From positions 2,912,001 to 2,976,000 of the forward strand of contig OY968796.1 of NCBI GenBank assembly GCA_963695545.1: a stretch of DNA of 64,000 nucleotides, given 5' to 3'. Positions 1-64,000 of this stretch are shown here, one piece after another. The notes beneath the pieces were generated by a model, which worked only from the letters and a program-made list of their open reading frames with translations, did no database searches and was not told where the DNA came from. Positions within the stretch are counted from its first letter, which is position 1, and each line of letters begins with the position of its first letter. The translations under genes were made by a program, and so were the position numbers. The stretch is from Terriglobia bacterium (GTDB taxonomy: Bacteria; Acidobacteriota; Terriglobia; Acidiferrales; UBA7541).

Positions 1-2
1 AG

Positions 3-335
3 ATTTTCCCGGTGGTTGTGGCTGCGGCCGACGCCGGGGACAGCGCGGCGCAAGAAATTCTGTTCGCGGCGGCGCTGGCGCTGGCGCAGTTGGCGCTGAT
101 TGTCGCGCGCCGACTCGATTTGCAAGCCAAAACGTTTCCGCTGGCTTGCGCGGGCGGCGTGTTCGGCAGGAGCCGCACGCTGGATGGCATGCTCGAATCG
201 GTGCTGCGCAGCGGCGCGCCATTGGCGGATATCACGCAACTGAAAATTTCTCCGGCCGTCGGCGCGGCGCGCATGGCGCAGCGACTGGCGGGGCCGCTGG
301 CCGCTTCGGCGACACATGGCGGAGCGTACCGCTAG
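3..335 (+). CDS. C-terminal part of a BadF/BadG/BcrA/BcrD-type ATPase (N-acetylglucosamine kinase-like), truncated by the window edge
   Basis: AAxxGDxxAxxIL, GGVF and PAxGAA motifs typical of the family C-terminus. Confidence 0.7.
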   Translation: MFPVVVAAADAGDSAAQEILFAAALALAQLALIVARRLDLQAKTFPLACAGGVFGRSRTLDGMLESVLRSGAPLADITQLKISPAVGAARMAQRLAGPLAASATHGGAYR

Positions 336-1158
336 CTCTTCCGCCGCAGGTGACGAGGGCCGCGGCCGCGGGGCTGCGGAGCGCGCGGCGTCGCGCGACG
401 CGGCGAGTTCTGAGCTCGTCGAACTCGTGCAATCCGCGCGCGATGAAGCGCTCGCCGCGCTGCTCGAAAATCCCGATTTCGATCAAGATCACGCCGCGCT
501 GCTTCCGATTCTTCTCGATCGCAAAAATCTGCCCGAGGGCATTCTCGAACGCATCTCGAAACGCACGCGCTGGATGGGCGACGCGGCGGTGCAGCGCAAA
601 CTCGCGGCGCACGCGCACACGCCGCGGCGCGTGGCAATGCGCTTGCTGCGCGAATTCCATCTGCTCGATCTTGTGCAATTCAGTTTGCAGCCGGCCACGC
701 CGCCCGAGGCACGGCGCTTGGCGGACGAATTGCTGGTCGCGCGGATTGGTCAGTTGCCGCTGGGCCAAAAGAAAATGCTGGCGCGGCGCGGCTCGGCGCA
801 AGTAGCGTGCGCGCTGCTGGCCGACGCCTCCCCGGAGGTTGTGGCGGCCGCGCTCGACAATTCGTTCCTCACCGAAGCGCAGGTGCTGAAGGCGCTCGCG
901 CGGCGCTCGCTCGAGGCCCGCGCGATTTCAGCGATCGTGGAGCATAAAAAGTGGTCGCAACACCGGGCGGTGCGAATGGCTGTGGTTGCGCACGCGCGCG
1001 CGCCGCTGAACGTGGTGATGCCCATATTGCCGGAATTGCCGCGGCGCGATCTTGAAGACCTGGCCGCGCTGCCGAATTTGCCGGCGAGCGCGAAGCAATA
1101 TTTCCAGAACGAACTCGCGCGGCGATTGCGTGCCGCGAAGAAGCCGGGCGCGCCCTAA
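316..1158 (+). CDS. Hypothetical all-helical repeat protein (280 aa)
   Basis: Long ORF with GGAG upstream; repeated LxxNP/HxxTP helical motifs. Confidence 0.7.
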   Translation: MAERTASSSAAGDEGRGRGAAERAASRDAASSELVELVQSARDEALAALLENPDFDQDHAALLPILLDRKNLPEGILERISKRTRWMGDAAVQRKLAAHAHTPRRVAMRLLREFHLLDLVQFSLQPATPPEARRLADELLVARIGQLPLGQKKMLARRGSAQVACALLADASPEVVAAALDNSFLTEAQVLKALARRSLEARAISAIVEHKKWSQHRAVRMAVVAHARAPLNVVMPILPELPRRDLEDLAALPNLPASAKQYFQNELARRLRAAKKPGAP

Positions 1159-1256
1159 ATCGGCCGCGTCGCGTCCAGTTGCATCATTTCAAATAGTGAT
1201 ACGATACTGGGCGAGAAACATGTGCTTCACTGTGCACTTCGGGCCGCGAACTTGCC

Positions 1257-1285
1257 TTGACACCACGGTATCCGGCGCTTAGCAT
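1257..1285 (+). promoter_or_regulatory. Putative sigma70 promoter upstream of the PilZ gene
   Basis: TTGACA-N17-TAGCAT. Confidence 0.55.
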
Positions 1286-1328
1286 CCAAGCTCAGAACCA
1301 GTCCGACATCTTGGGAAGGGTCGGGTTT

Positions 1329-1661
1329 ATGGAAACTCACCCTAGCGCTCCTCGGGCAACAGAGCGGCGGTTGGCTCGTCGCTGCACGTTCGACGCGCCC
1401 CTGGAGATCGAGTGGGGCTCCTCCACTTTGCCCGCCCGCGTTTCGCAAATCAGCGCATCGGGAATGTTTATTCAGATCGACCAACCACTTTGGGTGGGCG
1501 CGCGTTTTGAGGCGCGGCTGGGCGTGAAGCCTCCGCTATTGCTGCAGTGCGTGGTGCGTCGCGTGGCGCCTGGAAAGGGAATGGGCGTTAGTTTTGAAGT
1601 CGTCGAACCGAAGGGCATCGAGCGATTGGAGGAGTTGGTAGCGTCTTTGCTTCGCTCATGA
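1329..1661 (+). CDS. Stand-alone PilZ domain protein
   Basis: ERRxxRR switch, QISASG motif, VVRR..GMGVxF end; start at ATG 1329 chosen. Confidence 0.8.
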   Translation: METHPSAPRATERRLARRCTFDAPLEIEWGSSTLPARVSQISASGMFIQIDQPLWVGARFEARLGVKPPLLLQCVVRRVAPGKGMGVSFEVVEPKGIERLEELVASLLRS

Positions 1662-2257
1662 CTCCACGCCGCGCGCATTGCCTGGAATGCGGAGAGGAAC
1701 GTTCCTCCGAGCAGTGTTTATCCTGTGGGCTGACCGTCGTGGCGGCCGAGATTTTATTTCGCAGGCGTTTGGTGAACCGCACGGCTTGGTTCCTTGTGGG
1801 CGCGGTGGTTTTCGTTCCCGCCAGTCAAGTTTATCCGCCGCTTGAGATCGACCGCATGTGGATTTTCGCGGGCACGCTGTTCTTCGTGACGCTCGGCCTC
1901 GCGTTCTGGCTGGACTATCGCGCGCGGCGTCATGAAGGAGTGGAGATTTTGAAGCGCGTCTGTTCCGGGTTAGTTCCGGTGCTGTGGGTGTTGGCGGCGT
2001 TGCTTTATGCGAACGGGCGATTCGATCGAAGCCAGCCTGTAGCGCACAGCGCCAACGTGGTCGGCTCGCTCAGCATGGCGGGCTTGCCTCGGAGTTATCG
2101 CCTGATCGTCACGTCGTGGCGGGAAGGCCATATGTTTGAGCGTGTGTCGGTGGATCGAATGGACTTCGACCGTTTCCGATTGGGCGACGGAGTGGTGGTC
2201 CTGGTTCAGGAAGGACTCGCAGGAATCCCCTGGGTCTATGGCGTTAATCGTCCGTAA
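1658..2257 (+). CDS. Hypothetical membrane protein with N-terminal CxxC...CxxC zinc ribbon
   Basis: ATGA overlap with the upstream gene; about three hydrophobic segments. Confidence 0.7.
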   Translation: MTPRRAHCLECGEERSSEQCLSCGLTVVAAEILFRRRLVNRTAWFLVGAVVFVPASQVYPPLEIDRMWIFAGTLFFVTLGLAFWLDYRARRHEGVEILKRVCSGLVPVLWVLAALLYANGRFDRSQPVAHSANVVGSLSMAGLPRSYRLIVTSWREGHMFERVSVDRMDFDRFRLGDGVVVLVQEGLAGIPWVYGVNRP

Positions 2258-2951
2258 TCTCCGAAGTATCGCGTACCGCGCAAATTCGCATCGGTTGTTC
2301 TGCAGATCGCTTCTACTAGTTCCGTGGATTCTCGCGGCGCTGGTTTCGCCGGCGGCGTTCGCCGCGCCAAACGCGCCAGGAGCGTGCCGCATCATCGTGG
2401 TCGGCTACACCGGCGGCACGGAGACGCCGAATTATTCGATGTCCGGCATTGTGCAGATCCGCGACCGCTTGCAGGGCTTGAATGATGCCGGCCTTTGCGC
2501 GCACACCTTCTCCGCGTACGAATGGTGGCACGCGTATGGCTGGGTGCGCTCGCAATTCGGCGCCACCGGGCGCGGGCGCATGACGCCGCAAGAGGTCGCG
2601 CAAGGGCCGAAGGTCGTGCTCTACGGCCATAGCTTGGGAGGATGGGCGACGCTGTGGCTCGCGCGCAGGCTCGAAGGTCAGGGCGTGAGCGTCGAGCTTA
2701 CGGTGCAGATGGACAGCGTGGGCTTCACGGACAAGACCGTGCCGGCGAACGTGAAGGAAGCGGCCAACTACTTCGAGAAGGACACTTTCGTGCTGCGCGG
2801 GCGCGATACGATTTGCGTCGGCGACAGCAACAAGACGCAACTCCTGGGAAATTTTCAGGTCCCCGGCGTGGTGCACTACAACATTTCTCGCGCGCCTGAG
2901 ATTTCGGATTTGATTGTCGACAAAGTGCAGGAAATTTACGACGACCCGTAG
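2238..2951 (+). CDS. Exported alpha/beta-hydrolase fold protein
   Basis: Signal-like N-terminus and GHSLGG nucleophile elbow; start uncertain. Confidence 0.65.
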   Translation: MALIVRNLRSIAYRANSHRLFCRSLLLVPWILAALVSPAAFAAPNAPGACRIIVVGYTGGTETPNYSMSGIVQIRDRLQGLNDAGLCAHTFSAYEWWHAYGWVRSQFGATGRGRMTPQEVAQGPKVVLYGHSLGGWATLWLARRLEGQGVSVELTVQMDSVGFTDKTVPANVKEAANYFEKDTFVLRGRDTICVGDSNKTQLLGNFQVPGVVHYNISRAPEISDLIVDKVQEIYDDP

Positions 2952-4327
2952 GTCTTGCGCCGCAGAAATTCGCCCGCGCCGGCGCGCCCCAGAAATTTTC
3001 CGTTTTCCACGAGAACGCGGCCGCGCGAGAGCACGATCTTCGCCACGCCTTTGACTTTGATGCCCTCGAACATCGAGTAATCCACGCGCATGTGGTGCGT
3101 CTTCGCGCTCAACACCTGCTCTTCGTTCGGATCGAAAATCACAAGGTCCGCATCGGAGCCCACCGCGATCGTGCCCTTGCGCGGATACAAACCGAACAGT
3201 TTGGCCGGCGCGGTCGATACCAGTTGCACGAAGCGATTGGGCGAAAAATGTCCGCCGTGCACGCCGCCGCTGTAAATCAAGCTCAAGCGATGCTCCACGC
3301 CCGGGCCGCCGTTCGGAATTTTGGTGAAATCGCCCTTGCCGAGTTCCTTCTGCTCTTTGTAACAGAACGGGCAATGGTCGGTGGAAACCACTTGCAGCGT
3401 GTCGCGCGCCAATCCCTGCCATAATTTTTCCTGATGCCATTTTTCGCGCAGCGGAGGCGTGAAAACGTACTTCGCGCCCTCGAAGCCCGGCGCGTCCATA
3501 TTCTCGAGCGAAAGATATAGGTATTGCGGGCAGGTTTCCGCGTAGACCGGCAATCCGCGGTCGCGCGCCTCGCGCACTTTCTCGAGCGCCTCATTGCACG
3601 AAAGATGCACGATGTAAACGGGCGCTCCGGCCATTTCCGCAAGCGCAATCGCGCGTCCCGTGGCTTCGGCTTCCGCGGTGGTGGGCCGCGTCAACGCGTG
3701 ATATTTCGGCGCGGTTTTGCCTTCGGCCAGCGCGCGTTTCACGATCACGTCGATCGCGCCGCCATTTTCCGCGTGCATACAGATCAGGCCGTTGTATTTG
3801 GCCGCTTGCGACATGGCCTTGAAGATCGAGGCGTCGTCCAGCATGAACACGCCCGGATAGGCCATGAACAGTTTGAAGCTCGGCACGCCCTCGCTCACCA
3901 GAGTGCCCATTTCTTCGAGCTGCGCGTCGCCCAGATCGGTGATGATGCAGTGGAACGAGTAGCCGGCAACCGCTTTCGACACGGCCTTGGCCATCCACGT
4001 GTCGAACGCCTGGTGCAGCGATTGCCCTTTGTACTGAATCGCGAAATCCACGAGCGTGGTGGTGCCGCCGAACGCCGCGGCGCGCGTGCCGGTCTCGAAA
4101 TCGTCGGCGCTGGTTGTGCCGCCGAACGGCATGTCGAGATGCGTGTGCACGTCGATCCCGCCCGGGAGCACGAGGCGCCCGGTGGCGTCGAGCACCTTGT
4201 CGGCATTTTCGACGGGGAGGGAAGCGGCGAGGTCGGTGATTTTTCCGCCGACAATTCCGACGTCGCTCGCAAACGTATCCGTCGCGGTGACAACTGTCCC
4301 GTTCTTGATAATGGTGTCAAATCGCAT
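2936..4327 (-). CDS. hydA: Dihydropyrimidinase (D-hydantoinase)
   Basis: PGGIDVHTH, SFKLFMAY, HAENG, STDHCPF, IPNGGPG motifs; near preT/preA. Confidence 0.95.
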   Translation of the reverse strand: MRFDTIIKNGTVVTATDTFASDVGIVGGKITDLAASLPVENADKVLDATGRLVLPGGIDVHTHLDMPFGGTTSADDFETGTRAAAFGGTTTLVDFAIQYKGQSLHQAFDTWMAKAVSKAVAGYSFHCIITDLGDAQLEEMGTLVSEGVPSFKLFMAYPGVFMLDDASIFKAMSQAAKYNGLICMHAENGGAIDVIVKRALAEGKTAPKYHALTRPTTAEAEATGRAIALAEMAGAPVYIVHLSCNEALEKVREARDRGLPVYAETCPQYLYLSLENMDAPGFEGAKYVFTPPLREKWHQEKLWQGLARDTLQVVSTDHCPFCYKEQKELGKGDFTKIPNGGPGVEHRLSLIYSGGVHGGHFSPNRFVQLVSTAPAKLFGLYPRKGTIAVGSDADLVIFDPNEEQVLSAKTHHMRVDYSMFEGIKVKGVAKIVLSRGRVLVENGKFLGRAGAGEFLRRKTYGSS

Positions 4328-4515
4328 CGCAGAATTTTAGGTCACGCGCCACGCCACCGCAAGCGCGCGTGCGCGCAACACGTGCCTTGCTTGCGGCTCC
4401 CGCATGAACTTTCATGGCGTGCGACGCCGCTCCGGTGTACATTCTTTCGGCGAAAGCTTGCAAACTCGACGCGCCTGATACGACGTGGTAGCGGCGAGGA
4501 GACTCGTAAATCATC

Positions 4516-5178
4516 ATGGCGAAACTCGAAAAAATCGGATTGGTCGTGCACGCGGAAGAAGGAGTCGGGCTGCTGCACCGGCTCACCGGCGTGATCGGCG
4601 AGCACCGGGGCAATATCGTCTCCGTTGCCATCATCGATAATTCTCCGCCCGAAGCGCAGGTCTACTTCGAGATCGAGTTGCCCGCGGAATTGCCGAAGCT
4701 CATCGCCGATCTCATGAAGTTGCCAGTTGTGCGCAGCGTCGAAGAGGTCAAGAGCCTCGAGCGCATCTACGGCAAGCGCATCATCATCATGGGCGGCGGC
4801 GCGCAAGTCGGGCAGGTGGCCATCGGCGCCGTCTCTGAGGCCGATCGCCACAACATTCGCGGCGAGCTGATTTCGGTCGACACGATTCCTCTCGTCGGCG
4901 AGCAAAATCTGGCGGACGCCGTGCGCGCCGTGGCGCGATTGCCGCGTGTGAAGGCGCTGGTGCTGGCCGGCGCGCTAATGGGCGGCGCGATCGAAAAAGC
5001 GGTGCTCGAAGTGCGCCGCACGGGGCTCCTCGTGATCAGTCTGAATATGGCCGGCAGCGTGCCTGACGCCGCCGATTTGGTAGTGAGCGATCCGGTGCAA
5101 GCCGGAGTGATGGCCGTGATGGCCGTGGCCGAAACCGCCTCGTTCAACGTAGCGCGCCTCAAGCGCCGCGTTTTCTAG
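4516..5178 (+). CDS. ACT-domain protein with DUF5612-like C-terminal domain
   Basis: N-terminal ACT-like segment; GGGAQVGQVAIGAVSEADRHNIRGE.ISVDTIPLVGE signature recalled from archaeal proteins. Confidence 0.75.
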   Translation: MAKLEKIGLVVHAEEGVGLLHRLTGVIGEHRGNIVSVAIIDNSPPEAQVYFEIELPAELPKLIADLMKLPVVRSVEEVKSLERIYGKRIIIMGGGAQVGQVAIGAVSEADRHNIRGELISVDTIPLVGEQNLADAVRAVARLPRVKALVLAGALMGGAIEKAVLEVRRTGLLVISLNMAGSVPDAADLVVSDPVQAGVMAVMAVAETASFNVARLKRRVF

Positions 5179-5187
5179 CTCAACGCC

Positions 5188-5931
5188 TCACGTCACGCGC
5201 ACATCGAAAATCGTCAGCCAATATTGAAGCGATTGAAGCGCGAACCCGCAAAAAATCAGTCCCACGCCGACGGCCCCAAGCCAGCGCTGCGGAAGATTAT
5301 CTGCATAATATTCGATGAAGGGAATGAACGTGAGTCCAAACGCCGAGACGATGCCCGTGACGAGTCCAATGCGCAACGCGAAAGCCCATGGGTGGTCCAC
5401 GTGATGTACAAGCAGACCGCAAACCAGCGCGGCCGCGGTGTTTCCGGCGGTGCGCACCACCGTGCCCCAGAACTGGCGGCGAGTTAAGCGCGGCCGGCGA
5501 TTCGCAGCATAATCCTGCGAAGGACGCGTCCCGCGAGAATAACCGAAGATTTGCCCAGCCGTGACGAGTATGGCAAATGCGATCGCGAAATCGGGCCCCA
5601 CAATCCTGTACAGTCCGGCCGCAAAAGCGAGTCCGCGAACCGCGGCGAAGAAACCTTCCCACGGCAAGGAGTAATGTTTGAGCCCGCGCGCGACGCGATT
5701 GAGTTCGATCGAGATCGTGATGCCGGTCGCGGCCCCCGCCACAAAGCCGAAGTACGCGCCGAGAGCAACGCCATAGCCGACGCCGAAGACGATGGAATAC
5801 GTCACCGCGCGCGTCAGCAAGCGCAGCGGCCCGTGCTGGCCACCCAACAAATCGTACGCAAGATAGAGGCTGCCGAGTACATCCAGGCAGCTGCCCGCGA
5901 TGCTTACGGCCGCGACTGTGTGATGGTCCAT
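5188..5931 (-). CDS. Hypothetical multi-pass membrane protein
   Basis: About seven hydrophobic segments; start at ATG 5931 chosen. Confidence 0.7.
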   Translation of the reverse strand: MDHHTVAAVSIAGSCLDVLGSLYLAYDLLGGQHGPLRLLTRAVTYSIVFGVGYGVALGAYFGFVAGAATGITISIELNRVARGLKHYSLPWEGFFAAVRGLAFAAGLYRIVGPDFAIAFAILVTAGQIFGYSRGTRPSQDYAANRRPRLTRRQFWGTVVRTAGNTAAALVCGLLVHHVDHPWAFALRIGLVTGIVSAFGLTFIPFIEYYADNLPQRWLGAVGVGLIFCGFALQSLQYWLTIFDVRVT

Positions 5932-6138
5932 GGTCACGAGTGGCTCACAGCGTGACAATATACACTGGCATGGCCAACGCAAAAGCTTCTCTCGCCAAAG
6001 AGTTTTAGCCGCTCTGCCTCCATCCGCTTTGCGGAAATTCGTCGCAAGCCTCGCGCGGCGGGCGGGCGCGGGTGTACATTTCTGGCGCGCAACGTGGCGG
6101 CGTTCGATTAACGCTGACGCCGCGAGGAGAATGCAACG

Positions 6139-7734
6139 ATGATTCGCCTGCCGCTAAAATTCTGGATGATGATCGCGATCCTTGCCGGCGGCGTGCTCGC
6201 CCAAGGCCGCGGCTCCGACGCGCGGGCGCAAGGCGCGATGGCCGACGCGCCAGCAGCGGCTCCGACAACGCGATCAACGTGCACGATGACGAGCGTGCAG
6301 GCGATTGCGCCGGCTGACACCACGATCACTGCTGTGGCGCTGACCGCGGCCACGGCGACTCTACCGGAATACTGCCGCGTTGATGCTTACGTGGCGACGC
6401 TGGGGAATACCGTGCCGTTCCGATTGGGATTGCCGACGGCGTGGAATGAAAAATTTCTGTTCGTGGGCGTGGGCGGATTCGCCGGAACGATTCCATCGAT
6501 CGATTCGGGCTTGCTGCGCGGATACGCCACGGCGGCGACGGACACGGGCCACCAGGCCGCGAAGAGCACCGACGCGACTTGGGCGTATCACAATCTGCCG
6601 AAGGAAATCGATTATGGTTACAGAGGCACGCACGTCACCGCCGTCGCCGCGAAAATTATCTCGGAAAAATTCTACGGCGAGCGATTGCGCGAGGCTTATT
6701 TCAACGGTTGCTCAAACGGAGGCCGGCAAGCGCTGATGGAAGCGCAGCGCTATCCCGGCGATTTCAACGGTATCGTTGCCGGAGATCCGTCGTTCGTGGT
6801 CGACGGAAATATCAACCGCGCCTGGGCATACCAGGCGCTTTTCTCTGACGCCGATCACTACATTCCGGCGAGCAAGCTGCCGCTGATCGCTTCCGCGATC
6901 ACGGCGGAGTGCGATGGCAAGGATGGCTTGGTGGATGGCCTGATCGACGATCCACGCAATTGCGGATTCAAGGCGGCGACACTGCTTTGCGCGAAAGGCG
7001 ACGAGGCGAATTGCTTGACCGCGGGCCAAGTGGACAGCTTCGAGAAAATCACCGCTGGTCCATCCGACGCGCATGGGAAACAAATCGCGCGCGGATTCAC
7101 GCTCGGCGGCGAAGATGGCCCGGGTGGTTGGGCACAGTGGGTCGTGGGAACCAGCGCGACCCAGCCTGACGCCGAAGGATTCGCGTACATGCAGGATTTT
7201 CTGCGATACCTCGCGTTTCCCGACAACCAAAATCCGAATTTCGATTATCGTACGTTCAATTTCGCAACCGACATGCCGTTGCTCGCAAAGGCCACGGAGA
7301 TCCTGAGGCCAGGCGATCCGAATCTCGCGCCATTTGCAGCGACCGGCGGGAAGCTGCTGATGTACCACGGCTGGGCCGATCCTTCGCTCTCCACGCTGAC
7401 CACGATCGATTACTACAACGAGGTCGTCGCAGCCAGCGGCGGCCACGCAGCCGCCGATGCGTTCGTGCGATTTTTCACCGTGCCGGGAATGCATCACTGT
7501 TCCGGCGGGCCGGGGCCGAACACGTTTGATTCTCTCGCGGCGCTCGAGCTGTGGGTCGAGCACGGGACGCCGCCGGACAAAATCATCGCGACGCATCGCA
7601 CAAACGGCGTTGTGGATCGCACGCGGCCTTTGTGCCCCTATCCGCAAGTGGCGCGCTACACCGGAACCGGCAGCATCGACGATGCGGCAAATTTTGTGTG
7701 CAGAATGCCGGAGCAAGCGAAGCCCGCTCAGTAG
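6139..7734 (+). CDS. Tannase/feruloyl esterase family hydrolase, exported
   Basis: GCSNGGRQ, YHGWAD, PGMHHC and RTRPLCPYP motifs; GAGGAG RBS. Confidence 0.92.
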   Translation: MIRLPLKFWMMIAILAGGVLAQGRGSDARAQGAMADAPAAAPTTRSTCTMTSVQAIAPADTTITAVALTAATATLPEYCRVDAYVATLGNTVPFRLGLPTAWNEKFLFVGVGGFAGTIPSIDSGLLRGYATAATDTGHQAAKSTDATWAYHNLPKEIDYGYRGTHVTAVAAKIISEKFYGERLREAYFNGCSNGGRQALMEAQRYPGDFNGIVAGDPSFVVDGNINRAWAYQALFSDADHYIPASKLPLIASAITAECDGKDGLVDGLIDDPRNCGFKAATLLCAKGDEANCLTAGQVDSFEKITAGPSDAHGKQIARGFTLGGEDGPGGWAQWVVGTSATQPDAEGFAYMQDFLRYLAFPDNQNPNFDYRTFNFATDMPLLAKATEILRPGDPNLAPFAATGGKLLMYHGWADPSLSTLTTIDYYNEVVAASGGHAAADAFVRFFTVPGMHHCSGGPGPNTFDSLAALELWVEHGTPPDKIIATHRTNGVVDRTRPLCPYPQVARYTGTGSIDDAANFVCRMPEQAKPAQ

Positions 7735-7782
7735 ACCCGCGAAAATCGCCCCAACGAGCGTTGCAGGGGAAAATTATCAGCG

Positions 7783-9252
7783 CTACTTCGCCACGCGGTT
7801 GCGGTGTCCCTTTTCCTGCTGCGGAGCCTGCTGATCCGCGCCCGGAAAAGTCGGCGAGGGTAGCCTATTCGTCGAATACTTCGCCAGCGTGAGCGGGCCG
7901 GTCGTGTCGGGAAGCTCTGGCGGCGGCGCGGTCGCGTCGTTGAATCGGAACGGCGCTGTCAGATCGCCGAATGTGCTTCGGCGCCAATCGCTGATGTTCG
8001 GTTCGCGCACGCCGGTGAATTTCTCCAGGAACTGCAGCACCGAGGTGTGATCGAAAAGCTCGCTGCACACGTAACCGCCCGCGGTCCACGGCGAAACGAT
8101 GATGCAGGGCACCCGAAATCCTCCGCCGATCGGCAAGCCGGCAACGAATTCGCCGGGCCTGCCCGCGGGAGGAACCGGCGGCGGCACGTGATCGAAAATT
8201 CCATCGTTCTCGTCGTAATTCAGTATGAATGCGGTTTTCGCCCACACCTCGGGATTCGCGGCGATGGCATCGAGTTTCGCGGCGACGAAGGCCGCGCCGT
8301 CCGCGGGCATGTAATCGGGATGTTCGGATTGCGTGCTCGTGGGGATGATCCATGAGACGGCGGGCAATTTGTCGTTGATCGCGTCGTACTCGAATTGGCC
8401 GAGCGGGCCGCGCATCATTCCTTTCAGGTAGAGCTGGGGATTTCTGTCGGCGTCCTGAAATTGTTTGAAATTCGCGAGCATGTTGCAGAAATAATTGTCT
8501 TCCTGCTGATAGACCTTCCAACTCACGCCCGCGGCCTCCAGGCGCTCGGCGTAGGTCGTCCATGTGTAACCGCCCGGCGGCGTGACGTTCTTAACGATCG
8601 GGCCGCGATTCTGTCCGTTGGGATCGATCGTGCCGGTCATCCACATCATGCGATTCGGCCAGGTCGGTCCGAGCACCGAACAGTGATAGGCGTCGCATAT
8701 CGTGAAAGCTTCCGCCAGTGCGAATTGGAAGGGGATATCCGCGCGCGTGTAATACCCCATGCAGTACGGTCCGGCCCCGCCGTCCGCTTTGCGATGCGCT
8801 GCCATCCACCCATCCATTTTGCCGCCGTTCCAGGCGGCGTGTTGCACGCTCCAGGCGTGGCTGGTGGAAGGCGTCAGTTGAGCGCTGCTCGTGCGCGTGT
8901 CCAGATGAAAGGGCAGCAAATATCCATTCGGATTTTCGACGTCCGGCTGATAGAACGCGGAGCGGCCGGTCGATAGCGTGATGGCCGTCGGATCGTCGAA
9001 GCCGCGCACGCCCGCGAGCGTGCCGAAGTAGTGATCGAACGAGCGATTTTCCTGCATCAGCAACACGACATGCTTGATGTCGCGAATCGAACCGCTCGAC
9101 GGCGGGCCTTGCGCCAGCACGCGCCGGAGGTTCGGCGGCATGAGCGTCTCGGCGGCGGCCGCGACGGCGAGCGTGGCCGCGCCTTTCAGAAGGCGACGGC
9201 GCGTGAGTGTTGTTCGAGAATCGGCAGGATCGAAGGGACGATTCGTTTTCAT
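7783..9252 (-). CDS. Phosphoesterase / phospholipase C (PlcN/PlcH family), Tat-exported
   Basis: TRRRLLK Tat motif; QENRSFDHYFG, TWPNR, SEHP, YDENDG.FDHV, GFRVP, DHTS motifs. Confidence 0.9.
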   Translation of the reverse strand: MKTNRPFDPADSRTTLTRRRLLKGAATLAVAAAAETLMPPNLRRVLAQGPPSSGSIRDIKHVVLLMQENRSFDHYFGTLAGVRGFDDPTAITLSTGRSAFYQPDVENPNGYLLPFHLDTRTSSAQLTPSTSHAWSVQHAAWNGGKMDGWMAAHRKADGGAGPYCMGYYTRADIPFQFALAEAFTICDAYHCSVLGPTWPNRMMWMTGTIDPNGQNRGPIVKNVTPPGGYTWTTYAERLEAAGVSWKVYQQEDNYFCNMLANFKQFQDADRNPQLYLKGMMRGPLGQFEYDAINDKLPAVSWIIPTSTQSEHPDYMPADGAAFVAAKLDAIAANPEVWAKTAFILNYDENDGIFDHVPPPVPPAGRPGEFVAGLPIGGGFRVPCIIVSPWTAGGYVCSELFDHTSVLQFLEKFTGVREPNISDWRRSTFGDLTAPFRFNDATAPPPELPDTTGPLTLAKYSTNRLPSPTFPGADQQAPQQEKGHRNRVAK

Positions 9253-9554
9253 GGGCGCGAAGTTCCTCGGTTCCAGGAACGAGAAATAAATCCCGCTGCA
9301 CCACAACATTACCCGCATTCGGCGGCGCAAATCCATGAATTTTCCGTGAATGAATACGCAGGGGCCCTGTTGCACATTTCTTAGCGCGCTCGGTGAAATG
9401 ATTTTGTAGTTCTGCGGCAGGTGCTAGAATTCCGCGTAGCGGATTTTGTTGGCAACCCGGTGGGAGCACGATCTTCCCGCCGGGTTGCGCGTTTTAGAGC
9501 AGGCGCGGGCGCCACTGGGCGCCACCGATCCGGGAAGGTTGGAAAAGGACAAAC

Positions 9555-10919
9555 ATGGCACTGCGGCAAACTGCTCCGAAAATTGCGCCCGAAGAGTACG
9601 AGCGGAATTTTGCGGACATTACTCCGGCGATGACGCCGCGCCAGGCCGCGATCGAAGCCGAGCGATGCCTATATTGTTTCGACGCGCCGTGCACGATTGC
9701 TTGTCCGACGCGCATCGATGTGCCCGGTTTCATCAAGCGCATCATGACCGGAAATCTTCTGGGCTCGGCGCGCGTGATTTTGGAAGCCAATATCCTGGGC
9801 GAAAGCTGTGGCCGCGTCTGTCCCACTGAAGTGCTGTGCGAGGGCGCTTGCGTGATGCACGAAAAGGGCGAGCAGCCCATCGAGATCGGCCGGCTACAAC
9901 GCTACGCCGTGGACGCGGCGTTCGCGCGCAAGACGCCGATGTTTCATGCAGGAGCCGCAAATGGCAAACGCGTGGCTTGCATCGGCGCGGGACCCGCTTC
10001 GCTTGCGTGCGCCGCGCAACTTGCGCGCCTGGGATATGGCGTCACGATCTTTGATCGGCGCGAATTGCCCGGCGGCCTGAACACTTACGGCATCGCGGCG
10101 TACAAAACGCGCGCCGCGGACGCGTTGCGCGAAGTCGAAATGATCCGCGCGTTGGGCGTGGAGTTTCGCCAGAAGATTGAGATCGGCAAAGACGTTTCCT
10201 TCGCCGATCTCGAAAAGCAATTCGACGCGATCTTCATCGGCGTGGGATTGGGCGAAACCACGCCGCTCAAGTTGCCCGGCGAAAATACGCCCGGAGTGTT
10301 CGGCGCGATCGAATTCATCGAAATGACCAAGACGCGACCGTTCGAGCACGTCGAGATCGGCAATCGCGTGGCCTGCATCGGCGCGGGCAACACGGCGATC
10401 GACGTAGTCACCGCGGCGCGGCGCCTGAATGCGTCGAACGTCTATTTGATTTATCGCCGCAGCGAGCACGAGATGCCTGCGTTCCGCTACGAATTTACGA
10501 TCGCGCAGAAAGACGGCGTCACATTCATGTGGCAAACCCAGCCGGTGCGCGTGGTCGCGCGCGATGGCGCAGTCGCGGGCCTTGAATGCGTGCGCACGCG
10601 CCTCGGCGAGGCGGACGCGCGCGGGCGCCGCCAGCCGCAAGCGATCCCGGGCAGTGAATTCACGATTGATGTGGATATGGTCGTGCGCGCCGTCGGTCAG
10701 AAGCCCGTCACCGAATTTCTCCGCGCAGTGAAAGGCATCGCGCTGCGCGAAAACGGCACCGTGGTTGTGGACGAGAAGCACCGCACGGGCAATCCGAAAT
10801 ATTTCTCCGCCGGCGATTGCGTGAATGGCGGCAGGGAAGTTGTGGACGCCGTCGCGGAGGGCAAAGCCGCGGCGCTCGCGATGGATGCCGCGCAGGGAAT
10901 CCCGCGTGGCCGCGCCTGA
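9555..10919 (+). CDS. preT: Dihydropyrimidine dehydrogenase subunit A (GltD-like)
   Basis: RCLYCFDAPC...CP Fe-S motif, GAGPA and GAGNTAID dinucleotide folds; upstream of preA. Confidence 0.9.
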   Translation: MALRQTAPKIAPEEYERNFADITPAMTPRQAAIEAERCLYCFDAPCTIACPTRIDVPGFIKRIMTGNLLGSARVILEANILGESCGRVCPTEVLCEGACVMHEKGEQPIEIGRLQRYAVDAAFARKTPMFHAGAANGKRVACIGAGPASLACAAQLARLGYGVTIFDRRELPGGLNTYGIAAYKTRAADALREVEMIRALGVEFRQKIEIGKDVSFADLEKQFDAIFIGVGLGETTPLKLPGENTPGVFGAIEFIEMTKTRPFEHVEIGNRVACIGAGNTAIDVVTAARRLNASNVYLIYRRSEHEMPAFRYEFTIAQKDGVTFMWQTQPVRVVARDGAVAGLECVRTRLGEADARGRRQPQAIPGSEFTIDVDMVVRAVGQKPVTEFLRAVKGIALRENGTVVVDEKHRTGNPKYFSAGDCVNGGREVVDAVAEGKAAALAMDAAQGIPRGRA

Positions 10920-10924
10920 TCGCG

Positions 10925-11524
10925 ATGCGCGTGCCCGATGCGATCGTCGACCGCGTTCCGCAGCTCGGCGTGCTGACGGAAGATTGGGAGCCGGTTTCGC
11001 GCGGCGCCGCGATTGGTTGGCTTGTTTTCTACGCGGTGATGCTTTTGAGCGTGGCGACAAACGGCACGCTCAAAAATCTGATGGATTTGGTTTTCGTCCC
11101 GATCCACGAGGGCGGCCATTTGCTGTTTCGCTTTTTTGGCGAATGGATCATGGTGGCGGGCGGGACGTTTCTACAACTTTTCGTGCCGTTTGCGCTGGCC
11201 GTGTATTTCATTTTGCGGCGCCAGGTGCCGGGAACGGCCTTTTGCGCGTTTTTCTTTTTTGAACAATTCTTGCCGATCGCGATCTATATGGCCGATTCGC
11301 ATTGCCAGTGTTTGACGTACGTAACGGTGGGCGATTCGGATACGGCCATTCACGATTGGTTTTATTTGTTTTCGAGCGTTGGATTGCTCGAGCACGATAC
11401 GCAGATTGCCGCTCTCGTGCGCACGCTCGGCTGGATCGGGATGCTGGCAACCGTCATTTGGTTCGCCGTGCGCTCGCTGCGAAGCGGCGAAATCGCGGCG
11501 GTCCCGGCGGCGCAAACCGAGTAG
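10925..11524 (+). CDS. Membrane protein with HExxH motif (M50-like metallopeptidase?)
   Basis: HEGGH and HDW within hydrophobic segments. Confidence 0.65.
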   Translation: MRVPDAIVDRVPQLGVLTEDWEPVSRGAAIGWLVFYAVMLLSVATNGTLKNLMDLVFVPIHEGGHLLFRFFGEWIMVAGGTFLQLFVPFALAVYFILRRQVPGTAFCAFFFFEQFLPIAIYMADSHCQCLTYVTVGDSDTAIHDWFYLFSSVGLLEHDTQIAALVRTLGWIGMLATVIWFAVRSLRSGEIAAVPAAQTE

Positions 11525-11558
11525 GCGGCGCGACAGCAGGAATCGGGAGGTAACGCAC

Positions 11559-12833
11559 ATGGCGGATTTACGCGTGAAGTTTTGTGGGATTGAATCGCCG
11601 AATCCATTTTGGTTGGCCAGCGGGCCGCCGGCCAATACGGCCGGGCAAGTGATCCGCGCGTTTGAAGCCGGCTGGGGCGGCGCGGTGTGGAAGACCATCG
11701 GCGATCCCATCGTCAACACCAGTTCGCGTTACGGCGCGATCGACTACAACGGCGTGAAGGTCATGGGCCTGAACAATATCGAGCTGATCAGTGACCGGCC
11801 GATTGAAACCAACTTCCGCGAAATCGCTGAAGTGAAGAAGCGCTTTCCGAAAAATCTGGTGATCGCGTCGCTGATGGTTGAATCGAAGCGCGAGACTTGG
11901 CACGACATGGTGCATCGCGCGGAAGACGCGGGTTCGGACGCACTCGAACTCAATTTCGGCTGTCCGCACGGCATGAGCGAGCGCGGCATGGGCGCTTCGG
12001 TCGGACAAGTGCCGGAATATACCGAAATGATCGCGGGGTGGGTGAAGGAAGCGGCGAAGACTCCGGTAATCGTGAAGCTCACGCCCAACGTTACGGACAT
12101 CACCAAAGTCGCGCGCGCTGCCGAGCGCGCCGGCGCCGACGCCGTGAGCTTGATCAACACGATTAATTCGGTGATGAGCGTGGATCTCGATACGTTTGCG
12201 CCTACGCCGAATGTCGGCGGCCGATCCTCGCACGGCGGTTATTGCGGACCGGCGGTGAAACCCATCGCGCTGCACCTGGTTTCGTCGGTCGCCAAGGCCG
12301 TGAAAATTCCGATCGTGGGAATCGGCGGCATTACGTATTGGAACGACGCTGCTGAACACATCGCGCTGGGCGCTTCGTGCGTGCAGGTGTGCACGGCCGT
12401 GATGCATTATGGATTCCGCATCGTAGAGGACATGGCCGAGGGATTGTCGCAATACATGGACGAGCATGGCTTTCGCTCGATCGAGGTTTTTCGCGGGCGC
12501 GCCGTGCGCAACGTTGTGGATTGGGGCGATCTCGATTTGAATTACAAGATCATCGCGGATATCGATTCCGCGTTGTGCATCGGATGCCAGCTTTGTTATG
12601 TCGCTTGCGAGGACGGCGCGCATCAATGCATCGCGCCGTACGGCGTCGCGGGAAATGGCAAGAAAAATCCCAACGGGATGGGGGTGCACGTGCCGCGCAT
12701 CATCGAAGACGAATGCGTCGGCTGCAATTTGTGCGCACTCGTTTGCCCCGTGCAAAACTGCATCACCATGCGCCAGATCGATACGGGCAAAGCGCCGCAA
12801 AGTTGGAACGAGCGCGTGCGCGCGGCTGGCTGA
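11559..12833 (+). CDS. preA: Dihydropyrimidine dehydrogenase subunit B
   Basis: NPFWLAS, ELNFGCPHGM, KLTPN, C-terminal ferredoxin CxxCxxC motifs; GGGAGG RBS. Confidence 0.95.
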   Translation: MADLRVKFCGIESPNPFWLASGPPANTAGQVIRAFEAGWGGAVWKTIGDPIVNTSSRYGAIDYNGVKVMGLNNIELISDRPIETNFREIAEVKKRFPKNLVIASLMVESKRETWHDMVHRAEDAGSDALELNFGCPHGMSERGMGASVGQVPEYTEMIAGWVKEAAKTPVIVKLTPNVTDITKVARAAERAGADAVSLINTINSVMSVDLDTFAPTPNVGGRSSHGGYCGPAVKPIALHLVSSVAKAVKIPIVGIGGITYWNDAAEHIALGASCVQVCTAVMHYGFRIVEDMAEGLSQYMDEHGFRSIEVFRGRAVRNVVDWGDLDLNYKIIADIDSALCIGCQLCYVACEDGAHQCIAPYGVAGNGKKNPNGMGVHVPRIIEDECVGCNLCALVCPVQNCITMRQIDTGKAPQSWNERVRAAG

Positions 12834-12841
12834 GCGGTGCT

Positions 12842-14284
12842 CTAAGCTTCGACTTCGGCCGGGCGAGCGCGCATCAGCGCGTAATAGGCCACGAAGCTCA
12901 CGCCGAATCCAACAAACCACGCATAGTTGTAAAGCACGCGCACGGCCGGAACGACAAGCCCCACAAACGCTACCGCACATCCCGATGCCAGCGCCGCAAC
13001 GGCGCGCCAATTTATGCCGTGCGTGAATTCGTAGAAGCCGCCGCGCCGATACAAATCCTCGACCAGGATGATTTTCTTGCGGATCACAAAATAGTCGCAA
13101 ATCATCACGCCCGCAATTGGCCCGAGAAATCCGGAATAGCCGACGAGCCAGCCGTTGATATAGCTGCCGTGCGTGGCGAGCAATCGCCACGGCTGCATCG
13201 CGAGGCCGAGGAAGCACGTGATTAGGCCGCCGGTGCGAAATCGGATATGGCGCGGCGAGAGATTCGAGAAATCGTTGGCGGGCGAAACCACGTTGGCCGC
13301 GACGTTCACGTTCAGCGTGGCGACTAGCAGCGCGACCATCGCTACGATTACTGCGGCGGCGCTGCCCAGGCGCGCGAGAACTTCGACCGGATTCCACAAT
13401 GCTTCGCCGAATATAACCGTCGTCGCCGAGGTCACCGCGATCCCGATGAAGGAATAGAACGTCATCGTCGTTGGCAAACCCAGCGCCTGGCCCAGCATTT
13501 GTGCGCGCTGGCTGCGGGCATAGCGCGTGAAGTCCGGGATGTTCAGCGCCACAGTGGCCCAGAAACCCACAACGCCCGTGAGCGATGGTGCGAAAACGCG
13601 AAAAAATGATCTGAAGTCGTGGAATTGCGATGGCGTTCGCAGCATCGGTCCGAAGCCGCCGGCCTTCGTGCCGGCCCACGCGAGCAACGCCACGCCGAGC
13701 AGGAGCAGGCAGGGCGCGGAAACTCCCTGAAGAAAACGGATCGTGTCGATGCCGCGCACGATCACGAGCACATTCAGCAGCCAGAACGCCGTGAAGCAAA
13801 TCGCGACGCCCCAGTGAAAACTGGCCCAGCGCGGATCGAGCGCGATGATCATCGCGTTGATGGCTTCGCCGCCGATCCATGCGTTGATGCCGAACCAGCC
13901 GCAGGCCACCAGCGCGCGCAACACAGCGGCGATGTTCGCGCCCATCACGCCGAACGACGCGCGCGCGAACACCGGGAAGGGAATTCCGTAGCGCGCGCCG
14001 GCGTGCGCGTTCAATAGCATGGGCACGAGCACTAGCACGTTGCCGAGAAAAACTGTACCGAGCGCCTGCTTCCAATTCATTCCCGCGGCGATCATTCCGC
14101 TCGCCAGCATGTAAGTCGGGATGTTCACGCTCATGGCGACCCACAGCGCAGCGTAATCGTAGGTGCCCCAAGTGCGGCGCGAGTAGGGAATCGGCGCGAG
14201 GTCTTCGTTGTAGAGCGAGCTTGCGCGAATCGTTTCGCTGGCGAGCGCGCCGTCGACTAATCCAGTGCCGGCGTTCATGGTCAC
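12842..14284 (-). CDS. NCS1 nucleobase:cation symporter
   Basis: LYNEDLAP, GIPFPVFARASFG, LNIPDFTRY motifs; about 12 TM segments. Confidence 0.92.
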   Translation of the reverse strand: MTMNAGTGLVDGALASETIRASSLYNEDLAPIPYSRRTWGTYDYAALWVAMSVNIPTYMLASGMIAAGMNWKQALGTVFLGNVLVLVPMLLNAHAGARYGIPFPVFARASFGVMGANIAAVLRALVACGWFGINAWIGGEAINAMIIALDPRWASFHWGVAICFTAFWLLNVLVIVRGIDTIRFLQGVSAPCLLLLGVALLAWAGTKAGGFGPMLRTPSQFHDFRSFFRVFAPSLTGVVGFWATVALNIPDFTRYARSQRAQMLGQALGLPTTMTFYSFIGIAVTSATTVIFGEALWNPVEVLARLGSAAAVIVAMVALLVATLNVNVAANVVSPANDFSNLSPRHIRFRTGGLITCFLGLAMQPWRLLATHGSYINGWLVGYSGFLGPIAGVMICDYFVIRKKIILVEDLYRRGGFYEFTHGINWRAVAALASGCAVAFVGLVVPAVRVLYNYAWFVGFGVSFVAYYALMRARPAEVEA

Positions 14285-14766
14285 GGGCCGAAAATGACTA
14301 CGGGGTGGGGAATGTCGATGTCAAAGACGCGGCCTTCGGTGTCCAGGCGAAAATGGGTTCGATAGGCTTCGCCGACGTCGCGCACGATCCATCCGGAAGT
14401 CGCCAGCGGAGTTGCCGGACGATCTTCCTCGCGCCAGGAAATGTCGTCCTGGCTGTGCTCAAGTTTTGCGGGATCGAGTTCGTAGACTCGGCGGTCATTC
14501 GCAAGGACGAGCAGATACCTTGCGCCCAATTGGATCAGCAGGCGGTCATTTTTCTTGTCGGCGGTGTAGAGATTCCAATTCGCGGGCGGATGATCGTCGA
14601 CGCGCAGCAGCGCGGAGGGAACGGGTTTCCATTCGACTTTCTCGGCCGCGCGAAGGAACGGTGAGAGAACGCCGACGAGAGCGACAAGACACGCGCCGGC
14701 CAAAATCCACAAATGCGAACGCAGCGACAACTGTCCGGAATGTTCCGCGTCGCGCACCTCAGCCAC
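14281..14766 (-). CDS. Hypothetical exported protein
   Basis: Overlaps both neighbours in an operon; N-terminal hydrophobic stretch. Confidence 0.65.
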   Translation of the reverse strand: MAEVRDAEHSGQLSLRSHLWILAGACLVALVGVLSPFLRAAEKVEWKPVPSALLRVDDHPPANWNLYTADKKNDRLLIQLGARYLLVLANDRRVYELDPAKLEHSQDDISWREEDRPATPLATSGWIVRDVGEAYRTHFRLDTEGRVFDIDIPHPVVIFGP

Positions 14767-16240
14767 GTTTGCGCGCGTAGTCGATGTATACGGTCTTGAT
14801 CTCGGTGTAGAAATCGATGGCCACGTGGCCCATTTCGCGCAGGCCGATACCGGTGCCTTTGACGCCGCCGAAGGGAAGATGCGCTTCGCTCGAGATGGTG
14901 GGGAGATTGACGTGGGTCATGCCGCTTTCGATGCGCTCGATGAACTCGAAGATTTTTCGCGCGTCGTTGGTGTAAATCGAGCTCGAGAGGCCGTACTTCA
15001 CGGAATTCGCGACGCGAATGGCTTCTTCAAAATCGCTGACGCGAATCACGGAGATCACCGGGCCGAAAATTTCTTCCTGCGCGATCACGCTGTCCCACGG
15101 GACGTGATCGAAGACGGTGGCGGCGACGAAAAGGCCGCGATCCATCTCGCCACCAGTGAGGCGCGAACCGCCGGCGACCAATTTCGCTTCTTTCTTGCCG
15201 ACTTCGAGATAGCGCAACACGGTCTCGAGTTGTTTTTCGTCGACCACGGGGCCGAGGTCCACGCTCGAATCGAGGCCGTTGCCGGCTTTGCATTGACGCG
15301 CGCGCGCGGCGAGCGCTTCGACGAAGCGATCGGCGATGGCGTCTTCGACGACAACGCGGCTGGTGGCCGTGCAGCGCTGGCCCGATGAGCCGAATGCGCC
15401 GACGACGGTCGATTCGACGGCGAGATCGAGATCAGCGTCACGCAACACCACGACCGGATTTTTGCCGCCCATCTCGCACTGGCACTTTTTCATTTTGCGC
15501 GCGCCCGCGGCGTAGATCGCGCCGCCGATGGCGTTTGAGCCGGTGAAGGAAAGCGCGCGCACGTCGTCGTGCTGCACCAATTCGTCGCCGACTTCTTCTC
15601 CTGCGCCCAAGATCATATTCAGCACACCGGCGGGCGTTCCGGCTTCAGAGAAAATCTCGACGATGATTGCCGCGGTGAGCGGCGTCACTTCCGCGGGCTT
15701 AAAGACCATGGTGTTTCCGGTGACAAGCGCGGGGCCAGCCTTCCACACCGGAATCGCGACGGGAAAATTCCACGGAGTGATCGCGCCGACCACGCCGAGC
15801 GGCTGCTTGGATGTGTAGACGAAATTGCGAGGCAGCGCCGAAGGCACGGTTTCGCCGCCCATGCGCAGGGCTTCGCCGGCGGTGAATTCTAAAATGTTCA
15901 CGGAGCGCGAAACTTCGCCGAGCGAATCTTTGAGCGTCTTGCCTTCCTCGCGCGTCAGCAGGCGCGCCACTTCTTCCTTGCGCGCTTCGAGAATCGCGGC
16001 GGCGCGCGCCACGATTTTGCCGCGCACGGGTGCCGGCGTATCGCGCCAAGCAGGGAAGGCGGCTTTCGCGGCGGCGATGGCTTCGCGCGCTTCTTTGCGC
16101 GTAGAGAGCGGAACGATGGCGACGACTTCATCCTGGTCGGCTGGATTGCGCCGCTCAATCGTTAGATTGGAGCTGGATTGAATCCATTCGCCGTTGATGA
16201 AATTGCGGCAAACCTGCGCGGTGGTGGTGGCTGTGGGCAT
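14759..16240 (-). CDS. Aldehyde dehydrogenase family protein
   Basis: ITPWNFP, FTGS, EMGGKNP, GQRCTA, EEIFGP motifs. Confidence 0.92.
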
Positions 16241-16249
16241 GGGCGCGGC

Positions 16250-17576
16250 CTAGACGCGGACCTCGGAAAACGATTTGTCGAGCAGTCGAATGGCTTCGTC
16301 GACGTCGGCCTTGGCGATATTGAGCATGGGCGCGAGGCGAATCACGTTGCCGTAGAGGCCGCCCTTGCCGATCAAGAGGCCGTTGTCGCGCGCGCGCTCG
16401 AGCAGCTGCGTTTGTGGCTTCGGGCGCGGGCTCTTTGGTTTGGCGGTCTTTTACGAGTTCGATGCCTTGCATCAGCCCCATTCCGCGCACGTCGCCGATC
16501 ACGCGCATGCTTTTCCTTCAGCTCGTCGAGTTTTCCGCGGAAATAGTCGCCGACGACATCGGCGTTATCGAGCAGATTTTCTTCTTCGATCACTTCGATG
16601 GTGGCGCGCGCCGCAACCGACGTGACCGGATTGCCGCCGAAGGTGGAAATCGTCGAGGCCCTGGAAGGCGTCAGCGATTTCGGGCGTCGTGATGGTTGCG
16701 CCGATCGGCGTGCCGTTGGCCATGCCTTTGGCGCAAGTGATGATGTCCGGCGTGACTTCCCAGTGCTCGATGCCGAACCAGTTTTTCCGGTGCGGCCGAA
16801 GCCGGTTTGCACTTCGTCGGAGATGAACAGGCCGCCGTATTTTTTCACGATCTGAAAAACAATCTTGAAATATTCCGGCGGAGGAGTGATGAATCCGCCG
16901 ACGCCCTGAATGGGCTCGGCGATGAAGGCGGCGATCTGGCCGCTGGTGCCGGTTTGGATCAGATTTTCAACGTCATTGGCGCAAGCTACGCCGCAATCGG
17001 GATATTTCATGCCCAGCGGGCAGCGATAGCAATAAGGATTGATGGCGTGCGAGACGCCGACGCTGATGATTCCGGTCCGCGGCGATAGGGCGCGACGGCG
17101 GTCATCGATTTCGTGAGCGACGATCCGCCGGAATACGCGTGGCGCAGACCGACGACATCGTAGCGGCCGGTGGCCATGCGCGCGAGTGAGAATGGCCATT
17201 TCGTTGGCTTCGCTGCCGGAATTGGTGAAGAAAGTTTTTTCGCAGGCGGCCGGGCGTGATCTGCGCCATTTTTTCGGCCAGATCGACGATGGCCTCGTTG
17301 GGATAGAGCGTGGAGAGATGCTGCAGGCGATCGACCTGCGCTTTGATTTTCCCGGTGACCTTGGGATTGGTGTGTCCGACGGAGATGGTGAGGATGCCGC
17401 CGAAGAAATCGAGATATTTCTTGCCCTCGACGTCCCAAACGTATTGCATCGAGGCGCGGTCGGCTACGAGCGGCTGCTTGTAATAATTCGACGACCGCGG
17501 GCCAGACGTATTCTTTGTATTTGGCGACGACTTCTTCGCTACGTGTGGCTGACCGTCTTGGTCTTCAGTCGCTCAT
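16250..17576 (-). pseudogene. Class-III aminotransferase (beta-alanine/AGXT2-like), broken by several frameshifts (assembly error or pseudogene)
   Basis: Fragments in different frames: KYLDFFGGILTISVGH, AEPIQGVGG, DEVQTGFGRTG, TFGGNP, VRGMGLMQG. Confidence 0.85.
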
Positions 17577-17602
17577 GAAGCTCCCCTGAAATCGTTTTGC
17601 AA

Positions 17603-18508
17603 CTAATCTGCTGCTTGCGCCGAGCCGGCCGCGAGCGTGCGCGTGATTTCGCCGTAAGATTCCGGACGGCGATCGCGGAAGAATTGCCAGACGCGGCGCA
17701 CTTCTTCGATTTCGTCGAGATTCGAGTTCGGCGGCGAGCAGTTCGTCTTTGTTGCGGCTGGCTTGCGCCACGATTTTTCCGCGCGGACTGCAGAAATAGC
17801 TCTTGCCGTAAAATTCGCCGATCTTCCACGGTGCTTCGATGCCCACGCGATTGATGGCCGCGACAAAATATCTGATTGGCCACGGCATGAGCCGGCTGCT
17901 CGAGTTCCCACAAATATTCGGAAAGCCCGGCGACGGTGGCCGATGGGTTATAGACGATTTCCGCGCCGTTCAGGCCGAGGCATGCGCGCGCCTTCGGGGA
18001 AGTGACGGTCGTAACAGATATAGACGCCGACTTTGGCGAAACGCGTTTGGAAAACGGGATAGCCGGCGTTGCCGGGCGTGAAATAAAATTTCTCCCAAAA
18101 ACCGGGATGGCAGTGCGGGATGTGGTGCTTGCGATATTTTCCGAGATATTTTCCGTCGACGTCAATCACCGCGGCGGTGTTGTAATAGACGCCGGGCATT
18201 TCGACTTCGTAGATCGGGACGACCAGGACCATTTCGTGTTTCTTCGCGAGTTTTTGCATGCGCGCGATGGTTGGGCCGTCGGGAACGGGCTCGGTCAAGT
18301 CGTACCAGCGCGTTTGCTGCTCGGCGCAGAAATAAGGGCCGTAAAAGAGCTCCTGCAAACCGAGGACTTGCACTTTCTTCTTGGCCGCTTGCGCGATGAG
18401 ATCCTCGTGCTTCGCGATCATCCGCTTCTTGATTTCGTCGAGCGAATATTTTTCCGGCGACCACTCGCACGACGCCTGGATCAAGCCGCAGCGGACCATT
18501 CGAGACAT
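17603..18508 (-). pseudogene. Nitrilase-family beta-ureidopropionase, frameshifted in its 3' half
   Basis: LQELFYGPYF, YRKHHIP, EKFYF.PG, ICYDRHFPE; the continuation GLNGAEIVYNPSAT...WELEQPAHAVAN and FFRDRRPE lie in other frames. Confidence 0.85.
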
Positions 18509-18651
18509 CGCGCACCTCCGGTGCTGTAAGGGCAGTTTACCGCTGGCGGGCGCGTGGGAACAAGGCGCGCGCCGCGCTTGTGAGAACTCTATGATTGCAG
18601 GGGACTTCGGAATTTCGGGGCGGCGGGCGGCTAACGACAGACGGAAACGTG

Positions 18652-18984
18652 TATATATACCCCCGGTATGTTTTTGCGAACTTGCTGAAAACGCGGCGGT
18701 TGCAGGGAAAGAGTGCGGATGAGTGTGAAAACAAATGGGGTTAAAACGTCTATTTTTCAGCATGTTGCGCACTCTTTTGTAATTGACTGAAAACAAATGG
18801 GGTTGTGTAGGGGCTTTGGTCGTCACAGGAACGAAATCGAGACGGCGAGGGCGCAGGTCGAGGGAGCGCGCGGGACGCAAATCCAGAGTGGGCTGCGTGG
18901 ACAGTTCGAAATGGGGAAGCGCGAACATTCAAAATGATAACATTTGTGCACGCTAGTGTCAACTACTATATGAGTATTCGAAAC
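18652..18984 (-). repeat. Dispersed promoter-bearing element, copy C1
   Basis: TTCGAATA box; TTGACA(18962-18957)-N17-TATCAT(18939-18934); ATG 18928; AAGAGTGCG/CGCACTCTT stem; ends AAAACATACCGGGGGTATATA. Confidence 0.85.
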
Positions 18985-19198
18985 AAATCTCGCACGCACG
19001 GAGAGAGCGGATAAGGGGCGCCAGGCCGCGCCCTTCCCCGGGGCATCTGGAGGATAGGCTAATCGCGGCGCGACCCGGCGGCCGAGATTCCTAAACAAAA
19101 TATAAAAATCCGACCGGCGATTTTGAGGCTAAGGTACAGCGCGCGCCGAGATGTCTTTCGGTTGCGCGGCCCGGGTCGTATATAATCTCGCCGCGCTC

Positions 19199-20023
19199 AT
19201 GGATGCCTTTTGGAAGCGTTTGTACGCAGCTGCGCGCCGCGTGGTTCCCAATTGCGTGGCGCAGTCGCAGGGCGTGGCGTTCAACATGTTTCTGGCGGCC
19301 ATGCCCATGCTGCTGATCGTGATGGGAGTGGCCTCTCTTTCCGCGCGGACCGGCGAAGGCTTTCAAGAAATGTTGTCGCGCCTGAGCGCGTTCATGCCTC
19401 CGGGCGTGCGCGCGATCGTTTTGCGATTTGTGCTGACGCACAGCACATACCCCTGGCGCTGGATTTCGCTGGGAATGGGCGGCACGCTGCTGGCCGGAAT
19501 GCAGATGATGCGCCTGGTGATCGACGGCTTTCAGATGCTGCGCGGCAATTGCGCGCCGCACGGCGGCTGGAGCAAACAATTTCGCGCGCTGCTGCTATTG
19601 CTGGTGACCATCGCGCCGTGGCTGGTGGCGGCGAACCTGCTGGTATTCGGCAAGCAATCGCGTCAGTGGCTGATTCAAAATTCCGCATCGCCGCTGCTGG
19701 TCAGATTTTTGTGGGTCGCATTATATATTTTTGCGGCGTTGTTTCTGGCCATGCTGGCGCTGGCGGTGATCTATCGCGTGGGGCGGCCGTCGGGCGACCG
19801 CGGCGGGCCGGTGTTGCCGGGCGCGGCGCTGGCGACGCTGCTGTGGTGGATTGTGAGCGGCGCGTTCGGGTTTTACATGCGGCACGTTCCGTATTCGCTG
19901 GTGTACGGCGGGTTGGCGGTGGCCATCGGGTTGATGTTGTGGATGCAGCTCACCGCGACGATATTATTTCTCGGCGCAGCGTTTAATATAGAGGTGGCCG
20001 CAAGCCGGAGCGCGGCGGCGTAA
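19199..20023 (+). CDS. YihY/virulence factor BrkB family membrane protein
   Basis: PGAxxA and YSLVYGGL...LMLW motifs; TATAAT shortly upstream. Confidence 0.85.
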   Translation: MDAFWKRLYAAARRVVPNCVAQSQGVAFNMFLAAMPMLLIVMGVASLSARTGEGFQEMLSRLSAFMPPGVRAIVLRFVLTHSTYPWRWISLGMGGTLLAGMQMMRLVIDGFQMLRGNCAPHGGWSKQFRALLLLLVTIAPWLVAANLLVFGKQSRQWLIQNSASPLLVRFLWVALYIFAALFLAMLALAVIYRVGRPSGDRGGPVLPGAALATLLWWIVSGAFGFYMRHVPYSLVYGGLAVAIGLMLWMQLTATILFLGAAFNIEVAASRSAAA

Positions 20024-20092
20024 GTCCCGCGATCGCGTGAGAGCGAGTCGCGCGAGGCGTTTCCAACCATCTCAGAGCGAGGCGAATTCTCG

Positions 20093-20986
20093 ATGCCGCC
20101 ACAAACGAAACCTAACATCAGTTTTCTTGGCTTGGGGATCCTTGGAACGGGCGTGGCTGAACGATTGCTCGCGCAGGGATTCGCCGTGACGGTGTGGAAT
20201 CGCTCGCCGGAGAAGGTCGAGCCGCTGATGCGCGCGGGCGCCATGCGCGCGGCGACGCCGCAAGAAGCAGCCGCGCACGCGGACGTGGTCATCACCATGG
20301 TGCTCGACGGACCGGCGGTGGAATCGCTGGCGCTCGGACCGGCGGGGATTGCGGCGTCGCTCGGCCGCGGCAAAATCCACTGCGATATGAGCACGATCGA
20401 CGCGGCCACGTCGCGCCGCTTGGCCGAGCACTATCGCGCGCTGGGCAAGGATTTCGTGAGCGCTCCTGTTTTGGGCAACCGCTTCGCGGCCGCGGCCGGG
20501 AAATTACTGATCTTCGCCGGCGGCCGGGCCGAGGCAATCGATGTTTGCGCGCCGATCTTCGCCGCGCTCGGCGAGAAATTGTGGCGCTTCGACCGGCCGG
20601 AGATCGCGGCGGCGGCCAAATTGTGCTGCAATCTGATGCTGGCGGGGATGATGGAGATTTTCGCGGAGTCGCTGCTGCTGGCGGAAAAATCCGGGATCGC
20701 GCCGAAAACGTTTCTCGATGTGCTGGGAAGCTCGAACCTGGGCGCGTTGCTGTATCAAGTGAAGGGCGACCTGATTATGCGGAAGGATTATCAGAAGACG
20801 TTCTACGCGCGGAATTTATTGAAGGATTTGAATCTCGCGCTGGACGCCGAAGGCTCGGTGGGCGCGAAATTGCCGGGCACGCGCGCGATGCGGGACATTT
20901 TCGCGGCGGCGTGCGATCAGGGTTTTGCGGAGAAGGACTACGTGGAAATCTTTGAATGGCTCGCGCTGCAATCCGGCGGCGGCTGA
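20093..20986 (+). CDS. NAD(P)-dependent beta-hydroxyacid dehydrogenase (3-hydroxyisobutyrate DH family)
   Basis: GLGILG, WNRS, DMSTI, APVLG, KLxxN, KDL motifs. Confidence 0.88.
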   Translation: MPPQTKPNISFLGLGILGTGVAERLLAQGFAVTVWNRSPEKVEPLMRAGAMRAATPQEAAAHADVVITMVLDGPAVESLALGPAGIAASLGRGKIHCDMSTIDAATSRRLAEHYRALGKDFVSAPVLGNRFAAAAGKLLIFAGGRAEAIDVCAPIFAALGEKLWRFDRPEIAAAAKLCCNLMLAGMMEIFAESLLLAEKSGIAPKTFLDVLGSSNLGALLYQVKGDLIMRKDYQKTFYARNLLKDLNLALDAEGSVGAKLPGTRAMRDIFAAACDQGFAEKDYVEIFEWLALQSGGG

Positions 20987-21014
20987 GTTGGTGGCGCGCT
21001 CCCGCGGATAAGCG

Positions 21015-21965
21015 TCAAACGTTCTTGTTCTCGGCCTTACTCTCTGCAAACAAACTTCGCAGAACAAACCAGCAATTCGCCGGCCGCTCGGCCAGGCGGC
21101 GCATGAAGTAAGGGCACCAATCGACGCCGAACGGCACGTAAATCTGAAGCGGGTGTCCGGCGGCGAGCAATTGACGCTGCAGATCGCGGCGAATGCCGTA
21201 AATCATCTGGAATTCGTAGTGCGCGCGCCGCAAATCGTGTTCATTGATCAGGTGCTGAGCATGCTCGATCATGGCCGGGTCATGCGTGCCGATCGCGGCG
21301 AAAATGCGCCTTTTGTTTTCCGGCACAAGCAGGCGGTCGAGCAGAAGGCAATAGTTCGCGTCCACCTCGCGCTTGGATTGAAAAGCGATCGCGGCGGGCT
21401 CGCGATACGCGCCTTTCACGAGGCGAATCTTCGGCGCGCTCGGCCGCAGGCGATCGACATCGGCCGCGGTTCGCCGCAGATAGGCTTGCAATGCGACGCC
21501 GGCGTTTCCGGCGCGCCGCTGCACAGCCTCGTAAATATCGAGCGTGCGATCGGTATAGGCCGAGCCTTCCATGTCGAGTTCGATCGTGCGGCCGAGGCGC
21601 TTGGCCTCTTCGGCAATTTCGATCGTGAGCGATTGGCAAAAGTCAGTGCCTAGATCCAGTCCCAATTGCGTGGGCTTCACGGAAATATTTCCCGTGAGTT
21701 GCGCTTGATCGAGCGCGCCCAGCATCTGGACGTAGCTGGACCTGGCCTGTTCGGCCTGCTCGCGCGTGCTCACGTTTTCGCCAAGATGATTCAGGCTCAC
21801 GGCGTAGCCGGCTCGGCCGAGCGGGGCGCTCGCGGCGATCACGTCGGCGAGCGTCTCGCCGGCGACGAAGCGCCGCGCGAAACCTTGTTTCATTCCGCGC
21901 CGCGCGATGGCGTCCGTCAGTTTTTTCTTCGTCGAAAGCCACAGCACGAAATCTCGCGTGAGCAT
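21015..21965 (-). CDS. Monofunctional proline dehydrogenase
   Basis: RFVAGE, DME, QAYL, RLVKGAY, THD, YVPFG...YFMRRLAERP motifs. Confidence 0.93.
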   Translation of the reverse strand: MLTRDFVLWLSTKKKLTDAIARRGMKQGFARRFVAGETLADVIAASAPLGRAGYAVSLNHLGENVSTREQAEQARSSYVQMLGALDQAQLTGNISVKPTQLGLDLGTDFCQSLTIEIAEEAKRLGRTIELDMEGSAYTDRTLDIYEAVQRRAGNAGVALQAYLRRTAADVDRLRPSAPKIRLVKGAYREPAAIAFQSKREVDANYCLLLDRLLVPENKRRIFAAIGTHDPAMIEHAQHLINEHDLRRAHYEFQMIYGIRRDLQRQLLAAGHPLQIYVPFGVDWCPYFMRRLAERPANCWFVLRSLFAESKAENKNV

Positions 21966-22190
21966 CGGATCGGCTCAATCCTATTCGGCGCGAATTACGC
22001 GTATATCGTGCACAGTCCGGAGCTCGAATGCAAAGGCCCCTTGCGAGGCGCCCGGCCTGCGGTCCGATAACGGTTACGCAAGGCCGTAGTTCCCATGCGC
22101 AACTTTCCCGCCCGAGCGGGGTTACTATGGATACGGCGCCTTAGGTATGGTGTTTGTGCGCGGGCGCCCGTCACGTCCGGGAGGTAGTAG

Positions 22191-24416
22191 ATGCGTGGAA
22201 GAGCTTTTCGCCGCCTCAGACGGCCCGCGCCGCGCAGGCAAGTCCTGACCGCATCGCTGGCACTTTCGTTCCTCGCCGGTCTCGCGTTCGTCACTCCCAT
22301 CGTATTTGCCGCGAAAAATAACGACACCGGCTCCGGCTCCGGCGCCGCCACCGAAGTGCCGGGCGCCAAGCAGAATCCCGTTCTCGCCGGTCTGCCGATC
22401 ACCGATCTCACCGAGCAGCAGGCCATTCTCCACGCCCTCGATCGGCTGAGCTATGGATTGCGGCCCGGCGATGTGGAACGCGTGGAACGCATGGGCCTCG
22501 CGAAGTGGGTCGATCAGCAGTTGCATCCGGAATCGATCGACGATTCGGCGCTGGATGCACGTCTGCAAATATTCCCGACGCTCAATGAGTCGTCCGGCAA
22601 GCTGATCGCCGATTTCCCGCGGCCGCAGGAGGCCGCCAAGCGCGAAGGAATCACCGTGGAAGAATATCGCAAGCAGCAGCAGGACGCCGCGCGCGCCGCC
22701 ATGGAGGCCGAAGTCGCGCGCGAAGGCGGAGCGCCGGCGGATTCGTCACAGGATTCGCAGTCAGCGCCCGCGGCCGCGCCGCCCGCGCAATCCGCACACG
22801 CGGACGCAACTCCTGCGGACAACACTTCCGCCGCGGCACCGAACGATTCTTCGATGCAAGCGTCCACGTCCACGGATAACGCCACGAGCGATCCATTGGA
22901 TTCATTGGCGCCGCCTTCGTCGTCGGCGCGCGCAACTTCGAGCGCGGCGTCGAATCAGACGCAGGGCGATGCTTCAAGCGATTCAGGCCAAATGTCGAAC
23001 GACACGCCAAACAATAATAACGGCGGCGAGATGGCCGGCCCACCGCGCGGCGGAAAAAACAAAGGCCAGTCCGGTCCGGGCAATCAGATGTACAACTACC
23101 AAAATATCCACACGCCGCAGCGCATCGTCGCCGAGCTGGCCATGGCCAAGGTGGATCGCGCGGTTTACAGCGAACGGCAGCTTTACGAGCAAATGGTGGA
23201 TTTCTGGTTCAACCATTTCAATATTTACGTTGCGAAGGGCCAGGACGCTTGGCTCGTGACTTCCTTCGAGCGCGACGCCATCCGCCCGCACGCCATGGGC
23301 AAGTTCCGCGATCTGCTCGAAGCCACGGCGAAAAGTCCGGCAATGCTCTTTTATCTCGACAACTGGCTGAGCGTCGATCCCGATGCGGCGAAGCGCTTGC
23401 AGGCCGAGCGCCAGGAGCGCATGCAACGATTCGGAATCGGACCCGGCGGCTTCCCGCGTTTTCCGAACGCCAATCAACAACAGCAAGCCAAGAAGCAACA
23501 GGATCGCGGCCTGAATGAAAATTATGGCCGCGAGCTGATGGAACTGCACACGCTCGGCGTCGATGGCGGTTACACGCAGCAGGACGTCACCGAAGTCGCG
23601 CGCTGTTTCACCGGCTGGACTATTTCGACGCCGCGCATCAATCCCGAATTTCAATTCAACGATCGCCTGCACGACACGAAGCCCAAGCTCGTCCTCGGTC
23701 ACAAAATCGATTACGGCGGCATCAAGGACGGCGAAGCCGTGCTGGATCTATTGGCCAGCGATCCGCACACGGCGCATCACATCTCGCTTGAGATCGCGCA
23801 GCATTTTGTCGCGGACAAGCCGCCCGACGCGCTAGTCGATCGCATGACGAAAACATATCTCTCATCCGACGGCGACATCCGCGCCGTGTTGCACACCATG
23901 ATTTACTCGCCGGAATTTTGGTCCAAGGACTCTTATCGCGCGAAGATCAAGACGCCGTTTGAGCTCGTGGTTTCCGCCGCGCGCGCCACCGGCGCCGACG
24001 CCACGATTCCGTTGCTGCTCGTGCAATGGTCGGCGCGCATCGGCGAGCCGCTCTATCAATGCCAGCCGCCGACCGGTTATTCGGATATGGCCGACGCCTG
24101 GGTGAATACCGGCGCGCTTCTGAATCGCCTGAATTATTCGCTCGCGCTCACGGGCAATCGACTGCGCGGCGTTGAGACCAACGTCGCCGCCGTCCTCGGC
24201 GACTCGGCGACGGGCAGCGATGCGCACGCCGCGCTCGATGCGGCACTCACGATTTTTCTCGGCGGGGAAGTGAGCGCCGAAACGCGCGACACGCTCGAAA
24301 AGCAGCTCGATACGCCGCAAGTGCTCGAAGCCAAACTTGACGATCCGGTGCGCGCGGTGAACGCCGACCTGATCGCCGGCCTGGTTCTCGGCTCGCCGGA
24401 ATTTCAGCGGCGATGA
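22191..24416 (+). CDS. DUF1800 family protein with a low-complexity S/A/Q insert
   Basis: FWFNHF, MLFYLDN, NENYGRELMELHTLG motifs; adjacent to DUF1501. Confidence 0.9.
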   Translation: MRGRAFRRLRRPAPRRQVLTASLALSFLAGLAFVTPIVFAAKNNDTGSGSGAATEVPGAKQNPVLAGLPITDLTEQQAILHALDRLSYGLRPGDVERVERMGLAKWVDQQLHPESIDDSALDARLQIFPTLNESSGKLIADFPRPQEAAKREGITVEEYRKQQQDAARAAMEAEVAREGGAPADSSQDSQSAPAAAPPAQSAHADATPADNTSAAAPNDSSMQASTSTDNATSDPLDSLAPPSSSARATSSAASNQTQGDASSDSGQMSNDTPNNNNGGEMAGPPRGGKNKGQSGPGNQMYNYQNIHTPQRIVAELAMAKVDRAVYSERQLYEQMVDFWFNHFNIYVAKGQDAWLVTSFERDAIRPHAMGKFRDLLEATAKSPAMLFYLDNWLSVDPDAAKRLQAERQERMQRFGIGPGGFPRFPNANQQQQAKKQQDRGLNENYGRELMELHTLGVDGGYTQQDVTEVARCFTGWTISTPRINPEFQFNDRLHDTKPKLVLGHKIDYGGIKDGEAVLDLLASDPHTAHHISLEIAQHFVADKPPDALVDRMTKTYLSSDGDIRAVLHTMIYSPEFWSKDSYRAKIKTPFELVVSAARATGADATIPLLLVQWSARIGEPLYQCQPPTGYSDMADAWVNTGALLNRLNYSLALTGNRLRGVETNVAAVLGDSATGSDAHAALDAALTIFLGGEVSAETRDTLEKQLDTPQVLEAKLDDPVRAVNADLIAGLVLGSPEFQRR

Positions 24417-24510
24417 CGACCGCGATCGCGGGAAACGGCATCTATCGATCCAGTGGGCGCGGGCCGCACTTCTCGCTCGCCGGAACAAGAAGTTTGAAAG
24501 GAACACGACC

Positions 24511-25758
24511 ATGAAAGTTTCGCGCCGGTTATTTCTGAAAAGCGGTGGCATCGCCATGATCGGCATGAGCACGCTGCCGGGATTTCTGCAGCGCGCCGTC
24601 GCGGCCACGCCGACTTCCAGCAAGAAAAAACTCGTCGTGCTGTTTCAGCGCGGCGCCGCCGACGGCCTGAACATCGTCGTGCCATTCGCCGAGCCAAATT
24701 ACTATCGCATGCGTCCGACCATCGCGATTCCCGCGCCGGGCCGCGCCGCGGATCAATCGGCGGTCGATCTCGACGGATTCTTCGGACTCCATCCGAGCAT
24801 GGCCTCGCTCGCTCCGCTGTTTCACAGCGGCTCGCTCGCCATCGTGCACGCCGCGGGCTCGCCCGATTCCAGCCGCTCGCATTTCGACGCGCAGGACTAC
24901 ATGGAATCCGGCACGCCGGGCGTGCGCGCCACAGATGACGGCTGGTTAAATCGCGCGCTCGTCGAATCGCCCGAGCCAGACGCCTCACCCTTTCGCGCCG
25001 TCGCCATGGGCGCGAACCTGCCGCTCACGCTCCGCGGCACGGCTCCCGCGATCGCGCTGCCCGATGTGAGCCAGTTCAAAGTCTTCGCGCAATCGTCCGC
25101 CGTCGAAGGCGGGTTCGAGGCGCTCTATGCGCAAACCGTTGACACCGCTCTGCGCGGCACGGGCAACGAAACTTTCGCCGCCGTAGACATGCTGCGCAAA
25201 GCCGATCCCGCGCATTTCCAGCCCGAAAACGGCGCGCAGTATCCCGCCGGACGCGTTGGCCAGACGATGTTGCAAGTCGCGCAGCTTTTGAAAGCCGACG
25301 TCGGCATGGAAGTGTCGTTCGTGGACACCGGCGGATGGGACAATCACGTGAACGAAGGCGGCGCGCAAGGTCAGCTCGCGAATCTGCTGCGCGATTTGAG
25401 CCAAAGCCTTTCGGCCTTCTCTCAGGATTTGGGCGATCGCATGGAAGACATTGTGGTCGTGACCATGTCCGAATTCGGCCGCACCGCGCATGAGAATGGC
25501 AACCGCGGCACCGATCACGGCCACGGCAATTGCATGCTGGTGATGGGCGGCCCGGTGAAAGGCGGAAAAGTTTACGGCCAATGGCCCGGCTTGAACGACG
25601 AGCAATTGAACGAGGGCCGCGATCTCACGCTGACCACCGATTTCCGCTCCGTGCTCGGCGAGCTGATCGTGAATCATCTCGGCGGCAAGGATTTGGATAC
25701 CGTTTTCCCGGGCTTCGACAATTCCGCCGCAAAATTCCGCGGCGTCCTAAAAGCCTGA
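24511..25758 (+). CDS. DUF1501 family Tat-exported protein
   Basis: SRRLFLK Tat motif; GAADGLN, RSHF.AQ, GGWD.H, SEFGR, GTDHG motifs. Confidence 0.92.
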   Translation: MKVSRRLFLKSGGIAMIGMSTLPGFLQRAVAATPTSSKKKLVVLFQRGAADGLNIVVPFAEPNYYRMRPTIAIPAPGRAADQSAVDLDGFFGLHPSMASLAPLFHSGSLAIVHAAGSPDSSRSHFDAQDYMESGTPGVRATDDGWLNRALVESPEPDASPFRAVAMGANLPLTLRGTAPAIALPDVSQFKVFAQSSAVEGGFEALYAQTVDTALRGTGNETFAAVDMLRKADPAHFQPENGAQYPAGRVGQTMLQVAQLLKADVGMEVSFVDTGGWDNHVNEGGAQGQLANLLRDLSQSLSAFSQDLGDRMEDIVVVTMSEFGRTAHENGNRGTDHGHGNCMLVMGGPVKGGKVYGQWPGLNDEQLNEGRDLTLTTDFRSVLGELIVNHLGGKDLDTVFPGFDNSAAKFRGVLKA

Positions 25759-25785
25759 GCGCTCCTGCACAGAAATTAGAAGGCG

Positions 25786-25837
25786 CAAAAAAAACCGGCG
25801 TCGCCGAACTCCATCAAGCGGAGTTCCGCGGCGCCGG
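25786..25837 (-). terminator. Intrinsic terminator between convergent DUF1501 and OmpA genes
   Basis: CCGGCGTCGCCGAACTCC...GGAGTTCCGCGGCGCCGG hairpin preceded by A8 (a U-tract on the - strand). Confidence 0.7.
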
Positions 25838-25864
25838 AATCTTTTAGCGCGACCGTTCGGCGAT

Positions 25865-27517
25865 TTATCTCTGCGGCGGCGCCGGCGTCTGCGTCGCGGC
25901 CGGCGGCGTGGTCGGCGCAGGGCTTGTGCCGATCTGCGTGCCGATCACCTCGCCGGAGATGATGATCTCCACGCGGCGATTCTGCTGACGCCCTGCTGCC
26001 GTGTCGTTGCTGGCCACCGGATTTGCTTTTCCAAATCCCGTCGCCGTCACGGAATCAGCGTCAATCCCTTGCGACACGATATAGACGCGCACTCCTTCCG
26101 CGCGCTGCTCGGAAAGAGTTTGATTGAAGGCGTCGCTGCCGATGCTATCGGTGTAGCCGTCGATCGCGAGCTTCAATCCGGGATGCCCCAGCACGATTCC
26201 CGAAAGTTTCGCCAGCGCCTCGCGCGCCTCGGGTTTCAAGTCATATTTCCCGAACGCGAAGAGCACGTCGGCCATATTTACTTTCAATCCCTGCGGCGTG
26301 TCCGTGGTCGGCAGAATCTTGTTGAATTGTTCCAACAGCATCGCGCGGAGTTGTTCTTTCTCGGCTTGCGCCTGCGCCGCCGCCTGCTGCGCCGCCTGCG
26401 CCGCGGCCGCCGATTGAGCAGCCTGAGCCTGCGCCGCCGCTGCGGCATCCTGCGCCTGCTGCGCCGCCAATCGCTGCGCCTCCGCTTGCGCCTCCGCCGC
26501 CGCTTGCGCGGCTTGTGCCTGAGCCTGTGCTGCCGCGGCCTGCGCGGCTTGCGCCTGTGCCTGCGCTTGCTGGAGTTGCGCTTGTTGCGCCGCTGCCGCC
26601 TCGGCGTCGGCCTGCGCCTTCGCAGCCGCTTCGCGCTGCGCTGCTGCGGCTTTTTCAGCCGCGTCTGCCTCGGCGATTTCGGCCTGGATGGTGAGGTGAT
26701 GCGCGTCGGCCGCGTTCTGCACGGCGTCGCGCGAATCCTGAATGATCACTTTTTTGTCGCCGTGGTGCGCTTCAAGTTGCTGCGCATTCGTCAACGAAGT
26801 CTGTGCTTTGTCGAGCGCGTCCGGCGCGTATTTTTGCGCGCCTGCGTTGACCGCAATCTGCACGGCGTTCTCCGCCTCGAAAAACTCGAGCGGCGCCTTG
26901 GAATTCATATTCGCGCTCGGCGGCGTCGCCGACGGATCGTAGCTGTACGCCCCGGCGCCCAATATTTCGTAGTTCACGGGAGCCTGCTCGATGGTTCCGG
27001 CGGTCTCCGAAGTCACCACATTTTGCAGCACGACCACGTTGCTCGGCTGCGACACCGCGAAATACGGTTCCGCCGTCACGATCAATCCAAACGTTTGCAG
27101 CGAAGTGGTCACAGTGATCTTGGTCGTGTCGCCGCTTAGCAGAATTTCGCCGAGATTGTTGGCTTTTCCTTCCGGGGTGATGGCCCAGAGCACGTACGTC
27201 AGATATTCGGGGCCGAACTTGGTGGCGGGGTCGAGTTTGCTGAATTCCGCGTCGATCTGAATTCGCCCGACCTTGCCATTCACCTTGGCGCTTCCGGTGG
27301 CCAGCGGTTCGATCGGCGAGCCTTGGAAGCCAATCTCGGTGGCGCCCATGCGGTGCTGGTAATTGATGGTGACGATGGTTGCCGGCTCCATCGTCACGCG
27401 GTAGAGCGGCTGGTTCTGCTGCGCCGCGGGAGCGGGCGCTGGCGTCTGCGCCCCGGATGCCACGGCGAACGAAACAATCACAACAAGCGCTGCGATCGTG
27501 AACGCTGTTTTTCTCAT
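25865..27517 (-). CDS. OmpA C-terminal-domain protein with A/Q-rich coiled coil (paralog 1)
   Basis: DVLFAFGK, GYTDS.G, LSEQRA, NRRVEI motifs; signal peptide. Confidence 0.9.
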   Translation of the reverse strand: MRKTAFTIAALVVIVSFAVASGAQTPAPAPAAQQNQPLYRVTMEPATIVTINYQHRMGATEIGFQGSPIEPLATGSAKVNGKVGRIQIDAEFSKLDPATKFGPEYLTYVLWAITPEGKANNLGEILLSGDTTKITVTTSLQTFGLIVTAEPYFAVSQPSNVVVLQNVVTSETAGTIEQAPVNYEILGAGAYSYDPSATPPSANMNSKAPLEFFEAENAVQIAVNAGAQKYAPDALDKAQTSLTNAQQLEAHHGDKKVIIQDSRDAVQNAADAHHLTIQAEIAEADAAEKAAAAQREAAAKAQADAEAAAAQQAQLQQAQAQAQAAQAAAAQAQAQAAQAAAEAQAEAQRLAAQQAQDAAAAAQAQAAQSAAAAQAAQQAAAQAQAEKEQLRAMLLEQFNKILPTTDTPQGLKVNMADVLFAFGKYDLKPEAREALAKLSGIVLGHPGLKLAIDGYTDSIGSDAFNQTLSEQRAEGVRVYIVSQGIDADSVTATGFGKANPVASNDTAAGRQQNRRVEIIISGEVIGTQIGTSPAPTTPPAATQTPAPPQR

Positions 27518-27820
27518 GATTCTCCTGTCGCTGAATCTCATCTCGGCGGACTGGGAGCCCTATTTGCGGCCAAAATAGTATAACGGCAAATCCCGCGCCG
27601 CGCACCAGAACAGGAATCGCCCCGCCGAACTCGGCTACCTCAATTGGATGCCGCTGATCACGGCTTTGGCAAAAGGCGCAAGCATTTCTAACTGCGAGTC
27701 GCATCCAAATGCAGATCCGGCGCGCGAACTCTTGGCGATCGAGTCCCGCGCGCCGGATTGAATCTGCGATTCGGTGCGCGCGCGGGCTCTAGCGAGAGCC
27801 CGCGGAACGCACGATGGTGG

Positions 27821-29584
27821 TTAGCGCTGCGTAGGCGGCAGCTCGGGCATGTTTTCGCCGATCTGCGTGCCGATCACCTCGCCTGAAATAATGATTTCAA
27901 CGCGGCGATTTTGTTGCCTCCCGGCGGCCGTGTCGTTGCTCGCAACCGGATCTGATTTTCCAAATCCCTGCGCCGTGGTGGACGCTGGGGCCAGACCTTG
28001 CGCCACTACATAATCGTGAACCGCGCCGGCGCGTTGATCGGATAGATTTTGATTGAATGCATCGGTCCCGACGCTGTCCGTGTAGCCGTCGATGGTGAGC
28101 TCCAATCCCGGATGACCCATCACGATACCGGTTAGTTTCGCGAGCGCCTCGCGCGCCTCGGGTTTCAAATTATATTTTCCGAACGCGAAGAGCACGTCAG
28201 CCATATTCACTTTCAAGCCTTGCGGCGTGTCCGTGGTGGGCAGAATTTTGTTGAATTGTTCGAGCAACATCGCGCGAAGCTGTCGCTTTTCTAGTTCAGA
28301 CTGCGCTGCCGCTTGCTGCGCGGCCTGTGCTTGAGCCGCCGCCTGTGCCGCCTGCGCTTGAGCCGCCGCTGCGGCATTCTGCGCATCTGTTGTGGCCTGT
28401 TGCGCAGCCTGCGCTTGTGCCGCCGCTAACGCCGCCGCTTGTGCCGCCTGAGCCTGCGCCGCCGCCGTGGCATCCTGCGCCTGCTGCGCCGCCAAACGCG
28501 ACTGGTCCGCCTGCGCTTCCGCCGTTGCTTGGCTGGCCTGCGCTTGCGCGGTGGCCGCTTGCGACTGCGCGGCATCGCGCTCGGCCTGCGTTCTTTGGAG
28601 GTCCGCCTGTTGTGCTGCCGCCGCTTCCTGCTGCTGAGCTATCGTCGCGGCGTCGGTCTTTGCTTGGGCGTCGGCCACGCGCTGCGCCGCCGCGGCTTGT
28701 TCTGCCGCCGCTTGCTCGGCAAGTTCGGCTTGAATCGTGATGTGATGCGCATCCGCCGCATTCTGCACGGCGTCGCGCGAATCTTGCACGATCACCTTTT
28801 CGTCCTGGTGCCTGGCCTCGAGATCCTGCGCGTTCGTCAGGGAATCCTGAGCCTTGGCGAGCGCGTCCGGCGCATACTGTTGCGCGCCGGCCATGATTGC
28901 GATCTGCACCGCGTTTTCGGCCTCAAAGAATTCCAGAGGCGCCTTGGAATCGGACATCGTGCTGCTCGGTGCGCTGATCGTCGCGCCCGTCGCGCTCGAA
29001 GCCTCGTAGCTGTAAACGCCGGCGCCCAGCAATTGATAGCTCACCGGCGCCTGCTCGACCGTCCCGGTAGTCTCCGCCGTCACCACGTTTTCCAGCACCA
29101 CAACGTTGCTCGGCGTGGACACCGCGAAATATGGCTCCGCCGTCACGATCAATCCGAAGGTTTGAAGGGAAGTGGTCACGCTGATCTTGGTGTTATCGCC
29201 ACTCAAGAGAATTTCGCCGAGGTTGCTTGATTTTCCTTCCGGCGTGATGGCCCACAGCACATAGGTAAGGTATTCGGCGCCAAATTTCGTGGCCGGCTCG
29301 AGTTTGCTGAATTCCGCGTTGATCTGAATTCGTCCGACCTTGCCGTTCACTTTGGCGTGTCCCGTGGCCGTCGCCAGGTAGGGCGTGCCCTGGAATCCGA
29401 TCTCCGTCGGTCCGCTATGGTGCTGGTAATTGATGGTGACGATCGTGGCGGGCTCCATCGTTTGGTAGTACTTCCAGCGATCGTACCGCGCCTCGGATTT
29501 CGACGCGGAGGTCTGCGCCTGCAATGCCGCTGCGAACGAGCAAACTACAACGAGTGTTGCGAAAGTCAGCGCTGCTTTTTTCAT
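27821..29584 (-). CDS. OmpA C-terminal-domain protein with A/Q-rich coiled coil (paralog 2)
   Basis: Same architecture with long identical stretches to paralog 1. Confidence 0.9.
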   Translation of the reverse strand: MKKAALTFATLVVVCSFAAALQAQTSASKSEARYDRWKYYQTMEPATIVTINYQHHSGPTEIGFQGTPYLATATGHAKVNGKVGRIQINAEFSKLEPATKFGAEYLTYVLWAITPEGKSSNLGEILLSGDNTKISVTTSLQTFGLIVTAEPYFAVSTPSNVVVLENVVTAETTGTVEQAPVSYQLLGAGVYSYEASSATGATISAPSSTMSDSKAPLEFFEAENAVQIAIMAGAQQYAPDALAKAQDSLTNAQDLEARHQDEKVIVQDSRDAVQNAADAHHITIQAELAEQAAAEQAAAAQRVADAQAKTDAATIAQQQEAAAAQQADLQRTQAERDAAQSQAATAQAQASQATAEAQADQSRLAAQQAQDATAAAQAQAAQAAALAAAQAQAAQQATTDAQNAAAAAQAQAAQAAAQAQAAQQAAAQSELEKRQLRAMLLEQFNKILPTTDTPQGLKVNMADVLFAFGKYNLKPEAREALAKLTGIVMGHPGLELTIDGYTDSVGTDAFNQNLSDQRAGAVHDYVVAQGLAPASTTAQGFGKSDPVASNDTAAGRQQNRRVEIIISGEVIGTQIGENMPELPPTQR

Positions 29585-29825
29585 GGTGCTCCTGTCGTTA
29601 CCGCGGAAATCTTCGGAAGTCGTCTGTAGTCGTGGTGCCTTATGGCGGGCCGTGTGGCCGACCGCAGCATCATAGGCAGACTCGCCGCCTCGCGGCTGTC
29701 ACCTTACGGACAGTATCGTTGTTCGTCGTAGTTGATTGTTCTCGAGCGTCCGCAGACCGCCCGCCAGCGCGATGTGTCCGTTACAGTACAGACACAGGAA
29801 TCGAACCCGCGCTACCGTAACCGGC

Positions 29826-30392
29826 ATGCGCGTAGAAATACCTTCGGCGTCCAAACCTCGTTCAAAGCGCGCCCGGAAAGAGAAGAGCAAGACTCAAATG
29901 GCTCCCGCACCAGGAACGAAGAAGTCTCACGATCTCCGGCCGGTTGGGATTTCCGCAAAATCGCCGTTCACCGCGTTTCGCAAGCTGTTCGAGTGCGTCA
30001 AGATCAATGATTTCGACGCCATGGCCGACACAATCGCCGATGATTGTGAGTGGGTGCTGATGTCCGACATGCGGAAATTCAAAGGCAAGCAGGAGGTCGT
30101 GGCGTTCTGCCAGGCGCGCAAGCTCGCTTGCGAGGAAGAACCCGAAATCATCTTTGATGTCGCCACCTCGGAATGGGGCGTTTTTGAATACTTGAATCGC
30201 GGCACGGTTACGGCGAATCTCTCCGCCCTGGCGGCGGCCTCCGGCTGGAAATTCCCGATGGACCCCGGCACCCACGCGGGCCGCCAATACGCGGTACGCG
30301 TCTGTTTCGTTTATCGCGTGAATCTGGAAGGGAAGATCTATATGCTCAACGAATATCTCGACCTCGCCAGCCTAATGAGTCAGTTCGCGTAG
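29826..30392 (+). CDS. NTF2/SnoaL-like domain protein (start uncertain, possibly 29898)
   Basis: D.DAM....ADDCEW, G..EV, C-terminal GKI....EYLD pattern. Confidence 0.7.
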   Translation: MRVEIPSASKPRSKRARKEKSKTQMAPAPGTKKSHDLRPVGISAKSPFTAFRKLFECVKINDFDAMADTIADDCEWVLMSDMRKFKGKQEVVAFCQARKLACEEEPEIIFDVATSEWGVFEYLNRGTVTANLSALAAASGWKFPMDPGTHAGRQYAVRVCFVYRVNLEGKIYMLNEYLDLASLMSQFA

Positions 30393-30483
30393 ATACGCAT
30401 TTCGCTGCGAGTTTCCAAACGAGTTCCGGCCGAAATAAGGACGCCTTGCCCGGATAAAGACTTGCTGTTATTCTCCAATTGAT

Positions 30484-30714
30484 ATGAGGAATTCAAGGCA
30501 GAAGTCTGCGCTCGATAAATCTGTCGCGAAGGCTGCCGCCATCATCGCCGCGCATCTCAGCACGTTGACGATGGCCGAATCGAAGGCCATGCGCCGCGAC
30601 ATTCACAAGCTGGCCGTTAAGTCTTCCCGCTCCGCAGCGCGCGGAAAAGCTTCAGGATCTCGGCGAAGCGGGGATCCTCGTCCTTTATCCCGTGCTTCCG
30701 CAAGACCTGCATAA
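30484..30714 (+). CDS. Small basic hypothetical protein (76 aa)
   Basis: TTGCCC-N17-TATTCT promoter at 30446-30474 just upstream. Confidence 0.45.
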   Translation: MRNSRQKSALDKSVAKAAAIIAAHLSTLTMAESKAMRRDIHKLAVKSSRSAARGKASGSRRSGDPRPLSRASARPA

Positions 30715-30802
30715 ATTCTCGCTCGTCGCCATATTTGAAAATCTGCTCAAGGTCACGCAATAGCGCATTCTGTTCAGCGCGAGTGTGCTTGAACTTTTCC
30801 AC
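30617..30802 (-). CDS. Small helical hypothetical protein (61 aa)
   Basis: Amphipathic, protein-like composition; extended -10 TGATATATT 6 nt before GTG. Confidence 0.55.
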   Translation of the reverse strand: MEKFKHTRAEQNALLRDLEQIFKYGDEREFMQVLRKHGIKDEDPRFAEILKLFRALRSGKT

Positions 30803-30910
30803 CGGCGGAATATATCATCCGGAAAGTATCCTAGGAGTACAGCTAGCGTGGGTTGGCCTCTGGAGTGGTGCCGGAAAGGGACAAGGAGCTTGGCCGTTCG
30901 CTCCGGCCGG

Positions 30911-31426
30911 ATGGGGCCGGCGATTTTTCTTATCCTGCCGGTCCTCGCACTTGCGTACATGGCCAGTTGCGCAACCGACAAGGCAACGCCACCGCCCTCT
31001 GAGAAAGTGGATCGCATCATCGTCAAAAAGTCGGCACACACGATGACCCTGATGCATGGCGACGAAATCCTTAAATCGTATAAAGTTGCGCTGAGTCGCG
31101 ATCCCATCGGACCGAAAGAGCGGCAGGGCGACCACAAGGTACCCGAAGGTGCGTACGTAATCGACGCAAAGAATCCTAATAGCCGATTCCATATGGCACT
31201 GCATGTCTCTTATCCAAACGCAGCGGACAGCGAGAGGGCGCGCAAGCTCGGAGTGAATCCTGGGGGCGACGTCGAAATCCACGGTTTGGAACGCGGGTTC
31301 GGCTGGATTGGTAGCCTGCAACGCGACGTCGACTGGACAAATGGATGTATCGCTGTGACGGACTCGGAGATCGAAGAGATCTGGCCGCTAGTTCCGGTCG
31401 GAACGCCCGTCGAGATACGCCCCTAA
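30911..31426 (+). CDS. L,D-transpeptidase (YkuD) family lipoprotein
   Basis: GD.K.PEG.Y, SYPN..D, IHG, WT.GCIA motifs; lipobox-like ASC. Confidence 0.9.
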   Translation: MGPAIFLILPVLALAYMASCATDKATPPPSEKVDRIIVKKSAHTMTLMHGDEILKSYKVALSRDPIGPKERQGDHKVPEGAYVIDAKNPNSRFHMALHVSYPNAADSERARKLGVNPGGDVEIHGLERGFGWIGSLQRDVDWTNGCIAVTDSEIEEIWPLVPVGTPVEIRP

Positions 31427-31429
31427 CGA

Positions 31430-33556
31430 TTACAAAAACAGCGGCGCCATTACAAACGTCACCGTGCACAGCAGCTTGATCAAGACGTGCAGCGACGGCC
31501 CCGCCGTATCCTTGAACGGATCGCCCACCGTATCGCCCACCACGGCAGCCTTATGCGCTTCCGATTTCTTTCCGCCCAGTTCGCCGGTCTCGATATATTT
31601 CTTGGCGTTGTCCCACGCGCCGCCGCCGTTGTTCATCATCGTCGCAAGAAGCACGCCCGAAATTGTGCCGACCATCAGCACCGCGGCCACGGCTTCCGCG
31701 CCCATCGTGGGATCTAGAGCCGTCTTGAAGTATCGGAATATGAAGCCGACCGCGACCGGCACGCCCACCGCCAAGAGTCCCGGCGCGACCATGGCCTTCA
31801 GCGCCCCGCGCGTCACCAAATCCACGCAGCGCGCGTAGTCCGGCTTCGACGTGCCGGCCATAATTCCCGGATCGTCTCGAAATTGCCGCCGCACTTCCTG
31901 GATCACCAACTGCGCGGTTCTGCCCACGGCCTGAATCGCCCACGAGCTAAACAGAAACGTCAGCGCCGCGCCGATCAACGCCGCGATGAACACCGGCGGC
32001 TTGCTGATGTCCACGCGCTCGAAGCGGAACGCGAGGTTGCCGGTTTTCTGCTGCACCAGCAGCGTGATCTCATCGAGATACGCCGAGAACAGCAAAAACG
32101 CCGCCAGCGCCGCCGAGCCGATCGCGTATCCCTTCGTCAACGCCTTGGTCGTGTTGCCCACCGAATCCAATCGGTCCGTGCGCTTGCGCACTTCTTCCGG
32201 CGCGCCCGACATTTCGATAATCCCGCCGGCGTTGTCCGTGATCGGACCGAACGTGTCCATCGCCAGAATGTACGCCGCGGTAGACAACATCCCCATCGTG
32301 GCGATCGCCGTGCCGTACAATCCCGCGCCGCGCGTGCCCGGCAGCGCCATGCGTCCGCAGTAATACGATCCAAGAATCGCGGCCGAGATCGCAATCACTG
32401 GCATCGCCGTGCACTCCATCGAGACCGCAATCCCCGCGATAATGTTCGTCGCCGCGCCTGTCACCGACGCCTTCGCGATCGAAAGCACCGGCCTATACCG
32501 GTACTCCGTGTAGTACTGCGTGATCCACACGAACACAAAACTGTTCACGATCCCGATTACGCCCGCCGCGAAGAACCACAAATTGTTTTGCAGCAAATAG
32601 CGCACGGCCACGTAAAATCCCGCCGTCGCCAGAATCGATGTCGCCAGGTACCCGCGATTCAGCGCCGCCAGCGGATCTTCGCCGTCATTCTTCAAGCGCA
32701 CGATCCAAATTCCCACCACCGACGCCACCAACCCAAACGCGCGCGCCACAAGCGGAAAGAAAATCCCCAGAATCCCGAATTTTCCGAACAGCGCCACGCC
32801 CAGAATCATCGCGCCGATATTTTCCGCCGCGGTCGATTCAAACAAATCGGCGCCGCGACCCGCGCAATCGCCCACGTTGTCGCCCACCAAATCCGCGATC
32901 ACCGCCGGATTGCGCGGATCGTCTTCGGGTATTCCCGCTTCCACTTTGCCCACCAGGTCCGCGCCCACGTCCGCGGCCTTGGTGTAAATCCCGCCGCCCA
33001 GTTGCGCGAACAGCGCCACGAAACTCGCGCCGAATCCGAATCCCACGATCTCGTACGGCACGCCCATGGGATTGCGCATTCCGCCGAAGCCGATAAAAAT
33101 CAGCCCCACACCCAGCAGGGAGAGCGCCACCACGGAAAGTCCCGTCACCGCTCCGCCGCGCAGCGCCAATTGCAGCGCGCGGTTCAAACTCGTGCGCGCG
33201 GCGCTCGCCGCGCGCAAATTCGCGCGAATCGAAACGAACATCCCCGAAAATCCCGCCAGACCCGAACACACCGCGCCGGCGAAGAACGAAATCACCGTCA
33301 TCCACGCCAGCTGACTTCCCTTGGTGAAATAGTAAAAAAAGAACAGCAGAATCGCCAGCAGCAAACTCATCCCATAAATTGTCTTGTACTGGCGCTTCAT
33401 GAAGGCTTCGGCGCCTTCCTTGATGGCTTCCGCGATTGCTTGCATGGCCGCCGTGCCCGTGTCCGCCGCCAGCACTTCCCGCGCGAACAGCGCCGCGATC
33501 CCCAGCGACGCCACGCTTACGGCCATGAAGAACCAGACCCATCCTGTAACCGACAT
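31430..33556 (-). CDS. hppA: Membrane H+-translocating pyrophosphatase, K+-independent type
   Basis: DVGADLVGKVE, EDDPRN, GDTVGDPFKD motifs; GNTTKA carries the Lys of K+-independent enzymes. Confidence 0.93.
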   Translation of the reverse strand: MSVTGWVWFFMAVSVASLGIAALFAREVLAADTGTAAMQAIAEAIKEGAEAFMKRQYKTIYGMSLLLAILLFFFYYFTKGSQLAWMTVISFFAGAVCSGLAGFSGMFVSIRANLRAASAARTSLNRALQLALRGGAVTGLSVVALSLLGVGLIFIGFGGMRNPMGVPYEIVGFGFGASFVALFAQLGGGIYTKAADVGADLVGKVEAGIPEDDPRNPAVIADLVGDNVGDCAGRGADLFESTAAENIGAMILGVALFGKFGILGIFFPLVARAFGLVASVVGIWIVRLKNDGEDPLAALNRGYLATSILATAGFYVAVRYLLQNNLWFFAAGVIGIVNSFVFVWITQYYTEYRYRPVLSIAKASVTGAATNIIAGIAVSMECTAMPVIAISAAILGSYYCGRMALPGTRGAGLYGTAIATMGMLSTAAYILAMDTFGPITDNAGGIIEMSGAPEEVRKRTDRLDSVGNTTKALTKGYAIGSAALAAFLLFSAYLDEITLLVQQKTGNLAFRFERVDISKPPVFIAALIGAALTFLFSSWAIQAVGRTAQLVIQEVRRQFRDDPGIMAGTSKPDYARCVDLVTRGALKAMVAPGLLAVGVPVAVGFIFRYFKTALDPTMGAEAVAAVLMVGTISGVLLATMMNNGGGAWDNAKKYIETGELGGKKSEAHKAAVVGDTVGDPFKDTAGPSLHVLIKLLCTVTFVMAPLFL

Positions 33557-33625
33557 GAATCCTCCGCTGCCGAATCTCGTCAGGAATCCTTGCAGGTGAG
33601 ATCGTAACCAAAAACCAACTCAAGG

Positions 33626-33654
33626 CTTATAGCAGGCCCCTCGGCAGCGGTCAA
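33626..33654 (-). promoter_or_regulatory. Putative sigma70 promoter of hppA
   Basis: TTGACC-N17-TATAAG on the - strand. Confidence 0.6.
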
Positions 33655-33834
33655 TACAGCGCAGCCACAGTTTCACAGATCGAAACAGCGCAGAACGAAC
33701 GCTTTGCGGACGCCGCGTCGATTTACGAGGCCTGGAGGCGCGCGGCCTGTGGCCAAGTTCCACGATCAAGCCGGGATTCGCGCGGGCGCATGGCGCTCGG
33801 CTCTGGTAAAATCTCGGCTCCCTTCCCGGGTGCT

Positions 33835-34482
33835 ATGCGTTTAGTGAGAATCTTCTATCGGCGCGTTGTTCCTTGGCTGGAAGCCTTGGTCCTGGCTACC
33901 GGCGGCGTGGGAATGTGCGTGGCCGGATTCATCGATTCGGCCACTCCGTTGCCTCCGGTGGTCCTCGATATTTTGCTGATCGAAGTCTCCATGAAGCGCC
34001 CAGTTCGCATGCCCTATTACGTTCTGATGACCGTGATTGGCTCGGTGCTCGGCGGCGTGCTCCTCTATGTTCTGGCGCGCAAAGGGGAACAGGCCTTCAT
34101 CAAGAAGAGCACCGGGGCTCGCGGAGAAAAAATCCGGAGTTGGGTAGCGCGCAACGGCTTTCTTGCGGTTCTGCTGGGAGCGCTGATGCCGCCGCCGATG
34201 CCTTTCAAGGCCGTGATTCTGGCTGCCGGCGTGGCCGAGATGCCGCTGCGGCCGTTTATTTTCTCGCTGACGCTGGCGCGCGTGATTCGTTTCTCCCTCG
34301 AAGGTTACCTGGCGGTAAGATTCGGCGCGGCCGCGCTCCCATACCTTCGGGAACACAAAATCGCGGGAACATTCTGGTGCGTGGTCATTGCGCTTGCGCT
34401 CTACTTGGCGATGCGCCTCGCCATGCGGCCCAACAAAGAAGAGCGAGCCGCCGAAGAACTGGCCGCCGCGCGGAAGAAGTAG
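33835..34482 (+). CDS. DedA/VTT domain membrane protein
   Basis: FIDS, GS.LGG...Y, P.PFK, AR.IRF motifs. Confidence 0.85.
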   Translation: MRLVRIFYRRVVPWLEALVLATGGVGMCVAGFIDSATPLPPVVLDILLIEVSMKRPVRMPYYVLMTVIGSVLGGVLLYVLARKGEQAFIKKSTGARGEKIRSWVARNGFLAVLLGALMPPPMPFKAVILAAGVAEMPLRPFIFSLTLARVIRFSLEGYLAVRFGAAALPYLREHKIAGTFWCVVIALALYLAMRLAMRPNKEERAAEELAAARKK

Positions 34483-34511
34483 CGCGCGCCGTCGTTCCGT
34501 CCCGCCTCATC

Positions 34512-35594
34512 TTACTTTTCCCCGCCGCTCTCCTCACCGATCGCCTCGCCGGAGCTCGCCGTGTTGAATAGAAATTTCTCCTGCGTCACTTGATTGCTCG
34601 CGTCCACGTCAATCTCCGCGAACACGTTCCGCTCCGCGCGCGGCCCCGTATCGAATCGCAGATCGCGCAGCATCACGCGATGCCCATCACCCAGACCCTC
34701 GACGCGCGCCAAAGGGAACCGCGCGAATTTCAGGAACGCCGCGCCCACATCGCTCTGCTGTGCCGCTTCGAGCGCCGGCGATGCCTCCGCCTTATAGAAC
34801 ACCCGCGCTGATTCCGGATCGAAGGTCGCGCCCGCCGCGAACGACACATCGACCTCGTCGATCGTGTCGTCGGTATCGACTACGCCCGACCACGCGAGCG
34901 GCGACGCCGATTGCGGAAATGCCTCAGCCGTGTTGGCCGCTTCGCCGTGATACTCGCGCGCCGCAATCATCGCCGTTGCGCGCTTCTGCAGAATCAGCCG
35001 CCCGCTGCAGAACGCCGCGACCAGCGCCAGCGCCACCACCGCGCCCCGATCGACCGACTTCCGCTTCGACTTCGCGCCAATTTCCTCCGTGATCATCCGG
35101 AATAACGCGGGCACCAAAAGTCCCGCCAGCAGCAGAAACAGAATCCACGGATCAAGCGATGCCGTCAGATCCCACGCGAACCATCGCGCGCTAAAGGGCC
35201 ACAGCAATTTCACCCCGTAGCTATTCGTCAGATCGAGCAGCACATGCAACCCGCCGCCCGCCAGCGCCGCAAAAAACGCCGGCGCGAACCGCAAGGAATT
35301 TGTAGGGGCGGAGCTTGCCTCCGCCCGGTTTTGCCCCACGGGCTTGCCAAGTCGCCGCCCGATCACAACGAACGTCGCCGCGATCAGCGCGGCCAGAACC
35401 ACGATGCCCACCAGCGAATCCGTCGCCGTGCGATGCGCTTCCAGAAACATCCGCGCGCCGCCGAACACCGATAGCCAATCGAGCTCCGGCGCGAGCCCCG
35501 CCGTCACGATTATCGGCAGCGCCAGCGGCGTCACGCGCTTAAACCCGCAACGCGCGAGCGCCACCGAAGCCAGCACCTGCGTAATCGGTTCCAT
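34512..35594 (-). CDS. Inner-membrane metal-dependent hydrolase (YdjM-like)
   Basis: MEPITQ start, P.LD, HR.AT.S, H..LD..NSYG..LLWPFS motifs. Confidence 0.8.
   Translation of the reverse strand: MEPITQVLASVALARCGFKRVTPLALPIIVTAGLAPELDWLSVFGGARMFLEAHRTATDSLVGIVVLAALIAATFVVIGRRLGKPVGQNRAEASSAPTNSLRFAPAFFAALAGGGLHVLLDLTNSYGVKLLWPFSARWFAWDLTASLDPWILFLLLAGLLVPALFRMITEEIGAKSKRKSVDRGAVVALALVAAFCSGRLILQKRATAMIAAREYHGEAANTAEAFPQSASPLAWSGVVDTDDTIDEVDVSFAAGATFDPESARVFYKAEASPALEAAQQSDVGAAFLKFARFPLARVEGLGDGHRVMLRDLRFDTGPRAERNVFAEIDVDASNQVTQEKFLFNTASSGEAIGEESGGEK
35302..35326 (+). repeat. GTAG-type REP palindrome inside a coding sequence
   Basis: GTAG immediately followed by GGGCGGAG-CTTGC-CTCCGCCC. Confidence 0.65.
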
Positions 35595-35659
35595 CTCGCT
35601 TGAGGTTATCTCATAAGTGGCTTGCGTTCGTGCAAGTTCCGCTCCACGCTGTTGAAATT

Positions 35660-38169
<2,510 letters not shown>

Positions 38170-38206
38170 GTCGCGCCGGAACTGAGCAAGAACGCATCGA
38201 ACCCGC

Positions 38207-39742
38207 ATGGCCGATCCGCAAGTGCTCATCGTGGGAGCCGGGCCAACTGGCCTCGTTCTGGCATTGTGGCTCGCGAAAGCCGGAATCCCGCTCCGCATCA
38301 TCGACAAAACGGACGCGCCGGGAACCACCTCGCGCGCCATTGTCATGCACGCGAGGAACCTCGAATTTTACCGTCAGTTGGGCATCGAGCGCTTTGCCAT
38401 CGATGGAGGCATTGAAGTCACGGCACTCAATCTTTGGCTGCGAGCTAAGCATGTCGCGCGCGTCTCCTTCGGCGAGCTCGGAATCAAGATCAGCGCTTAT
38501 CCCTACGCGCTGATTTTCACTCAGGATCTGCAAGAGCAGATGCTCGTCGAGCAATTGAAACTCGCCGGCGTAAACGTTGAACGCGAAACCGAGTTGGTCG
38601 ATTTCACATTCGATGGAAACGGCGTCAGCGCCGAGATACGCAAGAAATCCGGTGAGCGCGAAATTGTGAAGGCCGCCTACATCGCCGGCTGCGATGGCGG
38701 ACACTCGACAGTGCGCGAAAAGCTCGGGATTGATTTTCCCGGCGGAGACTACGCGGACACGTTTTACGTAGCCGACATTCGAGCGAGCGGCCCAGCCGTC
38801 AACGGCGATATGAATATCGCGCTCGATGAAGCCGATTTCCTTGCGATCTTCCCGATGAAAGGCGAAGGGAAAGCGCGCCTGGTTGGCGCGGTGCGGAAGG
38901 AACTGCAAGAAAAAAGAGATTTGCGTTGGGACGACGTGAGCCCCGTGATTCTTCGCGACCTCAAGATGAACGTCGAAGAGGTGAATTGGTTCTCAACCTA
39001 TCGCGTGCATCACCGTGTGGCAGCGCATTTTCAAAAGCAGAGAGCTTTCTTGCTGGGCGACGCCGCTCACGTGCACAGTCCCGTGGGCGGACAGGGGATG
39101 AATACCGGCATCGGCGACGCCGTAAATTTGGCGTGGAAATTGGCGGCTGTGCTGCAAGGAAATTCCGGCGTGGCGCTGCTTGAATCCTACGAATCGGAAC
39201 GCATCGCGTTCGCGCGGCGTCTGGTGGCCACTACGGATCGCGCTTTTTCTTTCGTCTCGGCGCGCGGGCGATTCGCGACGCAAATTCGGATTCGCATCGT
39301 GCCGCGATTGCTGCCCTTCCTTTTCGGATTCGCCGCCATGCGCCGTTTTCTGTTCCGGACGATTTCGCAAATCGCGATCAAATACTCCCAAAGTCCTTTA
39401 AGCCACGGACCAGCTGGAACGATTCGAGGCGGCGAGCGGTTGCCGTGGGTCCAGTTCACGGATGCCGGCGGCAAAACCACGGATAATTTCTCGAGCTTGG
39501 CGACGCGAGCGTGGCAGGTACATTGCTATGGCGATGCGGCGCCGGCGCTAAAAGCGATGTGCGACGCGCGCGCACTGCAACTCGAAATATTTCCGTGGAG
39601 CAGCGACGCGAAAGAAGCAGGCTTGAGAAAAAACGCCGCGTACGTCGTCCGGCCCGATGGATATATCGCCATCGCGGACCGCGATGCCGACCCGGCGAAA
39701 ATTTCCGCGTACCTCGATAGGTGGATGACGCCCGTCAATTAG
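38207..39742 (+). CDS. FAD-dependent monooxygenase (PheA/TfdB-like)
   Basis: GAGPTG, GCDG..S.VR, GDAAHVHSP.GGQGMNTG, VRPDGY motifs. Confidence 0.92.
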   Translation: MADPQVLIVGAGPTGLVLALWLAKAGIPLRIIDKTDAPGTTSRAIVMHARNLEFYRQLGIERFAIDGGIEVTALNLWLRAKHVARVSFGELGIKISAYPYALIFTQDLQEQMLVEQLKLAGVNVERETELVDFTFDGNGVSAEIRKKSGEREIVKAAYIAGCDGGHSTVREKLGIDFPGGDYADTFYVADIRASGPAVNGDMNIALDEADFLAIFPMKGEGKARLVGAVRKELQEKRDLRWDDVSPVILRDLKMNVEEVNWFSTYRVHHRVAAHFQKQRAFLLGDAAHVHSPVGGQGMNTGIGDAVNLAWKLAAVLQGNSGVALLESYESERIAFARRLVATTDRAFSFVSARGRFATQIRIRIVPRLLPFLFGFAAMRRFLFRTISQIAIKYSQSPLSHGPAGTIRGGERLPWVQFTDAGGKTTDNFSSLATRAWQVHCYGDAAPALKAMCDARALQLEIFPWSSDAKEAGLRKNAAYVVRPDGYIAIADRDADPAKISAYLDRWMTPVN

Positions 39743-40049
39743 TCGGCGGCGGATCGTACGTGCCCATGGGGACCGAGCCGCGGCAGCGCCAGATGCGTTC
39801 CGCCGAAAGCACCAGGCCGCGGCGAATGCCGAATCTTTGCACCACGGCGACCGAATAGTGCGAGCACGTCGGGTTGTAGCGGCAACGAATCACCGAGTGC
39901 AAATGCGGACTGACATGCTCCTGATAAAGGTGGACCGCCGACACATATATATCGGCGGTCCACTGCCGCGAAGGGGCGCGGCAACTATCGAATGTAGCCG
40001 TTGCAATTAAGACGGCTATACAGGCCAGATAGGTTTCAGGCCGTTTCAG
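39735..40049 (-). CDS. yidD: Membrane protein insertion efficiency factor YidD-like (start uncertain; CTG overlapping the upstream stop)
   Basis: YQ..SP, CRY.PTCS.Y, RI.RC, G.YDP motifs. Confidence 0.75.
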   Translation of the reverse strand: MKRPETYLACIAVLIATATFDSCRAPSRQWTADIYVSAVHLYQEHVSPHLHSVIRCRYNPTCSHYSVAVVQRFGIRRGLVLSAERIWRCRGSVPMGTYDPPPTN

Positions 40050-40426
40050 GGATTGCCGCAGCTCGGGCACTTGGGCAGTCCTTGCATGCGCTTCTTGCCG
40101 CAGCTGCACACCACCAGTTCGCCCTTCGGCCGAATGATCAAATAGATCACCAGTCCGATCAGGCCGGTGAAGAGCACGATCACCGGCCACAGAATGGGAT
40201 TTTCCATGCCGCGCGCCGTGGCATCGTTTTTCACCCAGAGGAAAATCGCGACGTTGATGCCGATGACCACGGCCAGGAAAATCAAGGACCCAACGCAGCC
40301 GAGACCTGCGCAGGCGCTGGCGCCGGCCATGCCGTTATCGTTCATTTGCAGAAACAGCGCCGCCGCAAGCAGGGGAGTGCAGTGCGCGAGCGAAAAGCGT
40401 TTCATCTTGTTTGCTGGATCGGGCAT
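40046..40426 (-). CDS. Small membrane protein, PLDc_N-like hairpin plus C-terminal zinc ribbon
   Basis: W...DA..RG, W......G.IG..IY...RP, then CSC...CPSC. Confidence 0.75.
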   Translation of the reverse strand: MPDPANKMKRFSLAHCTPLLAAALFLQMNDNGMAGASACAGLGCVGSLIFLAVVIGINVAIFLWVKNDATARGMENPILWPVIVLFTGLIGLVIYLIIRPKGELVVCSCGKKRMQGLPKCPSCGNP

Positions 40427-40780
40427 GAGACGTTTCCTCCGACGAACGTTTCTTTTTATCCGGCCTCGCTACCGAACGCGATCACCGCACGACCGCAACC
40501 GCTCGGCCTGTTTGGCCCGTGGGGTGGCGGGAGAATACCACTGGTTGTGGCCGTCGCAAAGCGCGAAATCGCTTTGGGTAAGCGCGCGCTCGGATCCGCC
40601 CCAGGCGTTCGGAGCGACACGATATATTTACGTGCGCGCGACGCTTGCAAACGATCGCGTTCCGTCCTAGGATGCGGCGCACTGACTAGCCTCACAGGGG
40701 GCAAACATCGCCGCCCGATTTGGAGGCGCGACTGGCGCCGTTTGAAATAAGCGCGCGCGGGCCGTTTGCGAGGAGGAAAC

Positions 40781-41548
40781 ATGTTCTGCACGCGATGTGG
40801 CACGTCGGTTCCCGAAGGCGCGGGTTTCTGCACGACTTGCGGCAATCCGATGCAGGCGAATCAACCTGCTCCGCCACCGCCGGTTTATCAGGCGCCGCCC
40901 CCTCCTCCTCCGGTTTATCAGGCACCGCCGACTCCGCCGCCCGTGTATCAGGCGCCGCCGCCGGTGTCTCAAGCGCCGACGCCGGTCTATCAGGCGCCAC
41001 CTCCTCCACCGCCGCCGGTGCAGCTGAAGGCGACTCCGCCGATGGGATACACGCCGACGCAGCCAATGGTGGTGGCGCAATTGCCGTACGCGGGATTCTG
41101 GAAACGATGCTGGGCGTATCTCATCGACTCGTTGATCCTCGGCGTGGTGTTCGCGCTGTTTGCCATCGTTGTGTTTCTGGTGATTGGCGGAGGCGCGCTG
41201 ATTTCGGGCAGCGAGAATGCCCAGGATTTTGCCGCGGCACTTGGAGTGGCGGCGATTCTTATGATTGTTTTCGCGTACCTCGCGCTGATCGTGGTGGTGT
41301 GGCTGTACTTCGCGAAAATGGAAAGTTCCGAGAAGCAGGCCACCATCGGTAAAAAGATGCTGGGCATTTACGTCACCGACGTGAACGGACAGCGGCTCAC
41401 GTTTGGCCGCGCCTCCGGCCGCTTCTTCGCGAAAATTATCACGAACTTAATTCCAGCGGGCATCGGCTGGATCATGGCGGGATTCACCGAGAAGAAGCAG
41501 GCGTTGCACGACATGATCGCGGGCACGCTGGTTTGGCGCCGGCAATAA
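40781..41548 (+). CDS. RDD family protein with N-terminal zinc ribbon and Pro-rich repeat linker
   Basis: MFCTRCG...FCTTCG, about five PVYQAPP units, YAGFW.R..A..ID, QATIGK, ALHD motifs; GAGGAGG RBS. Confidence 0.9.
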   Translation: MFCTRCGTSVPEGAGFCTTCGNPMQANQPAPPPPVYQAPPPPPPVYQAPPTPPPVYQAPPPVSQAPTPVYQAPPPPPPPVQLKATPPMGYTPTQPMVVAQLPYAGFWKRCWAYLIDSLILGVVFALFAIVVFLVIGGGALISGSENAQDFAAALGVAAILMIVFAYLALIVVVWLYFAKMESSEKQATIGKKMLGIYVTDVNGQRLTFGRASGRFFAKIITNLIPAGIGWIMAGFTEKKQALHDMIAGTLVWRRQ

Positions 41549-41565
41549 CCGAAAAAGTCTCCTTC

Positions 41566-41657
41566 ACGACTCGACTTTCTTCAACTGAACTCGACTTTCT
41601 TCGAGTCAACTCCACTGAGTTCAAATCGATTCAACTGAGTTCGAGTCGATTCAACTG
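41566..41657. repeat. Degenerate pentamer tandem repeat between convergent genes
   Basis: Units TCAAC/TGAAC/TCGAC/TCGAG/TCGAT/TGAGT in 5-bp phase. Confidence 0.7.
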
Positions 41658-43048
41658 TTGAGGTCGAACGTCTGGCGATAGGCCGGAAGCACGACCTTCC
41701 ACTTCGGTCCCATCTTCGATTCAATCAGAGTTTTTAACGCTTGCGATGCGGCGGGCTCGCCGTGCGTTAGATAGGTGGTGCGCGGCGGCGCGGGCATGCC
41801 TCCGAGCCAGCGCAGGATTTCGCCGCGATCGGCGTGCGCGGAAAATTGGCCGAGGTTGACGACTTCGGCCTTCACCGCGACGTCCTGGCCGAGCAGGCGC
41901 ACGGATTTCGCGCCGTCTTGAAGCTGGCGGCCGGTGGTGCCTTCGGCTTGATAGCCGACAAGCAGGACGGCGTTGCGCGCGTCGGGCAGGCGCTGCACGA
42001 GGTGATGCATCACGCGGCCGCCGGTGGCCATGCCGCTGGCGGAAACGATGATGGCAGGCGTTTTCACGGCGTTGATTTGCTTCGATTCCTGAACGCTGCG
42101 CGTGAGATGCAGAGTGTGCGCATCGAGCGGATTGCCGAGGAGCGCGTCCTTGGCGAATTGCGCGCCCTGATCTTCACGATGCGCAAGATAAAGGCTGGTG
42201 ACGCTGATGGCCATGGGGCTATCGACATAGACGGGCAAGCGCGGAATGCGGCCGGAGTCTTCGAGTTGCCGCGTGATGTACATAATACTTTGCGTGCGGT
42301 CGACCGCGAACGCCGGAATCACAATTACGCCGCCGCGCTTGGCAACGCGATTGATAACATCGCCGATGGCGACGTCGGCGGGATCGGTGGGGTGATCGCG
42401 ATCGCCGTAGGTGGATTCGCAGAGCAGGACGTCGCAATTCGGCGGCGGCTCGGGAGTTTTCAGGATCAGATTGTTGTAGCGACCGATGTCGCCGGAGAAC
42501 ATAACCGTGGTGGTGCGGCCGTTTTCGGTGATGGTGAGTTCGATGTTGGTTGAGCCGAGGATGTGGGCGGCATCGCGAAGGCGCACCGTGAATTGCGGAC
42601 TGGTGGTGGAAACGCCTTCGCGCGGAATCGGCTTCAGGGCGGCGAGCACGGGCGCGACTTGTTCGTGCGTATAGAGAGGTAGCGGCGGATGGTGCCGGCT
42701 CTTTCCCATGCGCGCGTCGTCCTGCGCGTCTTCTTCCATGATGTGCGCGGAATCGGGCAGCAGGATGTTGACGAGCTCGATGGTGGCGGGATCGGCGAAG
42801 ATCGGGCCGCGATAGCCATCGCGCACAAGACACGGCAGCCAGCCGGTGTGATCGAGATGCGCGTGCGTGAGCACGACGAAGTCGATGGTGGAGACATCGA
42901 GCGGCTGGTGATCCCAATTGCGCTGGCGCAATTCGCGCGGGCCTTGAAATAGGCCGCAATCGAGAAGCAGTTTCTTGCCGGCTGCTTCGACCAGATATTT
43001 CGATCCTGTTACGGTGCCTGCTGCTCCGAGAAAGGTGATGTTGGCCAT
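41651..43048 (-). CDS. MBL-fold beta-CASP ribonuclease-like protein
   Basis: GAAGTVTGS, THAHLDH, HILGS, FSGDIG, ESTYG, VGYQAEGT.GR, FSAHAD, HGE motifs; start ATG 43048 with TACAAT 9 nt upstream. Confidence 0.92.
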   Translation of the reverse strand: MANITFLGAAGTVTGSKYLVEAAGKKLLLDCGLFQGPRELRQRNWDHQPLDVSTIDFVVLTHAHLDHTGWLPCLVRDGYRGPIFADPATIELVNILLPDSAHIMEEDAQDDARMGKSRHHPPLPLYTHEQVAPVLAALKPIPREGVSTTSPQFTVRLRDAAHILGSTNIELTITENGRTTTVMFSGDIGRYNNLILKTPEPPPNCDVLLCESTYGDRDHPTDPADVAIGDVINRVAKRGGVIVIPAFAVDRTQSIMYITRQLEDSGRIPRLPVYVDSPMAISVTSLYLAHREDQGAQFAKDALLGNPLDAHTLHLTRSVQESKQINAVKTPAIIVSASGMATGGRVMHHLVQRLPDARNAVLLVGYQAEGTTGRQLQDGAKSVRLLGQDVAVKAEVVNLGQFSAHADRGEILRWLGGMPAPPRTTYLTHGEPAASQALKTLIESKMGPKWKVVLPAYRQTFDLNS

Positions 43049-43162
43049 AGGCGGCGGATTGTACTCGAAATCGCGGGGGATTTCGCAGGCGAGTGTTCTC
43101 GATGGCAACGCGTTCGCGCGAAGGCTGCGGCGGCGCGGCGAGAGTCGCGGTATAATCGGCGC

Positions 43163-43709
43163 GGCGGGCAGGCCGGGCGATCGCTGGGTTGGTTTCTTAG
43201 CAATAGGGAACTGGCCGGGAGGAAAGTCCGGACACCGTGGACTCGGGCCGCAAGGTCCGAACCTAAGGGCAACGCGCCTGGTAACGCCAGGGCGCCGGGC
43301 CGCAGAAATCGGGCGCGCAATGCGCGCCTGGGCGGAACGGCGACGGACAGTGCCACAGAAAATAAACCGCCGGTGCGGCGTTTCGGTGACGGCCGGGAGG
43401 AAAAACCTCTCGGAGGTCGCTATCAAAAATAGACGACGCGCATGGTAAGGGTGAAACGGTGGGGTAAGAGCCCACCGCGTCTCGAGAGATCGAGACGGCA
43501 CGGAAAACCCCGCGTGGTGCAAGGCCAAATAGGAGGGGAGGGCCGGCCCGGCCCGCAAGCGACGCATTCTTCGGAATGCGACGCCGTGACCCTCGGGTAG
43601 GCTGCTGGAGCCCGCGTGCGAATGCGGGCCTAGAGGAATGATTGCCACGGCGTGCGATTCTTTAGGGGATCGCGCGCCGCACAAAATCCGGCTTACAGGC
43701 CTGTCCGCC
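43163..43709 (+). ncRNA. rnpB: RNase P RNA (type A, extended)
   Basis: GAGGAAAGTCCGG and ACAAAATCCGGCTTA (P4 strands), AGTGCCACAGAAA, GGGTGAAACGG, GGTAAGAGC; P1 ends GGCGGGCAGGCC/GGCCTGTCCGCC; TATAAT at 43151. Confidence 0.97.
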
Positions 43710-43814
43710 ATCTTCTTTCGCCTCGGTTGAGGTTTGCTCCCGCGCGTTTCTTTTGTCCCCGATGTGTGCCGGCTGCGGGCGAAATCTTGCTTGCGAAACT
43801 CCATTTTGCTGGGG

Positions 43815-44267
43815 AGGGGGGTACACCCCCGGGTATGTTTTGCGTAAGAGCGGCAAACACAGGACTTGCAGGAAAAGAGTGACGAAGAGTGCGCAAGAGA
43901 TTGAAAACAGTCGGTTTGCGGACGTTTATTTTCAACGAGATGCGCACTCTTTTGCAGTCGACTGAACAGCAATGGCTTAGAGCTGCGGATATATACGCGT
44001 GAGTGCACTTTGATCGAATTGTATCGATGAAATTTGGTAGGGGGAGTAGGGCGAGAGGAAGCAAGCCTGCCTGAAGGTTGGCAGGCTTCGCCCACAGGCG
44101 CGGAAAATTCGCGAGCGCCGGAAGCGAGCCAGGCGCGGCAAGTTGGCGATGTGGCCTGCGGCGAGGGTACGCGTTTGCAGTTCATACCGAACGGTAGCAC
44201 AGCCATAGCGTACGTGTCAATAATAACATGTGGGTTATTCGAAAAGTCTGTGGAAATTCATTCGAAA
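43815..44267 (-). repeat. Dispersed promoter-bearing element, copy C3
   Basis: Two TTCGAA boxes; TTGACA(44220-44215)-N18-TACCGT; ATG 44185; collinear with C4 over its whole length. Confidence 0.85.
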
Positions 44268-44270
44268 TGT

Positions 44271-44358
44271 GGCGGGAAGCGAATCTGGAAAGCGAACTCA
44301 CCATCCTTTGCTTCGCAAAAGATGAACCGCCCTCGGGCCAAAGGCTGATCCACCCGCC
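44271..44358. repeat. GGCGGG...ACCCGCC-bounded palindromic element (divergent family A member)
   Basis: Ends AAGGCTGATCCACCCGCC; internal hairpin CATCCTTTGC-TTC-GCAAAAGATG. Confidence 0.55.
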
Positions 44359-44495
44359 ATTACTCAATTTCGAGTGTTCAATTTTGCTCATCCTGCATGT
44401 GGTCAATTTTGGTCATCTAGACGGGTTTGTCCCACGGGTCTACGATTGCCGGGCGCTGGGCAAGTTTTCTGAGTTGATTGAAGGAGCACACCCGA

Positions 44496-45167
44496 ATGCC
44501 GAGTAAGCGCAGTCTCGGTGTCAGTCACGCAGCTCTCCGCAAAAAGTTCCGCAACGGGATGACTTATCGGAATTACCGAGACAAGGAGGTCGTCTTTTCG
44601 CAGGGGGATCCGGCTGATTCTGTTTTCTACGTCGAAAGCGGGACGGTAAAGCTGACGGCGGTTTCTACTCGAAAGAAAGCCATAATCGCCATCCTACAGC
44701 GAGGCAGTTTTTTTGGCGAAGGAAGTCTAACCGGGCAAGCTCTACGGATTTGCACGGCGAGATCAATTGGGCAATCCAACGTCATTCGACTGCAAAAGCA
44801 GAGGATGGCTCGCGTGCTCAAGAGAGACCCGCGCTTTGCAGCGCTGTTCGTCGGATATTTACTTTCGCGGGTGGTTCGAATCGAGGAAGACCTGATCGAT
44901 CAATTCTTCAATTTCAGCGAAAGGCGATTGGCGCGGGTTCTGTTGTTGTTTGGCGAAATAACCAAGGAATCGAAGTCGGATTCCCCTCTGAAGGTGAGCC
45001 AATCAACCCTGGCGGAGATGGTTGGTACCACCCGCCCGCGGGTAAGTAAATTCATGAACGAGTTTAAGAGGAAGGGCTTGGTCAGTTACAACGGAGGCTT
45101 GCAAATAAATAGCGCACTGCTCATAGCGTTCCTAGAAAATCGCCCGATGTCCGTCAAGAGATCATAG
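44496..45167 (+). CDS. Crp/Fnr family transcriptional regulator
   Basis: F.QGD.AD, G.FFGE, C-terminal HTH LAEMVGTTRPRVS; AAGGAG RBS. Confidence 0.92.
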   Translation: MPSKRSLGVSHAALRKKFRNGMTYRNYRDKEVVFSQGDPADSVFYVESGTVKLTAVSTRKKAIIAILQRGSFFGEGSLTGQALRICTARSIGQSNVIRLQKQRMARVLKRDPRFAALFVGYLLSRVVRIEEDLIDQFFNFSERRLARVLLLFGEITKESKSDSPLKVSQSTLAEMVGTTRPRVSKFMNEFKRKGLVSYNGGLQINSALLIAFLENRPMSVKRS

Positions 45168-45215
45168 GTCCAGCCAGGTGGTCCCGGCTTTTCACACCAT
45201 GACCGTCGGACCGCG

Positions 45216-45590
45216 ATGCAGTGGAGTCAAGAGATGAAAATACAACACCAAACAAAAAAGGGAATATCTGCCGTGCCCTGTCCTACGTGTGGCGTCGCTG
45301 CCGGGAAGCGCTGCGTTCTGATCGCGGGCGGCCCACGAAACGAGCCACACTGGAACCGAAGGATCGCGGCGGCTGATGTTGTGGAAAAAGAAGAGGATTC
45401 GAACTCACCGATGAGACTCCGAAACGTGCCCTTCGCCCAAAAGAATAGAAGAGAGAAAAAATCGGACGCTGCATTCTTGGCGCTAATAGCCCGGGTGAGA
45501 AAGGAACTTGCGAGACCGCTGCTTACGAAGTCAGTCAGAGAGAGACGGCGGCAGAGGGACAGATCGAATCATGGAACGCAGATTAGTTGA
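45216..45590 (+). CDS. Hypothetical basic protein with CxxC-x7-C...H zinc-finger-like motif
   Basis: CPTCGVAAGKRC...PHWNR. Confidence 0.5.
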   Translation: MQWSQEMKIQHQTKKGISAVPCPTCGVAAGKRCVLIAGGPRNEPHWNRRIAAADVVEKEEDSNSPMRLRNVPFAQKNRREKKSDAAFLALIARVRKELARPLLTKSVRERRRQRDRSNHGTQIS

Positions 45591-46386
45591 GCTTCGACAG
45601 CCCGGCTTTGAGGGATGGGTGTGCAGTGAGTGTGGGCACGTGTTCATAACGATGTTGGATTGCGTTCCCACTGGTCTGACGCTGGACGAGATTATCGGCC
45701 ATTTCAAAGTGCTGCGAGAGCAGGCTTTCGCCAAGCATCGGTGCCCGAGTTCTTGGGAAAGCCGAGGTTATCGAGAGACTGAAGTGGAAATCAGCAAAGC
45801 GAAAGCTGAACGCATGGGTTTGGACGGGTGGCCTGACCCGCCGAACAGTCAGTCTGCGCCGTATGAAAATCGCTCAGGCGTGATGGCGATGCCACACCAA
45901 ATCAACGCGAAGGAAGAGGAGAGGGTTTGTGCCGCCAAGGAGTATTGCGAAGGGTACGCCTACGGGGTTTGTGAGGGACGACGGTGTTCGGCGCCCAAAG
46001 CTGACGCAGGCCAACCTTCGTATCGAGCTGGATTCGCCAGGGGCGTCACCGCCGCGCAACGGACCAGACAGGGCGAATCATCCGCGGCGGGCGGCTCAAA
46101 AGATATCGCCTCTGACGCAGTTCGCCGTCCGGGGGACGATCGTAGGCCGCTGGCCCAAACTCTTACGGAAGAGCAGTCGAACGGAGGGCAATTCCCGCAG
46201 CGTGGTATCGGGGCGAGCGCAGAAAAAGGGTGGCAAGATATTTTACTGGAGCTGTACCGTCGCCTCCTATTGTTTGAAGACTTAGCCATTCTTGCAGCAG
46301 AGGAAGAGGCGGCGATCGAAGTCGTCCGCGCTGGAATCGTTAAGCGCCTCGCGAAAACCTGCGTGGTGCTGCCTATACCGGGATAA
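45571..46386 (+). CDS. Hypothetical protein with N-terminal W.CSEC...F..H.C module; possibly a read-through of two ORFs
   Basis: ORF track; a family-A-like half-site lies inside it at ~45822-45842. Confidence 0.45.
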   Translation: MERRLVELRQPGFEGWVCSECGHVFITMLDCVPTGLTLDEIIGHFKVLREQAFAKHRCPSSWESRGYRETEVEISKAKAERMGLDGWPDPPNSQSAPYENRSGVMAMPHQINAKEEERVCAAKEYCEGYAYGVCEGRRCSAPKADAGQPSYRAGFARGVTAAQRTRQGESSAAGGSKDIASDAVRRPGDDRRPLAQTLTEEQSNGGQFPQRGIGASAEKGWQDILLELYRRLLLFEDLAILAAEEEAAIEVVRAGIVKRLAKTCVVLPIPG

Positions 46387-46596
46387 TTTCCCTGCAACAG
46401 CAATGCAACGAGCCCGAGTGAGGCGCCGCCTCCGTCATTGCATGGGTCACAGTTCCAAAGAAAGCGACGGAAATTGTGACGTACCTTCAGGCTTTGGCGC
46501 GTCGTGTGACGCGCTGGATGAGAAAAGATGCCAGCCTGGGGCCCGGCGCGGCGAGGGCGGCCTCGGAGGCGTGCGGCGGGAATGCGTGAAGCCTCG

Positions 46597-46699
46597 TGTC
46601 GCCGTTACGGGGCTCAAAGAAAACATTTGGGGAGGGTGGGGCGGGTCGGCCTACGCAGAGCTTACGCCCTGGGCTAAGCTCTGCCGCCCCTGCGGCGCT
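46597..46699. repeat. REP-like composite element
   Basis: Two imperfect TG(T/C)CGCC...CGG.GCT units flanking CAGAGCTTACGCCCTGGGCTAAGCTCTG. Confidence 0.6.
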
Positions 46700-46812
46700 T
46701 GTCATCGAGTGGGGAGCGCGATTTTGGCCTGTAATGTCTGGGTGGTGAGTTGGTGTTGCGGGCTGACGCGAACGCGAATGAGTTGGCGCGGTTTCCCGCA
46801 TGAAGACAAGAT

Positions 46813-46835
46813 GGAGGCCTGAAGGCCTCCGCTAC
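46813..46835 (-). repeat. GTAG-type REP
   Basis: Reverse complement GTAGC-GGAGGCC-TTCA-GGCCTCC. Confidence 0.65.
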
Positions 46836-46868
46836 GTAAACCTCGGCGATCGTGCCAAAGATTTACCG

Positions 46869-46983
46869 GGCGGGTGGTACACGCTTCCGCGAGCTTGAGC
46901 ATTTTCGGTCTCGGCGCGCGGGTTACACCACTAGCCATCTCTACGTTGGAGTAACATTGCGCGTCAAAGGCTGCGCCGCGCGC
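46869..46983. repeat. Family A ~116 bp element, copy A1
   Basis: Ungapped alignment to A2, 88/115 identical by hand count. Confidence 0.85.
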
Positions 46984-47097
46984 TTGGCTGGAGGCTTGAA
47001 AACTTACAAAGTCAGATGTAAATTATCGGCCGCTTGGGAGGTCGAAACGCAAATTCCGGCTCAGATCATTGTCAGCGCAGTGTCGTGGCTCGTGGCG

Positions 47098-47544
47098 ATG
47101 TCTTTCGCGGCCGTGTGGGGCGCGCACCTCTACCAAACGACGGTTCTCTTTCCGGCGTGGGTCTCTGAGCTTCCGAAATCCCTGATCGAATGGCTCGCGA
47201 CTCCGTATTCGATGAGGGTTCCCGGATTTTACCGAAGGGTTCTGGGCGTCCTTTATACCTTCGCGACGATCGCGGTGATTGTCGCGGTCGTGACGGGCCT
47301 GCGAATGCGGCTGGGCCTGGGGATCGCAGGCGTTTGCGGGCTTATCCACCTAGCGCTGAACTTGCTGATCTTCCTACCTACGAACCTGAAGCTCGGCCTT
47401 GACCCCGGGGGACCCGGCGCATCGAGTCTCGATCCGCAGGTGGTTAAGATGCTGGTCCGACGGTGGGGCGGATGGAACTTCGTGCGTCTCGGCGTCGAGA
47501 CGGCAGGATTGATCGCGGCGCTCTTCGCGGTCAAAGCTTCATAG
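47098..47544 (+). CDS. Membrane protein, DUF1772/anthrone oxygenase-like
   Basis: P.W, F.P.N and W..WN.VR motifs; the GGGAGG RBS precedes an in-frame ACG at 47047, so the start is uncertain. Confidence 0.6.
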   Translation: MSFAAVWGAHLYQTTVLFPAWVSELPKSLIEWLATPYSMRVPGFYRRVLGVLYTFATIAVIVAVVTGLRMRLGLGIAGVCGLIHLALNLLIFLPTNLKLGLDPGGPGASSLDPQVVKMLVRRWGGWNFVRLGVETAGLIAALFAVKAS

Positions 47545-47600
47545 AGAAACATCTGATTGACGATCGTCCCAGATGCCAAGTCCGGACGAACGGGGTAGGT

Positions 47601-47672
47601 CCTGATACGTCGGATTTCAGGACATCTGCCGTGGCCGCGGATTCCACTTCTCCGGTTGGCGCATTAGTCAGG
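47601..47672. repeat. Family B 72 bp attC-like palindromic site, copy B1
   Basis: Ungapped alignment to 49026-49097, 49/72 identical by hand count. Confidence 0.75.
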
Positions 47673-47778
47673 CGCTAAGCAGGCCGCCCCCATGGAAAAT
47701 GAGGTTTGCGCGTGACTGGCACCGGGATTCAGAGTAGATTCCGTGCCTTCCGGGAACCCGCAAACCGAGGAGAAAAAG

Positions 47779-48270
47779 ATGAAATATACGATTCGTCTTG
47801 CATGTGCGGTTGTTGCTTTTGCGGCAGTAACCATCCCTGTCCATGCGCAAATGAAATACTCTTGGACCACGCATTGCGCGACGACCCCTATATTCCAAAC
47901 TGTGCCTGCAAGTGAACACGGAGGCGTTCAGATCCAGGTCGCGTTGGGACCAATAGAAACATGCAGCGTCACGGGAAGCATGGGTGCAACGCCAATCAAA
48001 GAGAGCGAGTATGCCAACTACAATGAACTCGTGGGAAACCAAGTCAGAATATGGGGTGTGAAGGTGATGACGTTAGCCACTGGCGACAAGGTTTATGCCA
48101 TATACGGGGGTGTTCGGAATATCTCACAGACAACCTACACCCAGACCTATCAGATAACGGGCGGCACCGGCAAGATGCAAGGCATCAAAGGTTCCGGCGT
48201 ATGCACGAGCACCAACGCCGCTGACATGAGCGCGACCTCATCGTGCACCGGTTCCTACACACTCCCTTAA
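47779..48270 (+). CDS. Exported beta-rich hypothetical protein (I.GGTG...G..G.G, dirigent/allene-oxide-cyclase-like barrel)
   Basis: Signal peptide, GAGGAG RBS, lower-GC codon usage. Confidence 0.75.
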   Translation: MKYTIRLACAVVAFAAVTIPVHAQMKYSWTTHCATTPIFQTVPASEHGGVQIQVALGPIETCSVTGSMGATPIKESEYANYNELVGNQVRIWGVKVMTLATGDKVYAIYGGVRNISQTTYTQTYQITGGTGKMQGIKGSGVCTSTNAADMSATSSCTGSYTLP

Positions 48271-48273
48271 GCG

Positions 48274-48341
48274 CCTGACTACCTGGATCGGTGAGGAGCA
48301 CTACGAAGCTGGCACCTTTGGCGACTCGTCCGACGATCAGG
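48274..48341. repeat. Family B-related 68 bp site (B4)
   Basis: CCTGACTA...TCCGACGATCAGG; its ends are complementary to the ends of B1. Confidence 0.55.
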
Positions 48342-48356
48342 CTGATCGTTCGTCGC

Positions 48357-48472
48357 GGCGGGCGGCGCATCCTTCCGTGAGCGTGTGGATTTTCGGTCTC
48401 GGCGCGCGGATGATGCCGCTGGCGAGCTTCACCTTGGAGTAGTGTTGCGCGTCAAAGGCCGCGCGACCCGCC
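48357..48472. repeat. Family A ~116 bp element, copy A2
   Basis: Terminal inverted repeat GGCGGGCGGCGCATCCTT / AAGGCCGCGCGACCCGCC. Confidence 0.85.
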
Positions 48473-48507
48473 AGTAGACGCAGTTTACTAAAGAAAAGGA
48501 GATTTCT

Positions 48508-48996
48508 ATGACACCCCAAGCCATCGATCTGCACATCAATCCATCCGACGAGACCATACGTCTCGGCCCGCTCGCGGTGCGCTTCTTGCTTACCGGAGAC
48601 AACTCGACGGGCAGCGTCGCAGCATTTGAGCTCATGGTACCGGGCGCGCAGCGCCTGATGGCTCCGGCGCACAGCCACGATCATTACGAGGAGACAATCT
48701 ACGGCATCGAAGGAACGTTGACCTGGACTGTGAACGGAAAGCAGATTGACGTCGGGCCGGGGCAGGCACTCTGCATTCCGCGAGGCGCCATCCACCGGTT
48801 CGACAACAACGGCAGCCAGGACGTGAAGGCGCTCTGCGTGATCACGCCAGCCGCGCTAGGTCCGCAGTTCTTCCGCGAGTCTGCCGAGGCAATCAACGCG
48901 GCGGCAGGTGGTCCGCCGGACCGAGCAAAGATGGCGGAGATCATGCGTCGCCACGGCCTCACTCCGGCTCCGCCCCCGCCGCCGCCCCAGGCGTAG
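48508..48996 (+). CDS. Cupin domain protein
   Basis: HSHDHYEE and PRGAIH.F.N cupin motifs; AAGGAG RBS. Confidence 0.9.
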   Translation: MTPQAIDLHINPSDETIRLGPLAVRFLLTGDNSTGSVAAFELMVPGAQRLMAPAHSHDHYEETIYGIEGTLTWTVNGKQIDVGPGQALCIPRGAIHRFDNNGSQDVKALCVITPAALGPQFFRESAEAINAAAGGPPDRAKMAEIMRRHGLTPAPPPPPPQA

Positions 48997-49025
48997 CGCC
49001 GGCAACTCGGTTGCGATTCCATTAG

Positions 49026-49097
49026 TCTGGTAAGTCGGATAACCGGACATCTCCGGAACCCGTGGATTTCGTTCGTACGGTAAGCGCGTTTATCAGG
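49026..49097. repeat. Family B 72 bp attC-like site, copy B2
   Basis: TCTGGTAA-GTCGGA-TAACCGG ... ACGGTAA-GCGCGT-TTATCAGG. Confidence 0.75.
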
Positions 49098-49164
49098 GGT
49101 TGACCGAGACCGGTTCGCATTGCGACGGTTCAGATTGCTGGACGACAGGTGTACATTGCCTTTC

Positions 49165-49365
49165 GTGACTAGGGACGACTGGTGGATTGCGGCGAAGATA
49201 CTTGTCGGCCTGCCTGTGCTGTTCTACGTCGTGCTATCGGTTCATGAGCGGCAAAGGGAGATATGGCGAAAACCGAAGAGAAAGGTACTAATTGCTTTCA
49301 TCGTTGCCTGGAGTTTAGTTTTGTGTTTCGCTGCGCTCGTTTTTGCTTGGAAGGCTCTTCGATAG
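49165..49365 (+). CDS. Small two-TM membrane protein (~66 aa)
   Basis: Two hydrophobic helices with a basic loop; TACATT -10-like box just before GTG. Confidence 0.55.
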   Translation: MTRDDWWIAAKILVGLPVLFYVVLSVHERQREIWRKPKRKVLIAFIVAWSLVLCFAALVFAWKALR

Positions 49366-49388
49366 AAGAGTCATGTCCCTACTTGGAG

Positions 49389-49417
49389 CCACCTCTCCGG
49401 TTACCGCGTTTATCAGG
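49389..49417. repeat. Family B right half-site (B3)
   Basis: CCACCTCTCCGGTTA-CCGCGT-TTATCAGG matches the B1/B2 right ends. Confidence 0.7.
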
Positions 49418-49500
49418 AGCTAGGTCGGCGAAGCCTATGCAGAGAAACGGCGCGCAGCCATATCGACGATATGATCGACGATATGGGAGACTTATATTCC

Positions 49501-50523
49501 ATGAAGAAAATTGGCTTCCTCTCGTTCGGTCATTGGGCGCCTTCACCGCAGTCACGAACGCAATCGGCGAGCGACGCGCTGCTGCAATCCATTGACATCG
49601 CCGTGGAGGCCGAGCGCCTCGGAATGGACGGTGCGTACTTTCGCGTTCATCACTTCGCGCAGCAACTGGCATCACCTTTTCCACTGCTCGCGGCGGTGGG
49701 TGCTAAGACTCGAAGGATTGAGATTGGCACCGCAGTGATCGATATGAGGTATGAAAATCCTCATTACATGGCGGAGGACGCTGGGTCCGCGGACCTGATC
49801 TCTGGCGGGCGACTCCAGTTGGGAATCAGCCGCGGTTCGCCCGAGCAAGTGATCGATGGTTGGCGCTATTTTGGCTATCAACCGATTAAAGGCGAGGACG
49901 ACGAAGGCATGGGCCGAAGACATGCCGAAGAGTTTCTTGAGTTGCTACGCGGAAAGGGCTTCGCTCAGCCTAACCCACGTCCGATGTTTGCCAATCCTCC
50001 GGGACTCCTGCGTCTTGAGCCATACTCTGCGGGATTGCGCGATCGAATTTGGTGGGGGTCGGCTTCCAACGCGACAGCGGTATGGGCCGCGAAGCTGGGA
50101 ATGAACCTGCAGTCGTCAACACTGAAATTCGACGAGACCGGCGAGCCGCTGCACATCCAACAGGCCGCACAGATTCGCGCCTTTCGCGCGGCCTGGAAGG
50201 ATGCGGGTCACAAGCGCACGCCGCGCATTTCTGTTAGCCGGAGTATTTTTGCGTTGGTTGATGACCGTGATCGCCGCTATTTCGGACGAGGCTCCGAGGA
50301 GGAGGACAAAATCGGATTCCTTGACGAAAATACGCGGGCGATCTTCGGTCGCAGCTACGCTGCCGAGCCAGATATTCTGATCGAGCAGCTTAGGGGAGAC
50401 CAGGCGATCGCTGAGGCTGACACGCTGTTGCTAACCATTCCGAATCAACTAGGTGTCGCGTATAACGCGCACGTGATGGAGGCAATTCTGACTACCGTCG
50501 CTCCAGCCCTCGGTTGGCGCTAA
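49501..50523 (+). CDS. LLM-class (luciferase-like) flavin-dependent oxidoreductase
   Basis: IGFLSFGHW, RVHHFA, IEIGTAVIDMRYENP, GRLQLGISRG motifs. Confidence 0.92.
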   Translation: MKKIGFLSFGHWAPSPQSRTQSASDALLQSIDIAVEAERLGMDGAYFRVHHFAQQLASPFPLLAAVGAKTRRIEIGTAVIDMRYENPHYMAEDAGSADLISGGRLQLGISRGSPEQVIDGWRYFGYQPIKGEDDEGMGRRHAEEFLELLRGKGFAQPNPRPMFANPPGLLRLEPYSAGLRDRIWWGSASNATAVWAAKLGMNLQSSTLKFDETGEPLHIQQAAQIRAFRAAWKDAGHKRTPRISVSRSIFALVDDRDRRYFGRGSEEEDKIGFLDENTRAIFGRSYAAEPDILIEQLRGDQAIAEADTLLLTIPNQLGVAYNAHVMEAILTTVAPALGWR

Positions 50524-50543
50524 ATCGCCGCCAGATTTGCCGG

Positions 50544-50654
50544 GGCGGGCGGCGCAGCCTTCCGTGAGCGTGTGCAGTTGCGGTTGCCGCGCGCGGATGA
50601 TGCTACTTGCGACCTTCATCCTGGGCAACATTGCGCGTCAAATGCCGCGCCGCC
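50544..50654. repeat. Family A ~116 bp element, copy A3
   Basis: GGCGGGCGGCGCAGCCTTCCGTGAGCGTGTG...TTGCGCGTCAAA shared with A1/A2. Confidence 0.85.
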
Positions 50655-51015
50655 TTAAATCATCTCAGTGCGCCGCCGGTTGCGGCGGCATGTACGAAGG
50701 AATCGGGCCCGGCGTCAGCGTGCCCAGATTGCGCGTCGCGTTGCGCGGCGCAAAAGTGTAGTCGCCGTTCGGGTCGTCGCCGGCGATTGTTCTCCCCCGC
50801 CCGCCGAATGTCTTCGCTCTCACCCGTCTCCCGCGGCGTACAATGCGGCCACTCGCTACACCCAGGGCGATCAGCCAGCATTCGACGCAAGACGGCCAGA
50901 GAGTGTGCACAGAGCGACTGGATGCGTGCGATGCTGTAGCTTGGTGGACGAATCGGGCGACGATGTGGGAACGTAGGGCCGAGGGCGACGAATTGAGAGA
51001 GAGGGAGGCGTCAAG

Positions 51016-52131
51016 ATGCGATTGCGCTGTGTTTGCGGTTTCTTGGTTGCGTTGGCGGTCGCGCCGGCGGCATTTGCGGATGGGACGATTCGGTATACGT
51101 CGAGCGTGAAATTCGGGCCGATCGTGGCCGCGCTGGCGGCCACGCAGGCGGCGCATGGGAATGGCTCGATCAATGTGACGCCGCCGCAGGCCCCATCGGT
51201 GACCATGCACTTAAAGGGCGACACGATGGAACAGGACGGGGGCGCGTTCACTGGGATTTACGATTCAAAGACGGGGCAGATCACGCTGATCGATCCCAAG
51301 CGCAAAATTTTTGCGACGTCGAGTTTGAAAGATTTGGTCGACCAGCTGGTTGCGTCTCTGCCGGCGCAGCGGCCGCTGCCGCCGCAGGCGCAAGTGTTTT
51401 TGAAATCGATCACCACGACGTTCGCTTCGCAGAAAACCGGGCGGACCGGGATGACATTGGGCCTCGAGACCGAGGAAACCGAGATGACGTTTTCTGTGAA
51501 TATAACTTTGCCGCCGGGTTTGCTGCCGCCGATGCCGAACACGCCGTTTCAACCGGGCGCGCCGATAACTCTTCTGAAGATCGTGTTCGACATCTGGAAT
51601 CCCACGGCGGCAGAGATGGCGCGGGTACCGGCGCTCGGCGAGATCGCGAGCTATTGGTCGGATCAATCGTCGATGAACGGCGATTTCGCGGGCGTGGTCA
51701 CGGAGGTGCAGAAAGCGCTCGCGAAGTATCCGGGGCTCGGCGCCGCGCTTCCGGCCATGATGGCGGACTCGTTCAAGAACAAGAGGGGGACATTGAAATG
51801 TGATGTCGGAGTGTACGCGCCGGTGCTCGCGCAGATTGCTCCGATGATGAAGGCGCACGGCGTGGCGGATTTCGATCCGAATGCCGCGGTGGTGGATTTC
51901 ACCGTGGAGGCCACGGAGGTGTCGAGCGAGCCGATTGACGACGCGGTGTTCAAAGTGCCCGGCGACTATCACGCGACTCCGTTTGCTGATTTTCTCCGGC
52001 CCGGGAGCGCGACGAAAACCGGGCGGCTTGGGGGATTCAGCGCGCATGCTGGGGGTGGCAGCATGCAGATGGATCGCGGCATGTCGAGCGAACCGGCAGA
52101 CGAGTATGAGTTTGGACGCCGGCCGTTCTGA
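51016..52131 (+). CDS. Exported hypothetical protein (DUF4412-like)
   Basis: Signal peptide; D...F.VP.DY C-terminal motif; GGGAGG RBS. Confidence 0.7.
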   Translation: MRLRCVCGFLVALAVAPAAFADGTIRYTSSVKFGPIVAALAATQAAHGNGSINVTPPQAPSVTMHLKGDTMEQDGGAFTGIYDSKTGQITLIDPKRKIFATSSLKDLVDQLVASLPAQRPLPPQAQVFLKSITTTFASQKTGRTGMTLGLETEETEMTFSVNITLPPGLLPPMPNTPFQPGAPITLLKIVFDIWNPTAAEMARVPALGEIASYWSDQSSMNGDFAGVVTEVQKALAKYPGLGAALPAMMADSFKNKRGTLKCDVGVYAPVLAQIAPMMKAHGVADFDPNAAVVDFTVEATEVSSEPIDDAVFKVPGDYHATPFADFLRPGSATKTGRLGGFSAHAGGGSMQMDRGMSSEPADEYEFGRRPF

Positions 52132-52188
52132 CGGCGTCGCGAGGCGCGTTAAGTTGCAGGCGTGGCGAGATTCGAGAGGCGCGAAAAC

Positions 52189-53181
52189 GTGAGGGCCGCG
52201 ATTTTTACGGCGGGGCGCGCGACGGCTGGGCGGTTCGTCGAAATCGAGAACCTTCCGCGTCCGCAAGTGAAGGCCGGGTACGTTTTGCTGCGCGTGGTTG
52301 CGTGTGGAGTTTGCCGCACGGATCTGCACATTGTCGAAGGCGATTTGCCGGCGATTCAGCCCAGGCTGATCCCCGGTCATCAGATCGTGGGCGAAGTGAC
52401 GGAGGGTGCGACGCCGGAGTTGCCGGTGGGAACGCGCGTGGGCGTTTCGTGGATGGGCGGCGTGGATGGCGAGTGCTGGTATTGCCGGCACGCGATGGAA
52501 AATTTGTGCGACAAGCCGACGTTTACCGGGTACACGGTGAACGGCGGGTACGCGGAGTATGCGTTGGTGCGCGCGGATTTCACGTATCCGTTGCCGCCCG
52601 GTTTGGACGACGTTCATGCCGCGCCGTTGCTTTGCGCGGGGATCATCGGGTTCCGCAGTTTGCGCGTGGCGGGGATCGAGCGCGGCGAGCGCGTGGGACT
52701 TTTTGGCTTCGGCAGCTCCGCGAGCTTGGCGATCGCGATTTTGCAATCGTGGAAATGCGAAGTGTATGTGGTGACGCGAGGCGAGTCGCATCGCAAATCG
52801 GCGGCGGCGCTCGGAGCGACGTGGGTCGGCGCGGAGGACGCGAAGCCGCCGGTGGAATTCGACCGCGCCGTGACCTTCGCGCCGAGCGGGAAGGTGGTGG
52901 TGAGCGCGCTCGCGAGTTTGCGCAGAGGCGGCGTGGTGGCGATCAATGCGATTCATCTGGATCAGATGCCCGCCTTCGATTACGACAAACTACTTTGGGG
53001 CGAGCGGCAGATTCGCAGCGTGGCCAACATGACGCGGCAGGACGCGCGCGATTTTCTGAAAATTGCGAAGGAACTGAATATTCGCCCGCGCGTCACGCCG
53101 TTTCCGCTCGACGATGCAAACAGCGCGCTTCTTGCCGTGAAACAAGAGAGCGCAGATGGATCGGCTGTGATCGTGCTGTGA
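52189..53181 (+). CDS. Zinc-dependent alcohol dehydrogenase
   Basis: CGVCRTDLH, GHQIVG, C..C....ENLC, APLLCAG motifs. Confidence 0.92.
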   Translation: MRAAIFTAGRATAGRFVEIENLPRPQVKAGYVLLRVVACGVCRTDLHIVEGDLPAIQPRLIPGHQIVGEVTEGATPELPVGTRVGVSWMGGVDGECWYCRHAMENLCDKPTFTGYTVNGGYAEYALVRADFTYPLPPGLDDVHAAPLLCAGIIGFRSLRVAGIERGERVGLFGFGSSASLAIAILQSWKCEVYVVTRGESHRKSAAALGATWVGAEDAKPPVEFDRAVTFAPSGKVVVSALASLRRGGVVAINAIHLDQMPAFDYDKLLWGERQIRSVANMTRQDARDFLKIAKELNIRPRVTPFPLDDANSALLAVKQESADGSAVIVL

Positions 53182-53353
53182 AGATCGAGCTGAGACTTCC
53201 AAAATCATTTCTCGGTTGGCGCGCGATGTAAATATGAAGGACACTTTTTGCGGGCGCCAAGGCTCGCCGCGATCTCACGGGTATTTTCCCCACGCTTCTA
53301 CATGATCTCCTTGATTGCTGGTTCTCCTCTGCGACGATAGCGTGTAAGGCGAG

Positions 53354-53986
53354 ATGAAAGAACACACGCGGATCGGAAGAGGTGTTTTCACGAAATGGAT
53401 TTTTGTTGTCTGCCTTGCGGGCGCGACGTTCTGCGGCAGCGCGAATGCCAGGAGGGTTGCGGCGCGGACAGAGACGCGGGCGAACGCCGACGGCGATGCG
53501 AGCCAGGACGCGAGTAAAATTCAGGTGCGCAACAACGCCGCCAGTTTGCTGTACGGTCTGCTTGGCGATGAGAAAAGCGTGGACAAGATCCTGCTCATCA
53601 AACACCCGCGCACGGGCTTGAAGCGCGTGATTAAGGCGATTTCAAAAACGGCGGGCGACGGCCAGGACCAGTTGGACGCATTGGCGAAAGACGATAAGAC
53701 GCTCGATTTGCACGCGCTCGAACTTCCGCCCGGCGAAATGGCCACGCGCGACGCCATTCGCAAGACTGACGAGCATGATTTGATTTTTTCCTGGGGCGTG
53801 AAGTTCGATATGGACCTGCTGCTTTCGCAGACCGACGCGCTGAACTATGGCTCGCATCTGGCGAAAATCGCGGCGGACAATTCCACTTCGCCCGAGCAGC
53901 AAAAACAATTTCACGCGCTCGACGTCGCGCTGAACGCGATGTTCAACCGGGTCGTGGCGAATATTCGCGCCCTCCCGGCAAAATAG
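53354..53986 (+). CDS. Exported helical hypothetical protein
   Basis: Signal-like N-terminus; host-like codon usage. Confidence 0.7.
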   Translation: MKEHTRIGRGVFTKWIFVVCLAGATFCGSANARRVAARTETRANADGDASQDASKIQVRNNAASLLYGLLGDEKSVDKILLIKHPRTGLKRVIKAISKTAGDGQDQLDALAKDDKTLDLHALELPPGEMATRDAIRKTDEHDLIFSWGVKFDMDLLLSQTDALNYGSHLAKIAADNSTSPEQQKQFHALDVALNAMFNRVVANIRALPAK

Positions 53987-54114
53987 CACCGAGTCGCACC
54001 GCGGAAGAGAGAGTCAAAAACCGCATCCGCGAAAACGAAGGCGCGAAGTCCGCGTCGCAGGCCCCGCCTTGCGGTGCACCATCCCGCGATTGACGCTTCT
54101 TGGCGGGCGCGATG

Positions 54115-54339
54115 TTACGCGCTGGCGGCTTCTTTTTCGGCGCCGGCGACGGTAACGGCTTTGATTTCGAGGCCGTTCTTATTCATATCGAAGCGCTGCT
54201 TGCGATCCAATTTCTTGACGAATTCGCGCGTGGCCTTGGCAACTGCGCCGGGAAGGCTCGAGGCGTCGACCTTGACGGTCGATCCCGCGTCAGAATTGCT
54301 GCGATCCTGATAGTGGAATGAAACTTCGAAGGTTTTCAT
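54115..54339 (-). CDS. Small hypothetical protein (74 aa)
   Basis: GGAGAG RBS; protein-like composition. Confidence 0.7.
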   Translation of the reverse strand: MKTFEVSFHYQDRSNSDAGSTVKVDASSLPGAVAKATREFVKKLDRKQRFDMNKNGLEIKAVTVAGAEKEAASA

Positions 54340-54491
54340 GTTCTCTCCATTCGTGTTTTGCGCCTCTCGATTTCCCTGGGCTTGATCTCGTTGCGCCTAT
54401 GCAGATTCGATGATAACCCGCGGGACGAGAGTACTCAAATGCGCAACGCAATCGCGCGTCGAGTCCGGGCCCGGATTCCGACGGCAGCGCG

Positions 54492-54968
54492 CTAGTTCTC
54501 TTTTATCTTCACCACGATGTAGCGGATGGAACCTCCGGGGGCGACGATCATCTGGTGCGGCGTTCCGGCCATGATGTGGATGATGTCGCCCTTCGAGATG
54601 GGTTGCGGATGACCGCCGGCGACGCCGGAGCCACGCGTTTCGCCGTCGGCGCCGGTTTGGGCGTCGACCACCGTGCCGCCGGTGACTTCGGTTGCGGCGC
54701 CGTCGACGACGATCATGATGTCGTCAAAGTGGGCGTGGACTTCGCCGCCGCCGCTTTTGGTGCGCACGGAGAGCGCGAGCGAGTGAGTTCCGGCGTCGAA
54801 CAGCTTATTCGTGGCGCTGCCGGAGAATTGCATTTGAGCGTTGTCGATCAATGTTGCGAGCTGTGTCTGGATGTCTTGCGACGCGAAATAGTCTGTGCGG
54901 CTGGGGGCTTGCCCGGCGGCCGCGAAAGCGAAAATTGCGAGTGCGGCGAAACTGAAAATATGTTTCAT
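54492..54968 (-). CDS. Exported cupin-fold protein
   Basis: EVH...DD and GD...I.AG.PH motifs; AAGGAG RBS. Confidence 0.8.
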   Translation of the reverse strand: MKHIFSFAALAIFAFAAAGQAPSRTDYFASQDIQTQLATLIDNAQMQFSGSATNKLFDAGTHSLALSVRTKSGGGEVHAHFDDIMIVVDGAATEVTGGTVVDAQTGADGETRGSGVAGGHPQPISKGDIIHIMAGTPHQMIVAPGGSIRYIVVKIKEN

Positions 54969-55021
54969 TGTCGATCTCCTCTTAGTTCTCGTGGCCGGTG
55001 TCGTTAAAATCAAGGATCGCG

Positions 55022-57178
55022 TCAGTTGCTCGATCCGGCGGGGGCGGGCTGCGACGGTTTCGCGGGCGCGCTCGGCGCGCCGCTTTGCGCGGAATGCGGC
55101 GCTCGCGGCACCTGCTGAATTAGCCAGCGGACAACTTCCCAGCCGCCGGCGTAGTTGTCGAAACCCTCCATGTTCGGCTTGCGGCCGTCGGTGTACTCGT
55201 TGTAGACCCACGGATCGATGACGGCGAAGACTGTGCCTTTGCCGTATTTCGCGCTGGCCATCACGTTGACGCCGTTGTAGGTGAGCACGGCCTTGGCGTT
55301 TCCGGAGAGCGAAAGATCGGTTGTGTCTTTCATGAAAAGCGTGTGGGCGGATTGGAAGACCGGGCCGCCGGCGGCCACGGGAATTTTGCCTTTGTCGTGG
55401 GGTTCGTAGTCGAGCATGTGGAATCTGGTGACGTTTTCAAATTGGATGCCGAAAGGTTTGCCGAGGCGGCACAGGCCGGGAATATCGGTGTTGAGCGGAT
55501 CGTTCGTCATGATCACGAGCACGCCGCCTTGCTTCACCCACGCGGCAATCTGCGCGACATCGGTCGGCTGAATGTAATGCGGATGCGGATTCCAAAGCGG
55601 AACGTCGGGCGGCACCACGACGTAGATATTGGCGTGCGCGAGATTTTTCAGCGTTGGCGCGGTTGCAAGCGTATCGGTGGTAACGCCGTAGGTGCGGAAA
55701 ATATGGTTGAAGAACGAATAGCCCGAGTTGGATTTGTCGTTAATCTTATAGTGGAACGGAACCATTTGTCCTGACGCGTCTTTGCGCATCTGGCTATTGA
55801 ACCAGCCGTCGAACAGCGCGGTTTCACCTTTGCCCAACGCGCCGAGCGGCGCCCTTTCCATCGCCACGCTGGCCATCAGAAACGCGCCGATGCCTTTGGG
55901 GTCGTTGTCGATCACCGGCGTGGTGACGTAATAGTGATAGCTATCCGCGCGCGACATATCGCCGGCGAGGCTCACGCCCTTAACCGTGCTGGTGAGCGTG
56001 ATCGAACCATCAGCGCCCACCTTGACGAATTGTTTCAGGATGCCTTGATAGGCGCGCGCGGCGTTGTCGGAATAACGCGCGGGCAAATAGCCGAGGTGCA
56101 CGCCTTTCTCGAGCGCGTACGTAAACATGCACGCGGCGGAAGATTCAAGATAGTTGCCGGGCGCGTTCGGCTGGTCGGTCACTTGATACCAGAGACCTGT
56201 CGCAGGGTCCTGATAGCGAACGATGGCGGCGGCCAGGCGATTCAGAATCGCGAGAAGTTTCGCGCGGCCGGGATCGTTGGGCGCGTAGTAGGGAATCGTA
56301 TCGACCAACGCCATCATGTACCAGCCCATGGAGCGCGACCAGAAAATCGGCGAATCACCTGTGGTTTTATCGGCCCATGGTTGCAGATGCGCTTCGTCCC
56401 AGCCGTGATAGAGCAGGCCGGTCTTCGGATCGCGCGCGTGCATTTCGCTGACCGCAAATTGCCTGGTGATGTCCTCAAAATCCTGCGGCTCGTTGAACGT
56501 GTGCGCATATTCCGCGTAGAACGGCTCGGCCATGTACAAGCCGTCGAGCCACATCTCCTGCGGATATTTATCTTTGTGCCAGAACACGCCCTCCGGCGTG
56601 CGCGGCTGCTGCGCGAGTTGATCGCGCAGGAGCGTCGCCGCGTTGTAATAGCGCACATCCTGCGTCACGGCGTAGAGCAAGAGCAGTTGATGCCCAAGGC
56701 GAACGTCGTCGAGAGCGAATTCCTGCGAACCGTCGTGGGGATTGTAAGTGCGGATGGAGGTTCCGTCGGGCGAAAGGAATTGATCGACCGAAGATTTGAT
56801 GTACTTGAAATAATCGCCGTCAGCCGTGTCGTACCAAACGGCTTCCACGCCGGTGAGCAGCGTGCCCATCTCATAATTCCACACCCAATTCGCGCCCGGC
56901 GGTGCGAAGCGGCCATCAGGCCATCGCGCGATGGTGGAATTCGCCATGCGTTGCGACCACGGCAGATCCTGCGCGTGCGCGCCGAGCGAGGAGCACGCGC
57001 CAAACAAAACGAGCGCCGCGATCCCCGCGGCGAACGCGCCCACGCGATGCTTTCCGTGCGGCTGAGTGGCGGCGGGAGAGACATCAGAACAGGGAACCGA
57101 TCGATTGCCGAGAGTCATCGTGGACGCTCCCAAAACGAAAGTGGCCGGACACCGGAACATCAGTTTCAAACGAGCCAA
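55022..57178 (-). CDS. Glycoside hydrolase family 105/88 (unsaturated glucuronyl/rhamnogalacturonyl hydrolase) with extra C-terminal domain; start uncertain
   Basis: W.YE.G, FWHK..YP..MWLDGLYM, LYHGWDE, W.R.MGW, YLESS motifs. Confidence 0.88.
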   Translation of the reverse strand: MARLKLMFRCPATFVLGASTMTLGNRSVPCSDVSPAATQPHGKHRVGAFAAGIAALVLFGACSSLGAHAQDLPWSQRMANSTIARWPDGRFAPPGANWVWNYEMGTLLTGVEAVWYDTADGDYFKYIKSSVDQFLSPDGTSIRTYNPHDGSQEFALDDVRLGHQLLLLYAVTQDVRYYNAATLLRDQLAQQPRTPEGVFWHKDKYPQEMWLDGLYMAEPFYAEYAHTFNEPQDFEDITRQFAVSEMHARDPKTGLLYHGWDEAHLQPWADKTTGDSPIFWSRSMGWYMMALVDTIPYYAPNDPGRAKLLAILNRLAAAIVRYQDPATGLWYQVTDQPNAPGNYLESSAACMFTYALEKGVHLGYLPARYSDNAARAYQGILKQFVKVGADGSITLTSTVKGVSLAGDMSRADSYHYYVTTPVIDNDPKGIGAFLMASVAMERAPLGALGKGETALFDGWFNSQMRKDASGQMVPFHYKINDKSNSGYSFFNHIFRTYGVTTDTLATAPTLKNLAHANIYVVVPPDVPLWNPHPHYIQPTDVAQIAAWVKQGGVLVIMTNDPLNTDIPGLCRLGKPFGIQFENVTRFHMLDYEPHDKGKIPVAAGGPVFQSAHTLFMKDTTDLSLSGNAKAVLTYNGVNVMASAKYGKGTVFAVIDPWVYNEYTDGRKPNMEGFDNYAGGWEVVRWLIQQVPRAPHSAQSGAPSAPAKPSQPAPAGSSN

Positions 57179-57490
57179 TCGTTTCTATCAGAAACGGCGG
57201 CGCATGTCTCGGGCGTTCTGGACGCGCGTCCCGGCATGTGGGACGCGCGCGCCCGACGCGCGCGCCGTTCGCGCGAGCGTCGATTCTGCGCCGGCGCGGC
57301 GAACACCTGTCCCTTCGGACAGTCCGCGTCCGCCCCGCGCACTTGCGCTCTCGTACCATTGACCCTGCCTAGACCTCTATCTAGCATCGACGCAGTGAAT
57401 CTTGCGCCCAGATCCGGCGCAGCTACGATCTCGCGCTCCCCGGAGGCAATCGACCGGGCCGGCGAGACCCGCAGCGGTCCACGAGGTTCC

Positions 57491-57841
57491 ATGCCCCACT
57501 CCATGCCCAAAACCGAATTCGTCGAAACGCGATTGCGCGGCCGCGAGAAGCGCAGAGGCGTGCGCATGAATTCGCGCGTGCCCGTGTCGATCGAGTGGCA
57601 AAGCGCCTCCGGCGCAGCGTGCCAGGAGGCCGTACACACTCGCGTTGTAGGGCCCTACGGCTGCCTGCTGGTTCTGCCGGTCGAGATCACCGTCGAGCAG
57701 GCAGTCCGCGTAACCAACCTGACCAGCCAGCGCACCAACGAAGCGATGGTCGTATGGCGGGGCCACAAACAATCCGATGGCTGGGAGCTGGGGATCGAGC
57801 TGATCGAACCGGAAATGGACTTCTGGGGGGTAGAGCTATGA
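57491..57841 (+). CDS. PilZ-like protein
   Basis: EKRRGVR...VP, VVWR...GIEL...FWG. Confidence 0.7.
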   Translation: MPHSMPKTEFVETRLRGREKRRGVRMNSRVPVSIEWQSASGAACQEAVHTRVVGPYGCLLVLPVEITVEQAVRVTNLTSQRTNEAMVVWRGHKQSDGWELGIELIEPEMDFWGVEL

Positions 57842-58212
57842 GCGAGTCCAAAGGAAAAGGCGCGGGAAAAGGCTCCGCGGTTCGCCTCGAAGAGCGCCGC
57901 CGCAGCCAGCGCGTGGTGATTCGCATGCCCGTGACCTTGCAGGTGATCCTCGCGGATCAGACCGTAACATTCGCCGCGCACACCGTGGCCGTGAACGACG
58001 AAGGCGCCATGCTGGCCTCCCCGCGAACTCTCGCCGTGGATACGCAACTCCAGATCACCAACGATCGCACGCGACAGCACGCCACCGCTCGCGTCACGCG
58101 CACGCCGCCCGACAGCAGCGAAGGATTTCTGATTCCCGTGGAATTCGTTTCCCCCGCGATCGGTTTTTGGCAGATCAGTTTCCCGCCGAAGGATTGGAAG
58201 CCGGTAGACTGA
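57838..58212 (+). CDS. PilZ-like protein
   Basis: ERRRSQR, ARV, VEF....FW; ATGA coupling with the upstream gene. Confidence 0.75.
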   Translation: MSESKGKGAGKGSAVRLEERRRSQRVVIRMPVTLQVILADQTVTFAAHTVAVNDEGAMLASPRTLAVDTQLQITNDRTRQHATARVTRTPPDSSEGFLIPVEFVSPAIGFWQISFPPKDWKPVD

Positions 58213-58413
58213 TGGTGTTCCGCTGTCCCGCGGCGCAGGCTCCTCGCGGCCTATTTCCCGCCGAACGCGACGGGGAGTTTCAAATGCGCACTTCGCCCGC
58301 GCTCCGCACTTGCCTTCGCGCCGCGGCGCGCTAGAATCGTTTTCCCCTTCCGAAGCTCGATCGCTCGCACCCCCCTTCCTGCGCGCGTGAAAAATAATCC
58401 GTGGAGGAAAATC

Positions 58414-58758
58414 ATGGATGCGCAAGAACGGCGTCGCGAGACGCGCGTGGACGTGCGGATTCCGCTGCGATTCCGGCCCATCGCCAGCCCGCACGTGCCG
58501 GAGCAAAAAGCCGATTCGGAGAACGTCTCGCCGCTCGGCGTTTATTTCACCACCGATTATCCGCTGAAAGTGGGAGTGGTGATCGTGCTCTGGATGACCA
58601 TGCCGGCGCAGGTCACCGCGAGCGTCGCGCGCGATGTGCGCTGCCTCGCGCGCGTGGTGCACGTCGAACCCACCGGGCGCTTGGTCAGAAAAGTGGGAGT
58701 CGGCCTGCGCATCGAAGAGTTCGCCAACGTCGCGATGTCCGAACGCTGGGCGAGCTGA
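58414..58758 (+). CDS. PilZ domain protein
   Basis: ERRRETR and NVSPLG motifs; GGAGG RBS. Confidence 0.8.
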   Translation: MDAQERRRETRVDVRIPLRFRPIASPHVPEQKADSENVSPLGVYFTTDYPLKVGVVIVLWMTMPAQVTASVARDVRCLARVVHVEPTGRLVRKVGVGLRIEEFANVAMSERWAS

Positions 58759-58808
58759 TCGAAATTATCGAGCCATCGTTCTGGTCGAGCGGGATCGGCG
58801 GGCGAGTA

Positions 58809-61274
58809 TCAGTGCGCCTTCGCGGGCGCGCTTGCCCCGATGGTGAACGTCACTTTGGCGCTCGTCGCGTTGTCGAATTCGTCGAACACGCGCACCGCCA
58901 GTGTGTGCTCGCCGGGCGCAAGGTTTCCCGCAAGCGTCCAATCGAAGTGTTCCTGCGCCGCGTCGTTTAGCTCGCCGACGGGCCGCACCAAAATCCAGTC
59001 GCTTGCGTCCAGACTGTATTGCGCGCGCGCGATCGAACTGCCCGGGTCGCTCGCGTCGAAGCGAATGCGCGCCGTGCCCGCGGCCGATCCTGACGAGCCG
59101 GCCACCAGATCCGCCGCGAGTCCGGTCACGATCGGCGGCGTGTTGTCCACCAGAAAGCGATCCGATTCGCGCTCGGCGGTCAGTGCGTCGGCCGGAGGAT
59201 TCGATGGCGCATCCGACGCCACGATTTTTAAATAGTAAGCGCCGTCGGGCATCGTCGATGTGTCCCAGGAATAATACCGCTGGTCGATTTTATCTTTCAG
59301 CAGCATCCAATTCGTCTCGCCCTCGCCGCGGTAGTAGACCGAAAATTCCAGCGTGTCGTCGTTATCGTCTTCCGCGCTCCAAAGCACGGATTGATAGCCC
59401 TTTTGACGAAAACCCTGCGGCGCCACCTCGAAGCGCGCATTCATTCCTTGGTTCGTCACGTTCTCGAATGCGAGCGAAGGCGAGTTGGGCGACGTCGGCA
59501 TGCGCAATTGCACCGGCATTGGTCCCGCGCCGATGCCTCCGCCGCCTCCCACCGTCGCCGGTCCCTGCACGCGCACGCCGGGTTCTTGCATCGCCACCGA
59601 ATCGATCACCGGCGCAATATTTTTCGGCAAATACGCCACGCTCACCCACGCGACTTGTGGAGACGCCGCGGCGGCCGTTCCCATGCCGCGTTTCAAAACC
59701 GCTTTCCATTGGATGAAGCGCGCCGCAGGGCAGTCCACCGTTTGCCCGGACGCATCCGAGTACGGACCCGACCACGCGCTCCAATTATCGTCGGGCGTCG
59801 ATGTGTTCCCCGAGCGCGCATACAATTCCACGCGCGCGCCCGCACCCGAAGAATGTCCGCTCGCTCCTTCGCCCCACCACGATATCCGCCCCCAATGCGA
59901 AAAATTCCGCGCGTCGAACGCCTGCGATTCAAACGTGCCTTCGGCCGCGTCGTCCGGCCCGAGCGAGAAAACCTTCCCAGGATTCGCGGTGGCCAGATAA
60001 ACCGCGCCGCTTGGCGCCGTGGCCAGCCCCGTCACCTGCTCCGAAGCCGTCTTGGCGATCTCGGAGAAAACCTGCTCGCCGTCGAGTTCGAGCACCGCGC
60101 CGTGATTGCCCGTGCCCAGCAGCAGATCGCCCGATTGCGCGCGCCCCAGGCTGTAAACCAGCAATTCGTGCGAACTCCACAACTCGGTCGGCGAGCCATC
60201 GGGCGCGATGCGATACACCGCGCTCGACGTCAGCGTCGGAAACGGAACGAACGCCAGCGCCTGATTCTGCGCCACTGCCGTCAGCGCGGCTTCCGCGGCC
60301 GGCGACTCGTCGCTGGAAAACGTCAGCGTCGGCGCGACGTTCTGTTGCGTTGTGGCTTGCGGCAAAGCAAAACCCGGCAGCGGTTGCGTGATGCGCGGCT
60401 TCTCGCCGATGGCCGCGGCGTAAATGCTGCCGTCCTTCGGATCGACCAGCAGCGCGGTCACTTCCTTCTTGTCCGTCTCGTACAGCACGAACGCGCGGCG
60501 CCCGGTGTGTTCGGGCGCGGGAATTGCAGAGCCGGCCACCTTTGCCGACGCGGGCTCGGCCGGCTCCACAGGCGGCGCGGCTTTCGGAATGCGCAAAATG
60601 CGGCCGTTCGGTTCGGTGCCGGCGATCACATTGCCGCTGCCATCGAGCGCCAGCGCGCGGATGTGCATTTCGTCGCCCGAATAAAAAAGTTGGCTTGTCC
60701 CGTCGGGCGCGACAGCGAAAATTTTCCCCGAATCGCCGGTCGCCACGTAAAGAGTTCCGTCCGAATCGAGCGCCAGATCCCAGATGTATTTGGTCTTCGG
60801 ATCGAAGAACACCGAGCTTTGTCCCGAGGGCGTGACCTTATACACCTTGCCGTCCGGCGATGTCGCCACGTAAAGATTGTCGTGCGCGTCGATGGCCAGC
60901 GCCTGCGCGGTCATTTCGGCCGACTCAAAAACTTTCGTGGCCTTTCCTTGCGCATCGAAGCGCACGACTTTCGCGCTCGATCCGCCGGCGGCGTATAGAT
61001 TTCCTTTGGAATCGAAGCGCAGCGCCCACAGGTAAGCGAGGTTCGCGTCGCCAAAATCGGCAAAGCGCGGGGCCAGTTCAAGCTTCCCGTCGCTGCGCAT
61101 GGCCACGCCGTGCGCTTCGCCTTTCTCAAATTCGTCGTAGCGCGATTGCCGCCAAAATCGCGTGTGCTCGGCCGCGAGCGGCAGAGTTCCGCAAATCAAA
61201 AGCAATCCCAGCGCGGCCAGAGCCGCGGCCCGGCCGCGCGCGTTACCTATTGGAAGCTTCATCGATCGTCTCAT
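58809..61274 (-). CDS. Large exported beta-propeller protein with C-terminal Ig/FN3-like domains
   Basis: Repeated D..G.LY.ATG blades; signal peptide; PDG.Y...I.ASD and DN.PP motifs. Confidence 0.8.
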   Translation of the reverse strand: MRRSMKLPIGNARGRAAALAALGLLLICGTLPLAAEHTRFWRQSRYDEFEKGEAHGVAMRSDGKLELAPRFADFGDANLAYLWALRFDSKGNLYAAGGSSAKVVRFDAQGKATKVFESAEMTAQALAIDAHDNLYVATSPDGKVYKVTPSGQSSVFFDPKTKYIWDLALDSDGTLYVATGDSGKIFAVAPDGTSQLFYSGDEMHIRALALDGSGNVIAGTEPNGRILRIPKAAPPVEPAEPASAKVAGSAIPAPEHTGRRAFVLYETDKKEVTALLVDPKDGSIYAAAIGEKPRITQPLPGFALPQATTQQNVAPTLTFSSDESPAAEAALTAVAQNQALAFVPFPTLTSSAVYRIAPDGSPTELWSSHELLVYSLGRAQSGDLLLGTGNHGAVLELDGEQVFSEIAKTASEQVTGLATAPSGAVYLATANPGKVFSLGPDDAAEGTFESQAFDARNFSHWGRISWWGEGASGHSSGAGARVELYARSGNTSTPDDNWSAWSGPYSDASGQTVDCPAARFIQWKAVLKRGMGTAAAASPQVAWVSVAYLPKNIAPVIDSVAMQEPGVRVQGPATVGGGGGIGAGPMPVQLRMPTSPNSPSLAFENVTNQGMNARFEVAPQGFRQKGYQSVLWSAEDDNDDTLEFSVYYRGEGETNWMLLKDKIDQRYYSWDTSTMPDGAYYLKIVASDAPSNPPADALTAERESDRFLVDNTPPIVTGLAADLVAGSSGSAAGTARIRFDASDPGSSIARAQYSLDASDWILVRPVGELNDAAQEHFDWTLAGNLAPGEHTLAVRVFDEFDNATSAKVTFTIGASAPAKAH

Positions 61275-61333
61275 CAAAATCCTCACTGGGGTCTCGCGCG
61301 GAGCCTGACGAGCGCCCGCGGAAAAGCACGCGC

Positions 61334-63178
61334 TCATCGAATGCGAATCGAAATCGTCGTCGATCCGGAAACCACTTCCTCCATCGGCACGGACCATTCG
61401 CCGGCGGTCGAATCGTGCAGCGTGAGCGCCGTGCCCGTGCCCGGCCGCCCGTCGAGCACGTTCATCTCGTCGAGCGGCGCGTTCGGCAGAATCTTGTCCT
61501 CGATCAAGAGCGTCGGATTGGTGTCCAGCAGCGCGACGTACAGAAAATTGTCGCGCCGCTCGCGGTTCAGCGTGGCGATCAGTTGCTCGAGGCTGTTCAA
61601 TCGGCCCAGCCCCGTGGCCGCGAACGGATTCGTGCGCCGATCGAGCGTCGAGGAGTCGCTCACCAGAATTTGCATCGTCGTGCCCGGCGTCGCTTGCGGC
61701 GGAATCGTGATGGCCACGTCGCGAATCACCGCCGGGCCGCGATACGGATGCAGCAGCACCTTGATGCCCACCGATTCGCCCGGCTGCGCCTCGGTTTTTT
61801 CCGCCCACGCGCCGGCGATCGTGGCCATGCGCCGGTCCGGCAGGCTCTCAAGACTCAGATGAATGTCGTGGATGTGCGGCAATTCATAGGGGTTTGAGAA
61901 AACTTCCGCGAACGCACTCTGCACCGTGGCCGCCACGTACGCGCCGTCGGGAATCAGTGCATCCGTCGGAGCGAACATGTGATCGAGATGCACGGCCGTG
62001 TGGCCGTCGATATCGATCGTGGCCGTCAGACGCAGCGTGGTGCCTTCGCTGTACACCGCGTTCTGCGTCAATCCGTTCAGCGTCGCCAGTCCCACCAGGA
62101 TCGGCGTCAGCTTGGGGTCCGAGGCCACCTCGAAATGAAATTCCTTTTTTCCGCCGGGCGTCGAAAGCTCCAGTTCCACCGGCACCATCGCCGCCGTCGC
62201 GCCCAGGCGCCCGGAAATTTCGCTCACCACGTCGCTATCGATCGTGCCGATCGCGCCGCCCACGTTCACGATTTTCGTGGACTCATATTCGGAAGCCAGC
62301 GTGGTCACCACACGCGCGCGCGCCATCGGCAGCGATATCGAGCCGAAACCAAAAAGCGGATGGCCGCACGCGAACACGCGATCGCTCACGATCATCGTCA
62401 CCGTGCACGCCGCGTCGATCGAAAGGTCGCCCTTGATCAGCGTCACCCCGACCATGTCGCCCGGCACAATTTTCGCGTCGTCCGGTTGCGCCGCGGCCGT
62501 GCCGCCCTGCACCGATTCCAGGCCGAATTGCGCCATCTGCCCCGAATACGCGCGAACCGATTCGGCGCTGAATCCGGAAAATACCAGCGGCGCGGCGATC
62601 GGCTCCAGAAAATCGCCTTGAGCGTCCGTAGCAGCGCGCGCGGAAACCCATTGGCGCGGCAAATCGTAGTGCTGGTTATTGTCCACCTCGGGCCGCGACG
62701 CGCCACCACCAGCGTCAGCCGAACCGCTGCCGGCCGCCGGAGTCGCTACCGGAGCCTCTGTTGGAGCGGCGCTCAGCATATTTTGGATCGGCGTCACGCC
62801 CGCGAGCGGCTCCTTCGAGAACACCCCAAGTTTCAGCGAAAGCGCCCCCGCAAGTTTTCCCTCGATATAAACCGGGCTGCCGCTCATCCCTGCGACGACG
62901 CCCGTGTGCTCGACTTTCGGCCCCTTCAACTGCACAAGAATAATGTCCTGCTTCGGCCCCAGAAAATTTGGCAACACCCCGATCACATCCAGGTCCATCG
63001 ATTCGATCTGATCCCCCGCGAAGATCGTGTAGGCCACGCCCGTCATCCCCGGTTTCACCTGAGCGAGCGGAAAAATGTCCGGCGCATCGCCAGCGGCAAG
63101 AGACAGTGCGCCGCCCGCGAGAAGCGCCACGAGAAAAAGTGAACGAGCGGCGCGTGAACCGAATCGAACCTTGTGCAT
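61334..63178 (-). CDS. SpoIVB peptidase S55 domain protein
   Basis: VKPGM.G..YT, AGMSGSPVY..GKL.GA, GVTPI..M motifs. Confidence 0.88.
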   Translation of the reverse strand: MHKVRFGSRAARSLFLVALLAGGALSLAAGDAPDIFPLAQVKPGMTGVAYTIFAGDQIESMDLDVIGVLPNFLGPKQDIILVQLKGPKVEHTGVVAGMSGSPVYIEGKLAGALSLKLGVFSKEPLAGVTPIQNMLSAAPTEAPVATPAAGSGSADAGGGASRPEVDNNQHYDLPRQWVSARAATDAQGDFLEPIAAPLVFSGFSAESVRAYSGQMAQFGLESVQGGTAAAQPDDAKIVPGDMVGVTLIKGDLSIDAACTVTMIVSDRVFACGHPLFGFGSISLPMARARVVTTLASEYESTKIVNVGGAIGTIDSDVVSEISGRLGATAAMVPVELELSTPGGKKEFHFEVASDPKLTPILVGLATLNGLTQNAVYSEGTTLRLTATIDIDGHTAVHLDHMFAPTDALIPDGAYVAATVQSAFAEVFSNPYELPHIHDIHLSLESLPDRRMATIAGAWAEKTEAQPGESVGIKVLLHPYRGPAVIRDVAITIPPQATPGTTMQILVSDSSTLDRRTNPFAATGLGRLNSLEQLIATLNRERRDNFLYVALLDTNPTLLIEDKILPNAPLDEMNVLDGRPGTGTALTLHDSTAGEWSVPMEEVVSGSTTISIRIR

Positions 63179-63384
63179 GATTTGAATAATTCTAACGAGA
63201 CGCATGAATCACCGATGATACCGCGCGCGTTAAGCGCGAATCAAATGCGCGGCCCACCGGAGTTCCAGGAGTTGTTCCGGCGCACAAACACAGATGCGCG
63301 CGGCGTTCGCGGCGTTGCCGGGGCGGACGCGTCCGCGCTGGATTTCCCCCGTGGCCAAACGAGATATCCTCCCGACGAGCCCCG

Positions 63385-63810
63385 TTTCGAATGAATTTCC
63401 ACAGCCTATTCGAATAACCCACAAGTAATCGTTGACTGCTAGTTTGCAAGTCTGCTATCATTCAGCATGAGTTGCAAACGCCCGCCCTCGCCCCTGTCAG
63501 GGTCCCGGCCCATTCCTCGGGCGTCGGGGTTTCCGCATGCAGGAGCCGGAGCCTGCCTGCCGGCAGGCAGGCTTGTCTCCGCCCGCTTTTCCATCCCTGC
63601 CAAACATGATCGATACAATCCAATCGAGCCGCACTTATCTGCGCAAAAGTGCCCCTCCAACCCTTTTATTTTCAGCGGATTGCAAAAGAGTGCGTATCTC
63701 GTTGAAAATAATCGCGATCAAGTGGCTTTATCTTCACACTCATCCGCACTCTTTCGCCGCATCCACTTTATTTTCAATATTTTAACAAAAACATACCGGG
63801 GGTATATATA
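63385..63810 (+). repeat. Dispersed promoter-bearing element, copy C4
   Basis: Two TTCGAA boxes; TTGACT(63432)-N18-TATCAT(63456); ATG 63467; ends AAAACATACCGGGGGTATATA. Confidence 0.85.
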
Positions 63811-64000
63811 CGTCTCACCGACCGCCGACCTAAGACATTACTTGAAGTTTGCGCGCCTCTACCCGGAAACCTCGGCCCATCAATCCCTTACGGCGCCTCA
63901 TTCGCGGCGACGCGATCGCCGCAGCGCGAGCAGCGCCAGCAACTCGCCAATGCCACTCGCCCCGCCCGCAGAGCCACCCGCGCGGCATGCTAAGATTCCC

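Follow-up and report, generated by a model that had tools for sequence, protein, structure and literature searches.

What is the short, promoter-bearing element that recurs in unrelated intergenic regions of an Acidiferrales chromosome, and what might keep it there? The question is raised by a 64,000-nt stretch, referred to here as the window (G000:C1:2912001-2976000), of genome G000 (4.16 Mb, 60.6% GC, 93.8% complete), assigned to Candidatus Acidiferrales by its named homologues, in which a first-pass annotation had described four related blocks, C1-C4, and read them as a mobile, non-autonomous unit or a multicopy RNA carrying its own promoter. Judged from sequence, the blocks belong to a widespread and undescribed cassette family with a specific link to a putatively domesticated phage packaging cluster. 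Our literature search, which covered main texts and mostly freely available papers, found no description of either the cassette or the head-tail cluster, and the available part of a comparative paper on Acidobacteria mentions prophages, not this system (PMC5900883). Four points go beyond the first-pass annotation: a frame that runs stop-free from the start codon, a zinc-finger gene in complete copies, regular spacing, and the link to the phage packaging cluster.

Results

Cassette copies in the window

Re-reading of the sequence located all four blocks (Table 1), with their parts in the order originally described, namely TTCGAA box, TTGAC, -10 hexamer, ATG or GTG 5 nt further on, C-rich middle, AT-rich boxes and G-run end motif. 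Copies C1 and C2 are not assembly artefacts, since short-read contigs from four soil runs reproduce both letter for letter; no clean joint skipping C1 or C2 was found in short-read contigs. Compared with such contigs, the window carries six single-base insertions at 17550-17983, and given these, assembly errors likely account for the frameshifts in the gene that follows C1. The flanks of C1 lie 570/589 bp apart in G000 and 23/44 bp apart in G003/G004, and by this comparison the inserted unit exceeds the 333-bp block noted at first; C1 is missing at the orthologous site in four relatives. The C2 site is empty in G001, G002 and G005, and holds another insert in G004 and a cassette of a different subfamily in G003. 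Within the gene before C2, a 33-bp stretch (35300-35332) matches dozens of places in five relatives, and is probably a common signal-peptide-coding or repeat motif.

Upstream of C3, the flank shared by the subfamily, which contains a REP-like hairpin, continues for about 110 nt past the block edge at 44267. The C3 ORF comprises a variable middle with an inserted CCTGCC hairpin, the inverted pair AAAGAGTGCG...CACTCTTT, AT-rich boxes and the G-run end motif, the predicted packaging-start region under the explanation developed in the Discussion. The hairpin (CCTGCC...GGCAGG) had been counted as part of the element; it is present inside C3, but is a separate repeat that occurs alone in other genomes. 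The open frame of C3 runs antisense across the RNase P gene, whose identity as the neighbour was confirmed by an Rfam search (43165-43711, +). This was the sole Rfam match in the window; the cassette itself matched neither Rfam nor Pfam above the cut-off.

Table 1. Cassette features in the window (numbered from its first nucleotide; individual elements by the positions given with them)
Copy	Feature	Position	Strand	Description	Basis
C1	Whole inserted unit	18570..19140	-	about 545 bp, ends approximate; type A, without zinc-finger gene	flank matches and alignment
C1	TTCGAA box (18982), -35 (18962), -10 (18939)	18934..18982	-		
C1	Leaderless leader ORF	18652..18928	-	ATG 18928, repeat boxes, G-run end motif 18667; in frame into next gene, ATG 18508	
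C2	TTCGAA box (35662), -35 (35682), -10 (35705)	35662..35710	+		
C2	Leader ORF	35716..35925	+	GTG 35716, end motif 35908; in frame with the gene downstream as far as 38169	
C3	Two TTCGAA boxes (second 44243), -35 (44220), -10 (44196)	44191..44267	-		
C3	Leader ORF	43815..44185	-	ATG 44185, G-run end motif 43834; frame open to 41651	
C4	Two TTCGAA boxes (second 63409), -35 (63432), -10 (63456)	63385..63461	+		
C4	Leader ORF	63467..63810	+	ATG 63467, end motif 63795; open past window end	

Census and anatomy of the cassette family

Described as a four-copy element, the cassette has about 112 copies in the genome. BLASTN of C1-C4 against G000 yielded 102 clusters, and a promoter profile built from 70 seeds yielded 107 matches at E<1. 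Profiles of the 3' part gave 16 extra matches, 5 of which were kept to reach the total of 112; the 11 dropped were reverse-strand matches (8, from an internal inverted repeat), distal ends of copies that an insertion sequence has interrupted (2) and a weak match (1). The common anatomy is a TTCGAA box, a sigma70-type promoter predicted from sequence, and a leaderless start codon. A strict pattern of these three parts matched 73 times in G000, and its reversed form not once; matches occurred in 29 of the 121 genomes of the order (maximum 73; controls 0-1) and at most once per genome in 250 further genomes of the phylum. The cassette family lies far beyond chance.

Among the 101 copies with a located end, 84 are of type A and 17 of type B, the 3' part of the latter consisting of two to four AGAATCA units with a longer run of G. 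Cassettes are 0.3-0.9 kb long and mostly without a gene, and no pair of copies exceeds about 87% identity over the full length. The two ends are unlike each other and vary between subfamilies; no complementary ends (terminal inverted repeats) were seen in the copy alignments, and the empty sites are too diverged for a target duplication to be read. Complete copies contain a zinc-finger gene and no transposase match at the cut-off, and a cognate DDE transposase linked to cassettes was not found. A search of the cassettes for the PICI hallmarks (integrase, replication module, single att site) found none. In some subfamilies the 5' flank begins in REP-like hairpins of several types, which differ by subfamily, and REP-like hairpins also occur as inserts; the unit is not made of two inverted REPs, as a REPIN would be. 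Several RAYT-type Y1 transposases, at G000:C1:1198899, 1476279, 1479300 and 1474854, are flanked by REP hairpins of their own, and some are truncated or frameshifted.

Control of the TTCGAA boxes by LexA (SOS) was considered and rejected: their spacing is unlike the lexA ATTC-N7-ATTC, and TTCGAA boxes are absent before lexA and recA. The ATTC-N7-ATTC direct repeat before lexA (G000:C1:2228480-2228500) is a candidate SOS box of the lineage. Retro-mobility (retron, group II intron, DGR) was likewise set aside, as no RVT_1 match was found in the 93.8% complete G000 and copying extends to sequence lying upstream of the predicted start.

Some type-B cassettes have a separate history. Those at G000:C1:247988 (-) and 343397 (+) are both split at the same CTTAAAG position by an insertion sequence of about 3 kb, which encodes a zinc-ribbon transposase and which we take to be IS1595-like, their distal ends lying at 245237 and 346842. 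Two others, at G000:C1:136889 (+) and 4065883 (-), stand before large genes that are paralogous and carry a twin-arginine-like signal; cassettes and genes were probably duplicated together.

Translatability of the leader

Start and end were both located in 83 of the 107 matches, and in 73 of these 83 copies the frame of the start codon is stop-free to the end motif, as compared with 8 and 9 for the other sense frames and, in a random-frame null over 100000 draws, a mean of 30 and a maximum of 49, the copies being related to each other. In G003/G004 (40 loci fetched), 21 of the 22 copies with a located start have an open leader, the other frames giving 0 and 1. The frame stays open 60 nt past the end motif in 71 of 82 copies (other frames 58 and 53). 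A conserved leader peptide was rejected, since the same central DNA motif is read in two frames, in 27 and 17 copies; the third frame, which holds a stop, is never used. The C3 peptide has 2 hypothetical relatives besides itself and no Pfam match. Hence, translatability is under selection while the peptide is not conserved, and because selection acts in this way, a structured non-coding RNA is not favoured. The leader consists of 33% C and 18% G, and C-rich, G-poor RNA is the make-up of a Rho loading site; we therefore infer that transcription depends on ribosomes to get through it. In these genomes the cassettes also account for many hypothetical proteins that look spurious and for falsely extended N termini.

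Spacing and turnover of cassette sites

Cassettes in G000 lie on average 37.1 kb apart with a coefficient of variation (CV) of 0.57, against 0.98 expected, and the minimum among 20000 draws over the intergenic gaps of our own gene calls was 0.72. Gaps below 10 kb number 7, against 26 expected. Four REP-like control families are not regular (CV 1.0-1.4). In G031 the regularity is weakly repeated, with no gap below 15 kb against 4.0 expected (p 0.011) and a CV that is not significant.

Cassette sites are polymorphic between species. Syntenic flanks were available for 26 of the 40 cassette loci of G003/G004, and the matching G000 interval was filled in 20 and empty in 6, a count in which some intervals are several kb wide and two sites are matched twice. 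All nine testable syntenic pairs share their orientation. The 3' part of the syntenic partner is seldom the closest relative, ranking 1, 3, 13, 18, 22, 30, 62, 78 and 82 among the G000 type-A copies, and one syntenic pair joins type A with type B. Where the pattern matched, one spacer is 10 nt long in 35/35 G000 copies and 11 nt in 11/11 G003 copies. Sites persist while their content is overwritten, and copies are homogenised within each genome. The mobile, non-autonomous, promoter-carrying unit proposed earlier is supported by the many copies and by orthologous loci, where filled and empty sites were both found. At G000:C1:757200-757440 the G003 and G004 cassettes stand in opposite orientation, and G000 keeps only a box remnant.

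A zinc-finger gene coupled to complete cassettes

Four G000 cassettes are directly followed by a gene that occurs nowhere else in this genome (4/4 copies), encoding a protein of 139-170 aa with a CCCH zinc knuckle and a helical hairpin, both present in the structure model (pLDDT 66). The family is large (2173 clusters at 50% identity) and present in 16 of 31 relatives. Of 80 homologue loci retrieved, 69 reached far enough upstream to be assessed, and 45 of these carry the promoter and leaderless start, 33 of the 45 with a TTCGAA box. The leader frame reaches the zinc-finger gene in 40 of the 45 (other frames 3 and 13), with an exact ATGA overlap in 17, and 39 of 75 zinc-finger genes end in ATGA, as compared with 10% of G000 genes.

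The protein had no match among PHROGs, PDB sequences or viral contigs, and a fold search gave no specific match and none linking it to TerS, the best Z of 6.3 being ordinary for helices. Its Pfam matches are weak only (zf-primase 7/97, DUF5763 3/97), as are its Atlas links to DUF5681/DUF5763 clusters. A characteristic C-terminal tail, discussed below, is present in 38 of 75 homologues and absent in 37, type-B proteins having acidic tails. In G001, which is 83% complete and has 20 cassette pattern matches, the zinc-finger gene was not found. In family f3 (G026, G023), distant homologues follow other AT-rich repeat leaders that end in a G run, which suggests sister cassette families with other promoters.

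A head-tail cluster and a shared protein tail

The single TerL of G000 (E 4.6e-41) belongs to a cluster that spans 36 kb (C1:3384-3420 kb) and also has matches to a major head protein (1e-6), an endolysin, a virion protein and, weakly, a replication initiator; a 698-aa gene was called portal from its position and size alone. No integrase was found within the cluster, and TerL and capsid had no PDB sequence match. The cluster is syntenic in six relatives, and its capsid is present in 79 of the 121 genomes of the order, nearly always as a single copy and mostly 74-92% identical. In G000 the capsid gene is closely preceded by an insertion sequence, and the TerS-like gene no longer stands in its usual place. 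The region (G000:C1:3384000-3420000) is itself a candidate gene transfer agent (GTA). No cassette was found inside the head-tail cluster.

A 92-aa protein family of the cluster is single-copy in 21 of the 121 genomes; in 19 of these 21 it precedes TerL by at most 1.3 kb, the exceptions being G000 and G003. Small, helical and in the usual TerS position, it is likely small-terminase-like; it has no evident N-terminal DNA-binding domain, and its nearest Atlas clusters at 0.95 are two mainly viral and one mainly bacterial. A tail pattern in the last 50 residues was found in 4 of 3245 predicted G000 proteins, namely the three type-A zinc-finger proteins and the 92-aa protein, a result that shows specificity only, as the pattern was derived from those same proteins. 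The profile-profile match of the two families is confined to the tail (probability 86, E 5e-6), and their helical cores do not align. Moreover, the tail changes alike in both proteins, reading WD(M/I)PGPDRE in G000 and WDIPGPDP in G003, and across the order both families have hydrophobic-D-x-P-x-P-x-R tails. TerS tails recruit TerL.

At least two cassette promoters occur in 16 of the 21 genomes with this TerS type and in 8 of the 100 others, the profile having been built from some of these lineages and kin not being independent. In genus g14 this holds for 11/11 genomes with the capsid and 5/18 without it, again among kin that are not independent. Capsid and TerL were not found in four cassette-bearing genomes that are 94-100% complete (G018, 24 promoters; G321, 20; G341, 17; G328, 4), and the TerL match of G362 has a stop. 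The cassette promoters of G018 are near-identical, suggesting a recent spread without a resident cluster. Conversely, the capsid occurs without a cassette pattern match in genera g9 (30/33), g6 (9/9), g12 (7/7) and g186 (4/6).

Discussion

Copy number, anatomy, open frame, zinc-finger coupling, regular spacing, turnover at fixed sites, conserved cluster and shared tail are observed. Packaging start sites are a likely role for cassettes that number about 112, are evenly spaced, and in three cases precede a gene with a tail matching that of a small-terminase-like protein. We give an even chance to the explanation that they are selfish, pac-like starts of DNA packaging which bring their own terminase adaptor and ride a domesticated GTA-like particle; that they act through the terminase in some way, defence included, we consider fairly probable. 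More tentatively, and with the odds somewhat against it, the Acidiferrales may possess a GTA with outsourced specificity, in which tiny selfish cassettes supply start sites, tiled around the chromosome at about one per headful, together with a DNA-binding small-terminase adaptor, and transcription-translation licenses the cut.

According to this explanation, the promoter would fire once a repressor leaves the TTCGAA/dyad boxes, and leaderless translation would carry RNA polymerase through the C-rich, G-poor leader, where Rho would otherwise stop it, to the G-run motif and, in complete copies, to the coupled gene. The zinc-finger protein would bind the leader boxes and bring TerL, in type A via its tail and in type B, whose protein is without the tail, perhaps via a hetero-oligomer with host TerS. 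Cassette-adjoining DNA would be packaged and would recombine in sister cells, such that cassettes overwrite each other at the same sites, and a new site would pay only away from an existing one, which would lead to about one site per headful. In this way both the cassettes and host genes would pass from cell to cell. How new sites are founded is not accounted for by homologous overwriting. P22-like heads hold about 42 kb, and the nearness of this figure to the 37 kb spacing is only a coincidence of scale. As to which way packaging would run, coverage on neither side of the cassettes, upstream or downstream, exceeded that of strand-shuffled controls.

The same shared tail and spacing could also be read as defence by sabotage of packaging, the tailed zinc-finger protein and decoy sites diverting the terminase of invading related phages onto host DNA and gene transfer being a by-product. 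Such sabotage would fit the cassette-rich genomes without a resident cluster, and satellites that redirect or block terminases are described in the available parts of two papers (PMC6739421, PMC11417361). However, the tail tracks the host's own cluster protein, no zinc-finger homologue was found in viral contigs, so no phage target is indicated, and a passive decoy leaves the open frames of gene-less copies unexplained; we regard defence of this kind as unlikely. Similarly improbable, in our judgement, is a REPIN-like replicator independent of packaging, in which transcription exposes cassette DNA as single strands that are moved by a host HUH transposase (RAYT), and target immunity sets the spacing. 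It draws on six Y1 transposase (Y1_Tnp, RAYT) matches in G000, some of them near cassettes, on the REP-like hairpins in which the shared 5' flanks of subfamilies begin, on the filled and empty sites, and on spread in genomes where TerL was not found. Nevertheless, the RAYTs are flanked by REPs of their own, REP types differ between cassette subfamilies, no leading/lagging strand bias was seen (50 vs 57), and the terminase tail is left unexplained; moreover, REP distances are random above 200 bp in the available part of a P. fluorescens study (PMC3116915), and the REP controls in G000 are not regular.

Regular spacing and the long persistence of sites are also what one would expect of a chromosome organiser, that is, of strong transcription units which, with a binding protein, set host supercoiling or nucleoid domains, and towards convergent genes the frame is open past the end motif in 23/23 cases (other frames 12 and 14). 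We hold this for rather improbable, given that genomes of one family hold anywhere from no copy to more than 70, that the zinc-finger gene occurs in 1-15 scattered copies, that sequence turns over at the sites, and that the terminase tail is shared. Very improbable, finally, are portable promoters kept for driving a downstream host gene by translational coupling or fusion. The downstream gene does lie on the same strand in 77 of 107 cassettes (about 60% expected), 10 fusions and 17 close couplings were found among the 93 copies with a located start, and C1 and C2 share the frame of the adjoining genes; however, 30 of the 107 face a gene end with the frame still open, the host -10 box remains behind the insertion, and regular spacing is not predicted.

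Packaging starts, our preferred reading, would bear on how GTAs choose DNA and why they are kept, matters for which the system offers a candidate adaptor, a mutable tail and some 112 candidate sites that can be named. If specificity is indeed outsourced to the cassettes, no GTA with defined start sites would have been known before, and the cassettes would be the smallest known satellite of a domesticated phage. An undescribed GTA-like cluster is, moreover, indicated in the majority of genomes of a soil order that is abundant. Should the packaging model prove wrong, there is still a repeat family that is selected for translatability and not for its peptide, is regularly spaced and replaced in place, and fits no family found here.

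Comparison with known systems

The head-tail cluster resembles GTAs such as RcGTA of Rhodobacter capsulatus in being conserved, single-copy and without an integrase. Like RcGTA gp1, as described in the accessible text of PMC6854486, it has by TerL a short TerS without an evident N-terminal DNA-binding domain, and the available parts of two sources describe GTAs as having no discrete packaging start sites (PMC6854486, PMC7947584), the first stating that none are known. It differs from known GTAs in its dispersed candidate start sites and separate putative DNA-binding adaptor, and in its weak replication-initiator match.

Among phage satellites, the SaPI TerS redirects packaging. Satellites are further described, in the accessible parts of the literature, as redirecting terminases by PICI Rpp (PMC6739421) and by PLE GpsA/GpsB with pac mimicry (PMC11417361), and the cassettes, as far as these accounts go, would share with them a small element protein predicted to steer the helper terminase towards a site belonging to the element. 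The zinc-finger protein showed no match to Rpp or Gps in sequence or fold. Unlike PICI-type satellites, cassettes are 0.3-0.9 kb long, carry no integrase or replication genes, number about 112 per chromosome and are mostly gene-less, and their helper would be a domesticated cluster.

With REPINs and RAYTs, as portrayed in the available part of the literature (PMC3116915, REPORTH), cassettes share a non-autonomous, extragenic, multicopy population that is homogenised within the genome and leaves filled and empty sites; they differ in being no REP doublet, in having a promoter and a selected ORF, in their regular spacing, and in a partner gene that is not a Y1 transposase. MITEs and Correia-type repeats are likewise short, multicopy, promoter-bearing and intergenic, whereas the cassette ends are unlike each other and subfamily-variable, pairs are at most about 87% identical over the full length, and no linked DDE transposase was found. 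In T3 and T7, whose packaging depends on transcription, a promoter next to the packaging site is needed for packaging to start; unlike these phages, the cassettes would use the host sigma70 polymerase and a translated leader in place of a phage polymerase.

Follow-up and report, generated by a model that had tools for sequence, protein, structure and literature searches.

Whether the run of short genes downstream of rnpB in the genome of a Terriglobia bacterium (genome G000) was gathered by a site-specific capture system, and which enzyme would have moved these genes, is the question raised by positions 44271..50654 of the window, the whole stretch of 64,000 nucleotides analysed here. A first-pass annotation had described a CALIN-like array of unrelated genes separated by two families of repeats, A and B, and serviced by a recombinase other than an integron integrase. 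Comparison with relatives indicates that 46983-50544 is probably a decayed five-cassette array, the B sites of which were likely recombined by a Xer-like recombinase, while the A elements would be unrelated RAYT copies cutting into it.

Layout of the locus downstream of rnpB

The conserved left flank is rnpB, encoding the RNase P RNA (43165..43711, + strand; Rfam RF00010, 210.8 bits), followed by C3 (43810..44273, - strand), one copy of a ~450-bp repeat found genome-wide, and the array begins where C3 ends, as had been annotated. The right end of C3 is a consensus sigma70-type promoter directed into the element (-35 box 44220-44215, start codon 44185), and the island sits upstream of this promoter; a C element has accessory low-GC DNA collected on a single side in 35 of 41 cases. 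The RNAalifold consensus of 16 C copies contained only one 4-bp hairpin, and a search of Rfam returned nothing for the A, B or C elements.

Eight short ORFs, all on the + strand, were confirmed at 44271..50654, with profile matches to Crp/Fnr, the PF24623 Zn-finger, DUF1772 (27.2 bits, marginally below the cut-off of 27.3), cupin and LLM proteins, while PADLOC detected only a weak cNMP-domain match at the locus, for Crp. The claim that the array is less GC-rich than its flanks holds on average (57.3% vs 59.7 and 60.6%, the genome's 5th percentile) but not for the DUF1772 gene (61%) or the cupin gene (65%). Long pieces of the array, for example 46808-49450 letter for letter, are reproduced by public contigs from three soil runs, which belong to one study, possibly the source. 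No RNA run is listed among the sequencing runs that contain it. A trustworthy excision joint was not detected in the contigs of four sequencing runs; one contig record joining 49050 to 49403 was rejected as such a joint, having a different linker between these positions, and is probably another organism's B site. Gene content, conservation of which in relatives would speak against an array, differs in the two closest congeners, which have different repeats and different genes at this spot; synteny could not be compared usefully in same-family genomes, where MBL and rnpB lie unlinked.

Regarding the description of the ORFs as functionally unrelated single genes, this is appropriate for the right five, which are cassette-like, but the left three form one module (44361..45750, +) consisting of the Crp/Fnr gene (44496-45167), the PF24623 Zn-finger gene (from 45234) and a gene (from 45571) for a CxxC protein of ~60 aa, whose frame continues to 46386 without homology. 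The mutual homology of the two proteins annotated as having Zn motifs extends over only ~60 residues. A or B sites, said to separate most of the ORFs, are absent between the Crp ORF and the two Zn-motif ORFs; there is no B site within or next to the module, its three genes travel as one block, and no B sites were detected at the ends of its homologs at 19 loci. The REPs reported among the array genes are indeed present: R1 (46596..46702, +), a REP-like repeat with 30 genome copies, weakly matches Acido-Lenti-1 (RF01687; 28.6 bits, under the gathering score of 37), and R2 (46807..46839, -) is a GTAG-footed REP with 56 genome copies.

B sites and their cassettes

The B site consists of two cores in inverted arrangement, reading outer arm, 6-bp spacer, inner arm, ~30 bp, inner arm, a different 6-bp spacer and outer arm. 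Both cores are of the tyrosine-recombinase type (arm, 6-bp spacer, arm), and the grammar derived from 474 left and 447 right cores has two spacer types, GTCGGA, GTCGCG or GTCGGG on the left and CCGCGT, GCGCGT or CGGCGT on the right, the distance between the two spacers of a site being mostly 45-50 bp. Cargo genes sit between the outer arms of B sites, and the recombinase gene between the inner arms, in the linker slot. The window has two complete sites, B1 (47597..47676, +; left core spacer 47609-47614, right core spacer 47659-47664) and B2 (49022..49101, +; spacers 49034-49039 and 49084-49089), and a right core only, B3 (49392..49421, +; spacer 49404-49409), which is the left breakpoint of the LLM cassette. 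These score 27-42 bits with a position weight matrix (PWM), with all control matches at or below 4; strongly negative scores led to the rejection of a degenerate fourth site at 48271-48345 and of B remnants next to A1 and A3, and the PWM identified no scoring left core behind the barrel gene or the LLM gene.

Of 201 family genomes, 93 contain the right-core pattern and 2 the control pattern, and within a 300-genome sample of the phylum the left-core pattern was found in only 2 genomes besides G000, so the B family is lineage-restricted; the three B patterns had no match in viral contigs. The genome with the largest number of B sites, 71, is G458, which has arrays with sites every 0.4-1.5 kb. 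Neighbouring B sites are co-oriented in 545 vs 15 cases, a count that includes overlapping loci, and 167 of the relatives' 223 cassettes carry one gene according to a crude gene caller. The shared + strand noted in the array does not hold for the system in general, the largest gene of these 223 cassettes lying with the sites in 105 and against them in 116. No published description of the B system was found in the literature searched, most subscription journals and supplements being outside that search.

The first cassette carries a DUF1772/anthrone-oxygenase-like gene (47023..47544, +; start uncertain), of which an 89% identical copy in genome G369 covers 46983-47597, ending at the edge of B1. 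The second (47779..48270, +) codes for a small exported protein that is beta-barrel-like and falls in no named family; two sequencing runs lack 4 nucleotides at 47876. Among 24 loci with a homolog of it, all but one lack terminal B sites, so its cassette status is read from position alone. For the cupin gene (48508..48996, +) copies are 84-92% identical, and two of them extend to the left core of B2 and end there. The fourth cassette encodes a 66-aa two-helix membrane peptide (49165..49365, +), with a 62.5% identical homolog in genome G566 that is preceded by a B right core, and the fifth an LLM-class oxidoreductase (49501..50523, +), with 86-93% identical copies in other genera. Overall, four window genes have copies of 75-92% identity in other genera.

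In 7 of the 12 untruncated LLM copies of at least 86% identity (6 genomes), the common DNA begins at 49404-49408, inside the B3 spacer; there is no break at a B site in the remaining 5 or in most cupin copies. In two relatives (G391 and G402) the LLM gene precedes the cupin gene, an order different from that in the window. Among 15 whole-cassette pairs in relatives, the partner changes at the right spacer in 5 and at the left spacer in 2 (one pair at both), and 9 have no change at either, being mostly the same DNA fetched twice or longer common blocks. Comparatively, crossovers thus map to the B spacers. The expectation that breakpoints fall in A or B sites was borne out in B sites and at A ends, although breakpoints of the Crp and DUF1772 genes at A-type ends prove little because they coincide with the natural ends of conserved leaders.

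A candidate recombinase in relatives

The candidate for the B enzyme is a Xer-like recombinase that aligns to XerD, without the IntI insertion. Of 17 close homologs (at least 75%), 12 have a B core near the gene (at most 150 bp upstream or at most 100 bp downstream), or 10 of 15 when two found via the B search are excluded; the corresponding figures are 4 of 45 for homologs at greater distance and 7% for windows chosen at random. The inner arm of the adjacent core faces the recombinase gene in every case, and more distant homologs carry other core variants. The recombinase family was matched in 25 of the 201 genomes and the close clade in 4, vs B sites in 93; 80 of 99 further family genomes were also searched, and viral contigs yielded no confirmed locus. 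In G458, the genome richest in B sites, only a 75-codon fragment of the recombinase was detected, and phage-type integrases near its array ends were rejected as the enzyme, lying at least 3.4 kb from the closest site with no fixed geometry. The recombinase gene could itself be cargo.

Neither a tyrosine recombinase nor a Y1 transposase is encoded in the 64-kb window, in line with the reported absence of a recombinase from the array, and the B-associated enzyme was not found in G000, an absence that is not certain given that the genome is 93.8% complete. With no such enzyme found, the array is CALIN-like. Servicing by a different recombinase, as first proposed, fits the B sites, but the chromosome, in its assembled form, cannot at present supply in trans an enzyme that was not found on it.

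Both XerC and XerD are encoded in G000, and it is conceivable, if rather unlikely, that these host enzymes recombine the B sites as pdif-like sites, the Xer-like gene between the cores being a passenger. B sites are far commoner than the candidate enzyme, and pdif modules, in the part of 10.1101/2022.12.17.520857 that describes their layout, have alternating inverted cores around one gene. B cassettes are likewise genes between inversely repeated arm-6bp-arm sites, as tested for pdif/xrs, and the same part of that source reports IS targeting of such sites on Acinetobacter plasmids. Against this, G000 has a canonical-looking dif candidate at 3374119, called by motif and by its position at the GC-skew and KOPS switch, with which the B arms have only the TAA-N6-TTA centre in common; a passage of PMC3025954 gives the XerD arm as the one conserved across phyla. 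Host Xer would also leave aside the fixed distance and orientation of the candidate enzyme to the core and the other core variants beside its distant homologs. As far as that portion of 10.1101/2022.12.17.520857 goes, B sites differ further from pdif/xrs sites in having two fixed spacer classes and a linker module that is short and fixed, in forming arrays of dozens on the chromosome, and in the dedicated recombinase gene between cores.

A elements, hairpins and passive accumulation

The A repeats do not serve the B system as cassette sites but derive, with the gene missing, from an element of a REP-associated HUH transposase (RAYT/TIRYT). The single platform of A and B sites first annotated is accordingly replaced by two unrelated systems, probably a Xer-like tyrosine recombinase for B and a RAYT/TIRYT HUH element for A. 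A1 (46868..46983, +) comprises an outer REP, the conserved upstream region and an inverted outer REP; A2 (48356..48472, +) and A3 (50543..50654, +) are also gene-less and RAYT-derived. The three copies score 100-109 bits (best control match 11 bits, in the reversed genome), and all three intact RAYT genes of G000 are flanked by A as ~170-bp inverted repeats, with the RAYT profile NF047646 over cut-off for both proteins tested. The foot before the hairpin is GTGG in A1 and most RAYT-flanking copies and GCGG in A2 and A3, and the hairpin is worn in most A copies. What is left of a RAYT element's downstream end (44291..44360, +; direct repeat D10) comprises the inner REP hairpin and outer REP, motifs that also follow RAYT homologs of relatives.

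Homology to G369 of the module after A1 begins at 46983, A2 replaces the -35/-10 region which relatives retain before the cupin gene, and A3 cuts off a 3' tail common to relatives behind the LLM gene; the ends of A2 and A3 are breakpoints at which relatives share further sequence. A section of PMC3733652 reports a TIRYT group from acidobacteria as well as families of solo TIRs, and the A elements resemble TIRtron/TIRYT and REPtron/RAYT elements with REPIN/BIME in their long inverted repeat around NF047646-type Y1 genes; they differ in that solo copies here lie at junctions of unrelated modules, truncating them, a role not seen in the sections of PMC3733652 and PMC6006769 that treat these elements.

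These junctions could mean that RAYT itself is the capture machine, cutting A ends and joining foreign single-stranded DNA, with the B sites having come passively, which we consider very unlikely. The three intact RAYT genes, the A ends that form the cupin and LLM breakpoints with non-contiguous flanks and the cleavage and rejoining of REP DNA by TnpA-REP, as stated in part of PMC6006769, would agree with it. RAYT capture leaves the breakpoints in B spacers and the A-less B arrays of relatives unexplained, however, and deletion between co-oriented A copies yields the same junctions. By BLAST the A sequence is absent from 200 family genomes, an HMM detecting divergent copies beside the RAYT genes of relatives. 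The co-orientation seen in both solo-A clusters of G000 would also agree with capture by RAYT, but for two clusters with three copies each it is expected by chance once in 16.

There is a very slim chance that B is a divergent attC, both cores folding into a single-strand hairpin for an IntI-like enzyme. The likeness lies in two stems around an unpaired region, in a GTT in the right core, at which most mapped breakpoints also fall, and in the barrel gene, bracketed by a matching 12-bp inverted repeat (47664-47675 and 48271-48282). The integron-type hairpin logic suggested by this repeat was unsupported by the family-wide covariation test: the arms do not covary within sites (n=245) or cassettes (n=228) relative to within-locus shuffles (p 0.10-0.98). 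Neither B1 nor B2 forms the long hairpin (z -0.6 to -1.2), the GTT has no AAC partner, breakpoints also occur at left cores, gene orientation is random, and IntI (TIGR02249) was over cut-off in none of 5 genomes tested. The strict RYYYAAC...GTTRRRY pair is absent on both strands, as had been noted, and the one relaxed attC-type pair lies inside the LLM coding sequence; the sites, which as ordinary attC would have undone the proposed array, are not attC.

Integrons include sedentary chromosomal arrays, and a CALIN is a cluster of attC sites without intI. B arrays share with these their length and co-orientation, mostly single-gene cassettes of 0.6-1.3 kb, an order that varies between genomes, the occurrence of arrays without the enzyme and IS elements inserted at sites, but they lack an attC motif and hairpin covariation, each junction has two crossover points, the genes lie in both orientations and the enzyme has no IntI insertion.

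For the B sites as substrates of the Xer-like recombinase, the enzyme would recombine double-stranded cores of the same spacer type, left with left and right with right, so that a gene with one linker could be excised and inserted in the same orientation, or swapped via two crossovers, and the two spacer types would stop the two ends of a gene recombining with each other. Recombinase-mediated cassette exchange with heterospecific lox sites is an engineering method in which the two sites around a gene likewise differ in their spacers, a likeness confined to layout; the B system, judged from sequence, would be natural and arrayed. At the present locus the recombinase may have been lost or have passed through, leaving the array to decay, after which RAYT-derived A elements would have inserted, with flanking DNA lost either through RAYT-dependent joining or when co-oriented copies recombined with each other. 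A separate event would have brought in the Crp module, all of this gathering upstream of a C element as at other places in G000.

More tentatively, soil Acidobacteriota may run a natural cassette exchange independent of integrons and host Xer, with a dedicated Xer-like recombinase, two non-interchangeable cores per junction, superintegron-sized stores (>100 junctions in one genome) and single-gene swaps by double crossover, RAYT being a second, HUH-based joining route at the same hotspots here. The evidence, the weight of which comes from relatives, the window locus being a worn, enzyme-less example, suggests, for a soil phylum among the most abundant, a gene-capture system matching sedentary integrons in size, which attC-based tools are not expected to detect. 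The candidate enzyme and two orthogonal cores are named and directly testable, B arrays provide a ready list of small accessory genes, and the A junctions are a testable case for roles of RAYT beyond REP copying.

That REPs, MITEs and transferred genes simply accumulate here, at a variable spot of the ordinary kind and without any site-specific system, is scarcely credible, since 7 of 12 LLM breakpoints within a 6-bp spacer, long co-oriented arrays and a fixed recombinase-core geometry are unexpected under passive accumulation, even though congeners have other repeats and genes here, low-GC DNA is one-sided at C elements and the sites are worn. Passive accumulation is thus largely refuted for B; for the Crp module and the REPs it is still the best explanation.

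The cassette locus and its chromosomal setting

The genome (G000) measures 4.16 Mb in a single contig and is 93.8% complete, with the window at G000:C1:2912001-2976000. The features that the first-pass annotation reported for the locus (window 44271-50654) were all found where claimed: eight ORFs, a start behind rnpB and the C3 element, three copies of A, the B sites and the REPs. No canonical attC was found in the array scan, and neither a tyrosine recombinase nor a Y1 transposase lies inside the window. On average, the array is lower in GC as claimed (57.3%; flanks 59.7 and 60.6%), though this does not hold for its DUF1772 and cupin genes. As a whole, the observation is partly confirmed and its reading as a gene-capture hotspot serviced in trans is partly supported: the locus is worn and enzyme-less, and belongs to a cassette system that is real and apparently undescribed; RAYT (REP-associated Y1 transposase) repeats of a known type overlie it.

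Long pieces of the locus are reproduced by short-read contigs from three runs of one study, which may represent the source sample and do not count as independent support. Contigs of two runs lack four letters at window 47876 in the barrel gene, a strain variant or assembly difference that would shift the frame. The 77-bp leader ahead of the DUF1772 gene (window 46983-47060) recurs three times elsewhere in this genome and once in another, G369, and gave no match in an Rfam search.

The C element occurs at about 107 places genome-wide, including window 43810-44273 (C3) and near 18650, 35850 and 63380-63812; its copies within the window have no Rfam match. Its spacing is much more even than chance (gap CV 0.57 versus 0.95; no random set out of 10000 reached so low a value). 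A conserved promoter of sigma70 type, preceded by a palindrome, lies at the right end; it is directed into the element in 62 of 63 right ends, and its pattern is also present in the congeners G003 and G004. An ATG or GTG follows five bases after the -10 box in 51 of 62 right ends, and frames from the promoter reach at least 98 codons in 50 of 62, versus 35% for random start codons; these frames show little protein conservation, and short repeated DNA motifs occur at the far end. From the C3 promoter, an 851-codon ORF (window 44185-41651, minus strand) stays open through the rnpB antisense strand into the metallo-beta-lactamase gene. C elements mark hotspots: no more than 7 kb separates 13 of the 15 A copies, and most clusters of B sites, from a C element on whose promoter-upstream side they lie. 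GC content is lower on this side in 35 of 41 complete C copies.

B sites, cassette arrays and their breakpoints

Every B site is a pair of cores, for which consensus sequences were built on 474 unique left cores and 447 unique right cores. The left core has an outer arm CCTGATWA, a 6-bp spacer (GTCGGA, n = 234; GTCGCG, n = 99; GTCGGG, n = 59) and an inner arm TTACCGG, and the right core has the inverse arms and the spacers CCGCGT (n = 200), GCGCGT (n = 111) and CGGCGT (n = 59), with left and right spacers separated by 45-50 bp in most sites. At many loci (such as L132, L288 and L346) an additional, third imperfect palindrome, built around a 6-bp centre, is frequent in the linker of about 30 bp and is perhaps an accessory binding site. 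Insertion elements, which from their sequence starts we take to be IS110-like and IS30-like, are present in linkers and spacers, as is an element of about 220 bp.

The right-core pattern was detected in 93 of 201 family genomes, versus 2 for a control pattern, and database records with the B motif are titled Acidobacteriota almost throughout, many of them Candidatus Acidiferrales. In G458, with 71 right-core matches (108 when two mismatches are allowed), small genes are parted by B sites every 0.4-1.5 kb across tens of kb; these genes include homologs of the Zn-finger protein of the window and a more distant Crp. The 223 unique cassettes have a median length of 870 bp and contain one called gene in 167 cases; gene direction within cassettes is random (105 versus 116), and neighbouring sites share their orientation in 545 cases versus 15 opposite, overlapping loci not having been removed from this count.

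Regarding movement at these sites, 13 copies of the LLM gene with at least 86% identity were found, one of them truncated at a contig end. Among the remaining 12, homology starts in 7 (6 genomes, other genera) at window 49404-49408, inside the spacer of B3 (49392-49421, right core only), and the preceding DNA differs; in the other 5 it starts at 49416-49485. Two cupin copies extend to the left core of B2 (49022-49101) and end there, most others ending near the stop codon, and the DUF1772 copy in G369 covers 46983-47597, from the A1 end to the edge of B1 (47597-47676). The LLM gene precedes the cupin gene in G391 and G402, with left cores between the genes in G402, and a right core lies ahead of the membrane-peptide homolog in G566. 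Among 15 whole-cassette pairs from relatives, the partner changes at the right spacer in 5 and at the left spacer in 2 (one pair at both; one of the two left-spacer changes is possibly an IS insertion), while the other 9, most of them one stretch of DNA retrieved twice or longer common blocks, change at neither. A clean single-gene cassette elsewhere in the genome (L063:8895-9588, G000 928894-929587) is 88.5% identical to a copy in G447 from one spacer to the other, and the linkers on either side differ.

None of the window genes followed here (LLM, cupin, DUF1772 and the membrane peptide) was found in five congeners; in the two closest, the interval from rnpB to the conserved right flank contains different genes and repeats, though both assemblies break there. 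Counting against movement at B, no B sites were found at the ends of homologs of the Crp module (19 loci), nor, except at one locus, of the barrel gene (24 loci, at most 44% identity).

Mechanism and a candidate recombinase

By the tests run on these sequences, the B system is neither an integron nor a pdif module, yet it appears to work like both. Cassette arrays are common to integrons and the B system; however, arms showed no covariation inside B sites or inside cassettes beyond locus-level similarity, and the B sites of the window do not fold into attC-like hairpins, both of which argue against an integron route. No IntI scored above cut-off in G000, G458, G453, G504 or G018. The B cores share the arm-6 bp-arm form of Xer-type sites (bioRxiv 2022.12.17.520857), whereas their arms are unlike those of the candidate chromosomal dif of G000 (3374119, minus strand), which lies at the skew and KOPS switch, with a B cluster 4-9 kb away.

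The occurrence of breakpoints in spacers of either class fits recombination of double-stranded DNA at like cores. Such recombination would excise and insert a gene with its linker as a unit, could exchange a gene alone through two crossovers, and would predict constant site orientation with free gene orientation. No description of the B system was found in the literature searched.

When 288 B-related loci were searched by HMM, a single tyrosine recombinase abutting sites on both sides was found, at L323. It sits between two left cores in inverted orientation whose inner arms face the gene, which thus occupies the usual linker slot; aligned to XerD, it keeps the catalytic motifs and, unlike integron integrases, has no IntI insertion. 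The family is large (7625 of 8000 scored candidates at E ≤ 1e-60). A core of at least 10 bits, no farther than 150 bp upstream or 100 bp downstream, accompanies 12 of 17 homologs with at least 75% identity, or 10 of 15 (7 of them with cores of at least 20 bits) once the two homologs found via a B search are set aside, and 4 of 45 more distant homologs, versus 7% of random windows; several distant homologs have related cores with other spacers, as judged by eye. The weak point of the candidate assignment is rarity: the family occurs in 25 of 201 genomes (the close clade in 4) and in 17 of 80 further genomes, and G458 has a 75-codon fragment only. The gene was not found in five congeners or, by tblastn, in G000, where XerC and XerD alone respond. 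In G442 (L424:6462-8980), a 65% homolog lies 560 bp upstream of an LLM gene whose product is 92% identical to the window protein.

A elements as RAYT derivatives

A whole-genome HMM search detected 15 A copies at E ≤ 0.001, six of which are inverted repeats of about 170 bp flanking three intact Y1 genes (G000 1475752, 1478773 and 1198899). The encoded proteins are 87-100% identical and score above the cut-off of NF047646, REP-associated tyrosine transposase; RAYT homologs are present in 105 of 201 family genomes. Most of those listed among 30 RAYT loci share an upstream arrangement that begins with an outer REP, continues for about 85 bp including a conserved -10-like box, and closes with an inner REP. 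The window copies (A1, 46868-46983; A2, 48356-48472; A3, 50543-50654) retain the outer REP and interior and terminate in the inverted outer REP found after RAYT genes in relatives, and are thus gene-less RAYT derivatives, comparable to MITEs or REPINs. The A element belongs to a known kind: RAYT-like genes bounded by long inverted repeats, together with families of solo repeats and an acidobacterial group, have been described as TIRYT/TIRtrons (PMC3733652), and TnpA-REP cuts and rejoins REP DNA (PMC6006769).

Less usually, the A2 and A3 ends are junctions rather than clean insertions: at the start of A3, six LLM copies in relatives continue into a common tail; at the end of A2, relatives retain the cupin promoter; and the sequence beyond is unrelated. 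RAYT joining and deletion between co-oriented copies both fit as origins.

Elsewhere in the genome, two near-identical tandem RAYT elements enclose a 2.1-kb piece (L001:6480-8580, G000 1476480-1478580) holding an RHS-core C-terminal fragment broken at the A end, possibly a composite unit or a captured fragment. In a second cluster (L002:4450-7550, G000 1710452-1713542) three co-oriented solo A copies lie behind a C element; the genes there are encoded on the opposite strand and downstream of A's internal -10-like box, so A is possibly a portable promoter. A second family of inverted repeats, of the GGGGACAG type (L001:4515-4900, L039:920-960 and L056:8570-8650), surrounds another Y1 gene and also occurs at the rnpB hotspot of the congeners G003 and G004.
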